From the NCBI GenBank assembly GCA_964534795.1, contig CAZHQK010000112.1, positions 2,277-66,276 of the forward strand: DNA of 64,000 bases. The letters run 5' to 3'. The notes under the pieces were generated by a model that was not told where the DNA came from, did no database searches, and saw only the letters and a program-made list of their open reading frames with translations. Positions 1 to 64,000 of the stretch are shown piece by piece. Numbering within the stretch: position 1 is the first letter of the stretch; the number at the start of each line of letters is the position of its first letter. This DNA comes from an uncultured Acidobacteriota bacterium. Lineage in GTDB: Bacteria > Acidobacteriota > UBA6911. The position numbers and the translations under genes are program-made.

Positions 1-371
1 ATCGCGGTCAGCATCTCCCTGCCCTCGTCGGATGTGCCGATCGACAGCACGCGCACCCGGGGGCTGGCCTTGCCGAGCTCGCGCAGGTATCGGTTGATGT
101 CCTTGGTGTAGGTCAGTTTTTCCGGGGCGCCGATGACATAGCCCAGGATCTTGTCGGGCGACGGAACCGTCGCAGAGGCCGGAAGATGATCCACCAGCTC
201 CGTCAGGAAGAACGGCTCGGTGGTGTATTCCCTGATCTTGGCCGTATACTCCGCATCGATCTGCTGGGCCGCGGCTGCCTTGGCTTGCGGGCCGCCGTAT
301 CCTGCGGCGGGCAGAACACACACAAGGAGAAGGCAGGCCAGCGCAAAATCCCGTCGTTTCAGATCCGCCAT
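1..371 (-). CDS. M14-family metallocarboxypeptidase-like secreted protein, N-terminal part (gene continues beyond window start)
   Basis: Not in the ORF track because no stop lies in the window. Reverse translation from CAT at 369-371 gives MADLKRRDFALACLLLVCVLPAAG (signal peptide), then ...FFLTELVDHLPASATVPSPDKILGYVIGAPEKLTYTKDINRYLRELGKASPRVRVLSIGTSDEGREMLTA. I recognise this from memory as the N-terminal region of M14-like peptidases; it was not searched. Confidence 0.5.
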   Translation of the reverse strand, partial: MADLKRRDFALACLLLVCVLPAAGYGGPQAKAAAAQQIDAEYTAKIREYTTEPFFLTELVDHLPASATVPSPDKILGYVIGAPEKLTYTKDINRYLRELGKASPRVRVLSIGTSDEGREMLTA

Positions 372-615
372 GTGCACCCTCCTTTCATGCCGGTAATCCG
401 GGGAATCGAGTTTGGCATTTTCGGCTGCCAGATACTAACCCGGAAGCCCTCCTCGCAGGAAGTTCAATCGCGCGCCCTCGGGCCCTGCAACCTGCCTGCG
501 GGCGTGAAACCTTCGGCTCCCGCCACCGTCCAATACTTTCAGAATGCCGGGGGCGGCCATCGACAAAGGCTCCCCGGGAATGTAGTCTGATGACTGCGAT
601 TCATTGGGGGGATTG

Positions 616-1449
616 ATGAAGAATCTGTGGAACCGGATTGCAATAACCGGGGTGCTCGTGCTCCTGTGCGCCCCGCTGTTCGCCGACCAGATCGTGCTCC
701 GCGACGGCAGGCAATATTCCGGGAAGTTCATCCGCGCCGACCTGAACGTGGTGGAATTCAGGGTGGCCGGCAAGGTGGAAACCTTCCGCACCACGGACGT
801 CGCACAAATCGTTTTCCAGGAGCCGGAATTGCTGACATCCCCGCCGCAGCCGCGCACGGCGCCGCCCGCTCACGAACCCGCTCGGACCCAGGCTCCACAA
901 CAGACGCGAGCGGCAGCCGATTCCGAGCCGGTCCCCGTGGTGACGCTGCCGGAAGGCACCCAGATAATCGTTCGCACCACCATCGCAATCGACACCGATC
1001 GCAATCGCGTCGGCGACCCCTTCGATGCGGTTCTCGAGCAACCGCTGGCCCTGGGGAGCCAGGTGCTCGTTCCGCGCGGGGTGCCGGTCAAGGGCAGAAT
1101 CGCATACTCACGGGAGTCAGGAAAACTCAGCGGGCAGTCCATGCTCATCCTGGAACTTACCCAACTGACAACGGGCGGTCGGACTTACCAGCTGAGCACA
1201 ACCGATTACAGCCAGCAGGGGGCGTCGCGCGGCAAGGAGACCGCGGGCACGGTCGGCGGCGGCGCCGCACTGGGAGCAATCATCGGAGCCATCGCGGGCG
1301 GCGGCAAAGGAGCTGCCATCGGAGCCGCGACCGGAGCCGCCGTAGGCGCCGGGGTCCAGGTGGTGACCAGCGGCGAGACCCTGAAGGTTCCGGCGGAGAC
1401 CGTCCTGGAATTCAGGCTGCAGCACCCCCTGGCGATCGAAGTCCGCTGA
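616..1449 (+). CDS. secreted glycine-zipper protein (paralog of 15124..15999)
   Basis: ORF 604..1449. ATG at 616 follows GGGGGGA. Signal-like N-terminus [24 protein letters not shown]-terminal glycine zipper [33 protein letters not shown]. About 150 aa align with the lipoprotein at 15124..15999. Confidence 0.6.
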
Positions 1450-1879
1450 CCGGCCGGCCCGAGCATGCTTTGCTGCACGGCCGCGCGAGCGGTTTCGCTC
1501 CTGGAATCCCCCGCCTTATGGAAGATGGTGCCGCCCCGCCGGAACGCGCACGGATTTCTCCTGCTTCGCCCGGAGCATGAGCTGCGCGAACAGGTGCGCC
1601 GACCGCGCAAGCCTTGAACGGGCGGTGCCGTGCGCAGGCCGGCCGGATTTGGAGACCGCCTTTTGCGTGCTCAGCGAAGCCGGTCGCGGCTATTCACATG
1701 CCCGGGCCGCAATACGCCCTCCCGCGAGCGAACCTTTTCATGTTGCGGCACTCGCCGCCGGGCTGGTAGATTAGGCCGGCAAAGGCCTTGCGGAGCGGCA
1801 TGCCGAGCGGGAGCGCTTCCGATTCCAACCGCATCGTCGCGCCGGCACGCCCGGACGGGGCCGATACGCAGGTGGAGAA

Positions 1880-2728
1880 GTGCCCTTGATCGCGGAAACC
1901 TTGCGGGCGCGGATGGTCTTCCACGAGATTTCCGCGCTCGAAGAGAGCGTTTTCCCCCTGGATCGGGCGGCCCTGGCTATCGGCCTCGAGGAATATCCCG
2001 GCCTGGATCTCGACGAGTACCTCAGGCGGCTCAACCATCTGGCGGCGCGCACCGAGGCCCTCATCGGGCAGGACCGCTCGACCAACAACATCCTGGATTG
2101 CCTCAACGAAGCCCTGTTCGTCCAGGAAGGACTGAAAGGCAACTCCGACGACTATTACGACCCCAGAAACAGTTACCTCAACGAGGTACTGGACCGCAAA
2201 CAGGGAATCCCGATTTCCCTGTCGGTCATATACCTCGAGGTGGCGCGCCGCATCGGATTTGCCGTCCAGGGAGTGGGCCTGCCCGGTCATTTCATCGTCA
2301 AGCACGCTGCCGCCGAGCAGGAGATCCTGATCGACCCGTTCAATCAGGGGAAGCGGCTGACGCCCGCCGATTGCCAGGAGATTCTGGACCGCATCTACGG
2401 GGGGCGGCTGGCCATGCAGCCGGCCTACCTGCAAGGCATGGGCAAGCGGGCCATCGTTTCCCGCATGCTGTTCAACCTCAAGGGCATTTATTATCAAAGG
2501 GAGGAGTATCCCAAGGCCCTGGCGGTCGTGGAGCGCATCCTGATGCTCAATCCGGGCATGCTGACCGAAATCCGCGACCGCGGCCTGCTCCTCATGCAGA
2601 CGAGCCTCTTCTCCAAGGCCCTGGCGGACCTCGAATATTACCTGGCGCACGCCCCCGCGCCGGAAGACGCCCCCCAGGTCAGGCGCCATATACAGACATT
2701 GCGCAGCATCGTGGGCGCCACCAACTAG
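1880..2728 (+). CDS. SirB1/YchA-like protein (transglutaminase-like core plus TPR-like C-terminus)
   Basis: 282-aa ORF with a GTG start. Segment GIPISLSVIYLEVARRIGFAVQGVGLPGHFIVKH and a helical-repeat C-terminus (YYQREEYPKALAVVERILMLNP) match my recollection of the UPF0162/SirB1 family. Confidence 0.55.
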   Translation: MPLIAETLRARMVFHEISALEESVFPLDRAALAIGLEEYPGLDLDEYLRRLNHLAARTEALIGQDRSTNNILDCLNEALFVQEGLKGNSDDYYDPRNSYLNEVLDRKQGIPISLSVIYLEVARRIGFAVQGVGLPGHFIVKHAAAEQEILIDPFNQGKRLTPADCQEILDRIYGGRLAMQPAYLQGMGKRAIVSRMLFNLKGIYYQREEYPKALAVVERILMLNPGMLTEIRDRGLLLMQTSLFSKALADLEYYLAHAPAPEDAPQVRRHIQTLRSIVGATN

Positions 2729-2823
2729 CCGGCAGCCGCGGCGGCCCGTTTGCGGTAATATTTGCAGGCCGGCCCGACTCCGGATACCATGTAGGCTCCG
2801 TAACTGCCAGAGAGGATGCCAAT

Positions 2824-4029
2824 ATGCGAAAACCCGTTTACATTGCGGCCTACCATCAATCCAAGTTCGGCAAGCTGATGGCGATGACGGTTCCCGAAAT
2901 CGTGCGCGCGGCGGTCACCGGAGTGTGCGACGAGCTGCACGTTCACCCGTCGGTCATCGATGTCGGATCGATCGGAGCCACCTGCAATTTCACCCTGAAT
3001 GAACAGGGCCTGCTGGCCGGGCTCGTGGCCATGGTGCCCGGCCTGGAAGGCAAGCCCATCGAAGCGGTCGAAAACGCATGTGCGAGCGGCGGCCAGGCGG
3101 TCCTGTCGACGGTCTACAAGCTGCAGTTCGGCCTGGGAGACGTCGGCATCGCCGTGGGCTACGAGAAGATGCGCGACGCCGAGGGCAAGATGGACGGCAA
3201 GCTGATCGGCAAGGTGCTCGGCCATTTCTCCCATCCCGACGAGCGCGCGGGCAAGGTGTTCGTCTTCCCGCACATCTTTGCCGAGGTCATGGCCGAGTAC
3301 ATGAGGGCACACGGTGTCGGCGAGGCCGACCTCGCGCAGATCGCCGTCGCCGAATACCGCAATGCCAACCACAACCCGTACGCGCAGATGCAGAAGGTGC
3401 AACTCACGCTGGACCAGGCCATGCGCATCGAGGGCATCAACCGCTATGTCGTCGACGGCCTGCCGCTGAAAACCTACGACTGCTCGCAGATCAGCGACGG
3501 CTACGCCGCTCTGCTCATCGCCACCGACGAAGGCCTGGCGAAGCTCGGCGTGCACAAGCATGATTGCGTCGAGCTGGCGGGATACGCGCAGGCGACCGAC
3601 CCCCTCAAGAAGGAGGGCCGCGACGTGCTGCGCCCTGCGGGTGCCTACCGCGCCATGAACGAAGCCTACAGGATGGCGGGCGTCAGCGCGCGCGAGATCA
3701 ATGTCGCCGAAGTGCACGACTGCTTCACCGTGATGGCCGCGATCGCCACCGAAGTGTTGGGCAAGGCGGAATACGGCAAGGGCGTGCGCTACTGGCTCGA
3801 GGGCAAGGCCGCCCCCGACGGCGAATGCGGGATCAACACCTCGGGCGGACTGATCGCCAAGGGCCACCCCGTGGGGGCCACGGGCGTGGCCATGATCGGG
3901 TGGTGCGCCTGGCAGCTCCTGGAAAAAGTCCCGGCCGCGCTGCAGGTCCGCAACCCGCGATTTGCCGCCACGTTCAACATCGGCGGTCCGATCTGCGCGA
4001 GCGTATGCACCGTGCTGCGGCGCGCGTGA
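2824..4029 (+). CDS. thiolase-fold protein (SCP-x / lipid-transfer type acetyl-CoA acetyltransferase-like)
   Basis: In-frame ATG inside ORF 1630..4029. MRKPVYIAAYHQSKFGK..., nucleophile context VENACASGGQAV, C-terminal NTSGGLIAKGHPVGATG and ATFNIGG. The upstream 398 codons of the ORF are Arg/Pro-rich and overlap the SirB1-like gene. Confidence 0.8.
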   Translation: MRKPVYIAAYHQSKFGKLMAMTVPEIVRAAVTGVCDELHVHPSVIDVGSIGATCNFTLNEQGLLAGLVAMVPGLEGKPIEAVENACASGGQAVLSTVYKLQFGLGDVGIAVGYEKMRDAEGKMDGKLIGKVLGHFSHPDERAGKVFVFPHIFAEVMAEYMRAHGVGEADLAQIAVAEYRNANHNPYAQMQKVQLTLDQAMRIEGINRYVVDGLPLKTYDCSQISDGYAALLIATDEGLAKLGVHKHDCVELAGYAQATDPLKKEGRDVLRPAGAYRAMNEAYRMAGVSAREINVAEVHDCFTVMAAIATEVLGKAEYGKGVRYWLEGKAAPDGECGINTSGGLIAKGHPVGATGVAMIGWCAWQLLEKVPAALQVRNPRFAATFNIGGPICASVCTVLRRA

Positions 4030-4041
4030 AACCGGAACAGG

Positions 4042-5766
4042 CTATCGCGGCGGGCGCGACTGGATGAAAAAGAAGCGAATGCCGAGAGCCGCGGCGGCCG
4101 TTGCCAGAGCGTAGGTCGAAAAGCGAAACAGGCCCGTGCTCAGGGCCAGCAGGTGAAACCACACGGCATTCCAGCCCAGGCCGGCCGCGCGCGCCATCGC
4201 GACAAGCACGGCCACGGCGGGAACCCCCGCGGCCAGAACCAGCACCCGGTTGGCGGCCCGCGCGCCGGGCGCCGCAGCGCAGCCCGCAAGGCTCCAGACG
4301 AGGCCGGGAAGCCACAGAAAGGTCACGGCCCAGTAGGAGTTGGCCGCAAGAGACAGGGCGACGACCGACACAAGGACGAGCAGCAGGAAGAGCTTCACAG
4401 GATAGAATGGCGCCCGCGGCACCTTGCGGGTGAGGTATCTTCCCAGGAAATACAGCAGCACCGCAGCCGCCGCGCCCGCCAGGAAAACGTACCCCGTTAT
4501 TCGCCAATCCGGCCTCTCCATGACCGGATCGCCCGCAGGCGGCGGATAGAGGCTGTAACGCGGCAGCAACCGCAGGCTCCAGCAAAAGACGATGCCGGCA
4601 TAGACGACCAGGAAAGGAATCCAAGTGCCGAGGAAGGAGACGGTTTCACGCGCGAACAGCTCCACCCCGAAATCCTCGTTGTAACGCCGCCAGTGAAAGA
4701 GAAAGGCGGCCGCAAAAGGCGCGAACGAGATCAAGTGAAGCAGGACCGCGAGCGGTGCCGGCAGATACCGGCCCTTGCGGATCTGGAAAGCTCCCGGCGA
4801 CTCCTGCGGGAGCGAAGGCGCGCCGGCGAGCGCAGCGACCAGCCTCTCGGCGGCCCGCCCGAACCTCCCGATGCCCTCGGGCTCGAGCCCCTCGCCTGCG
4901 GGCCGGGACAAATCGAGGCCGCTGCGCGCATGCGACGCACCGGCCGTGATGCCCTCGAGGCCTATCGCCTGGATGCCGGCACCGAGAAAAGCTCCGGCGC
5001 CGGTCGCCGGCAGCTGAAAGGACCGCTCCAGGTGCTCTTCGAACCCGGAGGGCTCCGCCACATCGAGGCCTTCCGCCTCGGCCGCAGCGCGCGCCGCCAA
5101 GCGCAGCCAGGCCGGCGCGTAGCCCCGATCCAGCCCCACGCACGCGAGCGCGATCCCCGTAAGTCCGCCGGCGGCCGCGCCTCCCAGCGAAACCGCAGCC
5201 GCCGGGGCGGAACCCCGTCCGAAGCTTCGGGCCAAATCGAGCGCTCCCAGTATGCCCGCCTTCTCGCCGTCGACGGCGACAAAAAGGATGCTGCGGCGCG
5301 TGGGCTCTTCGGAAAAAACCCGGGCCAGCTCCAGCAGCACCGCCACACCCAAACCCTCCCCTGGAGAAGCCTCGGCGGCATGAACGGCGGTGTCGTAGTG
5401 CGCCACGACGGCGATCGTTTCCTCGAATTCACCCTGCTTGAAGGCGAGCACGTTCCTCCCGACCTGGCGGCGCCCCGCGACGGTCGCATCGAAATGCGCG
5501 TATTCCACGCGATAACCCAGGGGTGCCAGGGACTCCCTGAAGAAGGCGGTCGATTGCCGCGCTGCGACGCTGCCCAAAGGCCGCCGGGGATAGCGCGCCG
5601 CGTATTCGAGCGCCGCCGCATAGGCCCGCGCGCCGTCGAAGCGCGGCGCGCGCGGCACGGCCATGCGCGGCTGCGAGACCAGTCCTGCGGCAAGAGGAGA
5701 GAGCAACCAGCACACGACCGCGAGCGCCGACAACAGCAGAACGAATCTCTTTTGCCCGGTGTCCAT
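4042..5766 (-). CDS. polytopic membrane M28-family peptidase
   Basis: ATG at 5766 with GGGAGGTG 8 nt upstream. N-terminal TM segment, M28-like VAHYDTA...GVAVLLELARVF...FVAVDGEKAGILGA, then a C-terminal half with many hydrophobic helices. Confidence 0.65.
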   Translation of the reverse strand: MDTGQKRFVLLLSALAVVCWLLSPLAAGLVSQPRMAVPRAPRFDGARAYAAALEYAARYPRRPLGSVAARQSTAFFRESLAPLGYRVEYAHFDATVAGRRQVGRNVLAFKQGEFEETIAVVAHYDTAVHAAEASPGEGLGVAVLLELARVFSEEPTRRSILFVAVDGEKAGILGALDLARSFGRGSAPAAAVSLGGAAAGGLTGIALACVGLDRGYAPAWLRLAARAAAEAEGLDVAEPSGFEEHLERSFQLPATGAGAFLGAGIQAIGLEGITAGASHARSGLDLSRPAGEGLEPEGIGRFGRAAERLVAALAGAPSLPQESPGAFQIRKGRYLPAPLAVLLHLISFAPFAAAFLFHWRRYNEDFGVELFARETVSFLGTWIPFLVVYAGIVFCWSLRLLPRYSLYPPPAGDPVMERPDWRITGYVFLAGAAAAVLLYFLGRYLTRKVPRAPFYPVKLFLLLVLVSVVALSLAANSYWAVTFLWLPGLVWSLAGCAAAPGARAANRVLVLAAGVPAVAVLVAMARAAGLGWNAVWFHLLALSTGLFRFSTYALATAAAALGIRFFFIQSRPPR

Positions 5767-5892
5767 CGAGGATGCACCTCCCTGCGCCAGGAAAGACCTG
5801 CGGCTCGGCATCGAGACCTTCGACGGCAAGTCTAGCACAATCCGCACGACCGGTGCCGCGGCGGCCGCCCGGCCGGATGCCGCCGCCCGCGC

Positions 5893-5926
5893 AAAAAAAA
5901 GCCCCCCGCCGCTCGCGGCGGGGGGC
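5893..5926 (-). terminator. Rho-independent terminator downstream of the ferredoxin gene
   Basis: On the minus strand: GCCCCCCGCCGC-GA-GCGGCGGGGGGC (12-bp GC stem) followed by TTTTTTTT (A-run 5893-5900 on plus). It lies 29 nt after the ferredoxin stop. Confidence 0.75.
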
Positions 5927-5954
5927 CCGGCGTGGATCCTATCCGGAAGAAATG

Positions 5955-6257
5955 CTAAAAGGTCTTGTCCGGATGCAGCGCCTTGGCCTTCTCCAGCAAT
6001 GCCTCCTTGGTTTCCACATTGTTGGGGTCCTTGACGATGCAGTCCGCCGGACAGACGGATATACACTGCTCCGAATCATGGAAGCCTACACATTCCGTGC
6101 ATTTCTGGGGAACTATGTAATAATAGTCCGCCGAAAGAGCGGGGAATGTCTGCCCGTTGTATTCATAATCCTCGCCGTTCGCATAGATCGCGGTGTTGGG
6201 GCACTCGGGCTGACAGGCTCCGCAATTGATGCACTCCTCGGTGATCATTAAAGACAT
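5955..6257 (-). CDS. 2x[4Fe-4S] ferredoxin
   Basis: Internal ATG at 6257 with GGGAGGAG RBS. MSLMITEECINCGACQPECP (CxxCxxCxxxCP) and CTECVGFHDSEQCISVCP (second cluster with insertion). 100 aa. Confidence 0.85.
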   Translation of the reverse strand: MSLMITEECINCGACQPECPNTAIYANGEDYEYNGQTFPALSADYYYIVPQKCTECVGFHDSEQCISVCPADCIVKDPNNVETKEALLEKAKALHPDKTF

Positions 6258-6434
6258 GGTTCCACTCCTCCCGACTCGCGTTGTAGACGCTGTATATAAA
6301 TAAACATCCCTTTCCTGGGCGTCTATAGAGCTTGCCGAGGCCGAGGCGGCAACCGGTAAACTCATGCATATGGCCAACCCGGCCCGCGCCGCGCGGCTGG
6401 GCATCTCGAACCCGGCAACTCCATCGGCGGCACC

Positions 6435-6455
6435 GCGAAATTAATACAATTTCGC
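6435..6455. promoter_or_regulatory. perfect 8-5-8 palindrome GCGAAATT-AATAC-AATTTCGC in a divergent promoter region
   Basis: Read directly. Followed by TTTTT on the plus strand. Lies in the AT-rich 370-bp spacer between the ferredoxin gene (minus) and the beta-lactamase-like gene (plus). No upstream plus-strand gene exists to terminate, so an operator is more likely than a terminator. Confidence 0.3.
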
Positions 6456-6628
6456 TTTTTGAAATTCAAGCTTAAAATCAGGAACCGACCGGCGCCGGCG
6501 CCCGGAGGGGCGCGGACGGCCGCGCCACGGTCCGCTCCGGCCGGCGACTGTGGTATGATGCGCGCCGCGGCCGCGACTGCGCGCGGGCGCGCCCGGCGCC
6601 TGCGCCTCCGGCCGCGAGGGAGTGGACC

Positions 6629-7543
6629 ATGGCCAGAGCGTTGCTTTCCCTTGTCCTCCTTGCCGCCGTTGCCCTGCCGCTGCGCGCGCAATCGCAGTCG
6701 GCGCTCGATCGCCTGAGAGCCAGGATCGAGTCGGTCACCCGCTCGATCGCCGCCACCTGGGGCATCTACGTCAAGTCGCTCGACACCGGCGAAGAGATCG
6801 CCATCGATGCCGACAGGCAGATGGATACCATGTCGGTGATCAAGATTCCGATCATGGTGGAAGCCTACCGCCAGGCGGCCGAGGGCCGGTTGCGCCTGTC
6901 GGACACGCATGTGCTGAAGGATGCCGAGAAGCTGCCGGGCACGGGAATCCTGCAGCGCTTCGCCGAGGGAACGACGCTGTCCTGGGCGGACCTCATCGAC
7001 CTGATGATCATCGTGAGCGACAATACCGCCACGGATCTCGTGCTGCGCAAGCTGGGAGGGCCCGAGGCGGTCAATAAACTCATGGATTCCTACGGCCTCG
7101 AAAAGATCCGCGCCACCGGATACGCGGGCGACTGGTTCCGCGCCCTGCGCGAGCGCGGCGACCGCGCGGCCTTTCATCGAGAAGCCAAGCACCCGTTCGG
7201 CCTCGCGACCCCGCGGCAGATGGGCCTGCTGCTCGAAAGAATCGCCAAGGGCGAAGCCGTGGACAAGGAATCCGGCCGCAGGATGCTCGAGCATCTGCGC
7301 GGGCAACTCTACGCCTCGCGCATTCCGCGCAACCTGGCATTCACGGGCTTCTCGACGCGGCCGCCGCACAAGACGGGCGACTTCCTGCCGTATATCGGCA
7401 ACGACGTGGGGATTCTCGAAGGCAACGGCAAGCGGGTGGTGATCGCCGTCTTCACCGCCAATCATTTCGGCCTGGGAACGGTGCTCGAGCAGGCGATCGG
7501 CCTGATCGCCGAGCAGGTCGCCGACTACTTCGGCAACCGATGA
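6629..7543 (+). CDS. class A beta-lactamase-family serine hydrolase, secreted
   Basis: GAGGGAG RBS. Signal peptide MARALLSLVLLAAVALPLRAQ. Motifs SVIK (SxxK), VSDN (SDN) and HKTG (KTG) occur in the right order and spacing. Confidence 0.75.
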   Translation: MARALLSLVLLAAVALPLRAQSQSALDRLRARIESVTRSIAATWGIYVKSLDTGEEIAIDADRQMDTMSVIKIPIMVEAYRQAAEGRLRLSDTHVLKDAEKLPGTGILQRFAEGTTLSWADLIDLMIIVSDNTATDLVLRKLGGPEAVNKLMDSYGLEKIRATGYAGDWFRALRERGDRAAFHREAKHPFGLATPRQMGLLLERIAKGEAVDKESGRRMLEHLRGQLYASRIPRNLAFTGFSTRPPHKTGDFLPYIGNDVGILEGNGKRVVIAVFTANHFGLGTVLEQAIGLIAEQVADYFGNR

Positions 7544-7654
7544 CGGCAGCCGGGCCGATGGTCGAGACCGGCTCTCCGAGCGCTCGCATCCCTCGCGGCG
7601 CCTTCGTGAAATTGCCTTGAGCGCCGCACCTGCTTCGCCCCGGCTCGCTGTCGA

Positions 7655-9280
7655 CTACGGACTCGGGGAAGCCCGGCACAGGTATCCCGCGTCGCCCCAC
7701 GCAGCGCCGAGCGGCGTGCAGGAACCCGCGTCCACTCCGAGTCCGAAGTATGCCAAAGCCGGCGCGACAACCGCTATTTCCCCCTTGCTCGACAGATAAA
7801 CCAGCCTGCGATCGGACGCGTATCCGCGCAGCAGCGATGCGATTCGTCGATCCAGGTTCGCATTCAGGCCGGGATACAGCCAGTTTGCCTGAATGCGAAC
7901 GAAACGCGTCGTTGCCGGAAAGGAAGGAACGATGTAGGCCGTCGCCTCCTCGCCCCCCATGATCACGAGGCTCCGGGCGAGGCCGGGCCACGGCGGCGGC
8001 GACACTTTCAGCATGGCATCCCCGAAGGGGACACGCCCGAAGTCCATGGGCGACATTTGCCGGCAAATCATGCCGAGGAGTGCCAGGGATACGGCAGCTG
8101 CGACCACCCTCCGGCGTATCAGGTATAGCAGAGCCATAACGATGAAGACCGGGGCGATGAATTCCAGGGCCGCGGCGTAGCGATATATCGAGAAAAGCCG
8201 TTGCCAGAGGACGTAACTGAACACCATGAATCCTGCCAGCAGAAAAAGGCAGTCGCCGGAGCACTGCGACCCTGCAGCAGGGTCCTTCGTTTTTCTGCGG
8301 CCGAAAGCCCGCATCGCCCGTGTTATCGCAAGCGCCGCGACCAGGACATAACAGGCGGCGAAGCGCCAGTCGCGGAACGGCAGCTCGCTCACCAGAGTGT
8401 TCTTCCGCACAAAATAGAATGGATAGAACAGGCGCTGCGACCAGTCGCGCGGCAGGAAGCGTGCATCCATCGTATTTTCATGGGGGTACATTTCCGACCG
8501 GAACACGTTGTTCAGGTACGGGAAAACCGGATTCCCGAACTCGCGCTCGAGCGCGAGCCCCCAGTAGCCGTAGGTGAGGGCAAAACCGATCGCCGCGCCG
8601 ATGACGAAACGAGCGGCATCTCTCACTCGGATGCGCGCAAGAACCGCGAGCAACCCCAGCATGACGGCCAGGGAAACGGCATAGATCGCCGTCGTGAGTT
8701 TCAACCCGCAAGCCAGTCCGACGAGCCCGCCCGCCGCGCCCATCCTCCAGCGCCCCCGGCGCCCGTGTGCCGCACCAATCCCGATATGATCGACGAGCAA
8801 CAGAACGGCAGCCAGGGGAAACAGGCTGATGACATTGTCCCCGAATGTCGTCCCCAGTTCCGCGAGATTCGCCGCGCCATAAAATGCCGCGGCAGCACAT
8901 GCAATGCTGAGGATCGTGCACGGTCCGCTTCCGATGCCGGCGAACAGCTTCTTCGAGATCCTGTAGATCAGCCAGATGTTCACGCCCTGCAGCGCTGCCA
9001 GGATCGCGGCCGTAGCGCGCGTCGGCAGGTGGGCGAGCAGGAGGTAGCTGGGAACGTGGAAGAGCGGATTGAAGAAGCTCTGGACTTGTGCCGGGGCGAA
9101 ATCATACAGGAGAGGCTTGTGCAGCAGTGCGTACCCGGCGTAATAGTGGTAGTTCCTCTGGTCCCAGTCGGCGCTCTGGCCCATCGAGAGCGCGGCGGCG
9201 ACCGATGCGCCGATGCCCGCCGCCGGCACGAGCAGGTCGAGCACGCGGCCGAGCCTGTCCTGCACGTCGGAATGTGCCAT
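7655..9280 (-). CDS. polytopic GT-C-fold membrane glycosyltransferase (DUF2029/GT87-like, tentative)
   Basis: 541-aa ORF, hydrophobic throughout. The early loop DWDQRNYHYYAGYALLHKPLLYDFAPAQVQSFFNP resembles GT-C mannosyl/arabinosyl-transferases. Family assignment is from memory only. Confidence 0.5.
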   Translation of the reverse strand: MAHSDVQDRLGRVLDLLVPAAGIGASVAAALSMGQSADWDQRNYHYYAGYALLHKPLLYDFAPAQVQSFFNPLFHVPSYLLLAHLPTRATAAILAALQGVNIWLIYRISKKLFAGIGSGPCTILSIACAAAAFYGAANLAELGTTFGDNVISLFPLAAVLLLVDHIGIGAAHGRRGRWRMGAAGGLVGLACGLKLTTAIYAVSLAVMLGLLAVLARIRVRDAARFVIGAAIGFALTYGYWGLALEREFGNPVFPYLNNVFRSEMYPHENTMDARFLPRDWSQRLFYPFYFVRKNTLVSELPFRDWRFAACYVLVAALAITRAMRAFGRRKTKDPAAGSQCSGDCLFLLAGFMVFSYVLWQRLFSIYRYAAALEFIAPVFIVMALLYLIRRRVVAAAVSLALLGMICRQMSPMDFGRVPFGDAMLKVSPPPWPGLARSLVIMGGEEATAYIVPSFPATTRFVRIQANWLYPGLNANLDRRIASLLRGYASDRRLVYLSSKGEIAVVAPALAYFGLGVDAGSCTPLGAAWGDAGYLCRASPSP

Positions 9281-9379
9281 GTTTCACGACCATGACGGTT
9301 GACGGCGCGAAAAATAGCACAGGATGGAACCGGGCATCATTAAAATGTTGCCGGCATCCGGGATTCCAAGGCATCAACG

Positions 9380-11665
9380 ATGACGGGACAAGGGCAGGCC
9401 GGTTGTTCAAGGCGGTTCCTGAAGGCAGCTCCACGGGGGATTATTCTCGCCGCGGCGCTCTACCTCATATTCTCGCTCGCCTATCTGCGGCTGCCGGGCC
9501 TGCAATACGACGAAGTGCTTTTCGCCAATGCGGCCCTGGGCGATGTCGACGGTACCTTCATCGCATGGGAGGTCCGCATCCTGGATCGCAAGATCCCCAT
9601 CATGCTCATGCCCTACATCGGCGCGCTCAAGGCTTGGCTGTACGCGCCGGTATTCCGCATCTTCGGCACGGGCCCGGTCTCGGTGCGCTTGCCCGTCGTC
9701 ATGATCGGGCTCGTCACCACAGTCTTTTCCTACTTGCTGGCGCGCAGAATGCTGGGAGAGCGCCCGGCTATCGTAGCTGCGCTCCTGCTGGCATCGGATC
9801 CGACATTCATCTTCGCCAACAGGCTCGACTGGGGGCCGGTGTCGCTGGGCATGGTCCTGAAGGTCGCCTCCCTCTACTTCCTCTGGCGCTGGCTGGCGGA
9901 AAACAGGGCGGGCTTCCTTGCGCTCGCGGCTTTCCTCATGGGTCTCGGGCTGTACGACAAGCTCGCTTTCGCCTGGTTCATCGCGGCGGTCGCACTCTCT
10001 CTTCCCATTTGCTTCCCGCAGGCAGTCCGCCGGCTCCTCCGGCCGGCGGCTCTGGCAGCGGGTTTGGCGGCCTTCGCGGCGGGCGCATCCCCGCTCATCG
10101 CATACAACGTGGCGGTACCCTGGGGTTCCTTTCAAGACAGGGATATGCTGACCTTCGACTGGCGTGAGTCCCTGCCTTACCGCAAGATCCTCTTTCAATC
10201 CACATTCGACGGCGGGGCAATCTACTACTTTGTCAACAGCGTGGAGATTGCCGACGACGCCCTGCCCGCGAGTCCTCAGCCTGAGGACGCTTTCGAGGCG
10301 GCCGTCCAGCACCTGGCCCGGCTTCTCCCGCTCAACGGAAGCTGCACCACGGCGGCCCTGGTCCTGGCGCTGCTGACCCTCGCGGCAACAGGGTTCGCCG
10401 GCCGGATCGAGCGCGCCCGCGAGATTCTTTTCACGATCGGCCTGGTCGTCATCATTGCAGCGGCGATCTGCGTGACCGAGCGTGCGACCGGCGCGCACCA
10501 CGCCGTCATGGTTTACCCCTTCCCGCATCTCTTGATAGGAGCCGCCGTCGCCGCAGCGGCGCGGCAGGCCGAGGCCGGGTGGGCCATGAAGATCCCGCAC
10601 GCAGGCGGGGCTCTTCTCCTCGCCTGCGCTCTGCCGCTTGTTTCGGCCCGGATCGCAGTCGATGCGCGCTATCTGGACTCCTTCCGGGTCCGCGGGGGTG
10701 CCGGCGCATGGTCGGATGCAATATACCGGCTGGCCGATTACTGTCGGCAGAACCGCGACAAGACCTACCTCCTGATGGATTGGGGCTTCAGCACGCAACT
10801 GCTGGTTCTTTCCGGGAACCGGATAAAGAAGCAGGAAGTTTTCTTTCAGTGGGACGATTTGCCCGATGAAGAAAGACTGATCCGCATGCTGCCCCTGCTG
10901 TCCGGTCCGGAAGTTCTTCTTGTATCCCACGTCCCGCCCTTCGAAACCTATCCGAGCTATGAGTTTGTCAAGCGCGCCCTGGTGCGCCACGGCCTGGAAA
11001 CACGCCCGGTGAAGACCTTCTACCAGAGGGACGGGCGCCCGATATACGTGGTGCTCGAAGTCGTGCGCGGGGAGATCGAGGATCACGCGGAAATAGGGAG
11101 TTTCTCCTACATGCGCGAGGCGGAGGAATGGGACGATAAATCCGGGGGCGCGCTCGATCTCAAGCCTGCAGCTTCGCGTGCCCGGGCGCTCGGGTCGTTC
11201 TGGGGCCGGAGCGCCGCGGACTTCGCGCTCTATCGCTTCGAGGCGCCGCGGACCCTGAAAAACCTGCACCTTTACCTGCGTTACGCCTTCGAAGGCGAGC
11301 GTGCCCAGCGCTACTATCTGACGCTGGACGGGGAACTTGTCGACATCCTGACTTTGCCGCCCACCGGGGGTTACGGCTACAGCGCGGGCGAGTGGCGGAT
11401 TGCGCACAGCCGTCTCGGCGTTCTCCTTCCCGGCATGCACGAGCTGAGAATCGCTCCCGCGGGCGATTCCCAGATCGTCAACCTGGATTGCTTCTGCCTG
11501 TGCGAGGGCGAGCTTGCTCCGGACTTCCCGCCCCAGAATCCCGCCGCGGGACCGAGAGGTCTGGCCGGCGGGTCCGGCGCTCTTTTTCTCGAGGCTGTCG
11601 GCACTGAACCGCGCAGCGGATGCCCGCGCCCACGCCTGCTTGACTCTCAAACCCCGCTTCACTAG
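9380..11665 (+). CDS. ArnT/PMT-like (GT39/GT83) membrane glycosyltransferase with C-terminal CBM6/35-like domain
   Basis: The N-terminal ~500 aa are multi-TM, with the first-loop motif LQYDEVLFANAA. The C-terminal soluble ~200 aa (NLHLYLRYAFEGERAQRYYLTLDGELVDILTLPPTGGYGYSAGEWR...GMHELRIAPAGDSQIVNLDCFCL) look like a sugar-binding beta-sandwich. Confidence 0.65.
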   Translation: MTGQGQAGCSRRFLKAAPRGIILAAALYLIFSLAYLRLPGLQYDEVLFANAALGDVDGTFIAWEVRILDRKIPIMLMPYIGALKAWLYAPVFRIFGTGPVSVRLPVVMIGLVTTVFSYLLARRMLGERPAIVAALLLASDPTFIFANRLDWGPVSLGMVLKVASLYFLWRWLAENRAGFLALAAFLMGLGLYDKLAFAWFIAAVALSLPICFPQAVRRLLRPAALAAGLAAFAAGASPLIAYNVAVPWGSFQDRDMLTFDWRESLPYRKILFQSTFDGGAIYYFVNSVEIADDALPASPQPEDAFEAAVQHLARLLPLNGSCTTAALVLALLTLAATGFAGRIERAREILFTIGLVVIIAAAICVTERATGAHHAVMVYPFPHLLIGAAVAAAARQAEAGWAMKIPHAGGALLLACALPLVSARIAVDARYLDSFRVRGGAGAWSDAIYRLADYCRQNRDKTYLLMDWGFSTQLLVLSGNRIKKQEVFFQWDDLPDEERLIRMLPLLSGPEVLLVSHVPPFETYPSYEFVKRALVRHGLETRPVKTFYQRDGRPIYVVLEVVRGEIEDHAEIGSFSYMREAEEWDDKSGGALDLKPAASRARALGSFWGRSAADFALYRFEAPRTLKNLHLYLRYAFEGERAQRYYLTLDGELVDILTLPPTGGYGYSAGEWRIAHSRLGVLLPGMHELRIAPAGDSQIVNLDCFCLCEGELAPDFPPQNPAAGPRGLAGGSGALFLEAVGTEPRSGCPRPRLLDSQTPLH

Positions 11666-11724
11666 AATCGCCCGAGATTTGAGTCTTATCCCTGGCATCT
11701 GCGGCCAACATGGAGGCAAGGATT

Positions 11725-14700
11725 ATGCGCAAGCCGTCGAACCATCTTCCGCTCGGTATATGTACGCTGGTGATCAGCCTTGTCGCGCTGCTCGCAACAG
11801 AACCCGCGCAGGCGCAGGCGCCGGTGGGGACGGTTTCCGGCGTGGTCCGGGACATTACCGGCGGTGTGATCGTGGGGCCACCATCACGCTCACCTCGCTT
11901 TCCACGGGAGCCACGCGCACCACCGCCACCAACGAAAGCGGTTTCTACAACCTGCCGACGCTCCTCCCGGGCGAATACCGCATGACCATCGAATACCCGG
12001 GCTTCGCGACCTACGGTGTGGAGCGCGTGGTCGTCGAGGTCGGCCAGATCCGGCGCATCGACGCCGTCTTGAGCGTCAAGGAAAGCAAGGAAATAGTTCA
12101 GGTGGACGCCGAGCAGGTGGCTCGTATCGAGACTTTCCAGAGCACTATCGGCGGAGTCGTCAACGTACGCCAGATCGATCAGTTGCCCCTCAACGGCCGC
12201 AACTACCTCGAGCTCGCGCGGCTCCAGCCCGGTGTCGAGATCCAGGAAGGCAGGGCATTCGATATCACCAAGAGCCGTTACACGGGGATTTCGGTGGCCG
12301 GCAGGCAGGGGCGCGAGGCGCGTATCACCATCGACGGCATCGACGCCGTAGATGAGCACGTGGGCACCACGACCATCAACATTTCCCAGGACAGCATTCA
12401 GGAGTTCGCCGTCGCCACTTCGTCGGCCGACAAGTCCACGGGCGTGAGTGCAACGGGCGCCGTCAACATAATCACGCGGCGCGGAAGCAACGAACTGCAC
12501 GGCACCGGTTTTCTCTACGGACGCAGCTCATCCTGGGCGGCGCGCCCGAGCGTGGCTCCGACCAAACCCGAGTTCGACCGGCAGCAATACGGCGGGAACC
12601 TGGGCGGCCCGCTGGTCAAGGACCGACTTTTCCTCTTCGGCAACTTCGAGAAGACCAACGAAGACTCCGCCATCTCCATCGACACCCCCTACTTTCCGAG
12701 TCTGACCTCGTATCCCGCACCGTTCGACGAACGCTCGAGCACCGCGCGCCTGGACTGGCGGTTGCCCCGAGGAAACGATTTCTTCAGCCGGTGGAGCCGC
12801 AACGACAACGCCAACCTCGGCGGCTTCGGCGGCAACGCCATGCCTTCCAACGCCAACGTCAACAAGAACCAGACCCAGCAATTCGTCTGGGGACTCGACA
12901 GCGCATTCAGCGCCCGCATCACCAACGGTTTCCGCGCCGCCTTCACCGATTTCAAGAACCGGGTGGTCCGACCGCCGCTGGAAGCCCAGAAACTGACGAT
13001 CCCGGGACTCGAGGAAATTCGTATCGTGACCGACGACGGGCTTCTCGTCACCGGCCCGAACAACATCACGCCGCAGTCCACTTTCGAGCAGTTCAGTCAA
13101 TTTCGCGACGACCTCACCTTTTCCATCGGCGATCACACATTCCGCATGGGTGTGGACATCGTCTATCGCAAGGTCCAGGTGACCAACTATGTCAACGGCT
13201 TCCCCCAATTCAACGCGAACGCGCCCGCTTCCCGCAACCCGGCCGATATCGAGAACAGTACCTTCGTGAGCTTCGTCATCGGCAACCGCAACGGAAAGAG
13301 AATCCCGGGCACGCCCGACAATTCCCATCGCAATACGCGCTTCGGCATCTACCTGGACGATCTCTGGCGCTTGCGTCGAAACCTCACGCTGAGCGCGGGC
13401 CTGCGCTACGAAGTCGACACGCACCCCTTGAACAACGACCTGCCCAAACCCAGCCTGGCCAAGCCGGTCATGCCCCGTGGGACTGAACCGACGCCGATCG
13501 ACAAGAACAATGTCGCCCCGCACCTGGGGATCGCATGGGATCCGTTCTCCAACGGCAAGACTTCCATCCGCGCCGGCTTCGGCATCTACTATGCCATGCG
13601 CGTCAGCAACCTGGTCACCAACGAGCGCGCCACCATCGCGCCCTTCAATTCAGGGAATGACACCATCTCGCTCACCAGGGGAACCTCCGGCATCGTGGAT
13701 TTCAACAAGGACGGAGTGGCCGACTACGATTTCACTCCCGCGCTCCTGCCGGGCGTGACCATAAAGCAAGCTATCCCCATCGTGACCGCCGGCCAGAAAG
13801 TCTACATCGCGGCTCCTCCGGGAACGGAGCCCACGCTCAACGTCACGCGCACCGGTGTGCTGCTGAGCAACGACCTGGTGACGCCGTACTCACAGCAGGC
13901 GAACGCGGGCTTCCAGCGCGAGTTTCCGCTGGGCGTGGTGGCCGACGTCAATTTTGTATGGAGCCGCACGGTGCACGAATTCATGCGCGACATCGATATC
14001 GCCAACCTTTTCCCCGGCAACGGGACACCCATCATTCTGGGAGACGGCTTGCCGCCCACCCGGCAGATCCAAGCCACCAAATCGGACGGCTTCTCGACTT
14101 ACCGAGCATTGACGGCCCGCATAGACAAGCGGCTCGCCAACCGGTACCAGTTGACGGCCTCCTATGCCCTCTCCCGCATCAAGACCACGCTGCCTGACGG
14201 TCTGGGCTTGGGAGGCGGTACGCTGGTCAACCGGAACCTCAAGGCCAACTACGGCCCCGGCGCCCTGGACCGCACGCACAGGTTGACGCTCAACGGTATT
14301 GTCGAACTGCCGCTGGGCTTCCGTGCCTCCATGATCATGGTCTTCAACTCGGGCTTGCCGCAAACCCTCAGCGTCGGCTCGGCCGACCTCAACGGCGACG
14401 GCATCAACGGCGACCCGCTCCCCGGCACAGGACGGGGTTCCTTGGGCAGGACGGTGAAAACTCCTGCCGCGTTGAACGCGCTGATCCGGAACTACAATCT
14501 CTCGAATGCCGGCAAAACCCTGCCGCGCGGCGGCCGCGCCCCGTTCCTGCTCGAAGTTCCGGATTTTGTGACCTTCGGCGATTCTTTCATGTCCCAGGAC
14601 CTGCAAATAACCAAGGTCTTCAAGTTCAAGGAGAACTTCAACCTCGAGCTGACGGCACAGGTGTTCAATCTTTTCAACGTCTCGAACCTGGTAGGCTCGG

Positions 14701-14942
14701 GCGGCCTGCCCTCTAGCCCCTTCAACGGAACTCTCACGGTGGTCAGCTCCGACTCCGCTGGAAAGCCGTCGGGATTCACCCTGGGGGGAGATGGCAGGCT
14801 GCTCACTTCGGCAGGAGCCCGCGCGCTAGCCGGAATCGATCGCGCCAGCGGCTTCGCAAGCATGGGTGCCATCCGGCCATCCATTCCGACCGGAACGGGT
14901 TTACCGCGCGCGCTGCAGCTCGGCGTACGTTTCACCTTCTGA
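11725..14942 (+). pseudogene. TonB-dependent receptor-like outer-membrane protein (CarboxypepD_reg domain plus plug plus barrel) interrupted by a 1-nt frameshift at 11874-11877
   Basis: ATG 11725 lies 8 nt after GGAGG. Signal peptide MRKPSNHLPLGICTLVISLVALLATEPAQAQA, then GTVSGVVRDITGGVIVG in ORF 11710..11985. The domain continues as ATITLTSLSTGATRTTATNESGFYNLPTLLPGEYRMTIEYPGF in the frame of ORF 11514..14942. Total length is 3218 nt, i.e. 2 mod 3. The C-terminus ends in F (LQLGVRFTF), as is typical of beta-barrels. Confidence 0.7.
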
Positions 14943-14969
14943 AGCAGCCGGCCACTCGATTCCACGAGT

Positions 14970-15001
14970 CACCGGGATGGGCATGACAGCCCACCCCGGT
15001 G
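14970..15001. terminator. hairpin between convergent genes (candidate bidirectional terminator)
   Basis: CACCGGG-A-TGGGC ATGACA GCCCA-C-CCCGGTG: 7 + 5 bp with a 1x1 mismatch. No strong U-tract on either strand. Confidence 0.3.
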
Positions 15002-15123
15002 TGGTTCATGCGTACACATAATCCAATGGATCGCGAAGGAGGCAAAACTCGCAGGCAAAGGAAGGCCCTTGGGGCCATCCTGATCCACACTGGAGCCGCG
15101 TTGATTTCCAGCCTCGTGCGCAG

Positions 15124-15999
15124 CTACTTGATGGTGACCGTGAGGTCCTGCTTCAGGGTGAAGGTGAGCTTCTGCTCCGGTTCGAAGGCCACTTCCTTGC
15201 CCTTGGTGGCAAGAACCACCGCAGTTCCGGCACCACCGCCGGTGGCCGCGCCGATCGCAGCCCCCTTGCCTCCCCCGGCGATGGCGCCGATGGCGGCACC
15301 GATGCCCGCCCCGACACCGATCTTGGTGGCATCCTGCTTCACGGTGCTTTCGGCCTGGAAGGAAAGGGTATCGGTGTCGATCGGATGGGACTCCCCGCCG
15401 ATGCGGATCTCGGTCAGTGTGAGGGACATCCTGGCAAGGCCCTCGACGCGTCCCGATCCCTCGACGCTGACGAGCTTGCCCACCAGCACGCTGCCGCGCG
15501 GCGCGACGGTCACGCCTTCCACAGCGAGATCCTGATCGAGCACCGCCTCGAACTTATCACCCGCGTTGTTCTTGCCCGAGTTGAGGGCCTGCGCGAGCCG
15601 CACCGGCAACTTGGTTCCGGAAGCCACCACTATCGGCTTGGGCTTTGCCGGCGCCGCCGGCGCCAGCGCAGCGGGCGCGGCCGGCTGATCAGGGAGTGCC
15701 GCCGTGGCGCCCGACGGGCGAGTGGACGGCTGCGCGGCCGCAGGAGCGGCCGCCTTGGGTGCACCGGCAGGCCGGCTCGCAGCCGCGGGCTGCTGGGCCT
15801 GCGGAGCGGGCGGCTCTACCTGCGCAGCAGGTGCCGGCGCCGGTTCCGCAGGCTGCACGGCGGGTTCGGCCGGCTGCTGTGCGGTCGCCTGATCGGGAGA
15901 GGTGCCCTGCGGCTGCGCAGCCGGCTCACCGGCCGGCTTGCCGCATCCGGCGAGCGCGACGAGAGAAAGAACGACAACCAGCGTGCTTAGGTGACGCAT
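15124..15999 (-). CDS. lipoprotein with Pro/Ala-rich linker and C-terminal glycine zipper (paralog of 616..1449)
   Basis: ATG 15999 with [11 protein letters not shown]. Lipobox MRHLSTLVVVLSLVALAGC. About 110 aa of P/A/Q-rich linker. Conserved core ...PRGSVLVGKLVSV... and [31 protein letters not shown]. Confidence 0.65.
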   Translation of the reverse strand: MRHLSTLVVVLSLVALAGCGKPAGEPAAQPQGTSPDQATAQQPAEPAVQPAEPAPAPAAQVEPPAPQAQQPAAASRPAGAPKAAAPAAAQPSTRPSGATAALPDQPAAPAALAPAAPAKPKPIVVASGTKLPVRLAQALNSGKNNAGDKFEAVLDQDLAVEGVTVAPRGSVLVGKLVSVEGSGRVEGLARMSLTLTEIRIGGESHPIDTDTLSFQAESTVKQDATKIGVGAGIGAAIGAIAGGGKGAAIGAATGGGAGTAVVLATKGKEVAFEPEQKLTFTLKQDLTVTIK

Positions 16000-16130
16000 G
16001 GCGTTCGACCTCCTTCTATGGGAAACGGAGCATTGACGCTCAATCATACCATTTAGATCGCCTCAGGCTAAATAGCGCCTGTCACCGGCATTGCGATTCA
16101 GACTCAGGAGAGCCTGAGTGCAGGCACAAA

Positions 16131-16232
16131 GGTCTGTCGGCCCTCCGGGGCTCTGTTGATCGATACGCTCCTTTCCGGGGGTTCGCCTGCGGCTCACCCC
16201 CGGCTGCCGGCTCGGGGCCCCTGCCGGGGCCG
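16131..16232 (-). repeat. structured repeat unit, copy A (sense assigned by predicted fold)
   Basis: 95/102 identical to copy B, exactly 220 bp away, with no indels. Contains three hairpins (see findings). Confidence 0.8.
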
Positions 16233-16235
16233 TAT

Positions 16236-16334
16236 CCGTCCCGGAGGGACGGAAGCTGGTAGCTCCAGGTGAGCGGAGAGCGAACCTGGAGAAAAGCGAC
16301 GGCATGCGACAAGCCCCGAAGGGCCGGCAGAGGG
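16236..16334 (+). repeat. structured repeat unit, copy C (inverted relative to A and B, diverged)
   Basis: Aligns to the reverse complement of A/B at roughly 65-70 percent. The segments GCTGGTAGC, GTGAGC and GCGAAC are conserved, and both arms of two stems are changed in a compensatory way. Confidence 0.65.
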
Positions 16335-16350
16335 ATAAATCAGAAACGTC

Positions 16351-16452
16351 GGTCTGTCGGCCCTCCGGGGCTCGACTGATCGATACGCTCCTTTCCGGGG
16401 GTTCGCCTTCGGCTCACCCCCGGCTACCAGCTCAGGGCCCCTGCCGGGGCCG
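16351..16452 (-). repeat. structured repeat unit, copy B
   Basis: Direct repeat of copy A (7 substitutions). Confidence 0.8.
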
Positions 16453-16571
16453 GATGGTAGGTCGGCCGCGCCGCTGCGGACCGCGCGACGCGCGGGACCT
16501 GCAGGCGCCCGGAACGTACCCGCCGGACCGCAACACAGCCCGAGTCCTCGACGCGACATGCCTCTGCCGTT

Positions 16572-18980
16572 TCATCGGGGCTCGAGCAGCAGCCGCTCTT
16601 CGGCCACCGACTCGATCTTTGCGCGGCTGAAAAAGACCGGAAAGTATTTTCCCGCGGCCCACATCTCGAAAAGATCACGGTAATGGGGACTGGCGGGATC
16701 TCCGGACTGGCCCGGATTGTTGGTTCCCACGCAATTATCCCAATTTTCGAGATCCGCAATGATGCGGAACGAGGCACCGGAGGTCTGGTTGTCGCCGCCG
16801 CCGGTGGCATTGACGGTCGATGCGCTGCCGCCGCGCGGCAGCGGGCCCACGTCCAGCCTCCCGCGAAGATCGACGCTCACCGCCGCGCTCAGCGGGTGGC
16901 GGATCAGCACGTGCTTGAACTTCGCCTGCCCATACTGCCAGCGGCTCTGGTCTCCGCCCAGGCGCTGCGCCAGGTCCGCGACCGCTTCCTCGAGAGTGCG
17001 GGCAAGGAGAGCGTCTCTGGCGGCCGTGGGGTCGGCACCCCAGCGGCCGTCCGGCGCGGCGATCCAGTCGAGCATGCGCTTCAGGTTGATGCCGCCCAGC
17101 AACTTCCGTGCAGCTTCCGGTACCATCAGGTCGCGGACGCGGTTTTGCAGGCGCCGCTCCCAGGAAACGTAGATCGCGGCCGCCACGGAGTCCTTGTCCA
17201 GCACGCAGTCCCAGGCGAGCAACAGGTCGCGCACCCTCGCGGCCGCCGCATCGGCAAGCGGCAGGTCTTTGAGGAAAGCAATCAAATTGCGTGCCGGGAT
17301 GGAAAGCTCGTCCTGCTGCAGCCTCATCATGTCGGCGACCGTGAACCTGCGCCCCGACGCGAGTACCTCGTCGATGCGCGCGGCGCGCATCTCGTCGCCC
17401 CAGCTGTAATGGAGAGCCTCGACGTGCGGGTAGCCGTCCGGCACCATGTAGTTGTTGGCCGTACGTATGTAGCCCTCGGGAGGATTGTACATGCTCGGCA
17501 GGGCAAGGATGGGAAGATAGCCGTCCCATTCGTAGCGGCCGTCGCCCGGGACCGGAACCAGGCCGCTCCAGCCCGGACGGATGGGCGAAATACCCACGGC
17601 TTGGTAGCCTATGTTTCCCTTCCTGTCGGCCCAGACCATGTTTTCCGCAGGTATCCGGCTGTAACTGCAGGCCTCGCGGAATTCCTCCCAGGTCCGTGCC
17701 TGATCCATGCGCAGGCTCGCCAGGTAGGGCGCGCACCCTGCTTCCAGCCAGGCGGCCCGGAGCGCGTAAGCCTTGCGGCGCGCGCCGTCTTCGTGCAGCA
17801 CCGGGCCGTGACGCGTGTACTTCAGCACGACTTCGACCGGGGCTTCGCCTTTCACGGGGATCGACTCGCGCACGGTCTTCATTTCCTCCCAGTCGCCGCG
17901 GTATCGATAGCGCAGAGGATTGGCCGGATCCGTCTCGTAGACATATAGGTCCTCGCTGTCCTGGCCGAAGACGGTCAGCCCCCAGGCTCCGTGCTCGTTG
18001 TGGCCTATGGAGACGCCGGGGAGCGCCGGTTCCCCGCCCCCGATTACGTTCCACCCAGGCGCCGAAAGGTGGACCCAATAGCGGAGCGAAGGGATCTGCT
18101 GCGCCCGGTGCGGGTCATTGGCCAGTATCGGCAGCCCCGTGAGCGTCCGCCGGCCGCCGACGACCCAGTTGTTGCTGCCCGCGGGCGGATTCCACCAATC
18201 CTCTTCCTCTGCGGCATGCAGTGCGCCTTCGAGCGCTTCGTAGGAGGCCCGGGCGGCACGGTACGGGGGCGCGACATCCTCCGGCTGGAAGCGCAGGGGG
18301 GAGCGAAAGGCGTTGTAAAGATCGAGAACCGCCTCCGACAGCAGCGATCCATCGATCGCCGGATCGAGCGCGAGCGGCGGCGAACCCGGGCGGAACCAGG
18401 AAAGCTCGCGCACCCTCTCCGGCCCGAGCAGGGCCACGGCCCTGCCGTAACTGAGTTCCTGCGTAAGGTTGCCGAGCAATCCGGCATGCCGGGATACCAC
18501 CACCTCGGGCGTCCACCTGCCGGGCCTGATTCCCAGCAGGCGAAACTCCAGCGGCAGCAGCTCCGGATTGCGCCCGGCGGCCTCGATGTAGGCGTTGATC
18601 CCCCTGACGAAAGCGCCGACGATCTGCTCGCCGCGCGGATGGTAATGGCCGAGCTCCCGGCGCATGTCGCCGCGGAACTTGAGGAGCCGCGCGCCGATGT
18701 CGCGCGCGAGTTCCCGCCTGCCCAGCAACTCGGCGCAGGTGCCGGTCGCCTGGCGGCGCCACATTTCGAGCTGGAACAACCGATCCCGCGCCGCGTTGTA
18801 ACCCTGGGCGAAGAACAGATCGCTCTCGTTCTCGGCGTAGATGTGACAGATTCCCCAGCGATCGCGGATGATCTCCACGGGCCGGCCCAGACCTTCGACC
18901 TTCAGCGTTTGCGCCTGCCCCCGGGCATCCGCAGCCGGCAGCACGAAAAGAAAGGACACAAGCAACCATGGTCGGATCAT
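16572..18980 (-). CDS. penicillin acylase-family (S45) Ntn hydrolase, secreted (possible AHL/beta-lactam acylase)
   Basis: ATG 18980 after AGGGGGA. Signal MIRPWLLVSFLFVLPAADA. DRWGICHIYAENESDLFFAQGYNAARDRLFQLEMWRR. Nucleophile context AGSNNWVVGGRRT...ANDPHR. Confidence 0.85.
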   Translation of the reverse strand: MIRPWLLVSFLFVLPAADARGQAQTLKVEGLGRPVEIIRDRWGICHIYAENESDLFFAQGYNAARDRLFQLEMWRRQATGTCAELLGRRELARDIGARLLKFRGDMRRELGHYHPRGEQIVGAFVRGINAYIEAAGRNPELLPLEFRLLGIRPGRWTPEVVVSRHAGLLGNLTQELSYGRAVALLGPERVRELSWFRPGSPPLALDPAIDGSLLSEAVLDLYNAFRSPLRFQPEDVAPPYRAARASYEALEGALHAAEEEDWWNPPAGSNNWVVGGRRTLTGLPILANDPHRAQQIPSLRYWVHLSAPGWNVIGGGEPALPGVSIGHNEHGAWGLTVFGQDSEDLYVYETDPANPLRYRYRGDWEEMKTVRESIPVKGEAPVEVVLKYTRHGPVLHEDGARRKAYALRAAWLEAGCAPYLASLRMDQARTWEEFREACSYSRIPAENMVWADRKGNIGYQAVGISPIRPGWSGLVPVPGDGRYEWDGYLPILALPSMYNPPEGYIRTANNYMVPDGYPHVEALHYSWGDEMRAARIDEVLASGRRFTVADMMRLQQDELSIPARNLIAFLKDLPLADAAAARVRDLLLAWDCVLDKDSVAAAIYVSWERRLQNRVRDLMVPEAARKLLGGINLKRMLDWIAAPDGRWGADPTAARDALLARTLEEAVADLAQRLGGDQSRWQYGQAKFKHVLIRHPLSAAVSVDLRGRLDVGPLPRGGSASTVNATGGGDNQTSGASFRIIADLENWDNCVGTNNPGQSGDPASPHYRDLFEMWAAGKYFPVFFSRAKIESVAEERLLLEPR

Positions 18981-19387
18981 AGTATCCCCCTGTCGAGAGC
19001 GCATTGTAACCCGAGCCCGAGGCAAACATGCCCATCGGGCATCGGCGCCCGCAGAGGGACCGGACCCAAGGATACGCCGATCCCTCGAATCCGAGCGCTG
19101 AAAGCCGATTGCTGCAGGCCCCGAAGAACGGCCTCCCGGCCATTCAGCCGTTGAACGGAGCGGCCCGGGCGCCTTGCCCGTGCCGGCTTTCTTCCTGCAG
19201 ATTGCCGCCGGGTTTGTCGAAGAGAAGGAATGTGCAGGCGATCGATGACGCCCCGGAAAGAGCCCACACGGCACCCGGCGGGAACGCGCAGGGAGAAGCA
19301 TCGAATCCCGCAGCGACCGGCGCGGCAGTCGCCGAGGAGCAGGCCGATGGCACGAGCAGGCAGGACGAGCCGCCGGCCGAGGCGCGC

Positions 19388-20923
19388 ATGCCGGCAGGCG
19401 AACGCGAAGACAGGCTGCGCGCCTGCCTCGAGCAGATCTATCAGGAAAAAGACGTTCCCGCCTTTTCCCACAATGTCTGCAAGGTCATGGGCCTGGTGGG
19501 GGACGACGAGACCTCCATCCGGACCATCACCAACACCATCCTGCAGGACTACAGCCTGACGCTGGCCGTGCTGCGCCGGGCAAATTCCGCCCAATACAAC
19601 CGCTCCAACACCCGCGTCTGCAGCGTGGCGCGGGCCGTCACCCTCATCGGCGTGGAAGCCCTGCGCAGCCTCGTGGGCACGATGATGTTCCTGGAGAAAT
19701 ACCAGAAACGCTCCGTGCCGCTCAGAAAGCTCCTGCTGCTCGCGCTTCTGACGGCCAACCATTGCCGCGAGATCGCGCGCAGGCTCGAGCTGCCGGATGT
19801 CGAGGAGGCCTACCTTTGCGGGATGTTCTGCAACCTCGGCGAGGTGCTCGTAGCCCACCACTTTCCCGACCGGTACAATGCGATCCTGACGGAAGCCCTC
19901 GCGGGCGGCATGACGACGGAAGCGGCATGCCTCAAGGTGATGGGCTTCCGTTTCGAAGACCTCGGAAGGGCCATGGCGGCGAGCTGGAACTTCCCCGAGT
20001 CCATGGCCCACGCGGCAGACCATTACGAGGCGGCATCAGTTCTTCCGGCGAGGCCGCAGGACCAGCTCAGAGCTGTGGTCGCGTTCAGCCGCGACCTGAC
20101 GCATGCGGTATACAGCTCGGGAAGGCCCGACAACCGCGAGGCCGTCGCCGCGCTGGTCGAAAAGTACGGTCTGAGCGGACGGCTGCCGTCCAGGCGCCTG
20201 CAGGAGGTCATGTCCTCGGCGATCACGGAAACCAAGGAGATGTTCACTTCGGCGGGCATGCCCCTGAACCACCTGCACCTGCACCGCCTGGCGGGCACGG
20301 GTCCGTTCGCGCAAGAGGCCGGAGCCGCAGCCCGGGCAGCCCGTCACGGGAACGAAGGCGCGCCCGCCCCGTGCGCTCAGGCGGCGGTACCCCCTGTCGC
20401 GGAAGAGGATCTTCTCGACCGCCTGGTCGAAGAGATCAGGCAAGCGGCATCGCCCGAGGCGGGACTGCAGCTCAACGACGTCGTGATGATGGTTCTGGAA
20501 GCCTGCCAGAGAGGCGCCGGCTTCGACCGCGTGATACTCGGCCTGGCGACGCCCGACCGCTCCATGATCCGCGGCAGGCTCGGCCTCGGCCCGGACATCG
20601 ACGACATGATCGACATGCTTCGCATCCCGGCGGCCGATCCGACCGATCTCTTTGCCGTAGCTCTGTCGCGAAAGAAGGACCTGGTCGTCGACAATACCCG
20701 GCCGAATCCCTATCAGCAGTCCAAGCCGCTTCAGACCATGGGAGTCAAATGCTTCGCCCTGTACCCGATCGTGGTGGATCAGATGGTGGTCGGCTGCCTG
20801 TACCTGGACAGGCTCCGGCCGGGCAGGCCCCCCGGCTACCGAGTCATGGAAACCATCGGCCGGCTGCGCGACACGCTGGCTGAGACGATCGCACGCGTGC
20901 GCGCCGCTGCCCGAACGAGGTAG
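19388..20923 (+). CDS. HDOD-domain plus GAF-domain signalling protein
   Basis: HDOD-like KDVPAFSHNVCKVMGLVGDDETSIRTITNTILQDYSLTLAVLRRANS...VTLIGVEALRSLV. C-terminal GAF-like GFDRVILGLATPDRSMIRGRLGLG...CFALYPIVVDQMVVGCLYLD. The start is uncertain: ATG 19388, or GTG 19232 after GAAGGA. Confidence 0.6.
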   Translation: MPAGEREDRLRACLEQIYQEKDVPAFSHNVCKVMGLVGDDETSIRTITNTILQDYSLTLAVLRRANSAQYNRSNTRVCSVARAVTLIGVEALRSLVGTMMFLEKYQKRSVPLRKLLLLALLTANHCREIARRLELPDVEEAYLCGMFCNLGEVLVAHHFPDRYNAILTEALAGGMTTEAACLKVMGFRFEDLGRAMAASWNFPESMAHAADHYEAASVLPARPQDQLRAVVAFSRDLTHAVYSSGRPDNREAVAALVEKYGLSGRLPSRRLQEVMSSAITETKEMFTSAGMPLNHLHLHRLAGTGPFAQEAGAAARAARHGNEGAPAPCAQAAVPPVAEEDLLDRLVEEIRQAASPEAGLQLNDVVMMVLEACQRGAGFDRVILGLATPDRSMIRGRLGLGPDIDDMIDMLRIPAADPTDLFAVALSRKKDLVVDNTRPNPYQQSKPLQTMGVKCFALYPIVVDQMVVGCLYLDRLRPGRPPGYRVMETIGRLRDTLAETIARVRAAARTR

Positions 20924-20971
20924 CCCGGCTTGACCGCACCTTCCCCGGCGCACGGCCAAGGATCATATCCG

Positions 20972-21178
20972 TCAGCCGCCGCCGGCACCCGCCCCGCAGG
21001 AGGACGCCGTGGAACCGCGCCGGGAGCCCGAGCTGCCTTGGCGGGAAACGGCAAAGGAGGAAACCTCGCGCTCGAGATCCGTGCTCCCGCACTTCGGACA
21101 GGAAGGACTGTCGGAACGGTATACCAGCGCTTCGAACCGGTGACCGCACTTGTTGCATGCAAACTCGAACAGGGGCAC
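20972..21178 (-). CDS. FmdB-family zinc-ribbon protein
   Basis: GTG 21178 with GGAGGAG RBS. (M)PLFEFACNKCGHRFEALVYRSDSPSCPKCGS: CxxC...CxxC with the typical FmdB N-terminus. Gly/Ser-rich tail. Confidence 0.75.
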   Translation of the reverse strand: MPLFEFACNKCGHRFEALVYRSDSPSCPKCGSTDLEREVSSFAVSRQGSSGSRRGSTASSCGAGAGGG

Positions 21179-21321
21179 GAACCCTCTCCTCCAAGAACCC
21201 TTAATTATGCCTTCGAGCCGCGGGCCCGACAAGACTTCCGCGGCCGATCGTTTTGACAACCCGGGCCGGGCCCGGTAAGCTCGGAAGGCACCGATCGAAG
21301 CAAGGGCACGGTATTCCTGTA

Positions 21322-21867
21322 ATGAAAGGCAATCCAATGAAAACGAGCATTCCGGCATGGGCCCCCGCCGCCATTATCTGGCTGCTCCCGCAGCCGTGCG
21401 CCGCGCAGGACCTGGAGATCAACCGCGCCACGCTGCGCTCGCTCGAGAGCCTGTACGTGGCGATCGAAAAGCTGGATCCCGACGCGCGCTCGCAGGGTCT
21501 CGATGAAGCGCAGTTGCGCGCTGAGGCCGAAGAGCAATTGAAACGGGCCGGCATGGCGCTGCACACCAAAAACGAATTCGACCTCTCGCCGGAAAAGGTC
21601 GTCCTGTACATCCGGCTGAGCACGCTGCGGCGCGGCTCTTGCATCGCCTATTCCGTGAGCGTCGCCCTCCGTCAGGAAGTCGTGCTGGTGCGCGATCCCG
21701 GGATTGCTCTCGTGACCGAGACCTGGTCCGTGGGAGGGATAGGCTCGGCTGATCCGGGCAAGCTCAAGGGCGTCGCCAGGGAAGCCCTCAAGACATACCT
21801 GGATCGCTTCATCAGCGCGCGCCGCAGCGTGGCCGACTACGGCTCCGAGCGCAGGATCCTGCGGTGA
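21322..21867 (+). CDS. hypothetical secreted protein
   Basis: ORF 21253..21867. Plausible starts are ATG 21322 or 21337, followed by the hydrophobic MKTSIPAWAPAAIIWLLPQPCAAQ. No family recognised. The 3' end overlaps the convergent Clp1-like gene by 31 nt. Confidence 0.4.
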   Translation: MKGNPMKTSIPAWAPAAIIWLLPQPCAAQDLEINRATLRSLESLYVAIEKLDPDARSQGLDEAQLRAEAEEQLKRAGMALHTKNEFDLSPEKVVLYIRLSTLRRGSCIAYSVSVALRQEVVLVRDPGIALVTETWSVGGIGSADPGKLKGVAREALKTYLDRFISARRSVADYGSERRILR

Positions 21868-22790
21868 GCGAAAGTCTCGGGATCCAGCACCAGGTCGCCG
21901 AGGCGCAGGTTGTCGACTTCGCCCGCAGCCTGCAGAGGAGTCAGCAGGCGCAGCAGCGGACGCATGGCCACGACAATGCCCAGGGCCAGGGTGAAACCCT
22001 GCATGTCCTCCAGGGCGACGAGCTGGTTGAAGCGCGGCGCATGGCGCGGCACCAGGGAAAGTCGAGCGGCGTCGAGTTCGACGGCCCGGGCGCCTGAAAA
22101 ATACCGGGCGAAACTCTCGTTGCGGTATTGCCTGCGGGCTACGGGGTCGCGCCGCCGCACGCAGGGCGAGCACGGCAGCTCGATCAGCCGCGGACGCCTT
22201 CGCCGACGCAGCACCCTGAGCAGCGGCTCCAGTTCCCCGTCGCGGCGGATCGCCACGACAAGATCGGGCTGCAGGAGGTCGATCTTGGCCAGCTTCAGCG
22301 CCAGGCCGCCCGCCCGCGGATCCACGAGCCCGCTGGTATCATAGATGACGGGTGCGAGGGCATCACGGCGCGCGGCCTCAACCAGGCGGGCGACCGCCAC
22401 CAAGTGGCGCAGCATATGGCCGCGCGGCGTCACCGCCCCGACGAACATGCGCCGCCACGGCCCGCCGGGCGGGAAACGGCCGTCGCCCGGCACGGCCGCG
22501 GCCAGCGTCACGGTTGCGGGCGGGCCGAAAACCCCCTGGCCGGGATCGCCGTCCAAAAAAGCCGCCGGCCCCGGTGAAGCTTCGGCCGATCGGCGGTAAA
22601 GCCAGCGGGCGAATGTCGTCTTGCCCGCATCGGCGCCGCCGACCACCATGATCAGCCCGCCGAGGAGCGATGCGTCGATCCGCTCCCACTCGCGCGCGAC
22701 GGCAATCTCGGTTCCGGGCCCCGGCGTTTGCGGCTCTGCGCGCTCCGGGGCGATCTCGCCGCCATCAGCCGATGTTGCGCAGGAGCGCAA
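21837..22790 (-). CDS. Clp1/Grc3-family P-loop polynucleotide kinase-like protein
   Basis: Walker A VVGGADAGKTT followed by FLDGDPGQG (the DxDxGQ motif characteristic of the Clp1 P-loop domain). The start is unclear: TTG 22790 is the only alternative start codon between the pepD stop region and ATG 22649. ATG 22649 would put the P-loop 5 residues from the N-terminus. Confidence 0.5.
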   Translation of the reverse strand: MRSCATSADGGEIAPERAEPQTPGPGTEIAVAREWERIDASLLGGLIMVVGGADAGKTTFARWLYRRSAEASPGPAAFLDGDPGQGVFGPPATVTLAAAVPGDGRFPPGGPWRRMFVGAVTPRGHMLRHLVAVARLVEAARRDALAPVIYDTSGLVDPRAGGLALKLAKIDLLQPDLVVAIRRDGELEPLLRVLRRRRRPRLIELPCSPCVRRRDPVARRQYRNESFARYFSGARAVELDAARLSLVPRHAPRFNQLVALEDMQGFTLALGIVVAMRPLLRLLTPLQAAGEVDNLRLGDLVLDPETFAHRRILRSEP

Positions 22791-24222
22791 GCAGGTAATC
22801 CCAGAATCTCTCCACGCTGTCGATATGGATCTTTTCCTCCGGCGAGTGCACGCCCTCGTAGGTCGGCCCCATCGACACCATGTCCATGCCGGGGAACTTC
22901 TCGCCGATGATGCCGCACTCCAGCCCGGCATGAACCGCCTTCACCTCGGGTTCCTTGCCGTAAAGCGACTTGTAGGTTTCCTTGGCGATCCTGAGGATCT
23001 CGGATTCCAGATTCGGCTTCCAGCCGGGATAGCCCTCGGGTGATTCGACCTCGGCTCCGCCCAGCTCGAAAACGCTGGCCACCGACTGGCAAATCTCCTC
23101 GATCTCCGAGGCGACGGAGCTGCGCTGGCTGGTGGCCACGCTGACCGCCTTCCTGCCGGTGGTGATCATGGCGAGATTGGTCGAAGTCTGCACCAGACCG
23201 GGTATGTCGGGGCTCATCCGAATCACGCCGTGCGGCAGCGCCGCGAGGGTCTTGAGTATCCTTTTCTGGGCGGCCGCCCGGAACACCTTGCCCCGCCGGA
23301 CGCCTTTGAGCTCTTCGACCGATATCTCCAGCCCGGGATCCACGGAAGCAAGTTCGGCCCGGATGGTGTCGTTGCAGCGCGCGACAATGGCGCGCGCCTG
23401 ATCCCAGGCCTTGGGCGCGAGGAAGAACCTGGCCTCGGCCTCGCGCGGTATCGCATTGCGCTTGTTCCCGCCGTCGAGGCTCGCGATCCTGATACCGAGC
23501 GGAGAGAGCGCCGTCAGGACGCGGTTGATGATTTTGATCGCGTTGCCCCTGCCCTTGTCGATCTCCAGCCCCGAGTGGCCGCCGCGCAGCCCGGTGACGC
23601 GCAGCAGGCCGGCCGCCGTGCCTGCGGGCGCGGGATCGAATTCCACCTTCCAGCTGCCCAGGGTATCGCGGCCGCCGGCGCACCCCACATAGAGAGCCCC
23701 TTCCTCCTCGGAATCGAGATTCAGGAGCGTGCGGCCCCGCAGGAAATCGCCGCGCAGGCTCTTGGCGCCCGTCAAGCCCCTCTCTTCGTCCACGGTGAAC
23801 AGGAATTCCAGTGGGCCGTGGGTCAACGACCGGTCTTCCATGATCGCCAGGCACATGGCGACACCGATGCCGTTGTCGGCTCCCAGAGTGGTGCCGTCGG
23901 CCATGAGCACATCGCCTCGGCGCACGATCGCGATCGGGTCCTTCGAGAAATCGTGGACCTTGTCCTTGTTCTTCTCGCACACCATGTCGAGATGGCCCTG
24001 CAGTACGACGCCGCGCACATGGTCGCGGCCGGGCGAGGCGGGCTTGGCGGCCACCACGTTCCCCACGTCATCGGCCCGGGCCTCCAGGCCGAGCCGCCTG
24101 GCCACGCCCAGGACGTAGCGGGAGGCGGCGGCTTCGTTCCCCGAGCAGCGGGGGATGCGGGAAATCTCGGCGAAGTATTTCCACACCGGTTGCGGTTTCA
24201 ACCCTTCGATTGCATCGGACAT
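22765..24222 (-). CDS. pepD: aminoacyl-histidine dipeptidase (M20C, PepD)
   Basis: ATG 24222 with GAGGAGGA RBS. MSDAIEGLKPQPVWKYFAEISRIPRCSGNE...LQGHLDMVCEKN...GTTLGADNGIGVA...HAGLECG. Confidence 0.85.
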   Translation of the reverse strand: MSDAIEGLKPQPVWKYFAEISRIPRCSGNEAAASRYVLGVARRLGLEARADDVGNVVAAKPASPGRDHVRGVVLQGHLDMVCEKNKDKVHDFSKDPIAIVRRGDVLMADGTTLGADNGIGVAMCLAIMEDRSLTHGPLEFLFTVDEERGLTGAKSLRGDFLRGRTLLNLDSEEEGALYVGCAGGRDTLGSWKVEFDPAPAGTAAGLLRVTGLRGGHSGLEIDKGRGNAIKIINRVLTALSPLGIRIASLDGGNKRNAIPREAEARFFLAPKAWDQARAIVARCNDTIRAELASVDPGLEISVEELKGVRRGKVFRAAAQKRILKTLAALPHGVIRMSPDIPGLVQTSTNLAMITTGRKAVSVATSQRSSVASEIEEICQSVASVFELGGAEVESPEGYPGWKPNLESEILRIAKETYKSLYGKEPEVKAVHAGLECGIIGEKFPGMDMVSMGPTYEGVHSPEEKIHIDSVERFWDYLLALLRNIG

Positions 24223-24300
24223 CTTTTCCTCCTCGGAGGCGGCCGGCCGCCGGCCAGGGCCGCGCGGCCGCCCGCCTCGGCGATCTCGTACGTTCACGGA

Positions 24301-26325
24301 CTAGAAGACGGCGCTCGGCGGCGCCGGCTCATCGGGCAGACCGGCGTGCTTGACCGGTATGCGGATGAGGATCCAGGCGATGACCGCCAGCACGATCAGA
24401 CTGATGAGAAAGCCGGGCTCCTCGAAGAAGTGGAACCAGCGGATCTCGAAGAAGGCCAGGGCCGCGAAAACCAGCCCGGTCAGAGCCTCGCCGGCGATCA
24501 GCCCGCTCGCAAGCAGCACGCCGGTGTTCTCGACCCGTGCCTTCTGGGCTTCGTTGTGCTTGCGGCCGGCGCTCACCATTTCCACCAGACCCTTGAAAAT
24601 GCCCCCCACGAAAATGGCGAACGTGGTTTCCAGGGGCAGGTACATGCCGACGCTCACCAGCATGGGGCTGCGCACCTGCATCAGGATGAAGCAGGCCCCC
24701 ATGAACATGCCGACGATGATCAGCGGCCATGCCATCTGGCCCTGAACGATACCCTGGGAGAGCAGCGCCATCAGGCTGGCCTGGGGCGCGGAAAGATTGC
24801 GCCCGCCCAGTCCGCCGCCGCCGAGGTTGATGTCGCCCTGGTGCAGGATGACCAGGGGCAGGAACATCACGAGCGACGCCAGTCCGACGCCCACCAGATC
24901 TCCGATCTGCATCTTCCAGGGCGTGCCTCCCAGGATGTGACCGGCCTTGAGGTCCTGCAGCATCTCCCCGGCGACCGCAGACGAGACGCACACCACGGCC
25001 GCGACCCCGAGAACGGCCGCAATGCCGGGGACCCCCTTCATCCCGAGCGCGACCATGAGGATCGCCGCCACCAGCAGCGTCGAGAGGGTCAGCCCGCTGA
25101 TCGGGTTGTTGCTCGAGCCGATGATGCCGACGAGGTAGCCGGAGACCGCGGCGAAGAAGAAGCCCGCGACGACCATGACGGCCGTGGCCACCAGGGCTGC
25201 GCCCACATTCTGCGCGAAATAGTTATAGATGAAAAACGTGGCCACGGCGGCCAGCAGCACCCCGATCATCACGGTCTTGAGGCTCAGGTCCAGGTCGGTG
25301 CGCACCGCCACCTGCTCGCCCGCCGCCGCCTTCTTCAGGTCGGCGATCGAACGGCGCATGCCGATCGCCAGGTTCTTCCTCATGCGGAACAGCGTGAAGG
25401 CGGCGCTCACCAGCATGCCGCCGATCGCGATGGGACGCACGATGTAGCGCCAGACGTTGTTGGCCATGGCCATCCATGTCCCATGGTCGCCGGCGGAACC
25501 TTCCGGCACCAGGCTCGGCCCGATGAAGTAGGTCAGGATGGGCACGAACAATCCCCAGGCCAGCAGGCCGCCGCTGAAATTCAGCGAGGCCAGCTTGGGA
25601 CCGATGATGTAACCGACCCCGATGTATGCCGGACTGACTCCCGGCGAACTGAGCACCAGCCCGCTCCTGGCCGTGACGCTCCCCGTGGCGCGCAAATCGA
25701 TGGTGGCCCGGGAAAACGGCACGAACTTTTCCCAGCGCGCGGCGAACAACTGCAGCTGCGCCAGCGCCTGGATCACCGCGCCCGCACCCATGGCGGAGAA
25801 GAGGAACCTGGCGCCGGTGCCCCCGGCACGCCCCGCCTTATGAATTTCCGCAGCCGCCACCGACTCCGGGAAGGGAAGCTCGGGGTCCTCGACCATGACG
25901 CGGCGCAGCAGCGCCACGAACATGATGCCGAGCACGCCGCCGACGAACATGATGGCGGCCGACTGCAGATAATGTCCCCGGGTGGCGAAATCGGGCCAGA
26001 TCCCCGCAATGAAAAAGGCGGGCAGGGTGAAGATCGCCCCGGCAGCCACCGACTCGCCGATGGAGCCGACCGTTCGGGCGAAGTTCTCTTCCAGAATGTT
26101 TCCTTTCATGATGCGCAGCAACGCCATCCCGATCACGGCGGCGGGATAGGTGGCGGCGATGGTCATCCCCGCCTTCAGGCCCAGATACGCATTGGCGGCG
26201 CCGAGCACGACGCACATGACCAGACCGATGACCAGGGCTCGCGCGGTGAATTCCTTCAGCTCGGTTTCCGCAGGTACGTACGGCTTGTATTTCGGAGAAG
26301 ATCCCGTCTGTTTCGCTTCGGCCAT
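24301..26325 (-). CDS. OPT-family oligopeptide transporter
   Basis: ATG 26325 with GAGGAG RBS. KEFTARALVIGLVMCVVLGAANAYLGLKAGMTIAATYPAAV. About 16 TM segments over 674 aa. Confidence 0.85.
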   Translation of the reverse strand: MAEAKQTGSSPKYKPYVPAETELKEFTARALVIGLVMCVVLGAANAYLGLKAGMTIAATYPAAVIGMALLRIMKGNILEENFARTVGSIGESVAAGAIFTLPAFFIAGIWPDFATRGHYLQSAAIMFVGGVLGIMFVALLRRVMVEDPELPFPESVAAAEIHKAGRAGGTGARFLFSAMGAGAVIQALAQLQLFAARWEKFVPFSRATIDLRATGSVTARSGLVLSSPGVSPAYIGVGYIIGPKLASLNFSGGLLAWGLFVPILTYFIGPSLVPEGSAGDHGTWMAMANNVWRYIVRPIAIGGMLVSAAFTLFRMRKNLAIGMRRSIADLKKAAAGEQVAVRTDLDLSLKTVMIGVLLAAVATFFIYNYFAQNVGAALVATAVMVVAGFFFAAVSGYLVGIIGSSNNPISGLTLSTLLVAAILMVALGMKGVPGIAAVLGVAAVVCVSSAVAGEMLQDLKAGHILGGTPWKMQIGDLVGVGLASLVMFLPLVILHQGDINLGGGGLGGRNLSAPQASLMALLSQGIVQGQMAWPLIIVGMFMGACFILMQVRSPMLVSVGMYLPLETTFAIFVGGIFKGLVEMVSAGRKHNEAQKARVENTGVLLASGLIAGEALTGLVFAALAFFEIRWFHFFEEPGFLISLIVLAVIAWILIRIPVKHAGLPDEPAPPSAVF

Positions 26326-26755
26326 AACGACTCCTCGATGGTGGAAAGAACTCTTCGACGGCATCGGGAGTGCCCGCAGGCGCCCCGCGTGTCCCCCATT
26401 ATCCACGGGCAGGCCCGGTCGCGAAAGTCATAAATCGGCGGAAAGCGCCCGCATCCCCGGGCTGGAGTACAATGGGGCCGCGGGCGGCGGCGAAAAAGCC
26501 GCGGCCGCGCGGGTGCCGGACGGTCGGCGCGGCGCCACGATGATCCCGGCCGGCTTCGCTCGCCGACTCAGGGACCGAAGGGCAAAGGGCCGGCAGGAAT
26601 GGACACTAGATGCTCCACGGGGACAACCTGCGCGATGGCAATCCCGGCCCCTTTGTCCCTCGGCCCCTCGTGACAACTGAGGATAGCGCGACCGGAAGTA
26701 ACCGGTATCCGATCAACTGTGCGGTTTCCGAAACGATGGCGGAGGTCGGACACAC

Positions 26756-27154
26756 ATGTGGGAGCAATTCGAGGTGCGCACACCGTCACACGCATGCCTG
26801 GTGGACATCACGTCGCAGGTCGAGCGGGTCGTCGCTCAAAGCAAAACCGGCGACGGGCTCTGTTACATCTTCGTCCCGCATACGACGGCCGGGCTGACCA
26901 TCAATGAGAACGCCGATCCGACGGTCCGATCCGACCTTCTGCGGGAGCTCGACAAGATCGTGCCCTGGCAGGACGCATACGAGCACACGGAGGGCAACGC
27001 GGCCGCCCATATCAAGTCGAGCCTGCTCGGGCAGGGTCACTTCGTGCCGGTCGAAAACGGCAGGCTCGGGCTCGGGACCTGGCAGGGCATTTTTCTCGCC
27101 GAGTTCGACGGTCCGCGCACGCGCAAGGTCCGGGTGAGGGTCATTCCCGGTTAG
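26756..27154 (+). CDS. YjbQ/UPF0047 family (secondary thiamine-phosphate synthase-like)
   Basis: GGAGG 10 nt upstream. ...CYIFVPHTTAGLTINENADPTV...EGNAAAHIKSSLLG...GTWQGIFLAEFDGPRTRKV. Confidence 0.85.
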   Translation: MWEQFEVRTPSHACLVDITSQVERVVAQSKTGDGLCYIFVPHTTAGLTINENADPTVRSDLLRELDKIVPWQDAYEHTEGNAAAHIKSSLLGQGHFVPVENGRLGLGTWQGIFLAEFDGPRTRKVRVRVIPG

Positions 27155-27270
27155 GGGATGCCTCGGACACCGGCCGGGCGGATGACGGCGAGCAGGCTGC
27201 CGGCTGCCGCCGGCACGGCAATCTGCAGGCAGGCCGCCACCAGATTCCCCCGGTGCAGGGGAAACGCCAT
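27151..27270 (-). CDS. 39-codon micro-ORF encoding a single-TM peptide downstream of blaI-like gene
   Basis: ATG 27270 lies 5 nt after GGAGG. MAFPLHRGNLVAACLQIAVPAAAGSLLAVIRPAGVRGIP. Its stop overlaps the convergent yjbQ stop. It occupies the position where a BlaR1/M56 sensor gene normally sits. Coding status is unproven. Confidence 0.3.
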   Translation of the reverse strand: MAFPLHRGNLVAACLQIAVPAAAGSLLAVIRPAGVRGIP

Positions 27271-27318
27271 GGCCCCTCCTTCCACCGCCGCCGCGGCGGA
27301 ACCTCGCGAACGTCCCGG

Positions 27319-27672
27319 TCACCGCTCCCGGATCATGCGCGCGATCCGCTGCCATTGCTGGGGAGAGACCTGCCCCTCTTCCACCAGGTGGGCGAGCAGC
27401 GGCTCGGCCGAGCCGTCGAAGACGCGCCGGATGAAATCGCGCACCATGCGCCGCACCATCGCCCGGCGCCCGGCGGCCGCCCGGTAGACGTAGGCGCGCC
27501 CGCGCAGGCGGCGCGCCAGATAGCCTTTGGCCTCCATGATGTTCATCGTGGTCATGACCGTGGTGTAGGCGAGCGCACGGCGGCGCCGCAGCGCCTCGTA
27601 CACGTCGCGCACCGTGGCCTGCCCCAGGCGCCACACGATCTTCAGGATCTCCAGTTCCTGCCGGGTCGGCAT
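27319..27672 (-). CDS. BlaI/MecI/CopY-family winged-helix transcriptional repressor
   Basis: MPTRQELEILKIVWRLGQATVRDVYEAL...YTTVMTTMNIMEAKGYLAR. The second ATG (27672) has GGAG 4 nt upstream, whereas ATG 27690 has no RBS. Confidence 0.8.
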   Translation of the reverse strand: MPTRQELEILKIVWRLGQATVRDVYEALRRRRALAYTTVMTTMNIMEAKGYLARRLRGRAYVYRAAAGRRAMVRRMVRDFIRRVFDGSAEPLLAHLVEEGQVSPQQWQRIARMIRER

Positions 27673-27697
27673 CGCTCCTGCGGTTTTCATAGTGCTG

Positions 27698-27717
27698 AAA
27701 CATCAGTACGAATGTTT
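27698..27717. promoter_or_regulatory. inverted repeat AAACAT-N8-ATGTTT upstream of the blaI-like gene (candidate auto-operator)
   Basis: Read directly. The centre contains TACGA. A TTGACG hexamer (minus strand, 27728-27723) lies just upstream, so the repeat would overlap the spacer and -10 region. Confidence 0.3.
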
Positions 27718-27872
27718 GCGGCCGTCAAGAAAAAAAGCAGCCGCGCACGCGAGAATGAGGCACGTGCCGCCGGCCGTCGGCCGGCGAGCGCCGCGCTCAC
27801 GCCGTGGTGCGCGATCACGCCGGCCGTGTGCCCGGAGATGCATGCGCGCCCGAGCTCGGGCCGCGCCGCCTG

Positions 27873-28424
27873 CTATCGGTTTCTGCCCTTGAGAATCAGA
27901 TCCAGAAACTCCATGCGCGTCTCCTGGCGTCGGAAGCTGCCGAGCATGGAGCTGGTGACGGCCCGGGAATTCTGCTTTTCCACGCCGCGCATGATCATGC
28001 ACATGTGCTGCGCCTCGGTCACCACGCCGACCCCCTGGGGCTGTATGGTCCTGTAAATGGTTTCGGCGATCTGAGTCGTGAGGCGCTCCTGAACCTGCAG
28101 CCTGCGGCTGAACATCTCGACCAGGCGCGCTATCTTGCTCAATCCGATGACCTTCTTCTGCGGAATGTAGGCCACATGGCACTTCCCGAAGAAAGGGAGC
28201 AGGTGATGCTCGCACAGGCTGAAGAAGTCGATGTCGGCCACGATGACCATCTCGTCGTACTTGACTTCGAAGAGGGCGTTGTTCACGACGTCGTCGACGT
28301 CGTATCGGTACCCGCTGGTGAGAAACCGCAACGCCTGCTCGACCCGGGCCGGGGTGTCCTTCAGACCGTCACGTTCGGGGTCCTCCCCGAGTTCGATGAG
28401 TATCTTGCGTATGTAGTCCTGCAT
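27873..28424 (-). CDS. folE: GTP cyclohydrolase I
   Basis: Full-length match to the FolE pattern: ...[22 protein letters not shown]...[17 protein letters not shown]... Confidence 0.9.
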
Positions 28425-28526
28425 AAGTGCGATTCCGTCAGTGTCCGAATTCCATGATGTTGCCGCGGCGGGCAGTCCGAACGGGGCGGGGGTCGCGGCT
28501 TTCGGGATGCCTGGCGCAACCCGTTA

Positions 28527-28555
28527 AGACTACGGTCATGGCGCGCCCTTGTCAA
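28527..28555 (-). promoter_or_regulatory. candidate sigma70-type promoter for folE
   Basis: Minus strand: TTGACA, 17-nt spacer, TAGTCT, about 100 nt upstream of the folE ATG. Confidence 0.35.
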
Positions 28556-28612
28556 TGCCGGCCGAACCGCCGGGCCCGGCGCCCGATGAGGCATGTGGCG
28601 TTCGGCCGGGTG

Positions 28613-28641
28613 TTTACAGCCCGGCCGAAAACCGCTAGACT
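28613..28641 (+). promoter_or_regulatory. candidate sigma70-type promoter for the yihY-like gene
   Basis: TTTACA, 17-nt spacer, TAGACT, about 110 nt upstream of ATG 28753. Confidence 0.35.
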
Positions 28642-28752
28642 GTCCCCGGGCTGGATTCCCTTCAGAACGGGCGGCATGCAGGAGAGATCCCGCATCATGC
28701 GGGCAGAAACAGGGAAAGACACCTCGGTCGGAGGAGCACCGGCAGGAACGCC

Positions 28753-29688
28753 ATGAGGGAAAGTGTCTTCGCACCCAAGAGAATCGGACTGGCTCTCGCG
28801 CGCGCCGCCAGGGCCATGATGACGCCCGAGACGCCGAGAGACGCCGGATCGATCTCGTATTTCAGCCTCATTGCACTGTTCCCCGCCATCCTCGTCCTGA
28901 TAGCGATCGTGGATGCCTTCCTGGGATGGGTGGATCTCCATGACCTGGTGGTGACGACGATCGCCGCGCTCTTTCCGGGCTCCCGGCGCTTTCTGGAATC
29001 GGACCTGAGAGAAGTCACCAATCCGTCTCCCGCACTGCTGCTCTCCTGCGCCTTTGCGGTCCTCTGGCTGTCGACGTGGATTTTCTCCTCGCTCGAAAAC
29101 GCCCTCAACCGCGCCTGGCGCGTGCGCACGCGCAGAAGTTTCTGGGAGAGCCGCCTGCGCAGCATTACGCTGATGTTGCTGGGGGGTATGCTGCTGCTGA
29201 CCTCGGCCGGCATCACCTGGGTCGTCAGCGCTCTGCGCTGGCGTGCCACCGACAAGGAACCCGCGTTCGCTCAGGATCAGCTCATCGCCGGGCTCTGGTC
29301 GGGGATCCTGCTCGCAAGCGGCCTCGCCATCGCCGTCGTGGTCTTCTTCTGCGTTTACAAGCTCATGCCCGACCGCAAGGTTCTGTGGCAGGAAGCCATT
29401 TCCGGCGCCGTGGTGGCCGCCGTCATGTGGGAAATCGCAAGCGGCATCTTCGTCCGTGTCCTTCCCGTATTCGACTCCGCCAAAGTCTACGGCAAGGCCG
29501 GAACCTTCATCGCCTTGCTCGTCTGGGTATACACCACAAGCCTCATCGTTCTTTTCGGCGCCAACTTCTCGGCGCAGCTGCACCGACCTTCCGAAGAGGA
29601 ACTGCGAGCGCGCGCCTCTGCCGAAACACCCTCCGAACGGGGCAAACCTCGCGAGGTCAGGATCCGCCCATTTCCGTTCCATCGCTGA
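28753..29688 (+). CDS. YihY/BrkB-family inner-membrane protein
   Basis: ...DAGSISYFSLIALFPAILVLIAIV... followed by 6 TM helices; ...LVWVYTTSLIVLFGANFSAQL. Confidence 0.8.
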   Translation: MRESVFAPKRIGLALARAARAMMTPETPRDAGSISYFSLIALFPAILVLIAIVDAFLGWVDLHDLVVTTIAALFPGSRRFLESDLREVTNPSPALLLSCAFAVLWLSTWIFSSLENALNRAWRVRTRRSFWESRLRSITLMLLGGMLLLTSAGITWVVSALRWRATDKEPAFAQDQLIAGLWSGILLASGLAIAVVVFFCVYKLMPDRKVLWQEAISGAVVAAVMWEIASGIFVRVLPVFDSAKVYGKAGTFIALLVWVYTTSLIVLFGANFSAQLHRPSEEELRARASAETPSERGKPREVRIRPFPFHR

Positions 29689-29698
29689 GCATGCCCCC

Positions 29699-30736
29699 GT
29701 GAAGCTGAGCGACTTCGACTTCGACCTGCCCGAGCATCTCATCGCACAGCGCCCGGCGCCGCAGCGCGACCAGTCCCGCCTGATGATCGTACGGCGCTCG
29801 TCGGGAGAGATCGAGCATCGCGTCTTCCACGAACTCCCCGAAATCCTGGGCGCACTGGATTTCCTCGTGCTCAACAATACCCGGGTCATACCCGCCCGCC
29901 TCCGGGCCTCGCGCCCGGGCAGGAAAGAAAGCATCGAAGTCCTTTTGCTTCAACAGATAGAGGATGGATTGTGGCGCGCGCTGGTCCGGCCGGGGACAAA
30001 GGCCGGGCAGGGAATGACCCTCGAAATGGGCGGCCTCGAAGCGCTGGTGGAGGATATCCTGCCCGACGGCTCGAGGGTCTTGCGCTTCGGCGATCCGGCG
30101 CGCGTGGCCAAGAGCATCGAGAATTTCGGCCGCCCGCCCCTGCCGCCGTACATCCGCCGCTCGAAGGATTCGGATTTCAGCGAGGACCGGGAACGATATC
30201 AGACCATATATGCCAAGCATGCGGGATCGGTCGCCGCTCCCACGGCCGGTCTGCATTTCACCCCGGAAGTCATGCAGCGGCTCGCCCGCCGGGGCGTCGG
30301 GATGTGCGAGATCCTGCTGCATGTCGGCTACGGCACCTTCAAGCCGATCCGATGCGAGGAAATCGATCGCCACCGCATGGATCCGGAGTACTTCGAGGTG
30401 AGCGCCGAAGCGGCCGGCTGCATAGCGCAATACAAGCTCTCGGGCCGGCGGTTGGTCGCCGTCGGCTCCACAGTCACCCGCGTCCTCGAGCACCTCGGCG
30501 ATAAGGGATGGGAGCCGGGCCGCGCGGTCTCCGGCTATTGCGACCTGTTCATACGGCCGGGGCACACCTTTCGCATGGTCGAGGCGCTGCTGACCAATTT
30601 CCACCTGCCGCGCTCCACGCTTTTCATTCTCGTATGTGCCTTTGCCGGTCGGGAGCTGATGCTCGAATCCTATCGCCGGGCGATCGAAGAGCGCTACCGC
30701 TTCTTCAGTTACGGCGACTGCATGCTGATTCTCTGA
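29699..30736 (+). CDS. queA: S-adenosylmethionine:tRNA ribosyltransferase-isomerase
   Basis: GTG start. (M)KLSDFDFDLPEHLIAQRPAPQRDQSRLM...VLNNTRVIPARL...TAGLHFT...TNFHLPRSTL...YRFFSYGDCMLI. Confidence 0.9.
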   Translation: MKLSDFDFDLPEHLIAQRPAPQRDQSRLMIVRRSSGEIEHRVFHELPEILGALDFLVLNNTRVIPARLRASRPGRKESIEVLLLQQIEDGLWRALVRPGTKAGQGMTLEMGGLEALVEDILPDGSRVLRFGDPARVAKSIENFGRPPLPPYIRRSKDSDFSEDRERYQTIYAKHAGSVAAPTAGLHFTPEVMQRLARRGVGMCEILLHVGYGTFKPIRCEEIDRHRMDPEYFEVSAEAAGCIAQYKLSGRRLVAVGSTVTRVLEHLGDKGWEPGRAVSGYCDLFIRPGHTFRMVEALLTNFHLPRSTLFILVCAFAGRELMLESYRRAIEERYRFFSYGDCMLIL

Positions 30737-30891
30737 AGAGCGGCCGGCTGCAGGTCGATCAAGAAAGAGGCTTTACCGCAAGCCCGAAACTCGGGATGCG
30801 CGACCCCGAGGCAGGATTTTTGCTGACACGATAAGGGTAAAGCGAAATAATGTGGGTCCGGCGGCGTAGTTAGCCTCAAGAGGACTGAGCG

Positions 30892-31401
30892 ATGGACTGC
30901 AAAGGCATGGAAAAGCTGTTGCTGCGGCTGCCTGAGGAGCTCGCCGAAGCCGAACGCCGCGCGCTCGAATCCCACGTGCGCAATTGCAGCGTGTGCGCCG
31001 CCGAATGGCGGTTGGCCGGCCTCGCGCACCGGATCGGCAGTGCGCTCCCCGTACTGGAGCCTTCCCCCTTCTTTGCAACCAGAGTTCTGGCGGGGATTCG
31101 CGAGGAATCGCAGGGTGCCGCCTCATGGCAGGCCGTCCTGGCACTGTCGCGCCACGTGATACCCGCACTCGCGGCCGTCACCCTGCTGTTCGTTTCGATT
31201 TTCGCATATACCGAGCTGAGGCCGCCCGCGGTCGACCTCTATCAAACCTACGAGAGCATGTTCAGCCCTGCCGAGCGGACACAGCTGACGGTCATTGCGG
31301 ACCCCGGGGAAATTACGGACGAGGGCATCATGCGAGCGCTGGCGGAAGAGGACTACCAGATGCAATTGTCCAGGCCCCAGCTCGAGCCCAGGAGAGACTA
31401 G
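30892..31401 (+). CDS. zf-HC2-type putative anti-sigma factor, single-pass membrane protein
   Basis: AGAGGA RBS. HVRNCSVCAAEW (Hx3CxxC). TM segment VIPALAAVTLLFVSIFAY. No sigma factor gene is adjacent. Confidence 0.55.
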   Translation: MDCKGMEKLLLRLPEELAEAERRALESHVRNCSVCAAEWRLAGLAHRIGSALPVLEPSPFFATRVLAGIREESQGAASWQAVLALSRHVIPALAAVTLLFVSIFAYTELRPPAVDLYQTYESMFSPAERTQLTVIADPGEITDEGIMRALAEEDYQMQLSRPQLEPRRD

Positions 31402-31422
31402 GCAGAAGTCATCGAGGCGACC

Positions 31423-31842
31423 ATGAGATCGAGAACCAGCGCCACGCTGCTTCTCCTGGGGACATTCCTTCTCGGGGGAATATCCGGAGCGATCGGCTAT
31501 CATCTCTACCGGAGCCGGACCGCATCCGAAAGCTTGCAGCGGCCTCAGCGGCCGCCCGGCCGCCGCGACGTGGTCGAGGAGCTGGCCAAAGGGCTCGGCC
31601 TCGACGAAGGCCAGAAGGAAAAGCTGCGCGGCATATTCGCCGAGACCAGGGCCAAGTACCAGGCGCTGGAACGTCAGGTCCGGCCCCAGTACCAGGCCAT
31701 TCATGCCGAAACGGACGAGGCGATCCGCAGCATTCTCACCGAAGAGCAGAAGAAGCGCTTCGACGAGATCGTCCGTCGAGACCAGAACCGGCGCAAACCG
31801 CGCCCACCAGGCCCCATGAACGGCCGCCCGCCGGGCAGATAG
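31423..31842 (+). CDS. Spy/CpxP-like periplasmic LTXXQ-motif protein
   Basis: Signal anchor MRSRTSATLLLLGTFLLGGISGA. Helical repeats with LDEGQKEKL and LTEEQKKRF. Confidence 0.6.
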   Translation: MRSRTSATLLLLGTFLLGGISGAIGYHLYRSRTASESLQRPQRPPGRRDVVEELAKGLGLDEGQKEKLRGIFAETRAKYQALERQVRPQYQAIHAETDEAIRSILTEEQKKRFDEIVRRDQNRRKPRPPGPMNGRPPGR

Positions 31843-31845
31843 AGC

Positions 31846-31880
31846 CCGGGTGCAGGACCGTGCCTGCCGGCCGCACCCGG
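31846..31880. terminator. hairpin between convergent genes
   Basis: CCGGGTGC, 19-nt loop, GCACCCGG, located between the stop at 31842 (plus) and the stop at 31881 (minus). Confidence 0.3.
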
Positions 31881-32741
31881 CTACTCGCGGTCTGTGACCG
31901 TGCGGGCGAGAGTCAGGGCCGAGACGCGCAAAGCCCCGGCTTCGAGAAGAGCCGCAGCGGCGCCGGTCAGGGTCGCTCCGGTCGTCATCACGTCATCGAC
32001 GAGAAGCAGGCGGCGCCGGCTCACGAGTGCGGGGCGCCGGCAGCGGAAGGCACCGCGGAGGTTTTTCGCCCGTTCATCGGCGCTGAAGCCGACCTGCGGC
32101 GGTGTGTGGCGCACTCTGGTGAGCGCGCGCTCGCTGCATGGAATCCCGACCAGCCCGGCCAGCAGATGCCCCAGCAATCCCGACTGATTGTAGCCCCGCT
32201 CGCGCTGGCGCTTGCGGTGCAAAGGTACTGGAATCAGGAGATCGAAATCGCCGGGCCCCCAGGAGTCGCCATAGGCCGCCGCCATCAGCGGAGCCAGCAG
32301 GAGGGCCAGATCCTTGCGACCCCGGAACTTGAATGCCTGAATGACGCTGCGCAGCTCCCCCGAATAGACGCCGAACGACCGCGCGCCGGCAAACAGGGGC
32401 GGCCGCAGCATGCAGGCGCCGCAAATATGGTCCGCGCCCGCCTCCGCCGCCGCATAGGGCATCCCGCACGAGGGGCACCATGGCCTGCCGATTTTCATCT
32501 CCAGTATCCTGCGCCAGCATCCGCCGCAGACCCCGTGCTCGTGCCAGCGCGACACGGGTGCCGGGCAGCAGAGGCAGCTTTCCGGGTAGATCAGATTCAA
32601 CAAGGCATCGGCGAGTCGCCTGAGGAAGGAATCGGGGAGCTCGCGCCTGGCAGGGAAAAACACCCGTTGGCGAACTCCCGCCTGTAGCCCGCCGGGCGGT
32701 CTCAGCTCTCGAGCAGTCCCTTCTCGCTCAGCGACTGGCAT
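31881..32741 (-). CDS. comF: ComF-family phosphoribosyltransferase-like protein
   Basis: N-terminal Cys-rich zinc finger (CLCC...CGGCW...CPSCG...CGAC) and a PRTase motif LLLVDDVMTTGATL. The start is uncertain: ATG 32741 overlaps the upstream gene by 40 nt, and GTG 32663 is an alternative. Confidence 0.75.
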   Translation of the reverse strand: MPVAEREGTARELRPPGGLQAGVRQRVFFPARRELPDSFLRRLADALLNLIYPESCLCCPAPVSRWHEHGVCGGCWRRILEMKIGRPWCPSCGMPYAAAEAGADHICGACMLRPPLFAGARSFGVYSGELRSVIQAFKFRGRKDLALLLAPLMAAAYGDSWGPGDFDLLIPVPLHRKRQRERGYNQSGLLGHLLAGLVGIPCSERALTRVRHTPPQVGFSADERAKNLRGAFRCRRPALVSRRRLLLVDDVMTTGATLTGAAAALLEAGALRVSALTLARTVTDRE

Positions 32742-33058
32742 TTGAGGCAGTATCGAGCCCAGGGAACCGCCTCCAGCCGCCGGAGCTCGATGGGTTCCTC
32801 GCAGTGCGCGCAGATTCCGTAGGAATCGTGATCGATACGTTCCAGCGCCTCCCGGATCTGGACCAGCAGCCGCCGGTCGCCGGAACTCTTGCTGAAGGTG
32901 AAGTCCTTGGTGTAGGACTCCAGCGCCTGGTCGGCGATGTCCATGGCGTCGGAGCCTTTCTCGCGGCTGAACGCCTGGTCCTGACGGACGGTGCGGGCCA
33001 GGCTGAGCGCCTTTTCGCGAAGTTTCGTGCGGAAGTGGTTGAGCGTCTCCTCGTCCAT
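32702..33058 (-). CDS. DksA/TraR-family C4 zinc-finger protein
   Basis: Coiled-coil N-terminus, then CAHCEEPIELRRLEAVPWARYCLKC. Confidence 0.8.
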   Translation of the reverse strand: MDEETLNHFRTKLREKALSLARTVRQDQAFSREKGSDAMDIADQALESYTKDFTFSKSSGDRRLLVQIREALERIDHDSYGICAHCEEPIELRRLEAVPWARYCLKCQSLSEKGLLES

Positions 33059-33077
33059 CGATCCCTTTCCCGCGCCT

Positions 33078-33548
33078 TTACTTGTGATATGGAATCCTCT
33101 TCAGGATGCACTGCGCCCGGTAGATCTGCTCGAGCAGCAGGACGCGGCACATCTCGTGCGTCCAGGTCATCCTGCCGAGCGAGAGCCTCAGGTCGGCCCG
33201 CCGCACGAGGGCGCTGTCGAGGCCCTCGGGCCCGCCGATCACGAAGTCGATCTGCCGGGCTCCCCGATTCATCTCGCGCCCGAGCCAGGCGGCAAACTCT
33301 TCCGAGGAGAGTTCCCGCCCGCCGCCGTCGAGCACGGCCAGCCGGGCGTCCGGCGAAAGCGACTCCTGGATCAGTCCGGCTTCCGCCGCCCTCAGCTCCG
33401 GCCCGCGCAGCCCTCTTTTCCTGGAAAGATCCGGCAGCTCGACAACGCTGCAGGCGGTCAGCCTCGCGACCCTCTCGCGGTAGTCGGCCACCATAGATCG
33501 GATCGGTGCGCTCCTGGTCATGCCCGGCCAGATTATTCTGACGTGCAT
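33078..33548 (-). CDS. rlmH: 23S rRNA (pseudouridine1915-N3)-methyltransferase
   Basis: MHVRIIWPG...LDGGGRELSSEEFA...IDFVIGGPEGL...LSLGRMTWTHEM. Confidence 0.85.
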   Translation of the reverse strand: MHVRIIWPGMTRSAPIRSMVADYRERVARLTACSVVELPDLSRKRGLRGPELRAAEAGLIQESLSPDARLAVLDGGGRELSSEEFAAWLGREMNRGARQIDFVIGGPEGLDSALVRRADLRLSLGRMTWTHEMCRVLLLEQIYRAQCILKRIPYHK

Positions 33549-33573
33549 GGTCGCGATCCGAAAGGAAGACCCG

Positions 33574-33969
33574 TCAAGCCTTCTTACCCGGTGCTCTGCG
33601 CGGGCTCTTTGCGGCAGCACCGGCGCGCATCAATCTCCGGACGTCCAGCTTCTTGCCGTCTCTCCACAGCCTTTCCAGATCGTAGTAGGCCCGGGCCTGC
33701 TTGGAAAAAATGTGGACAACCAGGTCGAGGTAATCCATCAGCACCCACTCGGCGTTCCGGTATCCCTCGATATGGTTTGGGATGACGCCGCTTTTTTTCA
33801 ACCGGGCTTCGATTTCATCGGCGATCGCCTGGATCTGCCGCGATGAATCCCCCGAGCAGAGCAGGAAGTATCTTGCGAACGAAGCGATCCCCGAAATGTC
33901 GAGTGCGACGACGTCGACGGCCTTCTTGTCGTCCATGGCCTGAAGGGCGATCCTCAACGCATCCGGCAT
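33574..33969 (-). CDS. rsfS: ribosome silencing factor
   Basis: ...KKAVDVVALDISGIASFARYFLLCSGDSSRQIQAIADEIE...WVLMDYLDLVVHIF. Confidence 0.85.
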   Translation of the reverse strand: MPDALRIALQAMDDKKAVDVVALDISGIASFARYFLLCSGDSSRQIQAIADEIEARLKKSGVIPNHIEGYRNAEWVLMDYLDLVVHIFSKQARAYYDLERLWRDGKKLDVRRLMRAGAAAKSPRRAPGKKA

Positions 33970-34655
33970 GATGCACCATAGAGATTGAGTTTTTGGATAT
34001 AGGTTCGGACCGATACGGGCACGAGATGGCCGAAAGGCCGGCCGGCGGCAGCCAGCCCGCGGATACGCGACGCTGAGATGTCGGGAGCGCCGAGATCCAC
34101 TAAAAAGATATGGGTTTTCGAACCTCCCCGCCGCGACAGGACGGTTTCCACATGACGGCGCAGATGCCGACGGCCGACGGCGCGCAGATCCTGCAGCAGC
34201 GGCCGAGCCTCGGCGGGCAGGACCGCTGTCGGGTCGCCGATCTCCGCTCCCTTGCGCACGACGAAGATGAAATTGCAGGCCAGCAGAAGCTCCCGGCTCT
34301 TCCGCCAGCCGGCGATATCGCACAGCGAGTCGGTTCCTGCGATGAAGTACAGGTCGCCGGGGCTTCCCCGGCCGGCCCGCAGGAACTTCGCGACCGTGTC
34401 GATGGAAAAGGCGCTGGCGGGCGGCTCGAGCTCGAGCAGCGAGGGGACGAATCCGGCCGAGCGCACGGTCGCCAGGGTCACCATCGCGTAACGGTGGCTG
34501 AAGGGCACCAGTTGCTCCAGGCGCTTGTGCGGCGGGAAGGTGGCAACGACGAAGTGTATCTGAAACAGCCCGAACGTGCGCCGGGCGCTTGCGGCGATGT
34601 TCAGATGCCCCAGGTGGATCGGGTTGAAGCTTCCTCCCAGAATGCCTGTCCTCAT
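33954..34655 (-). CDS. nadD: nicotinate-nucleotide adenylyltransferase
   Basis: MRTGILGGSFNPIHLGHL...PPHK...ISASRIR. Overlaps the rsfS start by 16 nt. Confidence 0.85.
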   Translation of the reverse strand: MRTGILGGSFNPIHLGHLNIAASARRTFGLFQIHFVVATFPPHKRLEQLVPFSHRYAMVTLATVRSAGFVPSLLELEPPASAFSIDTVAKFLRAGRGSPGDLYFIAGTDSLCDIAGWRKSRELLLACNFIFVVRKGAEIGDPTAVLPAEARPLLQDLRAVGRRHLRRHVETVLSRRGGSKTHIFLVDLGAPDISASRIRGLAAAGRPFGHLVPVSVRTYIQKLNLYGASCRMR

Positions 34656-34725
34656 ATTCGTCGACCGGCTGCGCACGGCGCGCCTTGTCGCCACGCATCG
34701 CCTTGCCGCCGCCCGCATGGCGTCA

Positions 34726-36073
<1,348 letters not shown>

Positions 36074-36115
36074 AGATACCTCGCGATTGACCCCGACCCG
36101 ACGCCGCCGGGAGCC

Positions 36116-36433
36116 TTATGCACCGGGACGGATCTCCTCGATGATCACATCCGAGTAAGCCTGGCGATGCCCGCGGGTCCTCCGATACTGCTTCTTCCTC
36201 TTGTATTTCAAAACCAGAACCGTGTCGCCCTTGCCGCTCTCCTGCACGACCCCGCGCACCAGAGCGCCCTCGACGAGCGGGCGGCCGATATAGGTCCGCT
36301 CATCCGTCTTGACGAGCAAGACATCCTTGAATTCGACCGGGCTTCCCGATTCCAGATCGAGCTTTTCCACCCTGACCACGTCTCCCTGCTCGACCCGGTA
36401 CTGCTTTCCCCCGCTCATTATGACGGCGTACAC
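36116..36433 (-). CDS. rplU: 50S ribosomal protein L21
   Basis: GTG 36433 after GGGAGGAAAG. (M)YAVIMSGGKQYRVEQGDVVRVEKL... Confidence 0.9.
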   Translation of the reverse strand: MYAVIMSGGKQYRVEQGDVVRVEKLDLESGSPVEFKDVLLVKTDERTYIGRPLVEGALVRGVVQESGKGDTVLVLKYKRKKQYRRTRGHRQAYSDVIIEEIRPGA

Positions 36434-36461
36434 CTGGCTTTCCTCCCATTTGGAAACATTA

Positions 36462-36491
36462 ATTTTATGTGCTTTGTGCCCGCCAAGGCAA
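36462..36491 (-). promoter_or_regulatory. candidate sigma70-type promoter for rplU-rpmA-obg
   Basis: Minus strand: TTGCCT, 18-nt spacer, TAAAAT, about 30 nt upstream of the rplU start. Confidence 0.35.
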
Positions 36492-36667
36492 TACCAAATT
36501 CCGAGCGGCTGCGATTCGGTCACCGGCATGGATAGGAGCCATCATCGACTCGAGCTCCGCTTCCGCAAGAGCCATGATCGGCACCTCGAAGGGGTGCAAC
36601 GGCAAAGGCCGAGGCTGGGCCGTGTATCGCGCGCGCCTCGCCTGCCGCGAAGAACGGCGGCGCCGCA

Positions 36668-39600
36668 TCATCGCAGGCGCTTGCGGAATCGGAAATCGAC
36701 GCCGAAGTCCCCTTTTTCGTCCTGCGAAGCGACCAGCGTCAGATTCCGGGTCAGGTCCCATTCGACGATGACGACCTGCTCCTCGTTGGTGGAAAGGTTG
36801 CGCGAGTAAGTCACAATGAGATCCTTCGACAGCCTCTCGCTGACCGTCACCCTCGCCGTCGGGTCCTTCTGGGGGCCGATCCAGTAAGGATCCACGCGGA
36901 AGCTGTGCAGGCCGAAAATGCGCTGCACTCTCCTGTCGAGAGCGCCGGTCAGCCCTGCCGAGATCAGGCTGGCGGCGCCCTGGCGCATCAGGTCTTCGTC
37001 GCTCAGCGTCGTGCGCGCCGCGGTCTCCTCTCGCGATATGCCGGCGGTCAGGAGAAGCACGATCTCCACCGTCGGGAGAGGGGGGTCGGAAGAAAGGCTG
37101 AAGCGGGGATCGCGCAGATTCCCGCGCACGTCCAGCCGCAGGCGGTATCGCTTCACGTCCGCCTCGGCGCGAATCTCCAGGTTGGGGTCGAGAGGCTTCA
37201 ATTCGCTGAAGTCGGCCGTGGCATTGAGGATTTCAAAACGGTTGCCGCGGAAGAAGATCGTTCCTTCCACCGCCTCGACCCTTCCGGTCACGACCGGATA
37301 GGCGAAGGTCCCGCGCAACATGAGATCGGCGCGCGCGCGCACCCGTGCCAGCTCGTTGTCGATGTACAGGCCTTCCTGCGTGACGACGGAGATGTTCAGG
37401 CTCGTGCCCGCCAGAAGCGGGCCCGTGCGCTGCGGCTCCGCCGGCGCCGGGGCCTGCACCGCCAGCTGTTCGATCAGATTGAAATCCGCCAGGTAATCCG
37501 AACGCAGCACCACCACCTTGCCCGCCAGTCCCTGGGCGGCCCGATCTCCTCTCAGGTCCAGGTCGGCATCCACCGTGGAACGGAATCCCGGAGGGAACGG
37601 CAGTCGCGCCCGACGCAGCGAGAACTGCAGGTTCATCGCATTCACTTCGGCGGCGCGGAACTCGACGACCCCGTTGATGACCGCGCTGCCGCCTCCGAGG
37701 GAGCCGCGCACGTTTTCCAGCACCACCGCATTGCTGGAAAAAGTCAGCCGTCCCTGCACCGAGGAAAGCAAAAAAGGCAGGCTTTCGTGGGCGATTATGA
37801 CGTCGCGCAGCAGCGCGTGACCGATGACGGCCGGATCGCGCAGGCTGCCGCCGATGCGGACATCGAGATCCACCGCCCCGCTCGCCGCGGCCCCCTGGAA
37901 AAGGCGCGGCAGCGACTGTATGTTGAGGCTCCCCTTCAGCACGAGATCCAGAGCTCCGGCCGGCTCGAGCGGAATCGCGCCCGATACCGTGATGCCGCTC
38001 CCTTCCCCCACGATGCGGGTGGGCTCCAGGCGCAGCTTCCTTTCCGCAATCCTGAAACGGATCTTGTCTTCGTTGTGCAATTCGTAATCGCGCACGCGCA
38101 AGCGCGCGCCGTCCAGCTCGCCTTCGGCGCTCAGGCTGCCCAGATCCCGGAGCGTCCCCTGGATATCCACCCGACCGTGCAGTGCGGTGCTCAGGTCGCT
38201 GAACAGCGGCGGCAGGCCGGCCTGCAGGGTTTTCTGCAGGTTCCATTCTTCCAGTGTGAGCCGGGCGTGCAGGGCATGACCTTCCCGAACGCCGACGGAG
38301 GCCAGGCCGCGGAGGCGCCCCAGCTCGGACTCGACCGAAAGATCGAGCCGCAGCGTGCCGTCGCGCAGATCCAGTTTTGCGCGCGCGCGGCCGAAATCCC
38401 AGGAGCCGTAGCGCAATTCCTTCAGCTCCGCCGCGCCATCGAGCGAGGGATTCTCGAGCGTGCCGCGGATCCGCAGGTCGGCCTCGCCCCGGCCGCCCAG
38501 AGCCTCAGCTGCAAGACCCGGCACCGGGAGTTCCCCCAGGGGGAAATCCGCCACGCGGGCACTCAGATCCATCTCCTGCTTCTCGATGTCGACGGTCCCG
38601 GAAGCGTCGACCGTGGCCGGGCCGCGCCGGATCCGGCCCCGGCGGATCTGCAGCCGCGATCCGGCAAGTTCGACATCCGCGCTCAGCGAATCGAAGGCGG
38701 TGCCTTCGAAACCGCCCTTTTCCACCCTCAAGCTTCCCCTGCCGCCGTATGTTCCCGCGCCGGCCGTGAACTCGATGCTGCCGCCGACGATCCCGTCGAA
38801 CCCGGCCGGGATCGGCAGTCCCGCCCTCCTCACGTGCTCCAGCGAAATCCCCTGCAGGCTGCCCCGCGCGGCCACGGCTGCGGATTCCCCCTCGGCGGCG
38901 GGGAAATCGATCTGCAGCTCGCCCTCGAGCCCCTGCGCGCCGCGGCGCGCCCTGAGCGAATCGAACCGGACGGTGTTATCCTTCCACGATGCCGCGGCCT
39001 CGAGACTGTCGAGCTCGATTCCGCGCCATTTCCCCCCTTCGACCTGCACGCGCCCCCGATAGCCGGCCTCGTCGGGCAGGTTCAGGAAAAGGTCGCCCTG
39101 CAGGTGATAGCTGCCCGACAAATCCATGATGTCGGGATGCCGCTCGAGCTCCCGGTCGAGCGCGGGTATGACCCGGCGCGCCAGTTGGAAGACCTCGGCC
39201 GGCCTTCTCGTATCCAGTCTTGCCGCGCACCTGCCCTCGGCGCCCTCCAGGATCTCGATGGCGGAGTCCTGTGACTTCAGGGCGATCCGGTGAATCCGCC
39301 ACGAGCCCCGGCGGTAGCTGAATTCCAGGTCCCCGGCGAGCGGCGTCCCCGGCCCCCCGGCGGCTTCCGGAGCATGCAGGCGGCATGAGGCGTCGAATTC
39401 GAGATCGCGCTCCCCTTCGCGCCAGCGCACGCCGATCTCGGCATCGGCCGTGTTGTCCAGCGCAAGCTTCGGCATCGCCAGAACCTGCGCCCCCGCCCGC
39501 AACGGCATTCCCAAAACCGAGATGGTCATGCGATGAGGCTCCGGATTCGCGCGCGAGAGCTGCAGCGCCCCCGAGACCATGAAAGCGCCTCCTCCTGCAG

Positions 39601-40570
39601 TCCCGCGCACATTCCGCAGATTCAGCGTCCGATCGCGGATCTCGAAGTCCCCGGCATCGGCGCGGAATCGCACCAGGCGATACTCCCCGCGCGGCATGGC
39701 AAAAGAACCGCGCATGCGGAATCCGGCGCCGTCCCAGAGAATCGCGGCCGAGACGGCAACCGTGCCGCGAACCTGCGCGAACGCGGGATCGGCGAGGTAG
39801 AAATCTCCCTGCCCGATGCTCCCTTCGTATTGGAGGGACAACACCGGCGCTCCCCAGTGGCGCAACGTCCCCCTGCCCTCGACGGTGCTATGCGGGCGCT
39901 TCACGCGGAAGGACTCGATGTCCAGGCCTGAAGCGAACAGACGAAGGCGGGCCGACAGCCCGTAGACGATGTCCCGGCCGGCCCACAGGACCCGCCCCTC
40001 TTCGTAGGAAAGCGTGATGTCATAGCTCAAGGGGTCGTGCCGGTGGCCGAAGGTGCATTCGAAGTCCCGCAAGGTCAGATCGAGCGGGATGCGCTTGTGG
40101 TTCCACTCGAGCCAGCCCCGGCGCAGGACGACCTTGCGCGCCGCGAGCTTGAGAGATCCGGCCAGAATCGATTCGAAGCGGCCGGCATTGAAGCCGCCTC
40201 CTCCCTCGCCGGAAATCAGCGTGATCTGCGGGCCGATGACGGTGAGTTCCCTCAGGTCGACGGCGGGCTTCCAAAGGGTGCGCAGGCTCAGGGCGCCTTC
40301 GATCGCCGCGATCTGCATGCGCAGGAACCCCTGGCGGCCGGGCCGGGGTGCCAGCCCGAAATCCGTGATGCGGAATACGCCCCGGCGGATATCGAACTCC
40401 AGCGAGCCCAGCGTGCCCTGCATGCCGGTCGCGCGCTCGAGTCTGGCGACGAGGTAGTCGTGCAGCCATGCATGGAACCGGGCGCTTTTCAGGTAGACGA
40501 AACCGCCGGCCGCGGCGGCGAGCGCCGCCAGCGCGGCGGCGAGAATCAGGAGTCGGGTGCGTTTCTTCAT
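36668..40570 (-). CDS. tamB: TamB / AsmA-like translocation and assembly module protein
   Basis: 1300 aa. N-terminal anchor MKKRTRLLILAAALAALAAAAGGF. Long repetitive beta-rich body. C-terminal DUF490-like ...LIVTYSRNLSTNEEQVVIVEWDLTRNLTLVASQDEKGDFGVDFRFRKRL. The ATG overlaps the upstream stop (ATGA). Confidence 0.75.
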   Translation of the reverse strand: MKKRTRLLILAAALAALAAAAGGFVYLKSARFHAWLHDYLVARLERATGMQGTLGSLEFDIRRGVFRITDFGLAPRPGRQGFLRMQIAAIEGALSLRTLWKPAVDLRELTVIGPQITLISGEGGGGFNAGRFESILAGSLKLAARKVVLRRGWLEWNHKRIPLDLTLRDFECTFGHRHDPLSYDITLSYEEGRVLWAGRDIVYGLSARLRLFASGLDIESFRVKRPHSTVEGRGTLRHWGAPVLSLQYEGSIGQGDFYLADPAFAQVRGTVAVSAAILWDGAGFRMRGSFAMPRGEYRLVRFRADAGDFEIRDRTLNLRNVRGTAGGGAFMVSGALQLSRANPEPHRMTISVLGMPLRAGAQVLAMPKLALDNTADAEIGVRWREGERDLEFDASCRLHAPEAAGGPGTPLAGDLEFSYRRGSWRIHRIALKSQDSAIEILEGAEGRCAARLDTRRPAEVFQLARRVIPALDRELERHPDIMDLSGSYHLQGDLFLNLPDEAGYRGRVQVEGGKWRGIELDSLEAAASWKDNTVRFDSLRARRGAQGLEGELQIDFPAAEGESAAVAARGSLQGISLEHVRRAGLPIPAGFDGIVGGSIEFTAGAGTYGGRGSLRVEKGGFEGTAFDSLSADVELAGSRLQIRRGRIRRGPATVDASGTVDIEKQEMDLSARVADFPLGELPVPGLAAEALGGRGEADLRIRGTLENPSLDGAAELKELRYGSWDFGRARAKLDLRDGTLRLDLSVESELGRLRGLASVGVREGHALHARLTLEEWNLQKTLQAGLPPLFSDLSTALHGRVDIQGTLRDLGSLSAEGELDGARLRVRDYELHNEDKIRFRIAERKLRLEPTRIVGEGSGITVSGAIPLEPAGALDLVLKGSLNIQSLPRLFQGAAASGAVDLDVRIGGSLRDPAVIGHALLRDVIIAHESLPFLLSSVQGRLTFSSNAVVLENVRGSLGGGSAVINGVVEFRAAEVNAMNLQFSLRRARLPFPPGFRSTVDADLDLRGDRAAQGLAGKVVVLRSDYLADFNLIEQLAVQAPAPAEPQRTGPLLAGTSLNISVVTQEGLYIDNELARVRARADLMLRGTFAYPVVTGRVEAVEGTIFFRGNRFEILNATADFSELKPLDPNLEIRAEADVKRYRLRLDVRGNLRDPRFSLSSDPPLPTVEIVLLLTAGISREETAARTTLSDEDLMRQGAASLISAGLTGALDRRVQRIFGLHSFRVDPYWIGPQKDPTARVTVSERLSKDLIVTYSRNLSTNEEQVVIVEWDLTRNLTLVASQDEKGDFGVDFRFRKRLR

Positions 40571-41247
40571 CTCCCGGCCGCAGCCTCCGGTCCGCCTTCG
40601 TCCAGGAAATACTCGATGCGGGACGCGCTGCGCGCGTTGCGCAGCCATTCGTCGAGCGCGGCGTTGACCTTCTCCTCGATCAGGATGCTCCGGATCTTTT
40701 CCGCGGCTTCCGCGGGCGGCGGCACCGGCAATCCCGCGTCGCGCAGCCGCCGGGCAAAGCTCTGCTCGTAGTAGGATGCGACCTCGTCATCGCCCACGCT
40801 GACGAACGGCTTGAAGCGCAGGTCGATGAATCGCAGCAGCTTCGCCTGCAGGCGCAGGTAGGCGACGAGCTCGGTCTCCTGCAATCCCAGGCGGCGCAAT
40901 AGGGCAGGCAGGCCGCCGATCTCGGCATAACCTTTGCGCAGCTCGTCGAGGCGGGCCTGCACATACCCGCCTTCTTCCTCCCCCACGCCGAAACGTTCCA
41001 GCTCGCGGCGCAGGAGTTCCTGGTCGATCAGCCGCTCGAGTTCCGCGCGCATGCCCGAGGGCGGCCCGCCCCGCCCGAACATCAACACGGCGTTCAGATC
41101 CCGCGCCAGCTCGAGGTCGCTCAGGGTGATCACCCGGCCGTTGACTTCGGCCAGCAGCCGGTCGAGCCGGATCTCGCCGCCCTGCCCGGCGGCGGGCGCC
41201 TGGTGCGACAGCGTGATCAGGAGAAGCACGAGGATCCGGCGCGTCAT
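40567..41247 (-). CDS. SurA N-terminal-domain-like periplasmic chaperone (no PPIase domain)
   Basis: Signal MTRRILVLLLITLSHQAPAAG. ...LAEVNGRVITLSDLE...IDQELL... Position between bamA and tamB. Family call is tentative. Confidence 0.5.
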   Translation of the reverse strand: MTRRILVLLLITLSHQAPAAGQGGEIRLDRLLAEVNGRVITLSDLELARDLNAVLMFGRGGPPSGMRAELERLIDQELLRRELERFGVGEEEGGYVQARLDELRKGYAEIGGLPALLRRLGLQETELVAYLRLQAKLLRFIDLRFKPFVSVGDDEVASYYEQSFARRLRDAGLPVPPPAEAAEKIRSILIEEKVNAALDEWLRNARSASRIEYFLDEGGPEAAAGR

Positions 41248-44060
41248 CAGAACGGCGTCCCCACGGTAAAGAAGAAAAGCCGTCTCGGGTACCCCAGCAA
41301 CCGCAGCGATTCCGGCAGATTGAGGTTGAAGGCATATTCGAAGCGCAGCGGCCCGATCGGCGTCTTGATGCGCAGCCCGACGCCCGCGCTGTGACTGAAA
41401 TCGGCACCCCGCAACGCCCGCAGGTCTTTGAAGACGTTGCCGCCGTCGTAGAAACCCGAAAAGTAGAGCATGCGGTACAGGGGCGCGTGCAGCTCGAAGT
41501 TCGCGACCACGAGCGTGTTTCCGCCCACCGGCTGCTTCGTCTGCGGATCGAGCGGGCCCGCTTCGTTGGTCTTGAAGCCGCGCAGGCTGGAGGGCCCGCC
41601 GGCAAAGTAACGCTCGCTGATGGGCACGGCCGTGTCTCGCCCGTAGGGACGCAGGTAGCCGAAGCGCAGCGCGGCCGAAAGACCCAGGGAAGCAGGCAGC
41701 GGCCGGTGATAGCTGTTCTGCGTGTAAATCGAAAAGTAATTGTTGCTCCCGAGCCAGCGCGAGGTCACCCCCACGCTGGTCGAAGTGGAAAAGCCTCGTT
41801 CCGGGTCGAAATAGTTGTCGCGCGAATCGTTGACGTAGATCGCGCTCACCGTCGTCAGGTTTCTCGGAGTATCCTCGTGTCCCAGCTGCGAGACCGGTAT
41901 CTGGAGTTTGCGCACCTGCACGTTCTGGAAATTGATGCGCCCGAGGGCCCAGCTGTGCCCGCTGAGCGGGCGGCTGTACTGGTAGGACGACGAGCCCCGC
42001 AGCGTATCGAAGCTGATCTGCTTTTCGTGGGCCCAGGCGACGGAGAGGTAGGAATTCACCGGCAGCAGCGAGATCCGGGCCTGCTGGAAGCTCAGCACCG
42101 CCGACTGCTCGACGGCGCTCGCGCGAAACCTCAGGTCGGCGCGCCGTGCGCGCCCCAGGAAATTGATGTTGCTGATCTGCAGCAGTCCCCGGACCTTGTC
42201 CCTTTCCTGGTAGCCGAATCCGTAGTTCAGTATGTACTGGTCGCCCTCGCGCACGCGCACGACCACGTTCTGATATCCGGCGGCGCTCTCGGGGTTCTGC
42301 GGCGCAACGCGCACGAGATTGAACACGCCCAGGCCGTAGAGCTCGCGCTCCGTTTCGAGCATCCTGCCCGTGCTCAGCGGCTCGAGCTCGCGCAGCTTGA
42401 CGTGCCGTGCGATCGCCGACATGCGTGTGCGCTCCTGCCCCAGGATGAGGATCCTGTCGACATAGGAGCGCGGCCCTTCTTCGACGGCGAATTCCACCGC
42501 ATAGGATTTCCGTTCGTCGGGACCCTCGACCCGGCAGGCAACGCGCGCCTGCAGGAACCCTTCGTCCTGGTAGGCATTCAGGATCGCCAGCCGGCTGCGC
42601 TCGGCGAGTTCGGGCGAATAGGGAGCGTCCGGCCGAAGCGCCAGTTTCGGTTCGAGCCGGGGCGCCGGCAGCGAGCGGTTGCCGGTGAAGGCCAGCGAGC
42701 GCACCAAGGCCCGCGGTCCCTCCCGGATGTCGAAGACCATGCGCAACCTGGAACCTCCGTCGGCGGATTCCAGCAGAGGTATCACCTCGGCCTCGAGGAA
42801 TCCCTCGGATCGATACAGGCCCTGCAGCGCCCGCACGTCGGCATCGAGCTTGGAAATGGAGTAGGAGGATCTCTGAAGAAAGCGTGCCGCCCGGATCTGC
42901 ATCACGGCGAGCAGGCGCGCGTCCGGGAGTGCGCGGTTGCCCCGGAAGCGGATTTCGCTCACGGTGACCTTGCCGCCCGGTTCGATGCGATAGCGCACCA
43001 CGCCTGCGCCCGAGGCGTCGCGCTCGTCGAGGATCCGGACATACGCCTCGGGATACCCCTGCTCCTCCAGGTACTCGCGCAGGTTGCGTGCTCCCTCCTC
43101 GAGCAGCTCCGGCAGGGCGCCCTCTCCCGAAAGCACCGGCAGCAGGCGGCTCAGGCGGTCCCGCGGAATCCCGAAACCCTCGACCTCCACCCGGACCCTG
43201 CCGAAACCGGAAATCGCCAGCTCCAGGTCGACGGCATCGGCATCGCGGTCGAACGATTCCCGCAGCCGCGGTTCGGCGCCGAGGTAGCCGCGCTTGAGCA
43301 GATAGGCCCGGACCTCTTCGATGCGCTGCACGATGCGCTCGCGCCGGTACGGCTCGCCGGCGCGCAGCGCCAGCCGTTTCATGACGCGCGCCGTCTCTTC
43401 GGCCGGCACGCCCGACAGCGCGACGGAACGGATCGCGGCGCGCGGCCCCGGCTCGACATGGAAAGCGACATCGACCTGGCGCGTCGTCCGCTCGACAGCG
43501 GTGACGGCCGTGACCTGGGCCCGCAGATAGCCCCGCTCGCGCAGGTAGTCGAGGAGCGCGCGGCGCGCCGCTTCCAGCCTCTCGGCCGTGAACCGCTGCC
43601 CGGTCGGCAGCGAGAGAAGGTCGGCGACGGGCCGGCCTGCAAGATCGCTGCTTCCGGCGACCGTGAAGCGGTTGAAATACAGATTCAGCTCGAGGCGAAA
43701 GACGATGTCGACGGCGTCGCCGGCGGGCCGGGCGTCGACGGCTATCCGGGAAAAGCGGCCCGTGTCGTACAGTGCCTGGATCGCCTCCTTGAGCGGCGCG
43801 CGCGCGAGCACGTCGCCCGGTTTGATCCCCAGAAGCGGATCGAGGCGGGTGCGCTCGAGCGGCTCGTCGCAGGCATACTCGATCGCGCGGATGACCTTGC
43901 CGTAGGCGTCGGCCGCGGAGCGCAGCTCCCCGTCTGCAGGGGATTGCGCCCCCGCACCCTGGCAGCGGAGCAGCAGGCAGATCGCGGGCACGGCAGCGGC
44001 GACGACCCGGGCAAGCCGACGCCGACCCGACGACCCGGAAAGCGCACGACCTCTAGACAT
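41247..44060 (-). CDS. bamA: outer membrane protein assembly factor BamA (POTRA repeats plus Omp85 barrel)
   Basis: 937 aa. Repeated POTRA-like modules (IRFRGNRALPDARL..., LAFTGNRSLPAPRL...). C-terminal barrel ...ERYFAGGPSSLRGF...GVGLRIKTPIGPLRFEYAFNL...FFFTVGTPF. Confidence 0.8.
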   Translation of the reverse strand: MSRGRALSGSSGRRRLARVVAAAVPAICLLLRCQGAGAQSPADGELRSAADAYGKVIRAIEYACDEPLERTRLDPLLGIKPGDVLARAPLKEAIQALYDTGRFSRIAVDARPAGDAVDIVFRLELNLYFNRFTVAGSSDLAGRPVADLLSLPTGQRFTAERLEAARRALLDYLRERGYLRAQVTAVTAVERTTRQVDVAFHVEPGPRAAIRSVALSGVPAEETARVMKRLALRAGEPYRRERIVQRIEEVRAYLLKRGYLGAEPRLRESFDRDADAVDLELAISGFGRVRVEVEGFGIPRDRLSRLLPVLSGEGALPELLEEGARNLREYLEEQGYPEAYVRILDERDASGAGVVRYRIEPGGKVTVSEIRFRGNRALPDARLLAVMQIRAARFLQRSSYSISKLDADVRALQGLYRSEGFLEAEVIPLLESADGGSRLRMVFDIREGPRALVRSLAFTGNRSLPAPRLEPKLALRPDAPYSPELAERSRLAILNAYQDEGFLQARVACRVEGPDERKSYAVEFAVEEGPRSYVDRILILGQERTRMSAIARHVKLRELEPLSTGRMLETERELYGLGVFNLVRVAPQNPESAAGYQNVVVRVREGDQYILNYGFGYQERDKVRGLLQISNINFLGRARRADLRFRASAVEQSAVLSFQQARISLLPVNSYLSVAWAHEKQISFDTLRGSSSYQYSRPLSGHSWALGRINFQNVQVRKLQIPVSQLGHEDTPRNLTTVSAIYVNDSRDNYFDPERGFSTSTSVGVTSRWLGSNNYFSIYTQNSYHRPLPASLGLSAALRFGYLRPYGRDTAVPISERYFAGGPSSLRGFKTNEAGPLDPQTKQPVGGNTLVVANFELHAPLYRMLYFSGFYDGGNVFKDLRALRGADFSHSAGVGLRIKTPIGPLRFEYAFNLNLPESLRLLGYPRRLFFFTVGTPF

Positions 44061-45153
44061 GGAAACGGAAGAGCACAACGTCGGCGTCCTGTATAGGATA
44101 ATCCTTCCCCTCGATGCGCAGCAGCCCCTTGCTGCGTGCGGCCTGGAAGGATCCCGCCGCCAGCATGTCCTCGAAGCGAACCACCTCGGCCTTGATGAAA
44201 CCGCGCTCGAAATCCGTATGGATCATGCCGGCCGCCTTGAGAGCCGGCGTGCCTTCGGGCACGGCCCATGCACGCGCCTCGCTTTCGCTGACGGTGTAAA
44301 ACGAGACAAGACGAAGCAGCGAGTACGAGCGCGCGATCACGCGCGCCGGACCGCTCTCGGGCAATCCCATGTCTTCCATGAACGCACGGGCATCGTGCGG
44401 CGGCAGCGCCGCGATCTCGGCCTCGATCTTGCCGCAGACGGCCGCGAGCGCCGTGTTGCGCCACCCTGCGTAGGATTCGAGGCCGTAGGCGTCGACGACA
44501 CGCGGGATCGTTGCCGCCTGGTCGTCGCCGAGGTTGAGGACGACGAGCAGCGGCTTGGCGGAAAGAAAGGTGAAGCCGCGCGTCAGACGCTTCTCCTCCT
44601 CGGAAAGCTCCAGCTCGCGCAGCGGCCGCTCGCGCTCCAGGACGGCGCGGAAGCGCGCGAGCACCTCGTGTTCGCGCTCGAGCTCCGCGCTCTTGATCTT
44701 CTTGAGATCCCTGGACAGCCGTTCCAGCCGCCTTTCGACCAGGGACAGGTCCAAGAGCACCATCTCGAGTTCAAGAAGCCGTATGTCGCGCGCCGGATCC
44801 ACCGTTCCCTCCGGGTGGGGGACGCGATCGTCGTCGAAGGCGCGCACGACATGAACCAGAGCCTCGGCGTTCTTCAAGGCGGCGAGGCCGGCCGCCCAAG
44901 GCTCCGAGTCGCCGCGCGCGCCCTCCTGCCGGGTGATCGCGGGAAGATCCACATATTCCATCGTTGCGTGCGTGACCTTGCGCGGCCGCGTGATCTCGGC
45001 GAGGCGATCCAGCCTGGGATCGGGCACCCGGGCCACACCGACATGAACTTCGTCATGCCCTCCCCATGCCCGCAGATCCGCGCTTCCATGCGTGAGCATG
45101 TTGAAAAGCGTGCTCTTGCCCGCCCGGGGCAGCCCGACGATCCCGAATCTCAT
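44053..45153 (-). CDS. ychF: redox-regulated ATPase YchF
   Basis: MRFGIVGLPRAGKSTLFN...; C-terminal TGS-like ...IHTDFERGFIKAEV... Confidence 0.9.
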   Translation of the reverse strand: MRFGIVGLPRAGKSTLFNMLTHGSADLRAWGGHDEVHVGVARVPDPRLDRLAEITRPRKVTHATMEYVDLPAITRQEGARGDSEPWAAGLAALKNAEALVHVVRAFDDDRVPHPEGTVDPARDIRLLELEMVLLDLSLVERRLERLSRDLKKIKSAELEREHEVLARFRAVLERERPLRELELSEEEKRLTRGFTFLSAKPLLVVLNLGDDQAATIPRVVDAYGLESYAGWRNTALAAVCGKIEAEIAALPPHDARAFMEDMGLPESGPARVIARSYSLLRLVSFYTVSESEARAWAVPEGTPALKAAGMIHTDFERGFIKAEVVRFEDMLAAGSFQAARSKGLLRIEGKDYPIQDADVVLFRFHV

Positions 45154-45360
45154 GCGGCCGGTCCCCCATCCGGAAGCCGTGCCGATTCTAACACGGCGGG
45201 ATGCGGATCGACCGCACGGGCGAAGCCAGCGCTCCACAGCGTGATCCTGAACGGTGCGGCGGGCGGCCCGGCGCGAGCCTTCCCATAAGCCTCTGTTGTT
45301 TCAAGACGTTACAAAAAGCCGCCACAGGAGCGACACACCGCAAAAAGTTTCAAGATTTTC

Positions 45361-45389
45361 TTGACACGGCCCGAAAGGGGCAATATCGT
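45361..45389 (+). promoter_or_regulatory. candidate Pmra promoter
   Basis: TTGACA (45361-45366), 17-nt spacer, TATCGT, preceded by an AT-rich stretch with GTTTCAAGA repeated at 45298 and 45347. Confidence 0.4.
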
Positions 45390-45396
45390 AGGCCCC

Positions 45397-45420
45397 GTGG
45401 TCCAAAGTGGCCTAAAGTGG
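45397..45420 (+). promoter_or_regulatory. MraZ operator-like triple direct repeat
   Basis: GTGGtccaaaGTGGcctaaaGTGG: GTGG boxes at 45397, 45407 and 45417 with exact 10-bp phasing, the last two as AAAGTGG. It starts 8 nt downstream of the -10 element. Confidence 0.55.
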
Positions 45421-45504
45421 TTTAGCGGACCACTTTTGACCCTCATTTCTCACGTCGTCGACGAGATCTTTCCAGAAATTTGGTTGTAGTTTTTCGGGAA
45501 GTCG

Positions 45505-45945
45505 ATGCTTGCGGGCAGTTATCCGGCCAAAGTGGACCAGAAGTTCCGGCTGAAGATCCCGGCGAAGTTTCGCCGGGAGCTCGAGGAGATGGGAGACACT
45601 TCCTTTTACGTCACCAGCGAGGACGGCAGGTGCGGCAAGATTTATCCCCAGGCCGTGTGGAAGCGGCTCGAGGAAAAGCTCAAGGAACCGCCGCGCATGG
45701 CTCCCGCCAAGATCAAGCTTGAAAGAAACCTGGATTACTACGGCGTCTCCACCCAGATGGATTCGCAGGGGCGCGTCCTGATTCCCCAGTTCCTGCGCGA
45801 GGACGCGCAAATCGCCGGGGAGGTCCTGGTGATCGGCAGGTTGGATCATCTGGAAGTATGGAACATCGAGATATTCCGCAAGGAACTCAAGGAGCAGCCG
45901 CTGACGGACGCCGATCGCGAGAAGCTGGCCGAATACGGGTTCTGA
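45505..45945 (+). CDS. mraZ: transcriptional regulator MraZ
   Basis: MLAGSYPAKVDQKFRLKIPAKFR...DSQGRVLIPQFLRE... (two SpoVT/AbrB-like halves). Confidence 0.9.
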   Translation: MLAGSYPAKVDQKFRLKIPAKFRRELEEMGDTSFYVTSEDGRCGKIYPQAVWKRLEEKLKEPPRMAPAKIKLERNLDYYGVSTQMDSQGRVLIPQFLREDAQIAGEVLVIGRLDHLEVWNIEIFRKELKEQPLTDADREKLAEYGF

Positions 45946-45975
45946 AACGGGCGCCCCAGCGGGCGCATCATCGCA

Positions 45976-46968
45976 ATGTCACGAGCGGCTCTTAGGGCGA
46001 ACACGATGGAAGGCAGGCAAGCGCAACACTCGCCCGTGATGCTCGATGAAGTGCTCGACCTTCTGTGCTGCCGCCCGGGCGGCGTTTTCGTCGACGCCAC
46101 CATCGGCCTCGGCGGCCACGCCCTGGCGATCCTGGAGCGCATCGGCCCCGCGGGCCTGCTGATCGGGATCGACCGCGACAAGGAATCGCTCGAGATCGCG
46201 GCCGGCCGACTGGCCGGCCATTCCGGCCGGGTGCGCCTGGTTCACGACAATTTCCGCAACCTGCCCCTCATCCTCAACAACCTCGCCGTCGGGCCCATCG
46301 ACGGCATCCTCGCCGATCTGGGCGTTTCATCCTATCAGCTGGCCAGCGGGGAGAGAGGCTTCAGTTTCCAGAGCGACGCCCCCCTCGACATGCGCATGGA
46401 CCGCAGCCAGCGCCTTACCGCCGCCGACCTGGTCAACGATCTCGACGAGGAGGAGCTGGCCGGGATCATCCGCCGCTACGGCGAGGAGCGCGCGGCGCGC
46501 CGGATCGCCGCCGCCATCGTCCGCGCACGGCAGCGCGCCCGCATCGCGCGCTGCGCCCAGCTGGCCGACATCGTCGCGCGCGCCTGCAGCCGGCCGGGAC
46601 CGGAGCGCATCCACCCGGCGACCCGGACCTTCCAGGCGCTGCGCATCGCCGTCAACCGCGAGCTCGAAGGACTCGACGGTTTCTGCGCCGAAGCGCTTTC
46701 CTTCCTGCGGCCCGGCGGCCGCCTGGTGGTCGTCGCCTTCCACTCGTTGGAAGACCGCATCGTCAAGAGATCGTTCCGCCTGCTGTGCGGGCAGTGCGTG
46801 TGCGAGCGGCCGCGCCCGCTGTGCACGTGCCCGCGCGTGCCCCGGGCGCGCCTGCTGACGCCGCGCGCCCTGCGCCCGACGGCCTCCGAGCTCGACGCCA
46901 ACCCGAGGGCGCGCAGCGCCCGGCTGCGCGCCCTCGAGCGCCTGCCGGAAACCGGAACAACGTCATGA
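45976..46968 (+). CDS. rsmH: 16S rRNA (cytosine1402-N4)-methyltransferase
   Basis: HSPVMLDEVLDLL...FVDATIGLGGHA...GIDRD...GILADLGVSSYQL...RGFSF...VVAFHSLEDRIVK. The start could be ATG 46006. Confidence 0.9.
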   Translation: MSRAALRANTMEGRQAQHSPVMLDEVLDLLCCRPGGVFVDATIGLGGHALAILERIGPAGLLIGIDRDKESLEIAAGRLAGHSGRVRLVHDNFRNLPLILNNLAVGPIDGILADLGVSSYQLASGERGFSFQSDAPLDMRMDRSQRLTAADLVNDLDEEELAGIIRRYGEERAARRIAAAIVRARQRARIARCAQLADIVARACSRPGPERIHPATRTFQALRIAVNRELEGLDGFCAEALSFLRPGGRLVVVAFHSLEDRIVKRSFRLLCGQCVCERPRPLCTCPRVPRARLLTPRALRPTASELDANPRARSARLRALERLPETGTTS

Positions 46969-47064
46969 GGAGATGCCCTTGGATCGACCAACCCGCTCTG
47001 CCGCACCCTCCCGGCTCCGGCCGGAACCGGAGCGAAGGCGCGGCATGAAACGGAGGATGAAGCG

Positions 47065-47490
47065 ATGATCGACCTGGCCGGTGGAATGGAAGCCCGCAAC
47101 GGTTGCATCCGGCACCGCACCCACGGGCGCAGCTTTGCGGAAATGCTCATGGCGACGCTGACGCTTCTCACGATCGCAGGGGCGGTTCTCTTTTACCTCT
47201 GGGTGCGCTTCCGCGTCACCGAGATCGGGTACGAAACGCAGGAGCTCCGCAAGACCGAGGCCGCACTGGAGCGCACGCGCGCGGCCCTGGTGCTCGAGGA
47301 GGAGACCCTGAAGCATCCGCAGCGGATCGAACACATCGCGCGCAACGAGCTCGGCATGTTCCCCGTGCAACCGGGCCAGCTGCTGCCGGCGGGAGTCAGC
47401 GACCTGGAAGCCGTTGCTCCGACTTCGCTGGCCATGGCCGGCATCCCTTACAAAGGCGGCACCCCCCGCAGAAACATTCCGGCTAACTGA
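47065..47490 (+). CDS. ftsL: cell division protein FtsL
   Basis: Position between rsmH and ftsI. Single TM LMATLTLLTIAGAVLFYLWV followed by a coiled coil. The start is uncertain. Confidence 0.6.
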   Translation: MIDLAGGMEARNGCIRHRTHGRSFAEMLMATLTLLTIAGAVLFYLWVRFRVTEIGYETQELRKTEAALERTRAALVLEEETLKHPQRIEHIARNELGMFPVQPGQLLPAGVSDLEAVAPTSLAMAGIPYKGGTPRRNIPAN

Positions 47491-47492
47491 CC

Positions 47493-49589
47493 ATGTCGCC
47501 CAGCGGCCATCTGCTCCATCCCGGGAGAGTCGCTCTGATCGCAGGCGGCATTTTCCTCTGGATGCTCCTGATCCTGGCGCGCCTGGTGCAGCTGCAGGTC
47601 TTCAAGCATGAGACATTCCTCAAGCTCGCCCGGGAAAGCCGGGAAGTGACGCGCCCCGTGCCGGCGCCGCGCGGCATCATTTACGACTGCCACATGGACG
47701 AGCTCGCGACCAGCATCACGGTCAAGACCGTCACGGCCGAGCCGAGAAGAATCAAGGACATCGCCGCGGCCGCACGGGATCTGGCGCGCGTCCTCGATCT
47801 CGACCCCGAGAAACTCTACCGCCGCATGAGCGATCCCGCCCGGCGCTCCTATCTCGTGGTCAAGCGCCGCATCGATCCCAAGGACGAAGAGCCGGTCGCA
47901 GCGCTCGGCATCGACGGGACCTACCTGCAGGAAGACAGCATGCGCGTCTATCCCAACCGCGAGCTGGCGTGCCACGTACTGGGGTTCGTCAACCTGGAAG
48001 GGGAGGCGGGCGGCGGCCTGGAACTGCAATACGACCGGGAGCTCAAAGGGGCGCCCGGGCTGATCTCCTACAACGTGGATGCACTGGGGCGGTCGTTTCA
48101 CGGCGAGGTCCGCCAGGCGCCCGTCCAGGGCCACTCGCTGATCTTGAGCCTCGACAAATCGATCCAGTATATCGCCGAAAGGGAGCTCCGCGCCGGAGTC
48201 GAGCAGGCGCGCGCGGCTGCGGGCACCGCCATCGTCATGGAGCCCGACACGGGACGCATCCTGGCGCTCGCCAACTACCCGGGCTTCAACCTGAATCTCT
48301 TCAACGAGGCGGCGCCCGCCCTGTGGCGCAACCGGGCGGTGACGGACATTTTCGAGCCGGGCTCGACCTTCAAGGTGGTCGTGGCGGCCGCGGCGCTCGA
48401 GGCCGGCCTGGCGCGCCCCGACGAGTGGATCGACTGCCAGATGGGGCGCATCGCGATCGGGCGCCACGTGTTTCACGATCACAAGCCCTACGGCATGCTC
48501 ACCTTCACCCAGGTGCTGGAGCACTCCTCCAACGTGGGCGCGGCCAAGCTCGGCCTGCGTCTCGGCCCCGAGCGGCTCCACGAGGCTTTGCGCACATTCG
48601 GCTTCGGCGCGAAAACGGGCGTCGATCTTCCCGGGGAAATCGTCGGCCTGGTGCGCGACCTGCGCGACTGGTCCGGGTTGTCCATCGGCGCCATATCCTT
48701 CGGCCAGGAAGTGGGGGTGACATCGCTGCAGATCCTGCGGGCCATCAACGCGGTCGCCAGCGGCGGCTACCTCGTGCGCCCCACGCTGGTCGACCGCGTG
48801 ATCGACGAGCAGGGAAACCTCCTGCGCGTCACCAGGCCCGAGGCCCGCCGCATTCTCAGCCCGGCCACCGCCGCCGCCCTGCGCGATGCCTTCGAGGGCG
48901 TCGTCGTGCGCGGCACGGGCCGCAAAGCCTCCATGGAGGGCTACCGCTGCGCCGGCAAGACCGGCACCGCACAGAAGATCGTCGACGGCCGCTACTCGGA
49001 CTCCAAATACCTGGCTTCCTTCATCGGCTTCGCTCCGCTGCCGCTACCGCGCATCACGGTGCTGGTCCAGATCGACGAACCCAGGGGAAAGATCTACGGC
49101 GGCGATGTCGCCGCGCCGATTTTCGCCCGGATCGTCCAGCAGACGCTGATCCATCTCAAGGTCCCCCCGGACCGCTCCGTCGTCCGGCCGCCCTTCAATC
49201 CCAAGCTGGCCTCTTCGTCGCAGGACTATTTCCCGAACGCCGTGCCGATCGCCCCGCTCCCTGCGCCGACGGCCGAAGCGGCCGCGCCGGATCCGGACAT
49301 CGTCATGCCGGCCGGGCCGGACAGTCTGACAATGCCCGACTTTCGCGGGCTGGCCAAGCGCGATGTCGTGCGCCGCTGCCGCGAACTGGGACTCGAGTTG
49401 CGCACGCGCGGCTCGGGCAGCGCCGTCGGGCAGGAACCGCCGCCCGGAGCCCTCGTCGCCCAGGGCGACTTCTGCACCGTGATCTTCGCGCGTGCGCCGG
49501 TTGCCGAGGTCTCCGACGCGACGCGGCCGGCGGCTGCCGGCGGCGCCAACGCCCGACAACCGGTTCTTACCGCGCCCCCGCGCCGCTGA
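47493..49589 (+). CDS. ftsI: peptidoglycan D,D-transpeptidase FtsI (class B PBP) with C-terminal PASTA domain
   Basis: STFK (GSTFKVV), SSN (HSSNVG) and KTGT (GKTGTA). C-terminal MPDFRGLAKRDVVRRCRELGLELRTRGSGSAVGQEPPPGALVAQGDFCTVIF. Confidence 0.9.
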   Translation: MSPSGHLLHPGRVALIAGGIFLWMLLILARLVQLQVFKHETFLKLARESREVTRPVPAPRGIIYDCHMDELATSITVKTVTAEPRRIKDIAAAARDLARVLDLDPEKLYRRMSDPARRSYLVVKRRIDPKDEEPVAALGIDGTYLQEDSMRVYPNRELACHVLGFVNLEGEAGGGLELQYDRELKGAPGLISYNVDALGRSFHGEVRQAPVQGHSLILSLDKSIQYIAERELRAGVEQARAAAGTAIVMEPDTGRILALANYPGFNLNLFNEAAPALWRNRAVTDIFEPGSTFKVVVAAAALEAGLARPDEWIDCQMGRIAIGRHVFHDHKPYGMLTFTQVLEHSSNVGAAKLGLRLGPERLHEALRTFGFGAKTGVDLPGEIVGLVRDLRDWSGLSIGAISFGQEVGVTSLQILRAINAVASGGYLVRPTLVDRVIDEQGNLLRVTRPEARRILSPATAAALRDAFEGVVVRGTGRKASMEGYRCAGKTGTAQKIVDGRYSDSKYLASFIGFAPLPLPRITVLVQIDEPRGKIYGGDVAAPIFARIVQQTLIHLKVPPDRSVVRPPFNPKLASSSQDYFPNAVPIAPLPAPTAEAAAPDPDIVMPAGPDSLTMPDFRGLAKRDVVRRCRELGLELRTRGSGSAVGQEPPPGALVAQGDFCTVIFARAPVAEVSDATRPAAAGGANARQPVLTAPPRR

Positions 49590-49601
49590 GTCGAGGTTTC
49601 C

Positions 49602-51086
49602 ATGCTTCTGGAAGATCTGATGCGCGCGATTCCGGGAACCTCGGCACGAGGGGATACGCGCGTCGAAATCCGCGGCCTGTGCTGCGACTCCCGGCAGGCG
49701 GCGCCGGGATTCCTTTTCGTCGCCCTGCGCGGCGCGCGCGACGACGGCAACCGATACGTCGGCGACGCGCTCGCCCGCGGAGCCGTCGCCCTCGCCTCCG
49801 AGCAGGAGCCGGACGCGCCCGAAGGAATCCCGTGCCTCAAGGTCGCCGACGCACGCTGCTTCCTGGCGGAAGCGGCGCGCATCTTTTACGGCGATCCCGC
49901 GGCCCGGATGAAACTGGCGGCCGTGACCGGCACCAACGGCAAGACCACGACCGCCTGGCTCATCGATTCGATCTTCCGGCAGGCCGGGCTGCGCAGCTGC
50001 CTCGCGGGCACGCTGGGCATGAGAGCGGGCGCGAACCTCCATCCGAGCTCCTTCACCACGCCGGAAGCCTGCGAGCTGGCCCGCTTCCTGCGCACGGCGC
50101 TCGACGAGGGGTGCACCCACGGGGCGCTCGAGGTCTCCTCCCACGCGCTGGCGAGCCGGCGGGTGTTCGGCATGAAATTCCACGCGGCCGCATTCTCCAA
50201 TCTCACCCCCGAGCACCTGGATTTCCACGGGGACATGGAGTCCTACTATGCCGCCAAGCGACTGCTCTTCACCGCCGCCGGCCGCAACGGCGTCGAAGTC
50301 GCCGCCATCAACGCCGACGACCCCTACGGCCGGCGCCTGATCGGCGAGGCGGAATGCCGGGTCGTGCGCTACGGCATCGAGGAACCGGCCGAGGTGCGGC
50401 TGCTTCGGGCCGCGAAGCGCGCCGACGGCAGCGACATCGCCGCGGCCACGCCCGCCGGCGACATCGCCCTGCGCACGCGCCTCATCGGAACGCCCAACAT
50501 CTACAACGTGCTCGCCGCCATCGCCGTCGCGCTCTCGTTCGGCATCGATACGGCCGCGATCCGCGCCGGCATCGAGGCCGTCGCCGCCATCCCCGGAAGG
50601 CTCGAGCTCGTGAGCGCCGGGCAGGATTTCACGGTGCTGGTCGACTACGCCCACACTCCCGACGCCCTGGCCAAGCTGCTGGAAACCGTGGCCGAGCTGC
50701 CCCACCGGCGCATCATCACGGTCTTCGGATGCGGCGGCGACCGCGACCGCCGCAAGCGCCCGCTTATGGGCGAAATCGCCGGCCGGCTCAGCGACCAGGT
50801 CATCGCCACCTCGGACAACCCCAGGAGCGAGGACCCGCTGGCGATCCTGGCGGAGATCGAGCCCGGGCTGCGCCGCGCGGGCGCGGCCTACCGCATCGAA
50901 CCGGACCGGCGCCGCGCCATCGCGCTGGCCGTGTCGATGGCCCGCCGCGGCGACGCAGTGGTGATCGCGGGCAAAGGTCATGAGGATTATCAGATCGTGG
51001 GGACCCAGGTGCTGCCGTTCGACGACCGCGCCGTCGCCCGCGAGGCGCTCGCGCGGCTGCACGACACTCAAGGAGCTCGGAACTGA
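49602..51086 (+). CDS. murE: UDP-MurNAc-L-Ala-D-Glu:meso-DAP ligase
   Basis: AVTGTNGKTTT...DYAHTPDAL...GCGGDRDRRKRPLMG...SDNPRSEDP. Confidence 0.9.
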   Translation: MLLEDLMRAIPGTSARGDTRVEIRGLCCDSRQAAPGFLFVALRGARDDGNRYVGDALARGAVALASEQEPDAPEGIPCLKVADARCFLAEAARIFYGDPAARMKLAAVTGTNGKTTTAWLIDSIFRQAGLRSCLAGTLGMRAGANLHPSSFTTPEACELARFLRTALDEGCTHGALEVSSHALASRRVFGMKFHAAAFSNLTPEHLDFHGDMESYYAAKRLLFTAAGRNGVEVAAINADDPYGRRLIGEAECRVVRYGIEEPAEVRLLRAAKRADGSDIAAATPAGDIALRTRLIGTPNIYNVLAAIAVALSFGIDTAAIRAGIEAVAAIPGRLELVSAGQDFTVLVDYAHTPDALAKLLETVAELPHRRIITVFGCGGDRDRRKRPLMGEIAGRLSDQVIATSDNPRSEDPLAILAEIEPGLRRAGAAYRIEPDRRRAIALAVSMARRGDAVVIAGKGHEDYQIVGTQVLPFDDRAVAREALARLHDTQGARN

Positions 51087-51159
51087 AGTGAGCTTCGTCA
51101 CCAATCTCACGATTCACGACCTGCGCTACAACGGCACACGACCGGCGACGGCTACACTC

Positions 51160-52581
51160 ATGGATATGATCATGCAACAGATCACAGCAGCCCAGGTGGA
51201 AGCGTGCACCGGGGGCGCCCTGATCCGCGGGCCCCGCTCCCTCGTCTTCTCCGGGGTTTCCATCGACAGCCGCACCTTGCGCGCCGGCGACCTCTTCTTC
51301 GCCATCCGCGGCCGGCACCACGACGGCCACGGTTTCATCGCCGCCGCCCTCGAGCGCGGGGCGGCAGGCGCCGTGATCGACGACCGGCAGGCCCCCCCGG
51401 CGGACTTCCCCGCCGACCGCGTTCTCCTGCAGGTGCGCGATACCCATCAGGCGCTCAAGGATCTGGCCGCGGAGGTCCGGCGGCGCTGGCAGGGCAGCCT
51501 GGTGGCCGTGACGGGCAGCATGGGCAAGACCACGACCAAGGAGTTCGCCTATCACGTGCTCAGGACGGAGTTCAGCGTCTACCGCTCGGCCGGCAACCTC
51601 AACAACCTCTTCGGCCTCCCCCTCGCCCTGTTCGGTCTCAGCCCCGACGACCACATCGGCATATTCGAGATGGGGATGAGCGCCCCGGGCGAAATCCGCG
51701 AGATGTGCGCCGTCGCGCGGCCCGACGTCGGGATCATCATCAATGTCGCGCCCGTGCATCTGGAATTCTTCGGCAGCCTCGAGGAAATCGCGCGCGCCAA
51801 GGGCGAACTGGCCGAGGGATTGCGGCCCGACGGAACGTTGGTCTACAACGCCGCCGACCCGCTGGTGCGCGGCATCGCATCGCGCTTCCCGGGCAACCGC
51901 GTCTCCTTCGCCCTGTCGGCGGCCGCCGACGTGCGCGCCGACGAAATCGAGGTGCTCGGTCTCGACGAGACCCGCTTCCGGCTGACCTGCGGCGGACTGT
52001 CTTGGAGCGCGACGATACCTCTGGGCGGCGCGCACTATGTCGCCAACGCCCTGGCGGCGGTCGCCCTGGGGCGGCACTACCGGGTGGCGATGGAGCAGAT
52101 CATCGAGGGCTTGCGCTCCCTGCAGCCGGTCGGCATGCGCGGCCAGGTCGTGCGCTTCCGGGAAGGAATCACGGTCATCGACGATTCCTACAACTCCAAT
52201 CCCAGGGCCCTGTGCAGCATGATCGAAACCCTGGCGCAGGTGCGCTCGTGCACGCGCCGCATCCTGGTGGCCGGAGAGATGCTGGAGCTCGGGCCGACGG
52301 CCGCGGCGCTCCATTACGACTGCGGCGTGTTCGCCGCCGAGCACGGTCTCGACATGGTGGTCGGCGTGCAGGGGGCGGCGCGCGAGATCGTGCGCGGCGC
52401 CGTGCAGGCCGGCCTGCCGGAGACGCGCGCCTGGTTCTTCTCCCAGGTCGAGCCGGCGGCGGACTTCCTTCTGCGGCAGCTGCGCGCGGGAGATCTCGTC
52501 CTGATCAAAGGTTCGCGCGGCGTGCGCCTGGAAAGAATCCTGGCGCAGCTGCAATCGACATTCACAGCGCAGGCGTCCTGA
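51160..52581 (+). CDS. murF: UDP-MurNAc-tripeptide:D-Ala-D-Ala ligase
   Basis: ...[17 protein letters not shown]...[13 protein letters not shown]...DDSYNSNP... The start is uncertain (GTG 51088 or ATG 51160/51172). Confidence 0.85.
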
Positions 52582-53696
52582 TGCTCTACTACGCGTTCGA
52601 TTACCTGCACCAGTTCATTCCGCCCTTCCGGGTGTTCCAGTACGTGACCTTCCGCACCGCCGCGGCGGGCCTGAGCGCCCTCCTGCTCTGCCTGGCGCTC
52701 GGCCCCTGGATGATCGCACGCCTGCAGCGGTTCCAGGTGGGGCAGCAGATCCGCGAGGACGGCCCCGCCTCCCACAGAAACAAGGCCGGCACGCCCACGA
52801 TGGGAGGCATCCTGATCCTGATCGGCATCCTTCTTCCCACGCTCCTGTGGGCCAACCTGGCGAACCTCTTCATCTGGGTGGCGGTGGGCGCAACCGTGCT
52901 CTTCGGCCTGGTCGGCTTCGCCGACGACTACGCCAAGATCGTCCACAAGAAATCGCTGGGCCTGCGCGGGCGGAGCAAGCTCGCCTGCCAGTGCCTGATC
53001 TCCCTGGCCATCTGCGTCGCCCTCTATTATCTGGCGGCCCACGGCTATTACAGCACGCGCCTGAGCGTCCCGTTCTTCAAGAACTTCACACCGGAACTCG
53101 ACCTGTGGCACATTCCCGGGATACCCATCGCCCTGCCGCTGGCATTCCTGGTGACGTTCTTCATCGTGGGATCCTCGAACGCCGTCAATCTCACCGACGG
53201 ACTCGACGGCCTGGCGGCCGGTTGCACCGTGATCGCCGCCTCGGCGCTCACGGTCCTGTGCTATGTGAGCGGGCACGCCCGCTTTGCCGAATACCTGGAC
53301 CTGATCAAGAACAACTACGCGGCCGAGCTGACGATCTTCTGCGGCGCCATGGTGGGCGCCACCCTCGGCTTTCTCTGGTACAACGCCCACCCGGCCCAGA
53401 TCTTCATGGGCGACGTCGGCTCCCTGGCGCTGGGCGGTGCGATCGGCACCGTGGCGGTCCTGGTCAAGCAGGAGTTCCTGCTGCCCATGATCGGAGGGGT
53501 TTTCGTGCTCGAGGCGCTGTCGGTCATACTGCAGGTGGTCTCGTTCCAGTCCACCGGCAAGCGCATTTTCCGCATGGCGCCTCTGCACCATCACTTTGAA
53601 CTGAGCGGCTGGACGGAAAGCCAGGTGGTGATCCGTTTCTGGATCGCCGCCATCGTGTTCGCGCTTTTCAGCCTGACGACCCTGAAACTGCGATGA
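52581..53696 (+). CDS. mraY: phospho-N-acetylmuramoyl-pentapeptide transferase
   Basis: The ATG overlaps the murF stop (TGATG). ...[12 protein letters not shown]...GFADDYAKI...[13 protein letters not shown]...[11 protein letters not shown]...APLHHHFEL. Confidence 0.95.
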
Positions 53697-53780
53697 CACA
53701 TCGAAGCGGCACCAAACGGGCCGGGCAGCGGCGGGAAACGCCCGCCGCGCGCCCGCATTCCGGCCGGAGGAAGGCGACCG

Positions 53781-55163
53781 ATGCGCGCTGAACCCGGGCG
53801 CATCTACGGCGGCAGGACCGTGCTGGTGGTCGGCGCGGGACGCAGCGGCGCGGCGGCGGCCGAATTCCTGCTGCGCGCCGGGGCGCGCGTGATCCTGTCC
53901 GACCTGCGCGGCGACGAGGAAATGCGCCGCTCGCTCGCCCCGCTCGCGACGCTCGCCGGCGACCTGGTGCTGGAACTCGGGGGCCATCGCCGCGACAGCT
54001 TCGCCGCGTGCGACCTCGTGGTGCTCAGCCCGGGCGTTCCCGCGAGCCTGCCGCAACTCGAGGCCAGCCGGGCGCGCGGCATCCCGATCATCGCCGAGGT
54101 GGAACTGGCCTACCGGCATCTCGAGGGCATGCTCATCGGCATCACCGGCTCGAACGGCAAGACCACGACCACGACGCTGGCGTGCGAGATCCTGTGCGCC
54201 TCGGGCCTCCATGCGCGCGCCGCCGGCAACATCGGTGTGCCGCTGATCCGTTTCGTCCCGGAATCCCGCCCCGGAGACATCTACGTCGTCGAGCTGTCGA
54301 GCTTCCAGCTCGAGTTCATCGACCGGCTGCGCCCGGCGGTGGCCGCGGTTCTCAACCTGACGCCCGACCATCTGGACCGGCACGCCGGCTTTGCGGAGTA
54401 CGTCGAGATCAAGCGCCGCATCTTCGCCAACCAGACGGCCGCCGACCTCGCCGTGCTCAATGCCGACGACCCGCCCACGCGCGCCCTGCAGTCCGGAATT
54501 CGCGCCGCCATCGCCTTCTTCAGCCGGAAGGAGGAGGTGGCGCGCGGCGCCTTCCTGCGCGCGGGACGCGCGATCCATCGCGATGCCCGGGGCGAGAGGG
54601 AACTCTTCGCCGCCGCGCAGGTCCTGATGAAAGGGGACCACAATCTGGAGAACGCTCTCGCCGCATGCGCCGTCGCCGTGCCCGCGGGGGCGGCGCCGGA
54701 AAGCGCGGCCCGGGTCGTCAGCACCTTCCGCGGGGTCGAGCACCGCCTGGAGTGGGTGGCGGATATCGACGGGGTCTCCTACTTCAACGATTCCAAGGCG
54801 ACCAACGTCGACGCCGCCCTGCGCGCCCTGGCGGCCTTCCCGGGGAACCTGCTCTGGATCGCGGGCGGGCGCGACAAGGGGGGAGACTTCACGCTGCTCG
54901 AACCGCTGGTGCGGAGCAAGGTGAAACACCTGGTCCTCCTGGGGGAAGCCGCCGGCAAGATGCGCGAGGCGCTGGGCCGGGCCGCCGAGATCACCGAAGC
55001 GCGCAGCCTGCCCGAGGCGGTCGAATTGTGCCGCGGCATGGCGCGACCGGGCGACACGGTGCTGCTCGCGCCGGCATGCGCGAGTTTCGACATGTTCCGG
55101 AATTACGAAGAGCGCGGCCGCGTCTTCAAGGAGGCGGTGCGCAACCTGGAGTCCAAACGGTGA
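53781..55163 (+). CDS. murD: UDP-MurNAc-L-Ala:D-Glu ligase
   Basis: GGAGGAAGG RBS. VVGAGRSGAAAA...GITGSNGKTTTT...NDSKATN. Confidence 0.9.
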   Translation: MRAEPGRIYGGRTVLVVGAGRSGAAAAEFLLRAGARVILSDLRGDEEMRRSLAPLATLAGDLVLELGGHRRDSFAACDLVVLSPGVPASLPQLEASRARGIPIIAEVELAYRHLEGMLIGITGSNGKTTTTTLACEILCASGLHARAAGNIGVPLIRFVPESRPGDIYVVELSSFQLEFIDRLRPAVAAVLNLTPDHLDRHAGFAEYVEIKRRIFANQTAADLAVLNADDPPTRALQSGIRAAIAFFSRKEEVARGAFLRAGRAIHRDARGERELFAAAQVLMKGDHNLENALAACAVAVPAGAAPESAARVVSTFRGVEHRLEWVADIDGVSYFNDSKATNVDAALRALAAFPGNLLWIAGGRDKGGDFTLLEPLVRSKVKHLVLLGEAAGKMREALGRAAEITEARSLPEAVELCRGMARPGDTVLLAPACASFDMFRNYEERGRVFKEAVRNLESKR

Positions 55164-56275
55164 GCAAGCCTGTCCCGACCCGTTCTTTCGGCAACGACCG
55201 GATCCTGTTGTTCACCGTGATCCTGCTGACGGTCTTCGGACTGCTCATGCTGTACAGCGCCTCGTCGCTGAAGTCCTCCGACCGCTACGGCATCTCGTCG
55301 TTCTATTTCCTGCGCCAACTGGGATGCGCGCTCCTGGGCCTGGCCCTCATGTTCGCCCTCACGAACGTGGATTACCACCTGTGGCGCAGGCGCAAGATTC
55401 TCGTTCTGCTGCTCCTGCTGTCGGTGCTCGGCCTGGCCCTGGTGCTGACCCAGCCTTCCATCAACGGGGCGCGGCGCTGGTTCCGCCTGGGCGCATTGCC
55501 CTCGTTCCAGCCCTCGGAAGCAGCCAAGCTGGTGCTTCTTATTTTCCTGGCCGCCTTCCTGGAACGATACGATCGTGAGATCAACGACCCGGCGAGGCGG
55601 TTGCTGCCGTGCACGGCGGTCGTCGCGCTCGTCGCGGCCCTGGTGGCCGTCGAGCCGGATCTGGGCCAGACGGTGGTCATCGGCGTGATCGCCGGAACGA
55701 TGCTGCTCGTCGCCGGCCTGAGCTGGAAGTACGTCCTCGCCGCCGCCGCACCGGCGGCGGCGCTCTTCTACTTCGAGGTTTATCGCGTGCCCTTCCGCTG
55801 GCAGCGTGTGCTGGCGTACGCGGACCCCACGGCCGATCCGCAGGGAGCGGGATGGCAGGTACTGCAATCCCTCACGGCGATCGGCAGCGGCGGCCTGTTC
55901 GGCCAGGGGCCGGGGGCCGGCCGGAGCAAGCTCTTCTATCTTCCGGAGGCCCACGGCGATTTCATTTTCGCCGTCATCGGCGAGGAACTCGGCCTGGTGG
56001 GAGCGGGCCTGACCTGCGTGGCGTTCGCGGTCATCATGTTCCGCGGCATGCGCATCGCCCTGAGGGCCCCCGACAAGTTCGGCTGCTACCTGGCCCTGGG
56101 GATCACGGTCCAGGTGGTCCTGCAGGCTCTGATCAATTTTTCCAGCGTGCTCTCCCTGCTGCCGGCGAAGGGGACGGCACTGCCCTTCATCAGCCAGGGC
56201 GGCTCGTCGCTGCTGATGAACCTGGCGGCATCGGGGATCCTGCTGAATATCTCGGAATATGGCGACAGTGCGTGA
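55160..56275 (+). CDS. ftsW: peptidoglycan glycosyltransferase FtsW (SEDS family)
   Basis: GTG overlapping the murD stop (GTGA). ...FQPSEAAKL...EPDLGQ...LPEAHGDFIFAVIGEELG...GTALPFISQGGSSLL. Confidence 0.9.
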   Translation: MSKPVPTRSFGNDRILLFTVILLTVFGLLMLYSASSLKSSDRYGISSFYFLRQLGCALLGLALMFALTNVDYHLWRRRKILVLLLLLSVLGLALVLTQPSINGARRWFRLGALPSFQPSEAAKLVLLIFLAAFLERYDREINDPARRLLPCTAVVALVAALVAVEPDLGQTVVIGVIAGTMLLVAGLSWKYVLAAAAPAAALFYFEVYRVPFRWQRVLAYADPTADPQGAGWQVLQSLTAIGSGGLFGQGPGAGRSKLFYLPEAHGDFIFAVIGEELGLVGAGLTCVAFAVIMFRGMRIALRAPDKFGCYLALGITVQVVLQALINFSSVLSLLPAKGTALPFISQGGSSLLMNLAASGILLNISEYGDSA

Positions 56276-56327
56276 GGCGCTTGCTGCGCGCGCAGCGCGC
56301 CCGCAGGAAGCGGAAGGGAAAGAGGCG

Positions 56328-57428
56328 ATGAAGGTCGTCATTGCAGGGGGAGGCACGGGCGGCCACCTGTACATCGGCGTCGCCGTGGCGAAGGAGCTGC
56401 AGCGGCGCGCCCCGGACCACGAGGTGGTCTTCGTCGGCGCCCATCGCAGCCTGGAAGCGCGCATCGTGCCCAACGAAGGGTTCCGCCTGGAGTTCGTATC
56501 CTGCGCCGGCCTCAAGGGAGTCGGCGCGCTGCGCGCCCTGCGCAATCTGATGCGGATCCCCCGCAGCCTGCGGCAGTCGCGCCGCCTGCTGCTGGAACAT
56601 GCTCCGGATGTGGTCGTGGGCGTGGGAGGCTACTCGTCGGGGCCGGTCGTGCTCGCCGGCTGGTGGCTGGGCAAGCCGACCCTGATCATAGAACCCAATG
56701 CCTTCCCGGGGCTGGCCAACCGCTGGCTCGCGCGCGTCGCCGACCGCGTGGCCGTGGCCCTGCCCGAGACCGCCCGATACTTCGGGCCCAGAGCGGTCGT
56801 CACCGGGATCCCGGTACGGCCGGAGTTCCCGCTCGTGACGCGCCGCGAGCACGGACCGGGCCGCTTGACGGTCCTGATCTACGGGGGCAGCCAGGGAAGC
56901 CACGCGCTCAACACGGTCGTGTGCGAAGCCCTGGAAGGCCTGAAGGCCCTCGGCCCGGGGCTGCAGATCATCCACCAGACGGGGGAAAGGGACCTCGAGG
57001 CCGTACGCGCGGCCTACCGCCGGGCGGGAGTCCGCTGGGAGGCGCGCGCCTTCCTGCCGAGAATATACGAGGAATTCGAGCGCGCGGATCTGATCCTGGC
57101 GCGCGCCGGCGCGGGCACGATCGCCGAGATCACCGCTGCCGGCAAGGCCGCGCTCCTGGTGCCCTTCCCGCAGGCCGCCGACGACCATCAGACGCGCAAC
57201 GCCCGGGCGCTGGAAGAGCACGGCGCGGCCCGGCTGATCCCGCAGAGCGAGCTGGACGCCGCGCGGCTGGTGCGCGAGATACACCGCTACATGGAGCACC
57301 CGGAGGAGATCCGATCGATGGAGGATGCGGCGCGCCGCCTGGCCAGGCCGGATGCGGCCGCCAAGATCGTGGACCTCATTTTCGAACTGGGCACCGTGAG
57401 GGCCGCCCGAGCGGCAAGCCGGAACTGA
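56328..57428 (+). CDS. murG: UDP-GlcNAc:lipid I GlcNAc transferase
   Basis: [15 protein letters not shown]...GGSQGS...[34 protein letters not shown]. Confidence 0.9.
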
Positions 57429-57433
57429 AAGAC

Positions 57434-58840
57434 ATGTTCAGGAAGATCCAGAAGATCCATTTCGTCGGCATCGGCGGCATCGGCATGAGCGGCATCGCCG
57501 AACTGCTCCTCAACCTCGGGTACCAGGTCTCGGGTTCGGATCTCAAGCCGAGCGCCATCACGCGCCGCCTGGCGAGCCTGGGGGCCAAGGTTTACGAAGG
57601 CCATGCGGCCGAGAACGTCGGGGAGGCCAACGTGGTGGTGATCTCCTCGGCGGTGCGCGGCGACAACGTCGAAGTGCTGGAGGCCAAAAGGAGGCAGATT
57701 CCCGTCATTCCGCGGGCGGAGATGCTGGCCGAGCTCATGCGGCTCAAGTACAGCGTCGCGATCGCCGGCGCCCACGGCAAGACCAGCACGACCTCCATGG
57801 TCGCCACCGTTCTGGCGCATGCGGGCCGCGACCCGACGGTGGTGATCGGCGGCCGGCTCGCCGCCTTGGGCAGCAATGCCAGGCTGGGCCGCGGGGAGTT
57901 CATCGTGGCGGAGGCCGACGAAAGCGACGGTTCGTTCCTCAAGCTCAGCCCGACGCTGGCGGTGGTCACGAGTATCGACCGCGAGCATCTCGACCATTAC
58001 GCCGACCTGGCCGAAATCCAGGATGCCTTCGTCGCCTTCGTCAACAAGGTGCCCTTCTACGGCGCGGCGGTCCTCTGCCTGGACGATCCCAACGTCCAGG
58101 CCATCATTCCCAGGGTGACGCGGCGCATCATTTCCTACGGCACCAGCAGCCAGGCCGACCTGGTCGCTTCGCAGATCGCGTGCGAAGGATTCGCCAGCTC
58201 CTACACCTTGCGCTTCCAGGGAATGCCGTTGGGGCGCCTGCGCATCAACGCGCCCGGCCGGCACGGCGTGCTCAACTCGCTGGCCGCCGCCGCCATCGGC
58301 CTGGAGCTCGAGATCCCGGTGGAGCGGATCGCCGAGGCGCTGGCCGCCTTCCAGAACGCCGACCGGCGTTTCCAGATCAAGGGCGAGCGCGACGGCGTGC
58401 TCGTGGTGGACGACTACGGCCACCACCCCACGGAGATCCAGGCGACGCTGAGCGCCGTCCGCTCGGCATGCGAGCGGCGCGTGGTGGCGGTCTTCCAGCC
58501 GCACCGCTACACGCGCGTCCGCGCGCTGGAAGAGGAGTTCGCGCGCGCTTTCTACCATGCCGACGTGCTCATCGTGCTGCCCGTCTATGCGGCCGGCGAG
58601 GACCCGATCCCCGGCGTGTGTGCGGAAAAGCTGGTCGGCCTCATCAAGAAGCACGGCCACCGCGACGTCTCGTATGCCGCCGATTTCCGCGAGGCGGGCC
58701 TGCTTTTGCGCGAAAAGACGCGCGCGGGGGACCTGCTGATCACGCTCGGGGCGGGCGACGTGTACAAGGTGGGCGAAGACTTTCTGGCAGGCGACCCCGC
58801 ACGGCCGGAGAAAAACGATGGAGATCAGAACCACCGATAA
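57434..58840 (+). CDS. murC: UDP-MurNAc:L-Ala ligase
   Basis: [18 protein letters not shown]...[13 protein letters not shown]...[10 protein letters not shown]...[10 protein letters not shown]. Confidence 0.9.
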
Positions 58841-59750
58841 CGCCGCCGCCGCACCGGCTTCTTCCGGGGCCCACCCGCCGTCGCGGGGCGCCTACCTGCG
58901 CCGCCCGGCGGCGCACAGGCTCCAGAGGAGACGCGCCGGCGGCCGCCGCTGGGCGCGCATTCTGAAGACCGCGGCCGGCCTGGCCGTGCCCGCCGCATGC
59001 CTGGCGCTGCTGGCGGGAGGATACCGCTGCCTGTCGTCCTCGGAACGGCTCGCCCTGCGCCGGGTCGCCTGCGAGGGGTGCCGGCGGGTCGCCGCCGCCG
59101 ATCTCGAGGCGATCGTCCGCCGGGAGTTCCCGGCCAACATCCTGCGCATCGACCTGCGGCGGCTGCGCGCCCGCCTGCTGCGCGAGCGCTGGATCCGCGA
59201 GGTCGAGATCCGGCGCATCCTGCCCGGCACGCTGCTCTTCTATGTCGAGGAGCGCCGGCCGGCCGCGATTGCGGAGCTGGGCGAGGAGCTGGTGCTGACC
59301 GACGGGGAGGGAGTGCTGCTCGACAAGTACGGGCCGGGGTACGGCTCGCTGGACGTACCGGTGTTTTCGGGCCTGCTCGGCCGGAATGCCGCCGAGTACG
59401 CCGGCCAGCAGGAGCAGAATTCCCTGCGCGTCCGGCTGGGCCTGCGCGTGCTGTCGGAACTGGAGAGCGGTTCGCCGGCCTACGCCCGCGCCGTCTCGGA
59501 GATCGACGTGTCCGATCCCTCCAACGTGCGCATCATGCTGGTCGACGATACCGCGGAGGTCTACCTGGGCGATCGCGATTTCCTGAGGCGCTTCCGCACC
59601 TTCATGGCGAACCGCGCGCAATACGAGGAACTCAAGGCGGAAAACCGCGACATCGCCTCGGTCGATCTGCGCTTCGACGGAAAGATCATCTATCACCAGA
59701 GAACCGCGGCGCCTCCAGCGGAGGAGAGTGCGCCGCCCAGGAGGCCGTAA
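58818..59750 (+). CDS. ftsQ: cell division protein FtsQ
   Basis: Position. Arg-rich N-terminus, one TM segment ([21 protein letters not shown]), and a POTRA-like segment ([18 protein letters not shown]...NILRIDL...[22 protein letters not shown]). Confidence 0.7.
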
Positions 59751-59804
59751 CGGAGTCTGCCGGCGCGCCCGCCGGGCGCGCCGGTGCTGCAGGAGAGTGG
59801 GATC

Positions 59805-61034
59805 GTGCGCAAGAGGGAACGCTTCGTATCGTGCCTGGATCTCGGGACGAACAAGATCTGTATGGTGATCGCGCGCACCGCCGCCGACGGGCAGCCGGAG
59901 ATCATGGGCGTCGGCCACGCCCCTGCGGAAGGCCTGCACCGGGGCACGGTCGTCGACCTCTCGCTGGCCTCGGAGGCGATCCGCCAGGCGGCCCAGGAAG
60001 CCGAAGCCGGCGCCGAGGTCGCGGCCGACTGGGTTACGCTCGGAATCGCAGGCGAGCACATCCAGAGCTACAACTGTCACGGTGCCATCACCATCGAGGG
60101 AAAAAACAGCGAGGTGACGTGCGCCGACGTCGACCAGGTTCTCCTGGCGGCGCGCTCACTGCCCATGCCGCCGTCACGCGAAATCGTCCATGTCCTGCCG
60201 CAGGAATACCTGCTCGACGGCCGCGGGTGCATCCAGAATCCCGTGGGCCTGATGGGCACCCGTCTCGACGCCCATGTCCACGTGGTCACGGCGGAAAGCG
60301 CGCTCCTGCAGAACCTGATCGGGGCGGTCAACCAGGCGCAGATGAGGGTCAAGAAGATGATCCTGCAGCACATCGCCAGCGCCGAGGCGACACTGACGAA
60401 GGACGAGAAGGAACTGGGCGCGGCCGTCATCGACATCGGGGCCGGCACGACCAACATCGCCGTGTTCACCCGCAATTCCCTGCGCTTCACCGCGACGGTG
60501 CCCGTGGGCGGAATGCATTTCACCCGCGACCTCGCCATCGGCTTGCGCACCCCGCTCGAACACGCGGAGCGCATCAAGATCGAGCGCGGCAGCGCCCGTC
60601 TCGAAGGGATCGCGGAAGACGAAACGATCGACGTCCCGAGCGTGGGCACCGGCGAACCGCGCCCCATGATGCGCCGCTTCGCCTGCGAGATCCTGCATCA
60701 ACGGGCGGTCGAGCTGCTGGAGCTCGCCGCGGAGCAGATCGCCCGTTCGGGCACCCGGCCGGAACTGATGGCGGGAGCGGTGCTGACCGGCGGGGGCGGC
60801 ACCCTGGACGGGATGGCGGCTCTCGGCGAAAGCATCCTGGGCCTTCCCGTGCGCCTGGGATTCCCCGCGGGCGTGCGCAGCCTGCCCGGCGAGCTCGGCC
60901 ACCCGGCCTTCGCATCCGCCGTCGGCCTGGCGCTGCTGTGCGTCCGGCCGACCGAACTGTTGGCGGCGCGCGCCGCGCGCGCCGCCCGCTCATCCTGGAT
61001 CGTGAACAGAATCCTGTCTTGGGTCAGCAGCTAG
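59805..61034 (+). CDS. ftsA: cell division protein FtsA
   Basis: GTG 59805, 9 nt after AGGAGAG. FVSCLDLGTNKICMVIA...VIDIGAGTTNIAVF...LTGGGGTLDGM. Confidence 0.9.
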   Translation: MRKRERFVSCLDLGTNKICMVIARTAADGQPEIMGVGHAPAEGLHRGTVVDLSLASEAIRQAAQEAEAGAEVAADWVTLGIAGEHIQSYNCHGAITIEGKNSEVTCADVDQVLLAARSLPMPPSREIVHVLPQEYLLDGRGCIQNPVGLMGTRLDAHVHVVTAESALLQNLIGAVNQAQMRVKKMILQHIASAEATLTKDEKELGAAVIDIGAGTTNIAVFTRNSLRFTATVPVGGMHFTRDLAIGLRTPLEHAERIKIERGSARLEGIAEDETIDVPSVGTGEPRPMMRRFACEILHQRAVELLELAAEQIARSGTRPELMAGAVLTGGGGTLDGMAALGESILGLPVRLGFPAGVRSLPGELGHPAFASAVGLALLCVRPTELLAARAARAARSSWIVNRILSWVSS

Positions 61035-61126
61035 TCCCTCGGCGGTGTGCTTATGTCTATTCGGGGCAAAATGCCGACAAGGATGGAGCATGATCGTAGT
61101 TGCTGCTGCCTTCAGCTCTCAACTTC

Positions 61127-61191
61127 CAGCTTTCAGCAATCAGCCTTGATCCGCGGCGAAGCGACGCCTGAAAGCCGATCGCTGAAAGCTG
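61127..61191 (+). promoter_or_regulatory. long imperfect hairpin built from GCTGAAAG/CTTTCAGC motifs in the ftsA-ftsZ spacer
   Basis: CAGCTTTCAGC (61127-61137) is the perfect complement of GCTGAAAGCTG (61181-61191). Additional copies are CCTTCAGC (left) and CCTGAAAGCC (right). Confidence 0.3.
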
Positions 61192-61287
61192 ACGGCACTA
61201 ACGCAATGGAACAAGACCGCCGGAAAGAATCGGAACCGCATTGGTTCAAGCTTTTCCGGATTGGGTCGTCAGCGAAGGGAGGAAAGG

Positions 61288-62481
<1,194 letters not shown>

Positions 62482-62521
62482 GCCGCGGCGCGGGGCGGCA
62501 TGGGCCGCCCCGCGCCGCGGC
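62482..62521. terminator. perfect 18-bp GC inverted repeat between convergent ftsZ and rhomboid genes
   Basis: GCCGCGGCGCGGGGCGGC-ATGG-GCCGCCCCGCGCCGCGGC. It starts 1 nt after the ftsZ stop and ends 2 nt before the rhomboid stop. No U-tract. Confidence 0.45.
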
Positions 62522-62523
62522 GT

Positions 62524-63264
62524 TCAGTGAATCGAGGGGCCCTTCTTCTCCTCCTCGATCTTGCGGCGCACCTCGCCGTAGTAGACTTCGAACTGGCGCT
62601 TCAGCTCCGCGCGCCGCCGGCGCGCGCGGTAGTCCTGCAACCACGCCCGCCAGCCCCGGCCGCGCAGCGCAATCCATCCCACGAGCATCCCGCCGAGGTG
62701 GGCCACATGGGCCACGCCCGGCTCCCCGCCCGCAAGGGACGAATAGAAGGCGATCGCCCCCATGAAAAGCACCAGCCATTTGACCTTGACCGGAAACAGC
62801 AGGTAAATGTAGACGAGCCGATTCGGATAGAGCAGGCCGTAGGCCAGCAGCACGCCGTAGATCGCCCCCGACGCGCCGATGATCACGCTGCGGCTGTCGA
62901 CGCCGACCAGCCAGGAGCACAAAGCGGCGCCGATTCCGGTCAGGAAGTAATAGCGCAGGAAGCGCGCCGGGCCCCAGCTCCGCTCGAGATCGCAGCCGAA
63001 CATGAAGAGCGTGAACATGTTGAAAAAGATGTGGAAGAAACCGCCGTGGAGGAACATGTAGGTCGCCGGCTGCCACAGCGCCAGATCGTGCGTGACGCGC
63101 CAGGGGATCAGGCCGAAGGTAAAGACCAGGCGATTGCCGTCGGCGAGGCGTGCGGCCAGTTGCACGACGAAGACGGCGGCGTTGGCGATGATGAGGCACT
63201 TGACGGCCCGGGTCGCCGGGCCGCCGAAGAAGGACGTGATGCCGTAGCCGCGCATGCCGTACAT
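62524..63264 (-). CDS. rhomboid-family intramembrane serine protease
   Basis: ...FLHGGFFHIFFNMF...IGASGAIYG (GxSG)...AHLGGML (catalytic His). The start is ATG 63264 or 63294. Confidence 0.8.
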   Translation of the reverse strand: MYGMRGYGITSFFGGPATRAVKCLIIANAAVFVVQLAARLADGNRLVFTFGLIPWRVTHDLALWQPATYMFLHGGFFHIFFNMFTLFMFGCDLERSWGPARFLRYYFLTGIGAALCSWLVGVDSRSVIIGASGAIYGVLLAYGLLYPNRLVYIYLLFPVKVKWLVLFMGAIAFYSSLAGGEPGVAHVAHLGGMLVGWIALRGRGWRAWLQDYRARRRRAELKRQFEVYYGEVRRKIEEEKKGPSIH

Positions 63265-63369
63265 CGTATCAGAGACGCGCGGCCGGGCAAGCATGAGATG
63301 GGCGCGGCAGGCCGCGCGGTCCGTCCGTGGTAGAATGCTGCCCGGTCCACGAATGAAAGAGAGGTGCGC

Positions 63370-64000
63370 ATGCGATCCGGAGAGCGCAGCCCGGAGACGA
63401 TGAGGCAGGTTCGCATAGAGCTCGATTACACCAAGCACGCCGAGGGATCGGTGCTGATCGGCGTGGGCGACACCGCCGTCGTGTGCACCTGCAGCATCGA
63501 GGACAAGGTTCCGCCCTTTCTCATCGATGCCAACCAGGGATGGATCACGGCGGAGTACGGCATGCTCCCGCGCGCCACCACCACCCGCGCGCCGCGCGAA
63601 GCCGCGCGCGGCCGGCCTTCGGGGCGCACCGTCGAGATCCAGCGCCTCGTCGGCCGCTCGCTGCGCAGCGTGGTCAACCCGTCGCTCCTCGGCAAGCGCA
63701 CCTTCCTGGTCGACTGCGACGTGATCCAGGCCGACGGCGGCACCAGGACCGCCTCCATCACGGGCGGCTTCCTGGCGCTCGTGCTGGCGGTGGACCGCCT
63801 GATGAGCCGCAGGCTCCTGGAGTTCAGTCCCCTGACCGATTTTGTGGCCGCGACCAGCGTGGGCCTCCTGGATCAGGTTCCGCATCTGGACCTCGACTAC
63901 GAAGAGGATTCCCACGCGGAGGTCGATATGAACCTGGTCATGACGGGCCGGGGGCGCTTCGTCGAGATCCAGGGCACGGCGGAAAAGCAGTGCTTCACCT
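63370..64000 (+). CDS. rph: ribonuclease PH (5' part; runs off the window end)
   Basis: Not in the ORF track (no stop in the window). ATG 63370 after [49 protein letters not shown]...[14 protein letters not shown]...[15 protein letters not shown]...[18 protein letters not shown]. Confidence 0.9.

Follow-up and report, generated by a model that had tools for sequence, protein, structure and literature searches.

Three units of ~100 nt, each built of three hairpins (H1, H2 and H3), occupy most of the spacer between a penicillin acylase family gene and a putative lipoprotein gene in the 64,000-nt stretch of acidobacterial DNA that we analyzed (the window). We consider it probable, at roughly 80%, that these units are REP/BIME-like non-autonomous repeats, with a single-copy, IS200-like transposase of the Y1 (HUH) type, subclass 1.2, as their cognate enzyme. 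The first-pass annotation had compared the alternating units with BIME/REP clusters and had offered a MITE-like element among its possible identities. Both suggestions pointed in the right direction. The features of the region are as follows:

15124..15999, minus strand: putative lipoprotein gene (291 aa, faint Gly-zipper match); the units are its 5′ flank.
16130..16233, minus strand: unit A, type 1 (73.9 bits with the covariance model CM R1; also matched by nhmmer), with H1 at 16216-16231, the foot GCAG at 16204-16207, H2 at 16175-16203, H3 at 16140-16151 and the tail CGACAGA at 16133-16139.
16233..16334, plus strand: unit C, type 2, inverted and head-to-head with A (CM R1, 70.2 bits), with H1 at 16236-16252, the foot GTAG at 16259-16262, H2 at 16263-16291, H3 at 16313-16324 and the tail CGGCAGA at 16325-16331.
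16335..16349: 15-nt spacer ATAAATCAGAAACGT of the tail-to-tail C-B dimer, its length being the modal value among 72 type 1/type 2 dimers.
16350..16453, minus strand: unit B, type 1 (CM R1, 80.7 bits), with H1 at 16436-16451, the foot GTAG at 16424-16427, H2 at 16395-16423, H3 at 16360-16371 and the tail CGACAGA at 16353-16359.
16456..16505, minus strand: two degenerate short GC-rich palindromes against the head of unit B (2 mismatches to the motif).
16572..18980, minus strand: penicillin acylase family gene (802 aa); the units are its 3′ flank.

The spacer measures 572 bp and runs from the acylase stop codon (TGA, 16572-16574) to the lipoprotein ATG (15997-15999), both on the minus strand. Homologues of the acylase (PF01804, 97% identity) are 802 aa long, which places the start at 18980 and indicates that the 909-aa open reading frame is over-extended. 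The lipoprotein gene was assigned from the genes called in orthologous loci (L003-L005), an alignment and a codon check. The arrangement of the repeats was for the most part as first described. A and B are direct repeats, identical at 95 of 102 positions with no indels and with starts exactly 220 bp apart, and C, a unit in reverse orientation, is 67% identical to A and B once these are reverse-complemented. The hairpins likewise have the sequences originally given: GGCCCC-GGCA-GGGGCC (A and B) and CCGTCCC-GGA-GGGACGG (C) for H1, CCGGGGG-TGA-GCC..GGC-GAA-CCCCCGG (A and B) and CTCCAGG-TGA-GC..GC-GAA-CCTGGAG (C) for H2, and GCCC-CGGA/CGAA-GGGC for H3. One segment, GCUGGUAGC, had been called invariant among the three; this holds for B and C, while A has GCCGGCAGC. 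Patterns for H2 and H3 each matched three times in the window, compared with 0.00 and 0.04 matches, respectively, expected from shuffles, and a chance origin of the three units is excluded. The covariance model scored them at 70-81 bits and matched nothing further within the 64 kb. The short palindromes beside unit B lie outside the region first annotated and are part of a mosaic cluster. They represent a separate family with the motif GTCC[CG]C[CG]GCG-N-CGC[CG]G[CG]GGAC, the copies of which are perfect in the relative L003; 62 copies occur in ~1 Mb, of which 18 lie no more than 25 nt from a unit head, and the motif recurs beside heads at many loci.

Read 5′ to 3′, the unit consists of a GC-rich H1, a linker ending in (G/T/A)TAG, H2, a variable linker, a GC-rich H3 and a short tail. 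The palindrome of H2 is imperfect and 29 nt long, with a stem that begins with CC and ends with GG, and the two other hairpins bring the whole unit to ~100 nt. The foot of H2 is GTAG in B and C and GCAG in A, the family consensus being (t)TAG (T 0.86, A 0.94, G 0.96). The first-pass annotation could place the unit in no RNA family, and it does lie outside those of Rfam: no family, Acido-1 and Acido-Lenti-1 included, exceeded the gathering threshold when the region, the entire window and nine loci from other phyla were scanned, and the matches below threshold were only hairpin artefacts and Acido-Lenti-1 (16.2 bits; cut-off 37). Matches to F6 and to microRNAs reflect the long hairpin of the tail-to-tail C/B pair. 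Several other identities were considered and rejected, namely a tRNA/tmRNA origin (ARAGORN was negative, and the likeness of GCUGGUAG to a D-loop was judged coincidental), a hammerhead-like core (UGAGC...GCGAA and then GAAA, where a flanking GG/CC pair leaves no three-way junction; CUGA is also missing in other phyla) and a CsrA-type GGA-loop decoy (the GGA loops are not conserved across phyla).

The units belong to a dispersed family with two subtypes, a pairing rule and gain/loss polymorphism. Further copies proved abundant: nhmmer located at least 324 units, at no fewer than 105 distinct flank-defined sites, in ~1 Mb of related metagenome contigs, these counts being lower bounds from a sample biased towards type 1. 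The exact 31-base H2 pattern matched in at least 111 metagenome stretches, and many contigs end in units. The units are almost all intergenic, with clusters seldom overlapping predicted genes, and they lie in either orientation to the neighbouring genes in convergent, tandem and divergent spacers. Among the matches listed, 204 were of type 1 (like A and B) and 112 of type 2 (like C). Inverted neighbours are heterotypic, with 72 tail-to-tail and 52 head-to-head pairs versus 2 homotypic ones, and neighbours in the same orientation are homotypic (53 cases). Tail-to-tail pairs are separated by a median of 15 nt, equal to the gap in the window.

Unit number varies from site to site and from strain to strain. 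The acylase-lipoprotein spacer is only ~140 bp long and repeat-free in relatives whose acylases are 92%, 90% and 75% identical, and in a 97% relative (L003) the cluster has collapsed to one hairpin, only ATCCG-GCCCCGGAGGGCC-GACAGACC being retained, in which a unit head runs directly into a unit tail. Orthologous sites across samples hold 1, 1-2, 1-2-1 or 1-2-1-2 units, and at many sites the number differs between strains, even near-identical ones. We found no target-site motif at the cluster edges, where only the second palindrome family was present, and neither a conserved target nor a target-site duplication among 91 head flanks and 85 tail flanks; the junction between the window and L003 showed no duplication beyond GCCCCGG, which is common to H1 and H3. 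An acylase-based locus search of genome-collection contigs returned no relative, the lineage being apparently absent among the species representatives, and the first pattern used on that collection, GCTGGTAGC..., had 2 matches only, by chance.

Open reading frames located between units in the lineage of the window (L090), in Chlamydiae (L030) and in Bacteroidales (L016) encode Y1_Tnp domains (PF01797, E 1e-21 to 1e-28). These genes were found by phmmer with IS200, IS608 and YafM queries, and Pfam then confirmed them. The proteins are 148-151 aa long and carry the motifs [DN]HVH, WQ and YI[KR]xQ[EK][KE]HH, which take the form DHVH, AWQDGYG and YIRAQEKHH in the protein of the window lineage (148 aa), NHVH, WQ and YIKNQEKHH in that of Chlamydiae, and DHVH and YIKNQKEHH in that of Bacteroidales. 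TnpA-Y1 subclass 1.2, which has been listed without REP, has the signature DH[IV]H, WQ and Y---Q--HH and a length of ~148 aa, and is reported to be low in both copy number and intragenomic identity (Quentin et al., 2018; PMC6006769). The proteins described here match this signature in motifs and length. They stand nearer to IS200 than to canonical RAYTs: they score 20-24 bits with the NCBIfam model REP_Tyr_transpos, below its cut-off of 80, and their Y motif is YIxxQxxHH and not YIxxNP. A regular expression for the RAYT motifs (WQxRF, YxxxNP) found no match because the enzyme is not of class 2, and a search of the PDB returned no chain named REP-associated transposase at E ≤ 1.

In the window lineage (L090, L236-L243) the Y1 gene lies between an upstream type 2 unit and a downstream inverted type 1 unit, and this was the case on all 8 contigs carrying the gene, with unit(+) ~76 nt upstream and unit(-) 9 nt downstream. 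The gene forms one 90% cluster with 3 members on these 8 metagenome contigs, and those long enough to compare have the same unique neighbours (99.6% and 95% identity); on the metagenome contigs it is thus a single-copy gene at one fixed locus. The gene is absent from the 64-kb window. The genome from which the window derives probably carries it, given the co-occurrence of the two loci in the same samples; sample ERZ27247220, for example, contains the Y1 locus (L238) as well as the acylase-locus relative (L003).

The association between unit and gene extends well beyond this lineage. CM R1 was built without the 80 Y1 loci on which it was tested, which come from 80 genomes of Acidobacteriota, Verrucomicrobiota and Planctomycetota. 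In 59 of the 80 genomes a unit adjoins the Y1 gene with its tail facing the gene; 40 have it upstream in sense, 52 downstream in antisense and 33 in both places, at median gaps of 16 and 9 nt, compared with 4 upstream and 8 downstream units in the wrong orientation. At the remaining 21 loci no adjacent match to the model was obtained, and several of these show the architecture by eye. A separate structural detector placed units upstream in 47 of 78 and downstream in 57 of 76 cases, versus 6.4% in shuffles. The covariance model was needed for this analysis, as a plain sequence HMM found units beside only 5 of the 80 Y1 genes. Together with two further cases, in Chlamydiota (L030) and Bacteroidota (L016), these data show that the unit flanks a Y1 gene in at least five phyla. 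The first-pass annotation had contemplated a match to the terminal inverted repeats of a known IS or MITE, and in spirit this is what emerged, the unit being the inverted flank of an IS200-like Y1 gene.

Such a flank might alternatively belong to an ordinary autonomous insertion sequence of the IS200 group with the composition unit-Y1-unit, the dispersed units being deletion derivatives of the MITE/PATE type mobilized by the classical 'peel and paste' route of IS200/IS605. We consider this unlikely. Hairpins at the ends of IS200/IS605 elements lie on one strand, whereas the units flanking the Y1 gene are inverted, with their tails to the gene. It is true that two of the three proteins pass the NCBIfam IS200 model NF033573 (60.8, 52.1 and 86.9 bits; cut-off 55), that the nearest solved structures are the TnpA proteins of IS608 and ISDra2 (2a6m, 2xm3) and that NCBI names the homologues 'IS200/IS605 family transposase'. 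However, the gene stays at its one locus with the same neighbours wherever these are comparable across samples, and a cluster of 3 members on 8 contigs stands against hundreds of units. The low copy number and low intragenomic identity of subclass 1.2 (PMC6006769) also argue against an ordinary insertion sequence.

Covariation supports all three hairpins. In an alignment that had been fitted to the structure, 92.4% of cells were paired, versus 72.2% in shuffles and 37-45% when partners were slid, with 481 double-change cells versus 127 and changes on both sides in 17 of 19 pairs. Compensatory changes were present both inside the lineage and across phyla, and the earlier argument that the fold is under selection was well founded. 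A closing helix round H2 (GCU/AGC or CCUU/AAGG) was dropped, being inconsistent across phyla. A fold kept so strongly by covariation would also be expected if the units acted mainly as RNA, as a host-selected structured cis-element of 3′/5′ UTRs (for example one that protects against exonucleases, a protein-binding module using the tandem G-A loop of H2, or an insulator), with an incidental link to the transposase. REPs of E. coli do stabilize upstream mRNA, and A and B lie in the sense of both flanking genes; however, units in general occur in both orientations to their neighbours, divergent spacers included, and near-identical strains differ freely in how many copies a given site has. Copies from Acidobacteriota, Chlamydiota and some Bacteroidales retain the UGA/GAA loop, but in other genomes most units beside Y1 genes have a simple H2 that lacks this G-A loop, and the apparent invariance of this loop in alignment A2 is a product of the search pattern. 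On the unit strand G-U pairs outnumber A-C mismatches 2:1 (G-T 62, A-C 31), a modest asymmetry that is compatible with a role as either single-stranded DNA or RNA, while the two strands fold about equally well and the units have neither a promoter nor a T-tract terminator. Taking these points together, we regard a primarily RNA-level function as improbable, and more so than the ordinary insertion sequence. The multi-copy small RNA proposed in the first-pass annotation is at odds with the hundreds of units in either orientation, the lack of a promoter-like site, the folding of both strands and the tie to the Y1 gene, and an insulator/terminator module can be set aside as the primary function given that the units lack a T-tract terminator. 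A secondary effect of the units on neighbouring transcripts may nonetheless exist. A classical MITE of a DDE transposase is highly improbable, and so is a local triplication that arose by chance and belongs to no wider family. Only the inverted arrangement and small size fit, neither target-site duplications nor short terminal inverted repeats occur at the cluster edges, and the family is large and tied to Y1 genes. The IS110-family gene found inside one cluster (L097) interrupts that cluster and does not have unit ends as its boundaries, in keeping with the known tendency of IS110 elements to insert into REPs.

If the units are REP/BIME-like repeats served by a Y1 transposase, the full element ('REPtron') would be the Y1 gene between two inverted units whose tails face it. 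The C(+)/B(-) pair of the window has this arrangement minus the gene, the 15-nt spacer marking the position of the Y1 gene, and can therefore be described as REPIN-like. Unit A would be an extra type 1 unit whose head adjoins that of C; the outcome is the frequent 1-2-1 array, which has a period of 220 bp. On the model of IS608 TnpA and E. coli TnpA-REP, a Y1 dimer may recognize the folded H2 and the TAG at its 5′ foot in single-stranded DNA, for example on the lagging-strand template, and may then cleave and rejoin nearby, such that units or dimers would be copied into new intergenic sites. The link between enzyme and units is positional; the lineage's own Y1 enzyme would carry out this catalysis and so mobilize the units. 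Arrays could later expand and contract by slippage or recombination among similar hairpins.

REP/RAYT systems are the classic example of a domesticated transposase that coexists with a repeat population derived for it, and, to our knowledge, nearly all work on them has been done in Proteobacteria. If the link between enzyme and units holds, a second Y1 clade, which is IS200-like and has been explicitly reported as repeat-free, would have taken the same route. Its substrate would be larger and more structured, and it would occur in phyla of soil and gut (Acidobacteriota, Verrucomicrobiota, Planctomycetota, Chlamydiota and Bacteroidota) whose repeats of this kind are essentially uncharacterized. 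More broadly, subclass 1.2 Y1 proteins may be the enzymes of an undescribed, multi-phylum class of REPtrons with a ~100-nt three-hairpin substrate (H1, TAG-footed H2 and H3), present in hundreds of copies in some lineages (the acidobacterium of the window and a Bacteroidales MAG), which arose inside the IS200 clade separately from the canonical RAYTs; on this wider proposal we judge the odds to be about even. The link would provide an orphan enzyme family with a testable substrate, and the TAG-CC foot and three-hairpin layout would offer biochemical handles on how Y1 enzymes read single-stranded DNA. In practical terms, the units account for frequent assembly breaks and spurious open reading frames in MAGs of these phyla, and the covariance model can be used for masking or typing the repeats.

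Among known systems, ERIC/IRU, Correia and RUP elements (~100-150 bp, MITE-like) resemble the units in size, intergenic location and strong secondary structure, but they are single long imperfect palindromes or are bounded by terminal inverted repeats, are DDE-linked or unlinked, and have neither Y1 linkage nor a three-hairpin, TAG-footed unit. IS200/IS605 elements (IS200, IS608, ISDra2) share a Y1 HUH transposase of ~150 aa, to which the proteins here come closest in sequence as well as in solved structures, and hairpins with a 5′ guide-like tetranucleotide beside the gene; however, they have distinct subterminal hairpins at the left and right ends on one strand, without inverted repeats, and are multi-copy, whereas the flanks here are inverted copies of one unit, and these flanks alone have multiplied while the gene is single-copy at a fixed locus. 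The enzymes have the protein signature, length and low copy number of subclass 1.2 but, in contrast to its listing without REP (PMC6006769), their genes are flanked by a conserved three-hairpin unit; such unit-flanked genes abound in Acidobacteriota, Verrucomicrobiota and Planctomycetota, and one case each comes from Chlamydiota and Bacteroidota. H2 has the same layout as the E. coli-type GTAG-3 REPs, whose parts are a tag, a stem of 7 bp, unpaired trinucleotides and an inner stem flanked by GC (PMC3733652). In further agreement with the REP/BIME-RAYT systems of E. coli, Pseudomonas and Stenotrophomonas, the units are high-copy and intergenic, and their imperfect palindrome has a conserved tetranucleotide at the 5′ foot (here G/T/A-TAG). 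They resemble Y and Z REPs in having two subtypes, alternating orientation and mosaic clusters, REPINs in forming tail-to-tail dimers, and REPtrons in combining a single-copy Y1/HUH gene and inverted repeat flanks with a strain-variable number of units. They differ in that a REP is a single palindrome of 20-40 nt with GT[AG]G at its 5′ end whereas the unit is ~100 nt long with three covarying hairpins, in that the foot here is mostly TTAG or GTAG with an invariant CC after it, in that RAYTs are class 2 TnpA-REP proteins with YIxxNP whereas the enzyme here is by its motifs an IS200-like protein of class 1, subclass 1.2, with Y---Q--HH, and in that REPs are usually lineage-specific whereas the architecture of this unit is recognizable in at least five phyla.

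The first-pass annotation had described three hairpin-rich repeat units in a 572-bp spacer between an acylase gene, here assigned to the penicillin acylases, and a lipoprotein gene; spacer, flanks and units (16130-16455 overall) were all reproduced. A and B are direct repeats, 95/102 identical with no indels, whose starts lie 220 bp apart, and C is inverted and 67% identical to them:

Window 16131-16232, minus strand: unit A
Window 16236-16334, plus strand: unit C
Window 16351-16452, minus strand: unit B
Window 16572-19301, minus strand: acylase reading frame as called mechanically (909 aa)

The acylase frame proved too long, as homologues have about 802 aa; we place the start at 18980, where an ATG opens the signal-peptide-like MIRPWLLVSFLFVL. 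By these homologues the source organism falls in Acidobacteriota, near Vicinamibacterales-type MAGs. Each unit comprises hairpin H1 at the head, a linker ending in GTAG (GCAG in A), hairpin H2 with its UGA/GAA internal loop, GAAAGG, a further linker, hairpin H3 and the tail CG(A/G)CAGA. Hairpin motif searches of the window gave 3 matches vs 0.00-0.04 in shuffles, and a covariance-model scan of the 64 kb returned A, B, C and no other unit.

Several other features of these sequences were recorded. Open frames of 76-134 aa cross the units at window 16063-16305, 16194-16559 and 16304-16630, as well as at 1-405 of a related contig (L236), encoding peptides such as GGEPQANPRK; one such frame is annotated as a gene in a public contig, and the units therefore probably give rise to spurious ORFs when MAGs are annotated. 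A second family of short GC-rich palindromes, GTCC[CG]C[CG]GCG-N-CGC[CG]G[CG]GGAC, abuts unit heads. Its copies are perfect at about 12425-12520 of L003, a relative with 97% acylase identity, and degenerate at window 16456-16505; in ~1 Mb of related loci it has 62 copies, of which 18 are no more than 25 nt from such a head. A ~37-nt similarity (..GGCAAGACCACGACC..) in four copies, 1.6-3.6 kb apart at window 49914-57792, looks like the nucleotide-binding motif that consecutive Mur ligase genes of a cell-wall/division cluster have in common, and not a repeat element.

Readings of the units as RNA fared poorly: Rfam 15 at gathering thresholds gave no family for the window or for the related loci of other phyla (Acido-Lenti-1, named in the first-pass annotation, reached 16 bits vs a cut-off of 37), a search for a tRNA-like gene found none, neither a promoter-like site nor a T-tract terminator was found inside the units, and the two strands of a unit fold about equally well. 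Sub-threshold F6 and microRNA matches were due only to the long hairpin of the tail-to-tail C/B pair. A putative influence of the units on adjacent transcripts is possible.

The units are instead one 1-2-1 cluster of a REP/BIME-like repeat family, where type 1 is A/B-like and type 2 is C-like. The exact 31-base H2 pattern matched at least 111 stretches in JGI metagenomes, in one of which the 97% relative is also present, and many of the matched contigs terminate in the repeat. The copy count proposed earlier yielded 324 units (nhmmer, three-copy profile) in the ~1 Mb of loci from these stretches, at no fewer than 105 distinct sites by flank clustering. Clusters are intergenic, in convergent (19), tandem (38) and divergent (12) contexts. 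Paired changes in H1 and H2 set type 1 (n = 204) apart from type 2 (n = 112). Inverted neighbours were heterotypic in 72 tail-to-tail and 52 head-to-head cases vs 2 homotypic ones, while direct neighbours were homotypic (n = 53); the modal tail-to-tail gap of 15 nt is exactly that between C and B. Partial units of H1 and H2 only also form tandem arrays with a period of ~90 nt, and the same orthologous site may hold 1, 1-2, 1-2-1 or 1-2-1-2 units in different samples. All this is how REP/BIME clusters behave, a likeness noted in the first-pass annotation. IS110 relatives insert into REPs, and on one contig (L097) an IS110-family transposase gene (290-1675, minus strand; PF01548 and PF02371) between unit clusters 52-246 and 1936-2119 looks like an insertion into a repeat cluster.

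The window cluster is a recent, unstable gain. The orthologous spacer is ~140-200 bp and repeat-free in contigs with acylase identity of 92%, 90% and 75%, and the units therefore arrived after the 90-92% split. In the 97%-identity contigs the spacer measures 321 bp, and a covariance-model scan detects no unit in it; what remains is ATCCG-GCCCCGGAGGGCC-GACAGACC, a unit head fused to a unit tail via the GCCCCGG common to H1 and H3. Since their arrival, either the array has collapsed in one of the strains or it has grown in the other.

The three-hairpin architecture extends to other phyla. A looser H2 pattern run over species-representative genomes found it at many loci of one Bacteroidales MAG, in one MAG each of Alloprevotella, Parachlamydiaceae and Chlamydiae, and in another Acidobacteriota MAG, often as inverted pairs. 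RNAalifold on 19 of these units showed compensatory pairs in H2; the search pattern itself had forced GGUGAGC/GCGAACC to be invariant among them. In the Bacteroidales MAG (CASFRV01, L019-L042), units build composite palindromic elements of ~330-420 bp with conserved outer ends (..GCGAGGC..), each with a second, degenerate H2 (GGTAGGCC..GGCACACC), and a further hairpin repeat, GAGACGCGATTCATCGCGTCTC, recurs nearby. A Thermodesulfobacteriota match (L001 7171-7216; CATAGCTG-GTAGCATGATGTGAGCAACGAGCGAA-CAGCTATG) fits the first search pattern within a different hairpin and is probably due to chance.

The mobilising enzyme is probably a single-copy IS200-like Y1 transposase. A RAYT-motif regex gave no match on the fetched loci. 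Searching all six-frame ORFs of these loci by phmmer with IS200, IS608 and YafM queries revealed three ORFs between units: L090 430-894 (window lineage), L030 2632-3138 (Chlamydiae) and L016 7222-7920 (Bacteroidales). All three match Pfam Y1_Tnp (PF01797; E 1e-21 to 1e-28); NCBIfam favours the IS200 model, and its REP-tyrosine-transposase model scored 20-24 bits vs a cut-off of 80. Some homologues are labelled 'REP element-mobilizing transposase RayT' in IMG, which we take to be only the generic COG name for Y1 transposases. The closest solved structures are IS608 and ISDra2 TnpA, and [DN]HVH, WQ and YI[KR]xQ[EK][KE]HH with a length of 148-151 aa constitute the signature of TnpA-Y1 subclass 1.2 (Quentin et al., 2018; PMC6006769), for which that paper lists no REP. 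In L090 a type-2 unit lies upstream in sense and a type-1 unit antisense just past the stop, both tails towards the gene; the C(+)/B(-) dimer of the window is this arrangement without the gene. A different Y1 protein of class 2.1/TIRYT type (NHVH, WQNRF, YIELNP; PF01797 E 1e-10) is encoded in the same metagenome (L155 10021-10698, minus strand), with its nearest units ~4 kb away and none flanking.

On metagenome contigs, the Y1 gene of the window lineage is single-copy at a fixed locus. Its 90% protein cluster contains 3 sequences on 8 contigs from several samples, and on 8/8 a unit(+) precedes the gene at ~76 nt and a unit(-) follows it at 9 nt. Contigs reaching unique sequence share their neighbours, with a Ser/Thr kinase upstream (99.6%) and downstream sequence at 95% (an MFS transporter gene in L239), and one ENA sample (ERZ27247220) holds both the acylase-locus relative (L003) and the Y1 locus. 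Many homologues lie on ~1-kb contigs, as expected where high-copy repeats box in a gene. Some MAGs have two divergent subclass-1.2 genes on separate contigs (L159 and L203; L198 and L211), each of which may have a unit variant of its own.

Searched with these three proteins in alignment, species-representative genomes yielded at least 569 relatives, and the best 80 loci, from Acidobacteriota, Verrucomicrobiota, Planctomycetota and a few others, were examined. A plain sequence profile found units at only 5 of these 80. By eye, the 150 nt on each side contain, at nearly every locus, a hairpin, ..TAG, a CC-starting hairpin, a linker, a hairpin and a G-rich tail, and a simple structural detector placed this module upstream in 47/78 and, inverted, downstream in 57/76, vs 6.4% of shuffled segments. 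The covariance model R1, built from the 19 earlier units and none from the 80 loci, gave 149 matches, with an adjacent unit pointing its tail towards the gene at 59/80 loci (upstream 40, downstream 52, both 33) and the wrong orientation in 4 upstream and 8 downstream cases; the median gap was 16 nt before the start codon and 9 nt after the stop. A covariation check found 92.4% of cells paired, vs 72.2% in column shuffles and 37-45% with partners slid, in an alignment that was fitted to the model and so favours structure; there, double-change cells numbered 481 vs 127, and 17/19 pairs changed on both sides. The TAG foot supplies the only near-invariant unpaired bases, and CC...GG at the H2 base is near-invariant too.

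If it works like IS608 TnpA and E. coli TnpA-REP (PMC3733652, PMC6006769, PMC8266576), the Y1 enzyme would recognise, on single-stranded DNA, folded H2 together with the TAG foot, and may cut and then rejoin near it. Array length could shift through slippage between similar hairpins, as is suggested by the fused head and tail in L003. Literature searches, with the two key surveys (PMC3733652, PMC6006769) included, turned up neither cognate repeats for subclass 1.2 nor a three-hairpin REP unit. Short GTAG-tagged palindromes, some of which may be H2 hairpins of this family, are known from Verrucomicrobia and Planctomycetes (PMC3733652), and the GTAG-3 REP class of that survey has a layout like that of H2: a tag followed by a 7-bp stem, then unpaired trinucleotides and an inner stem with GC flanks.
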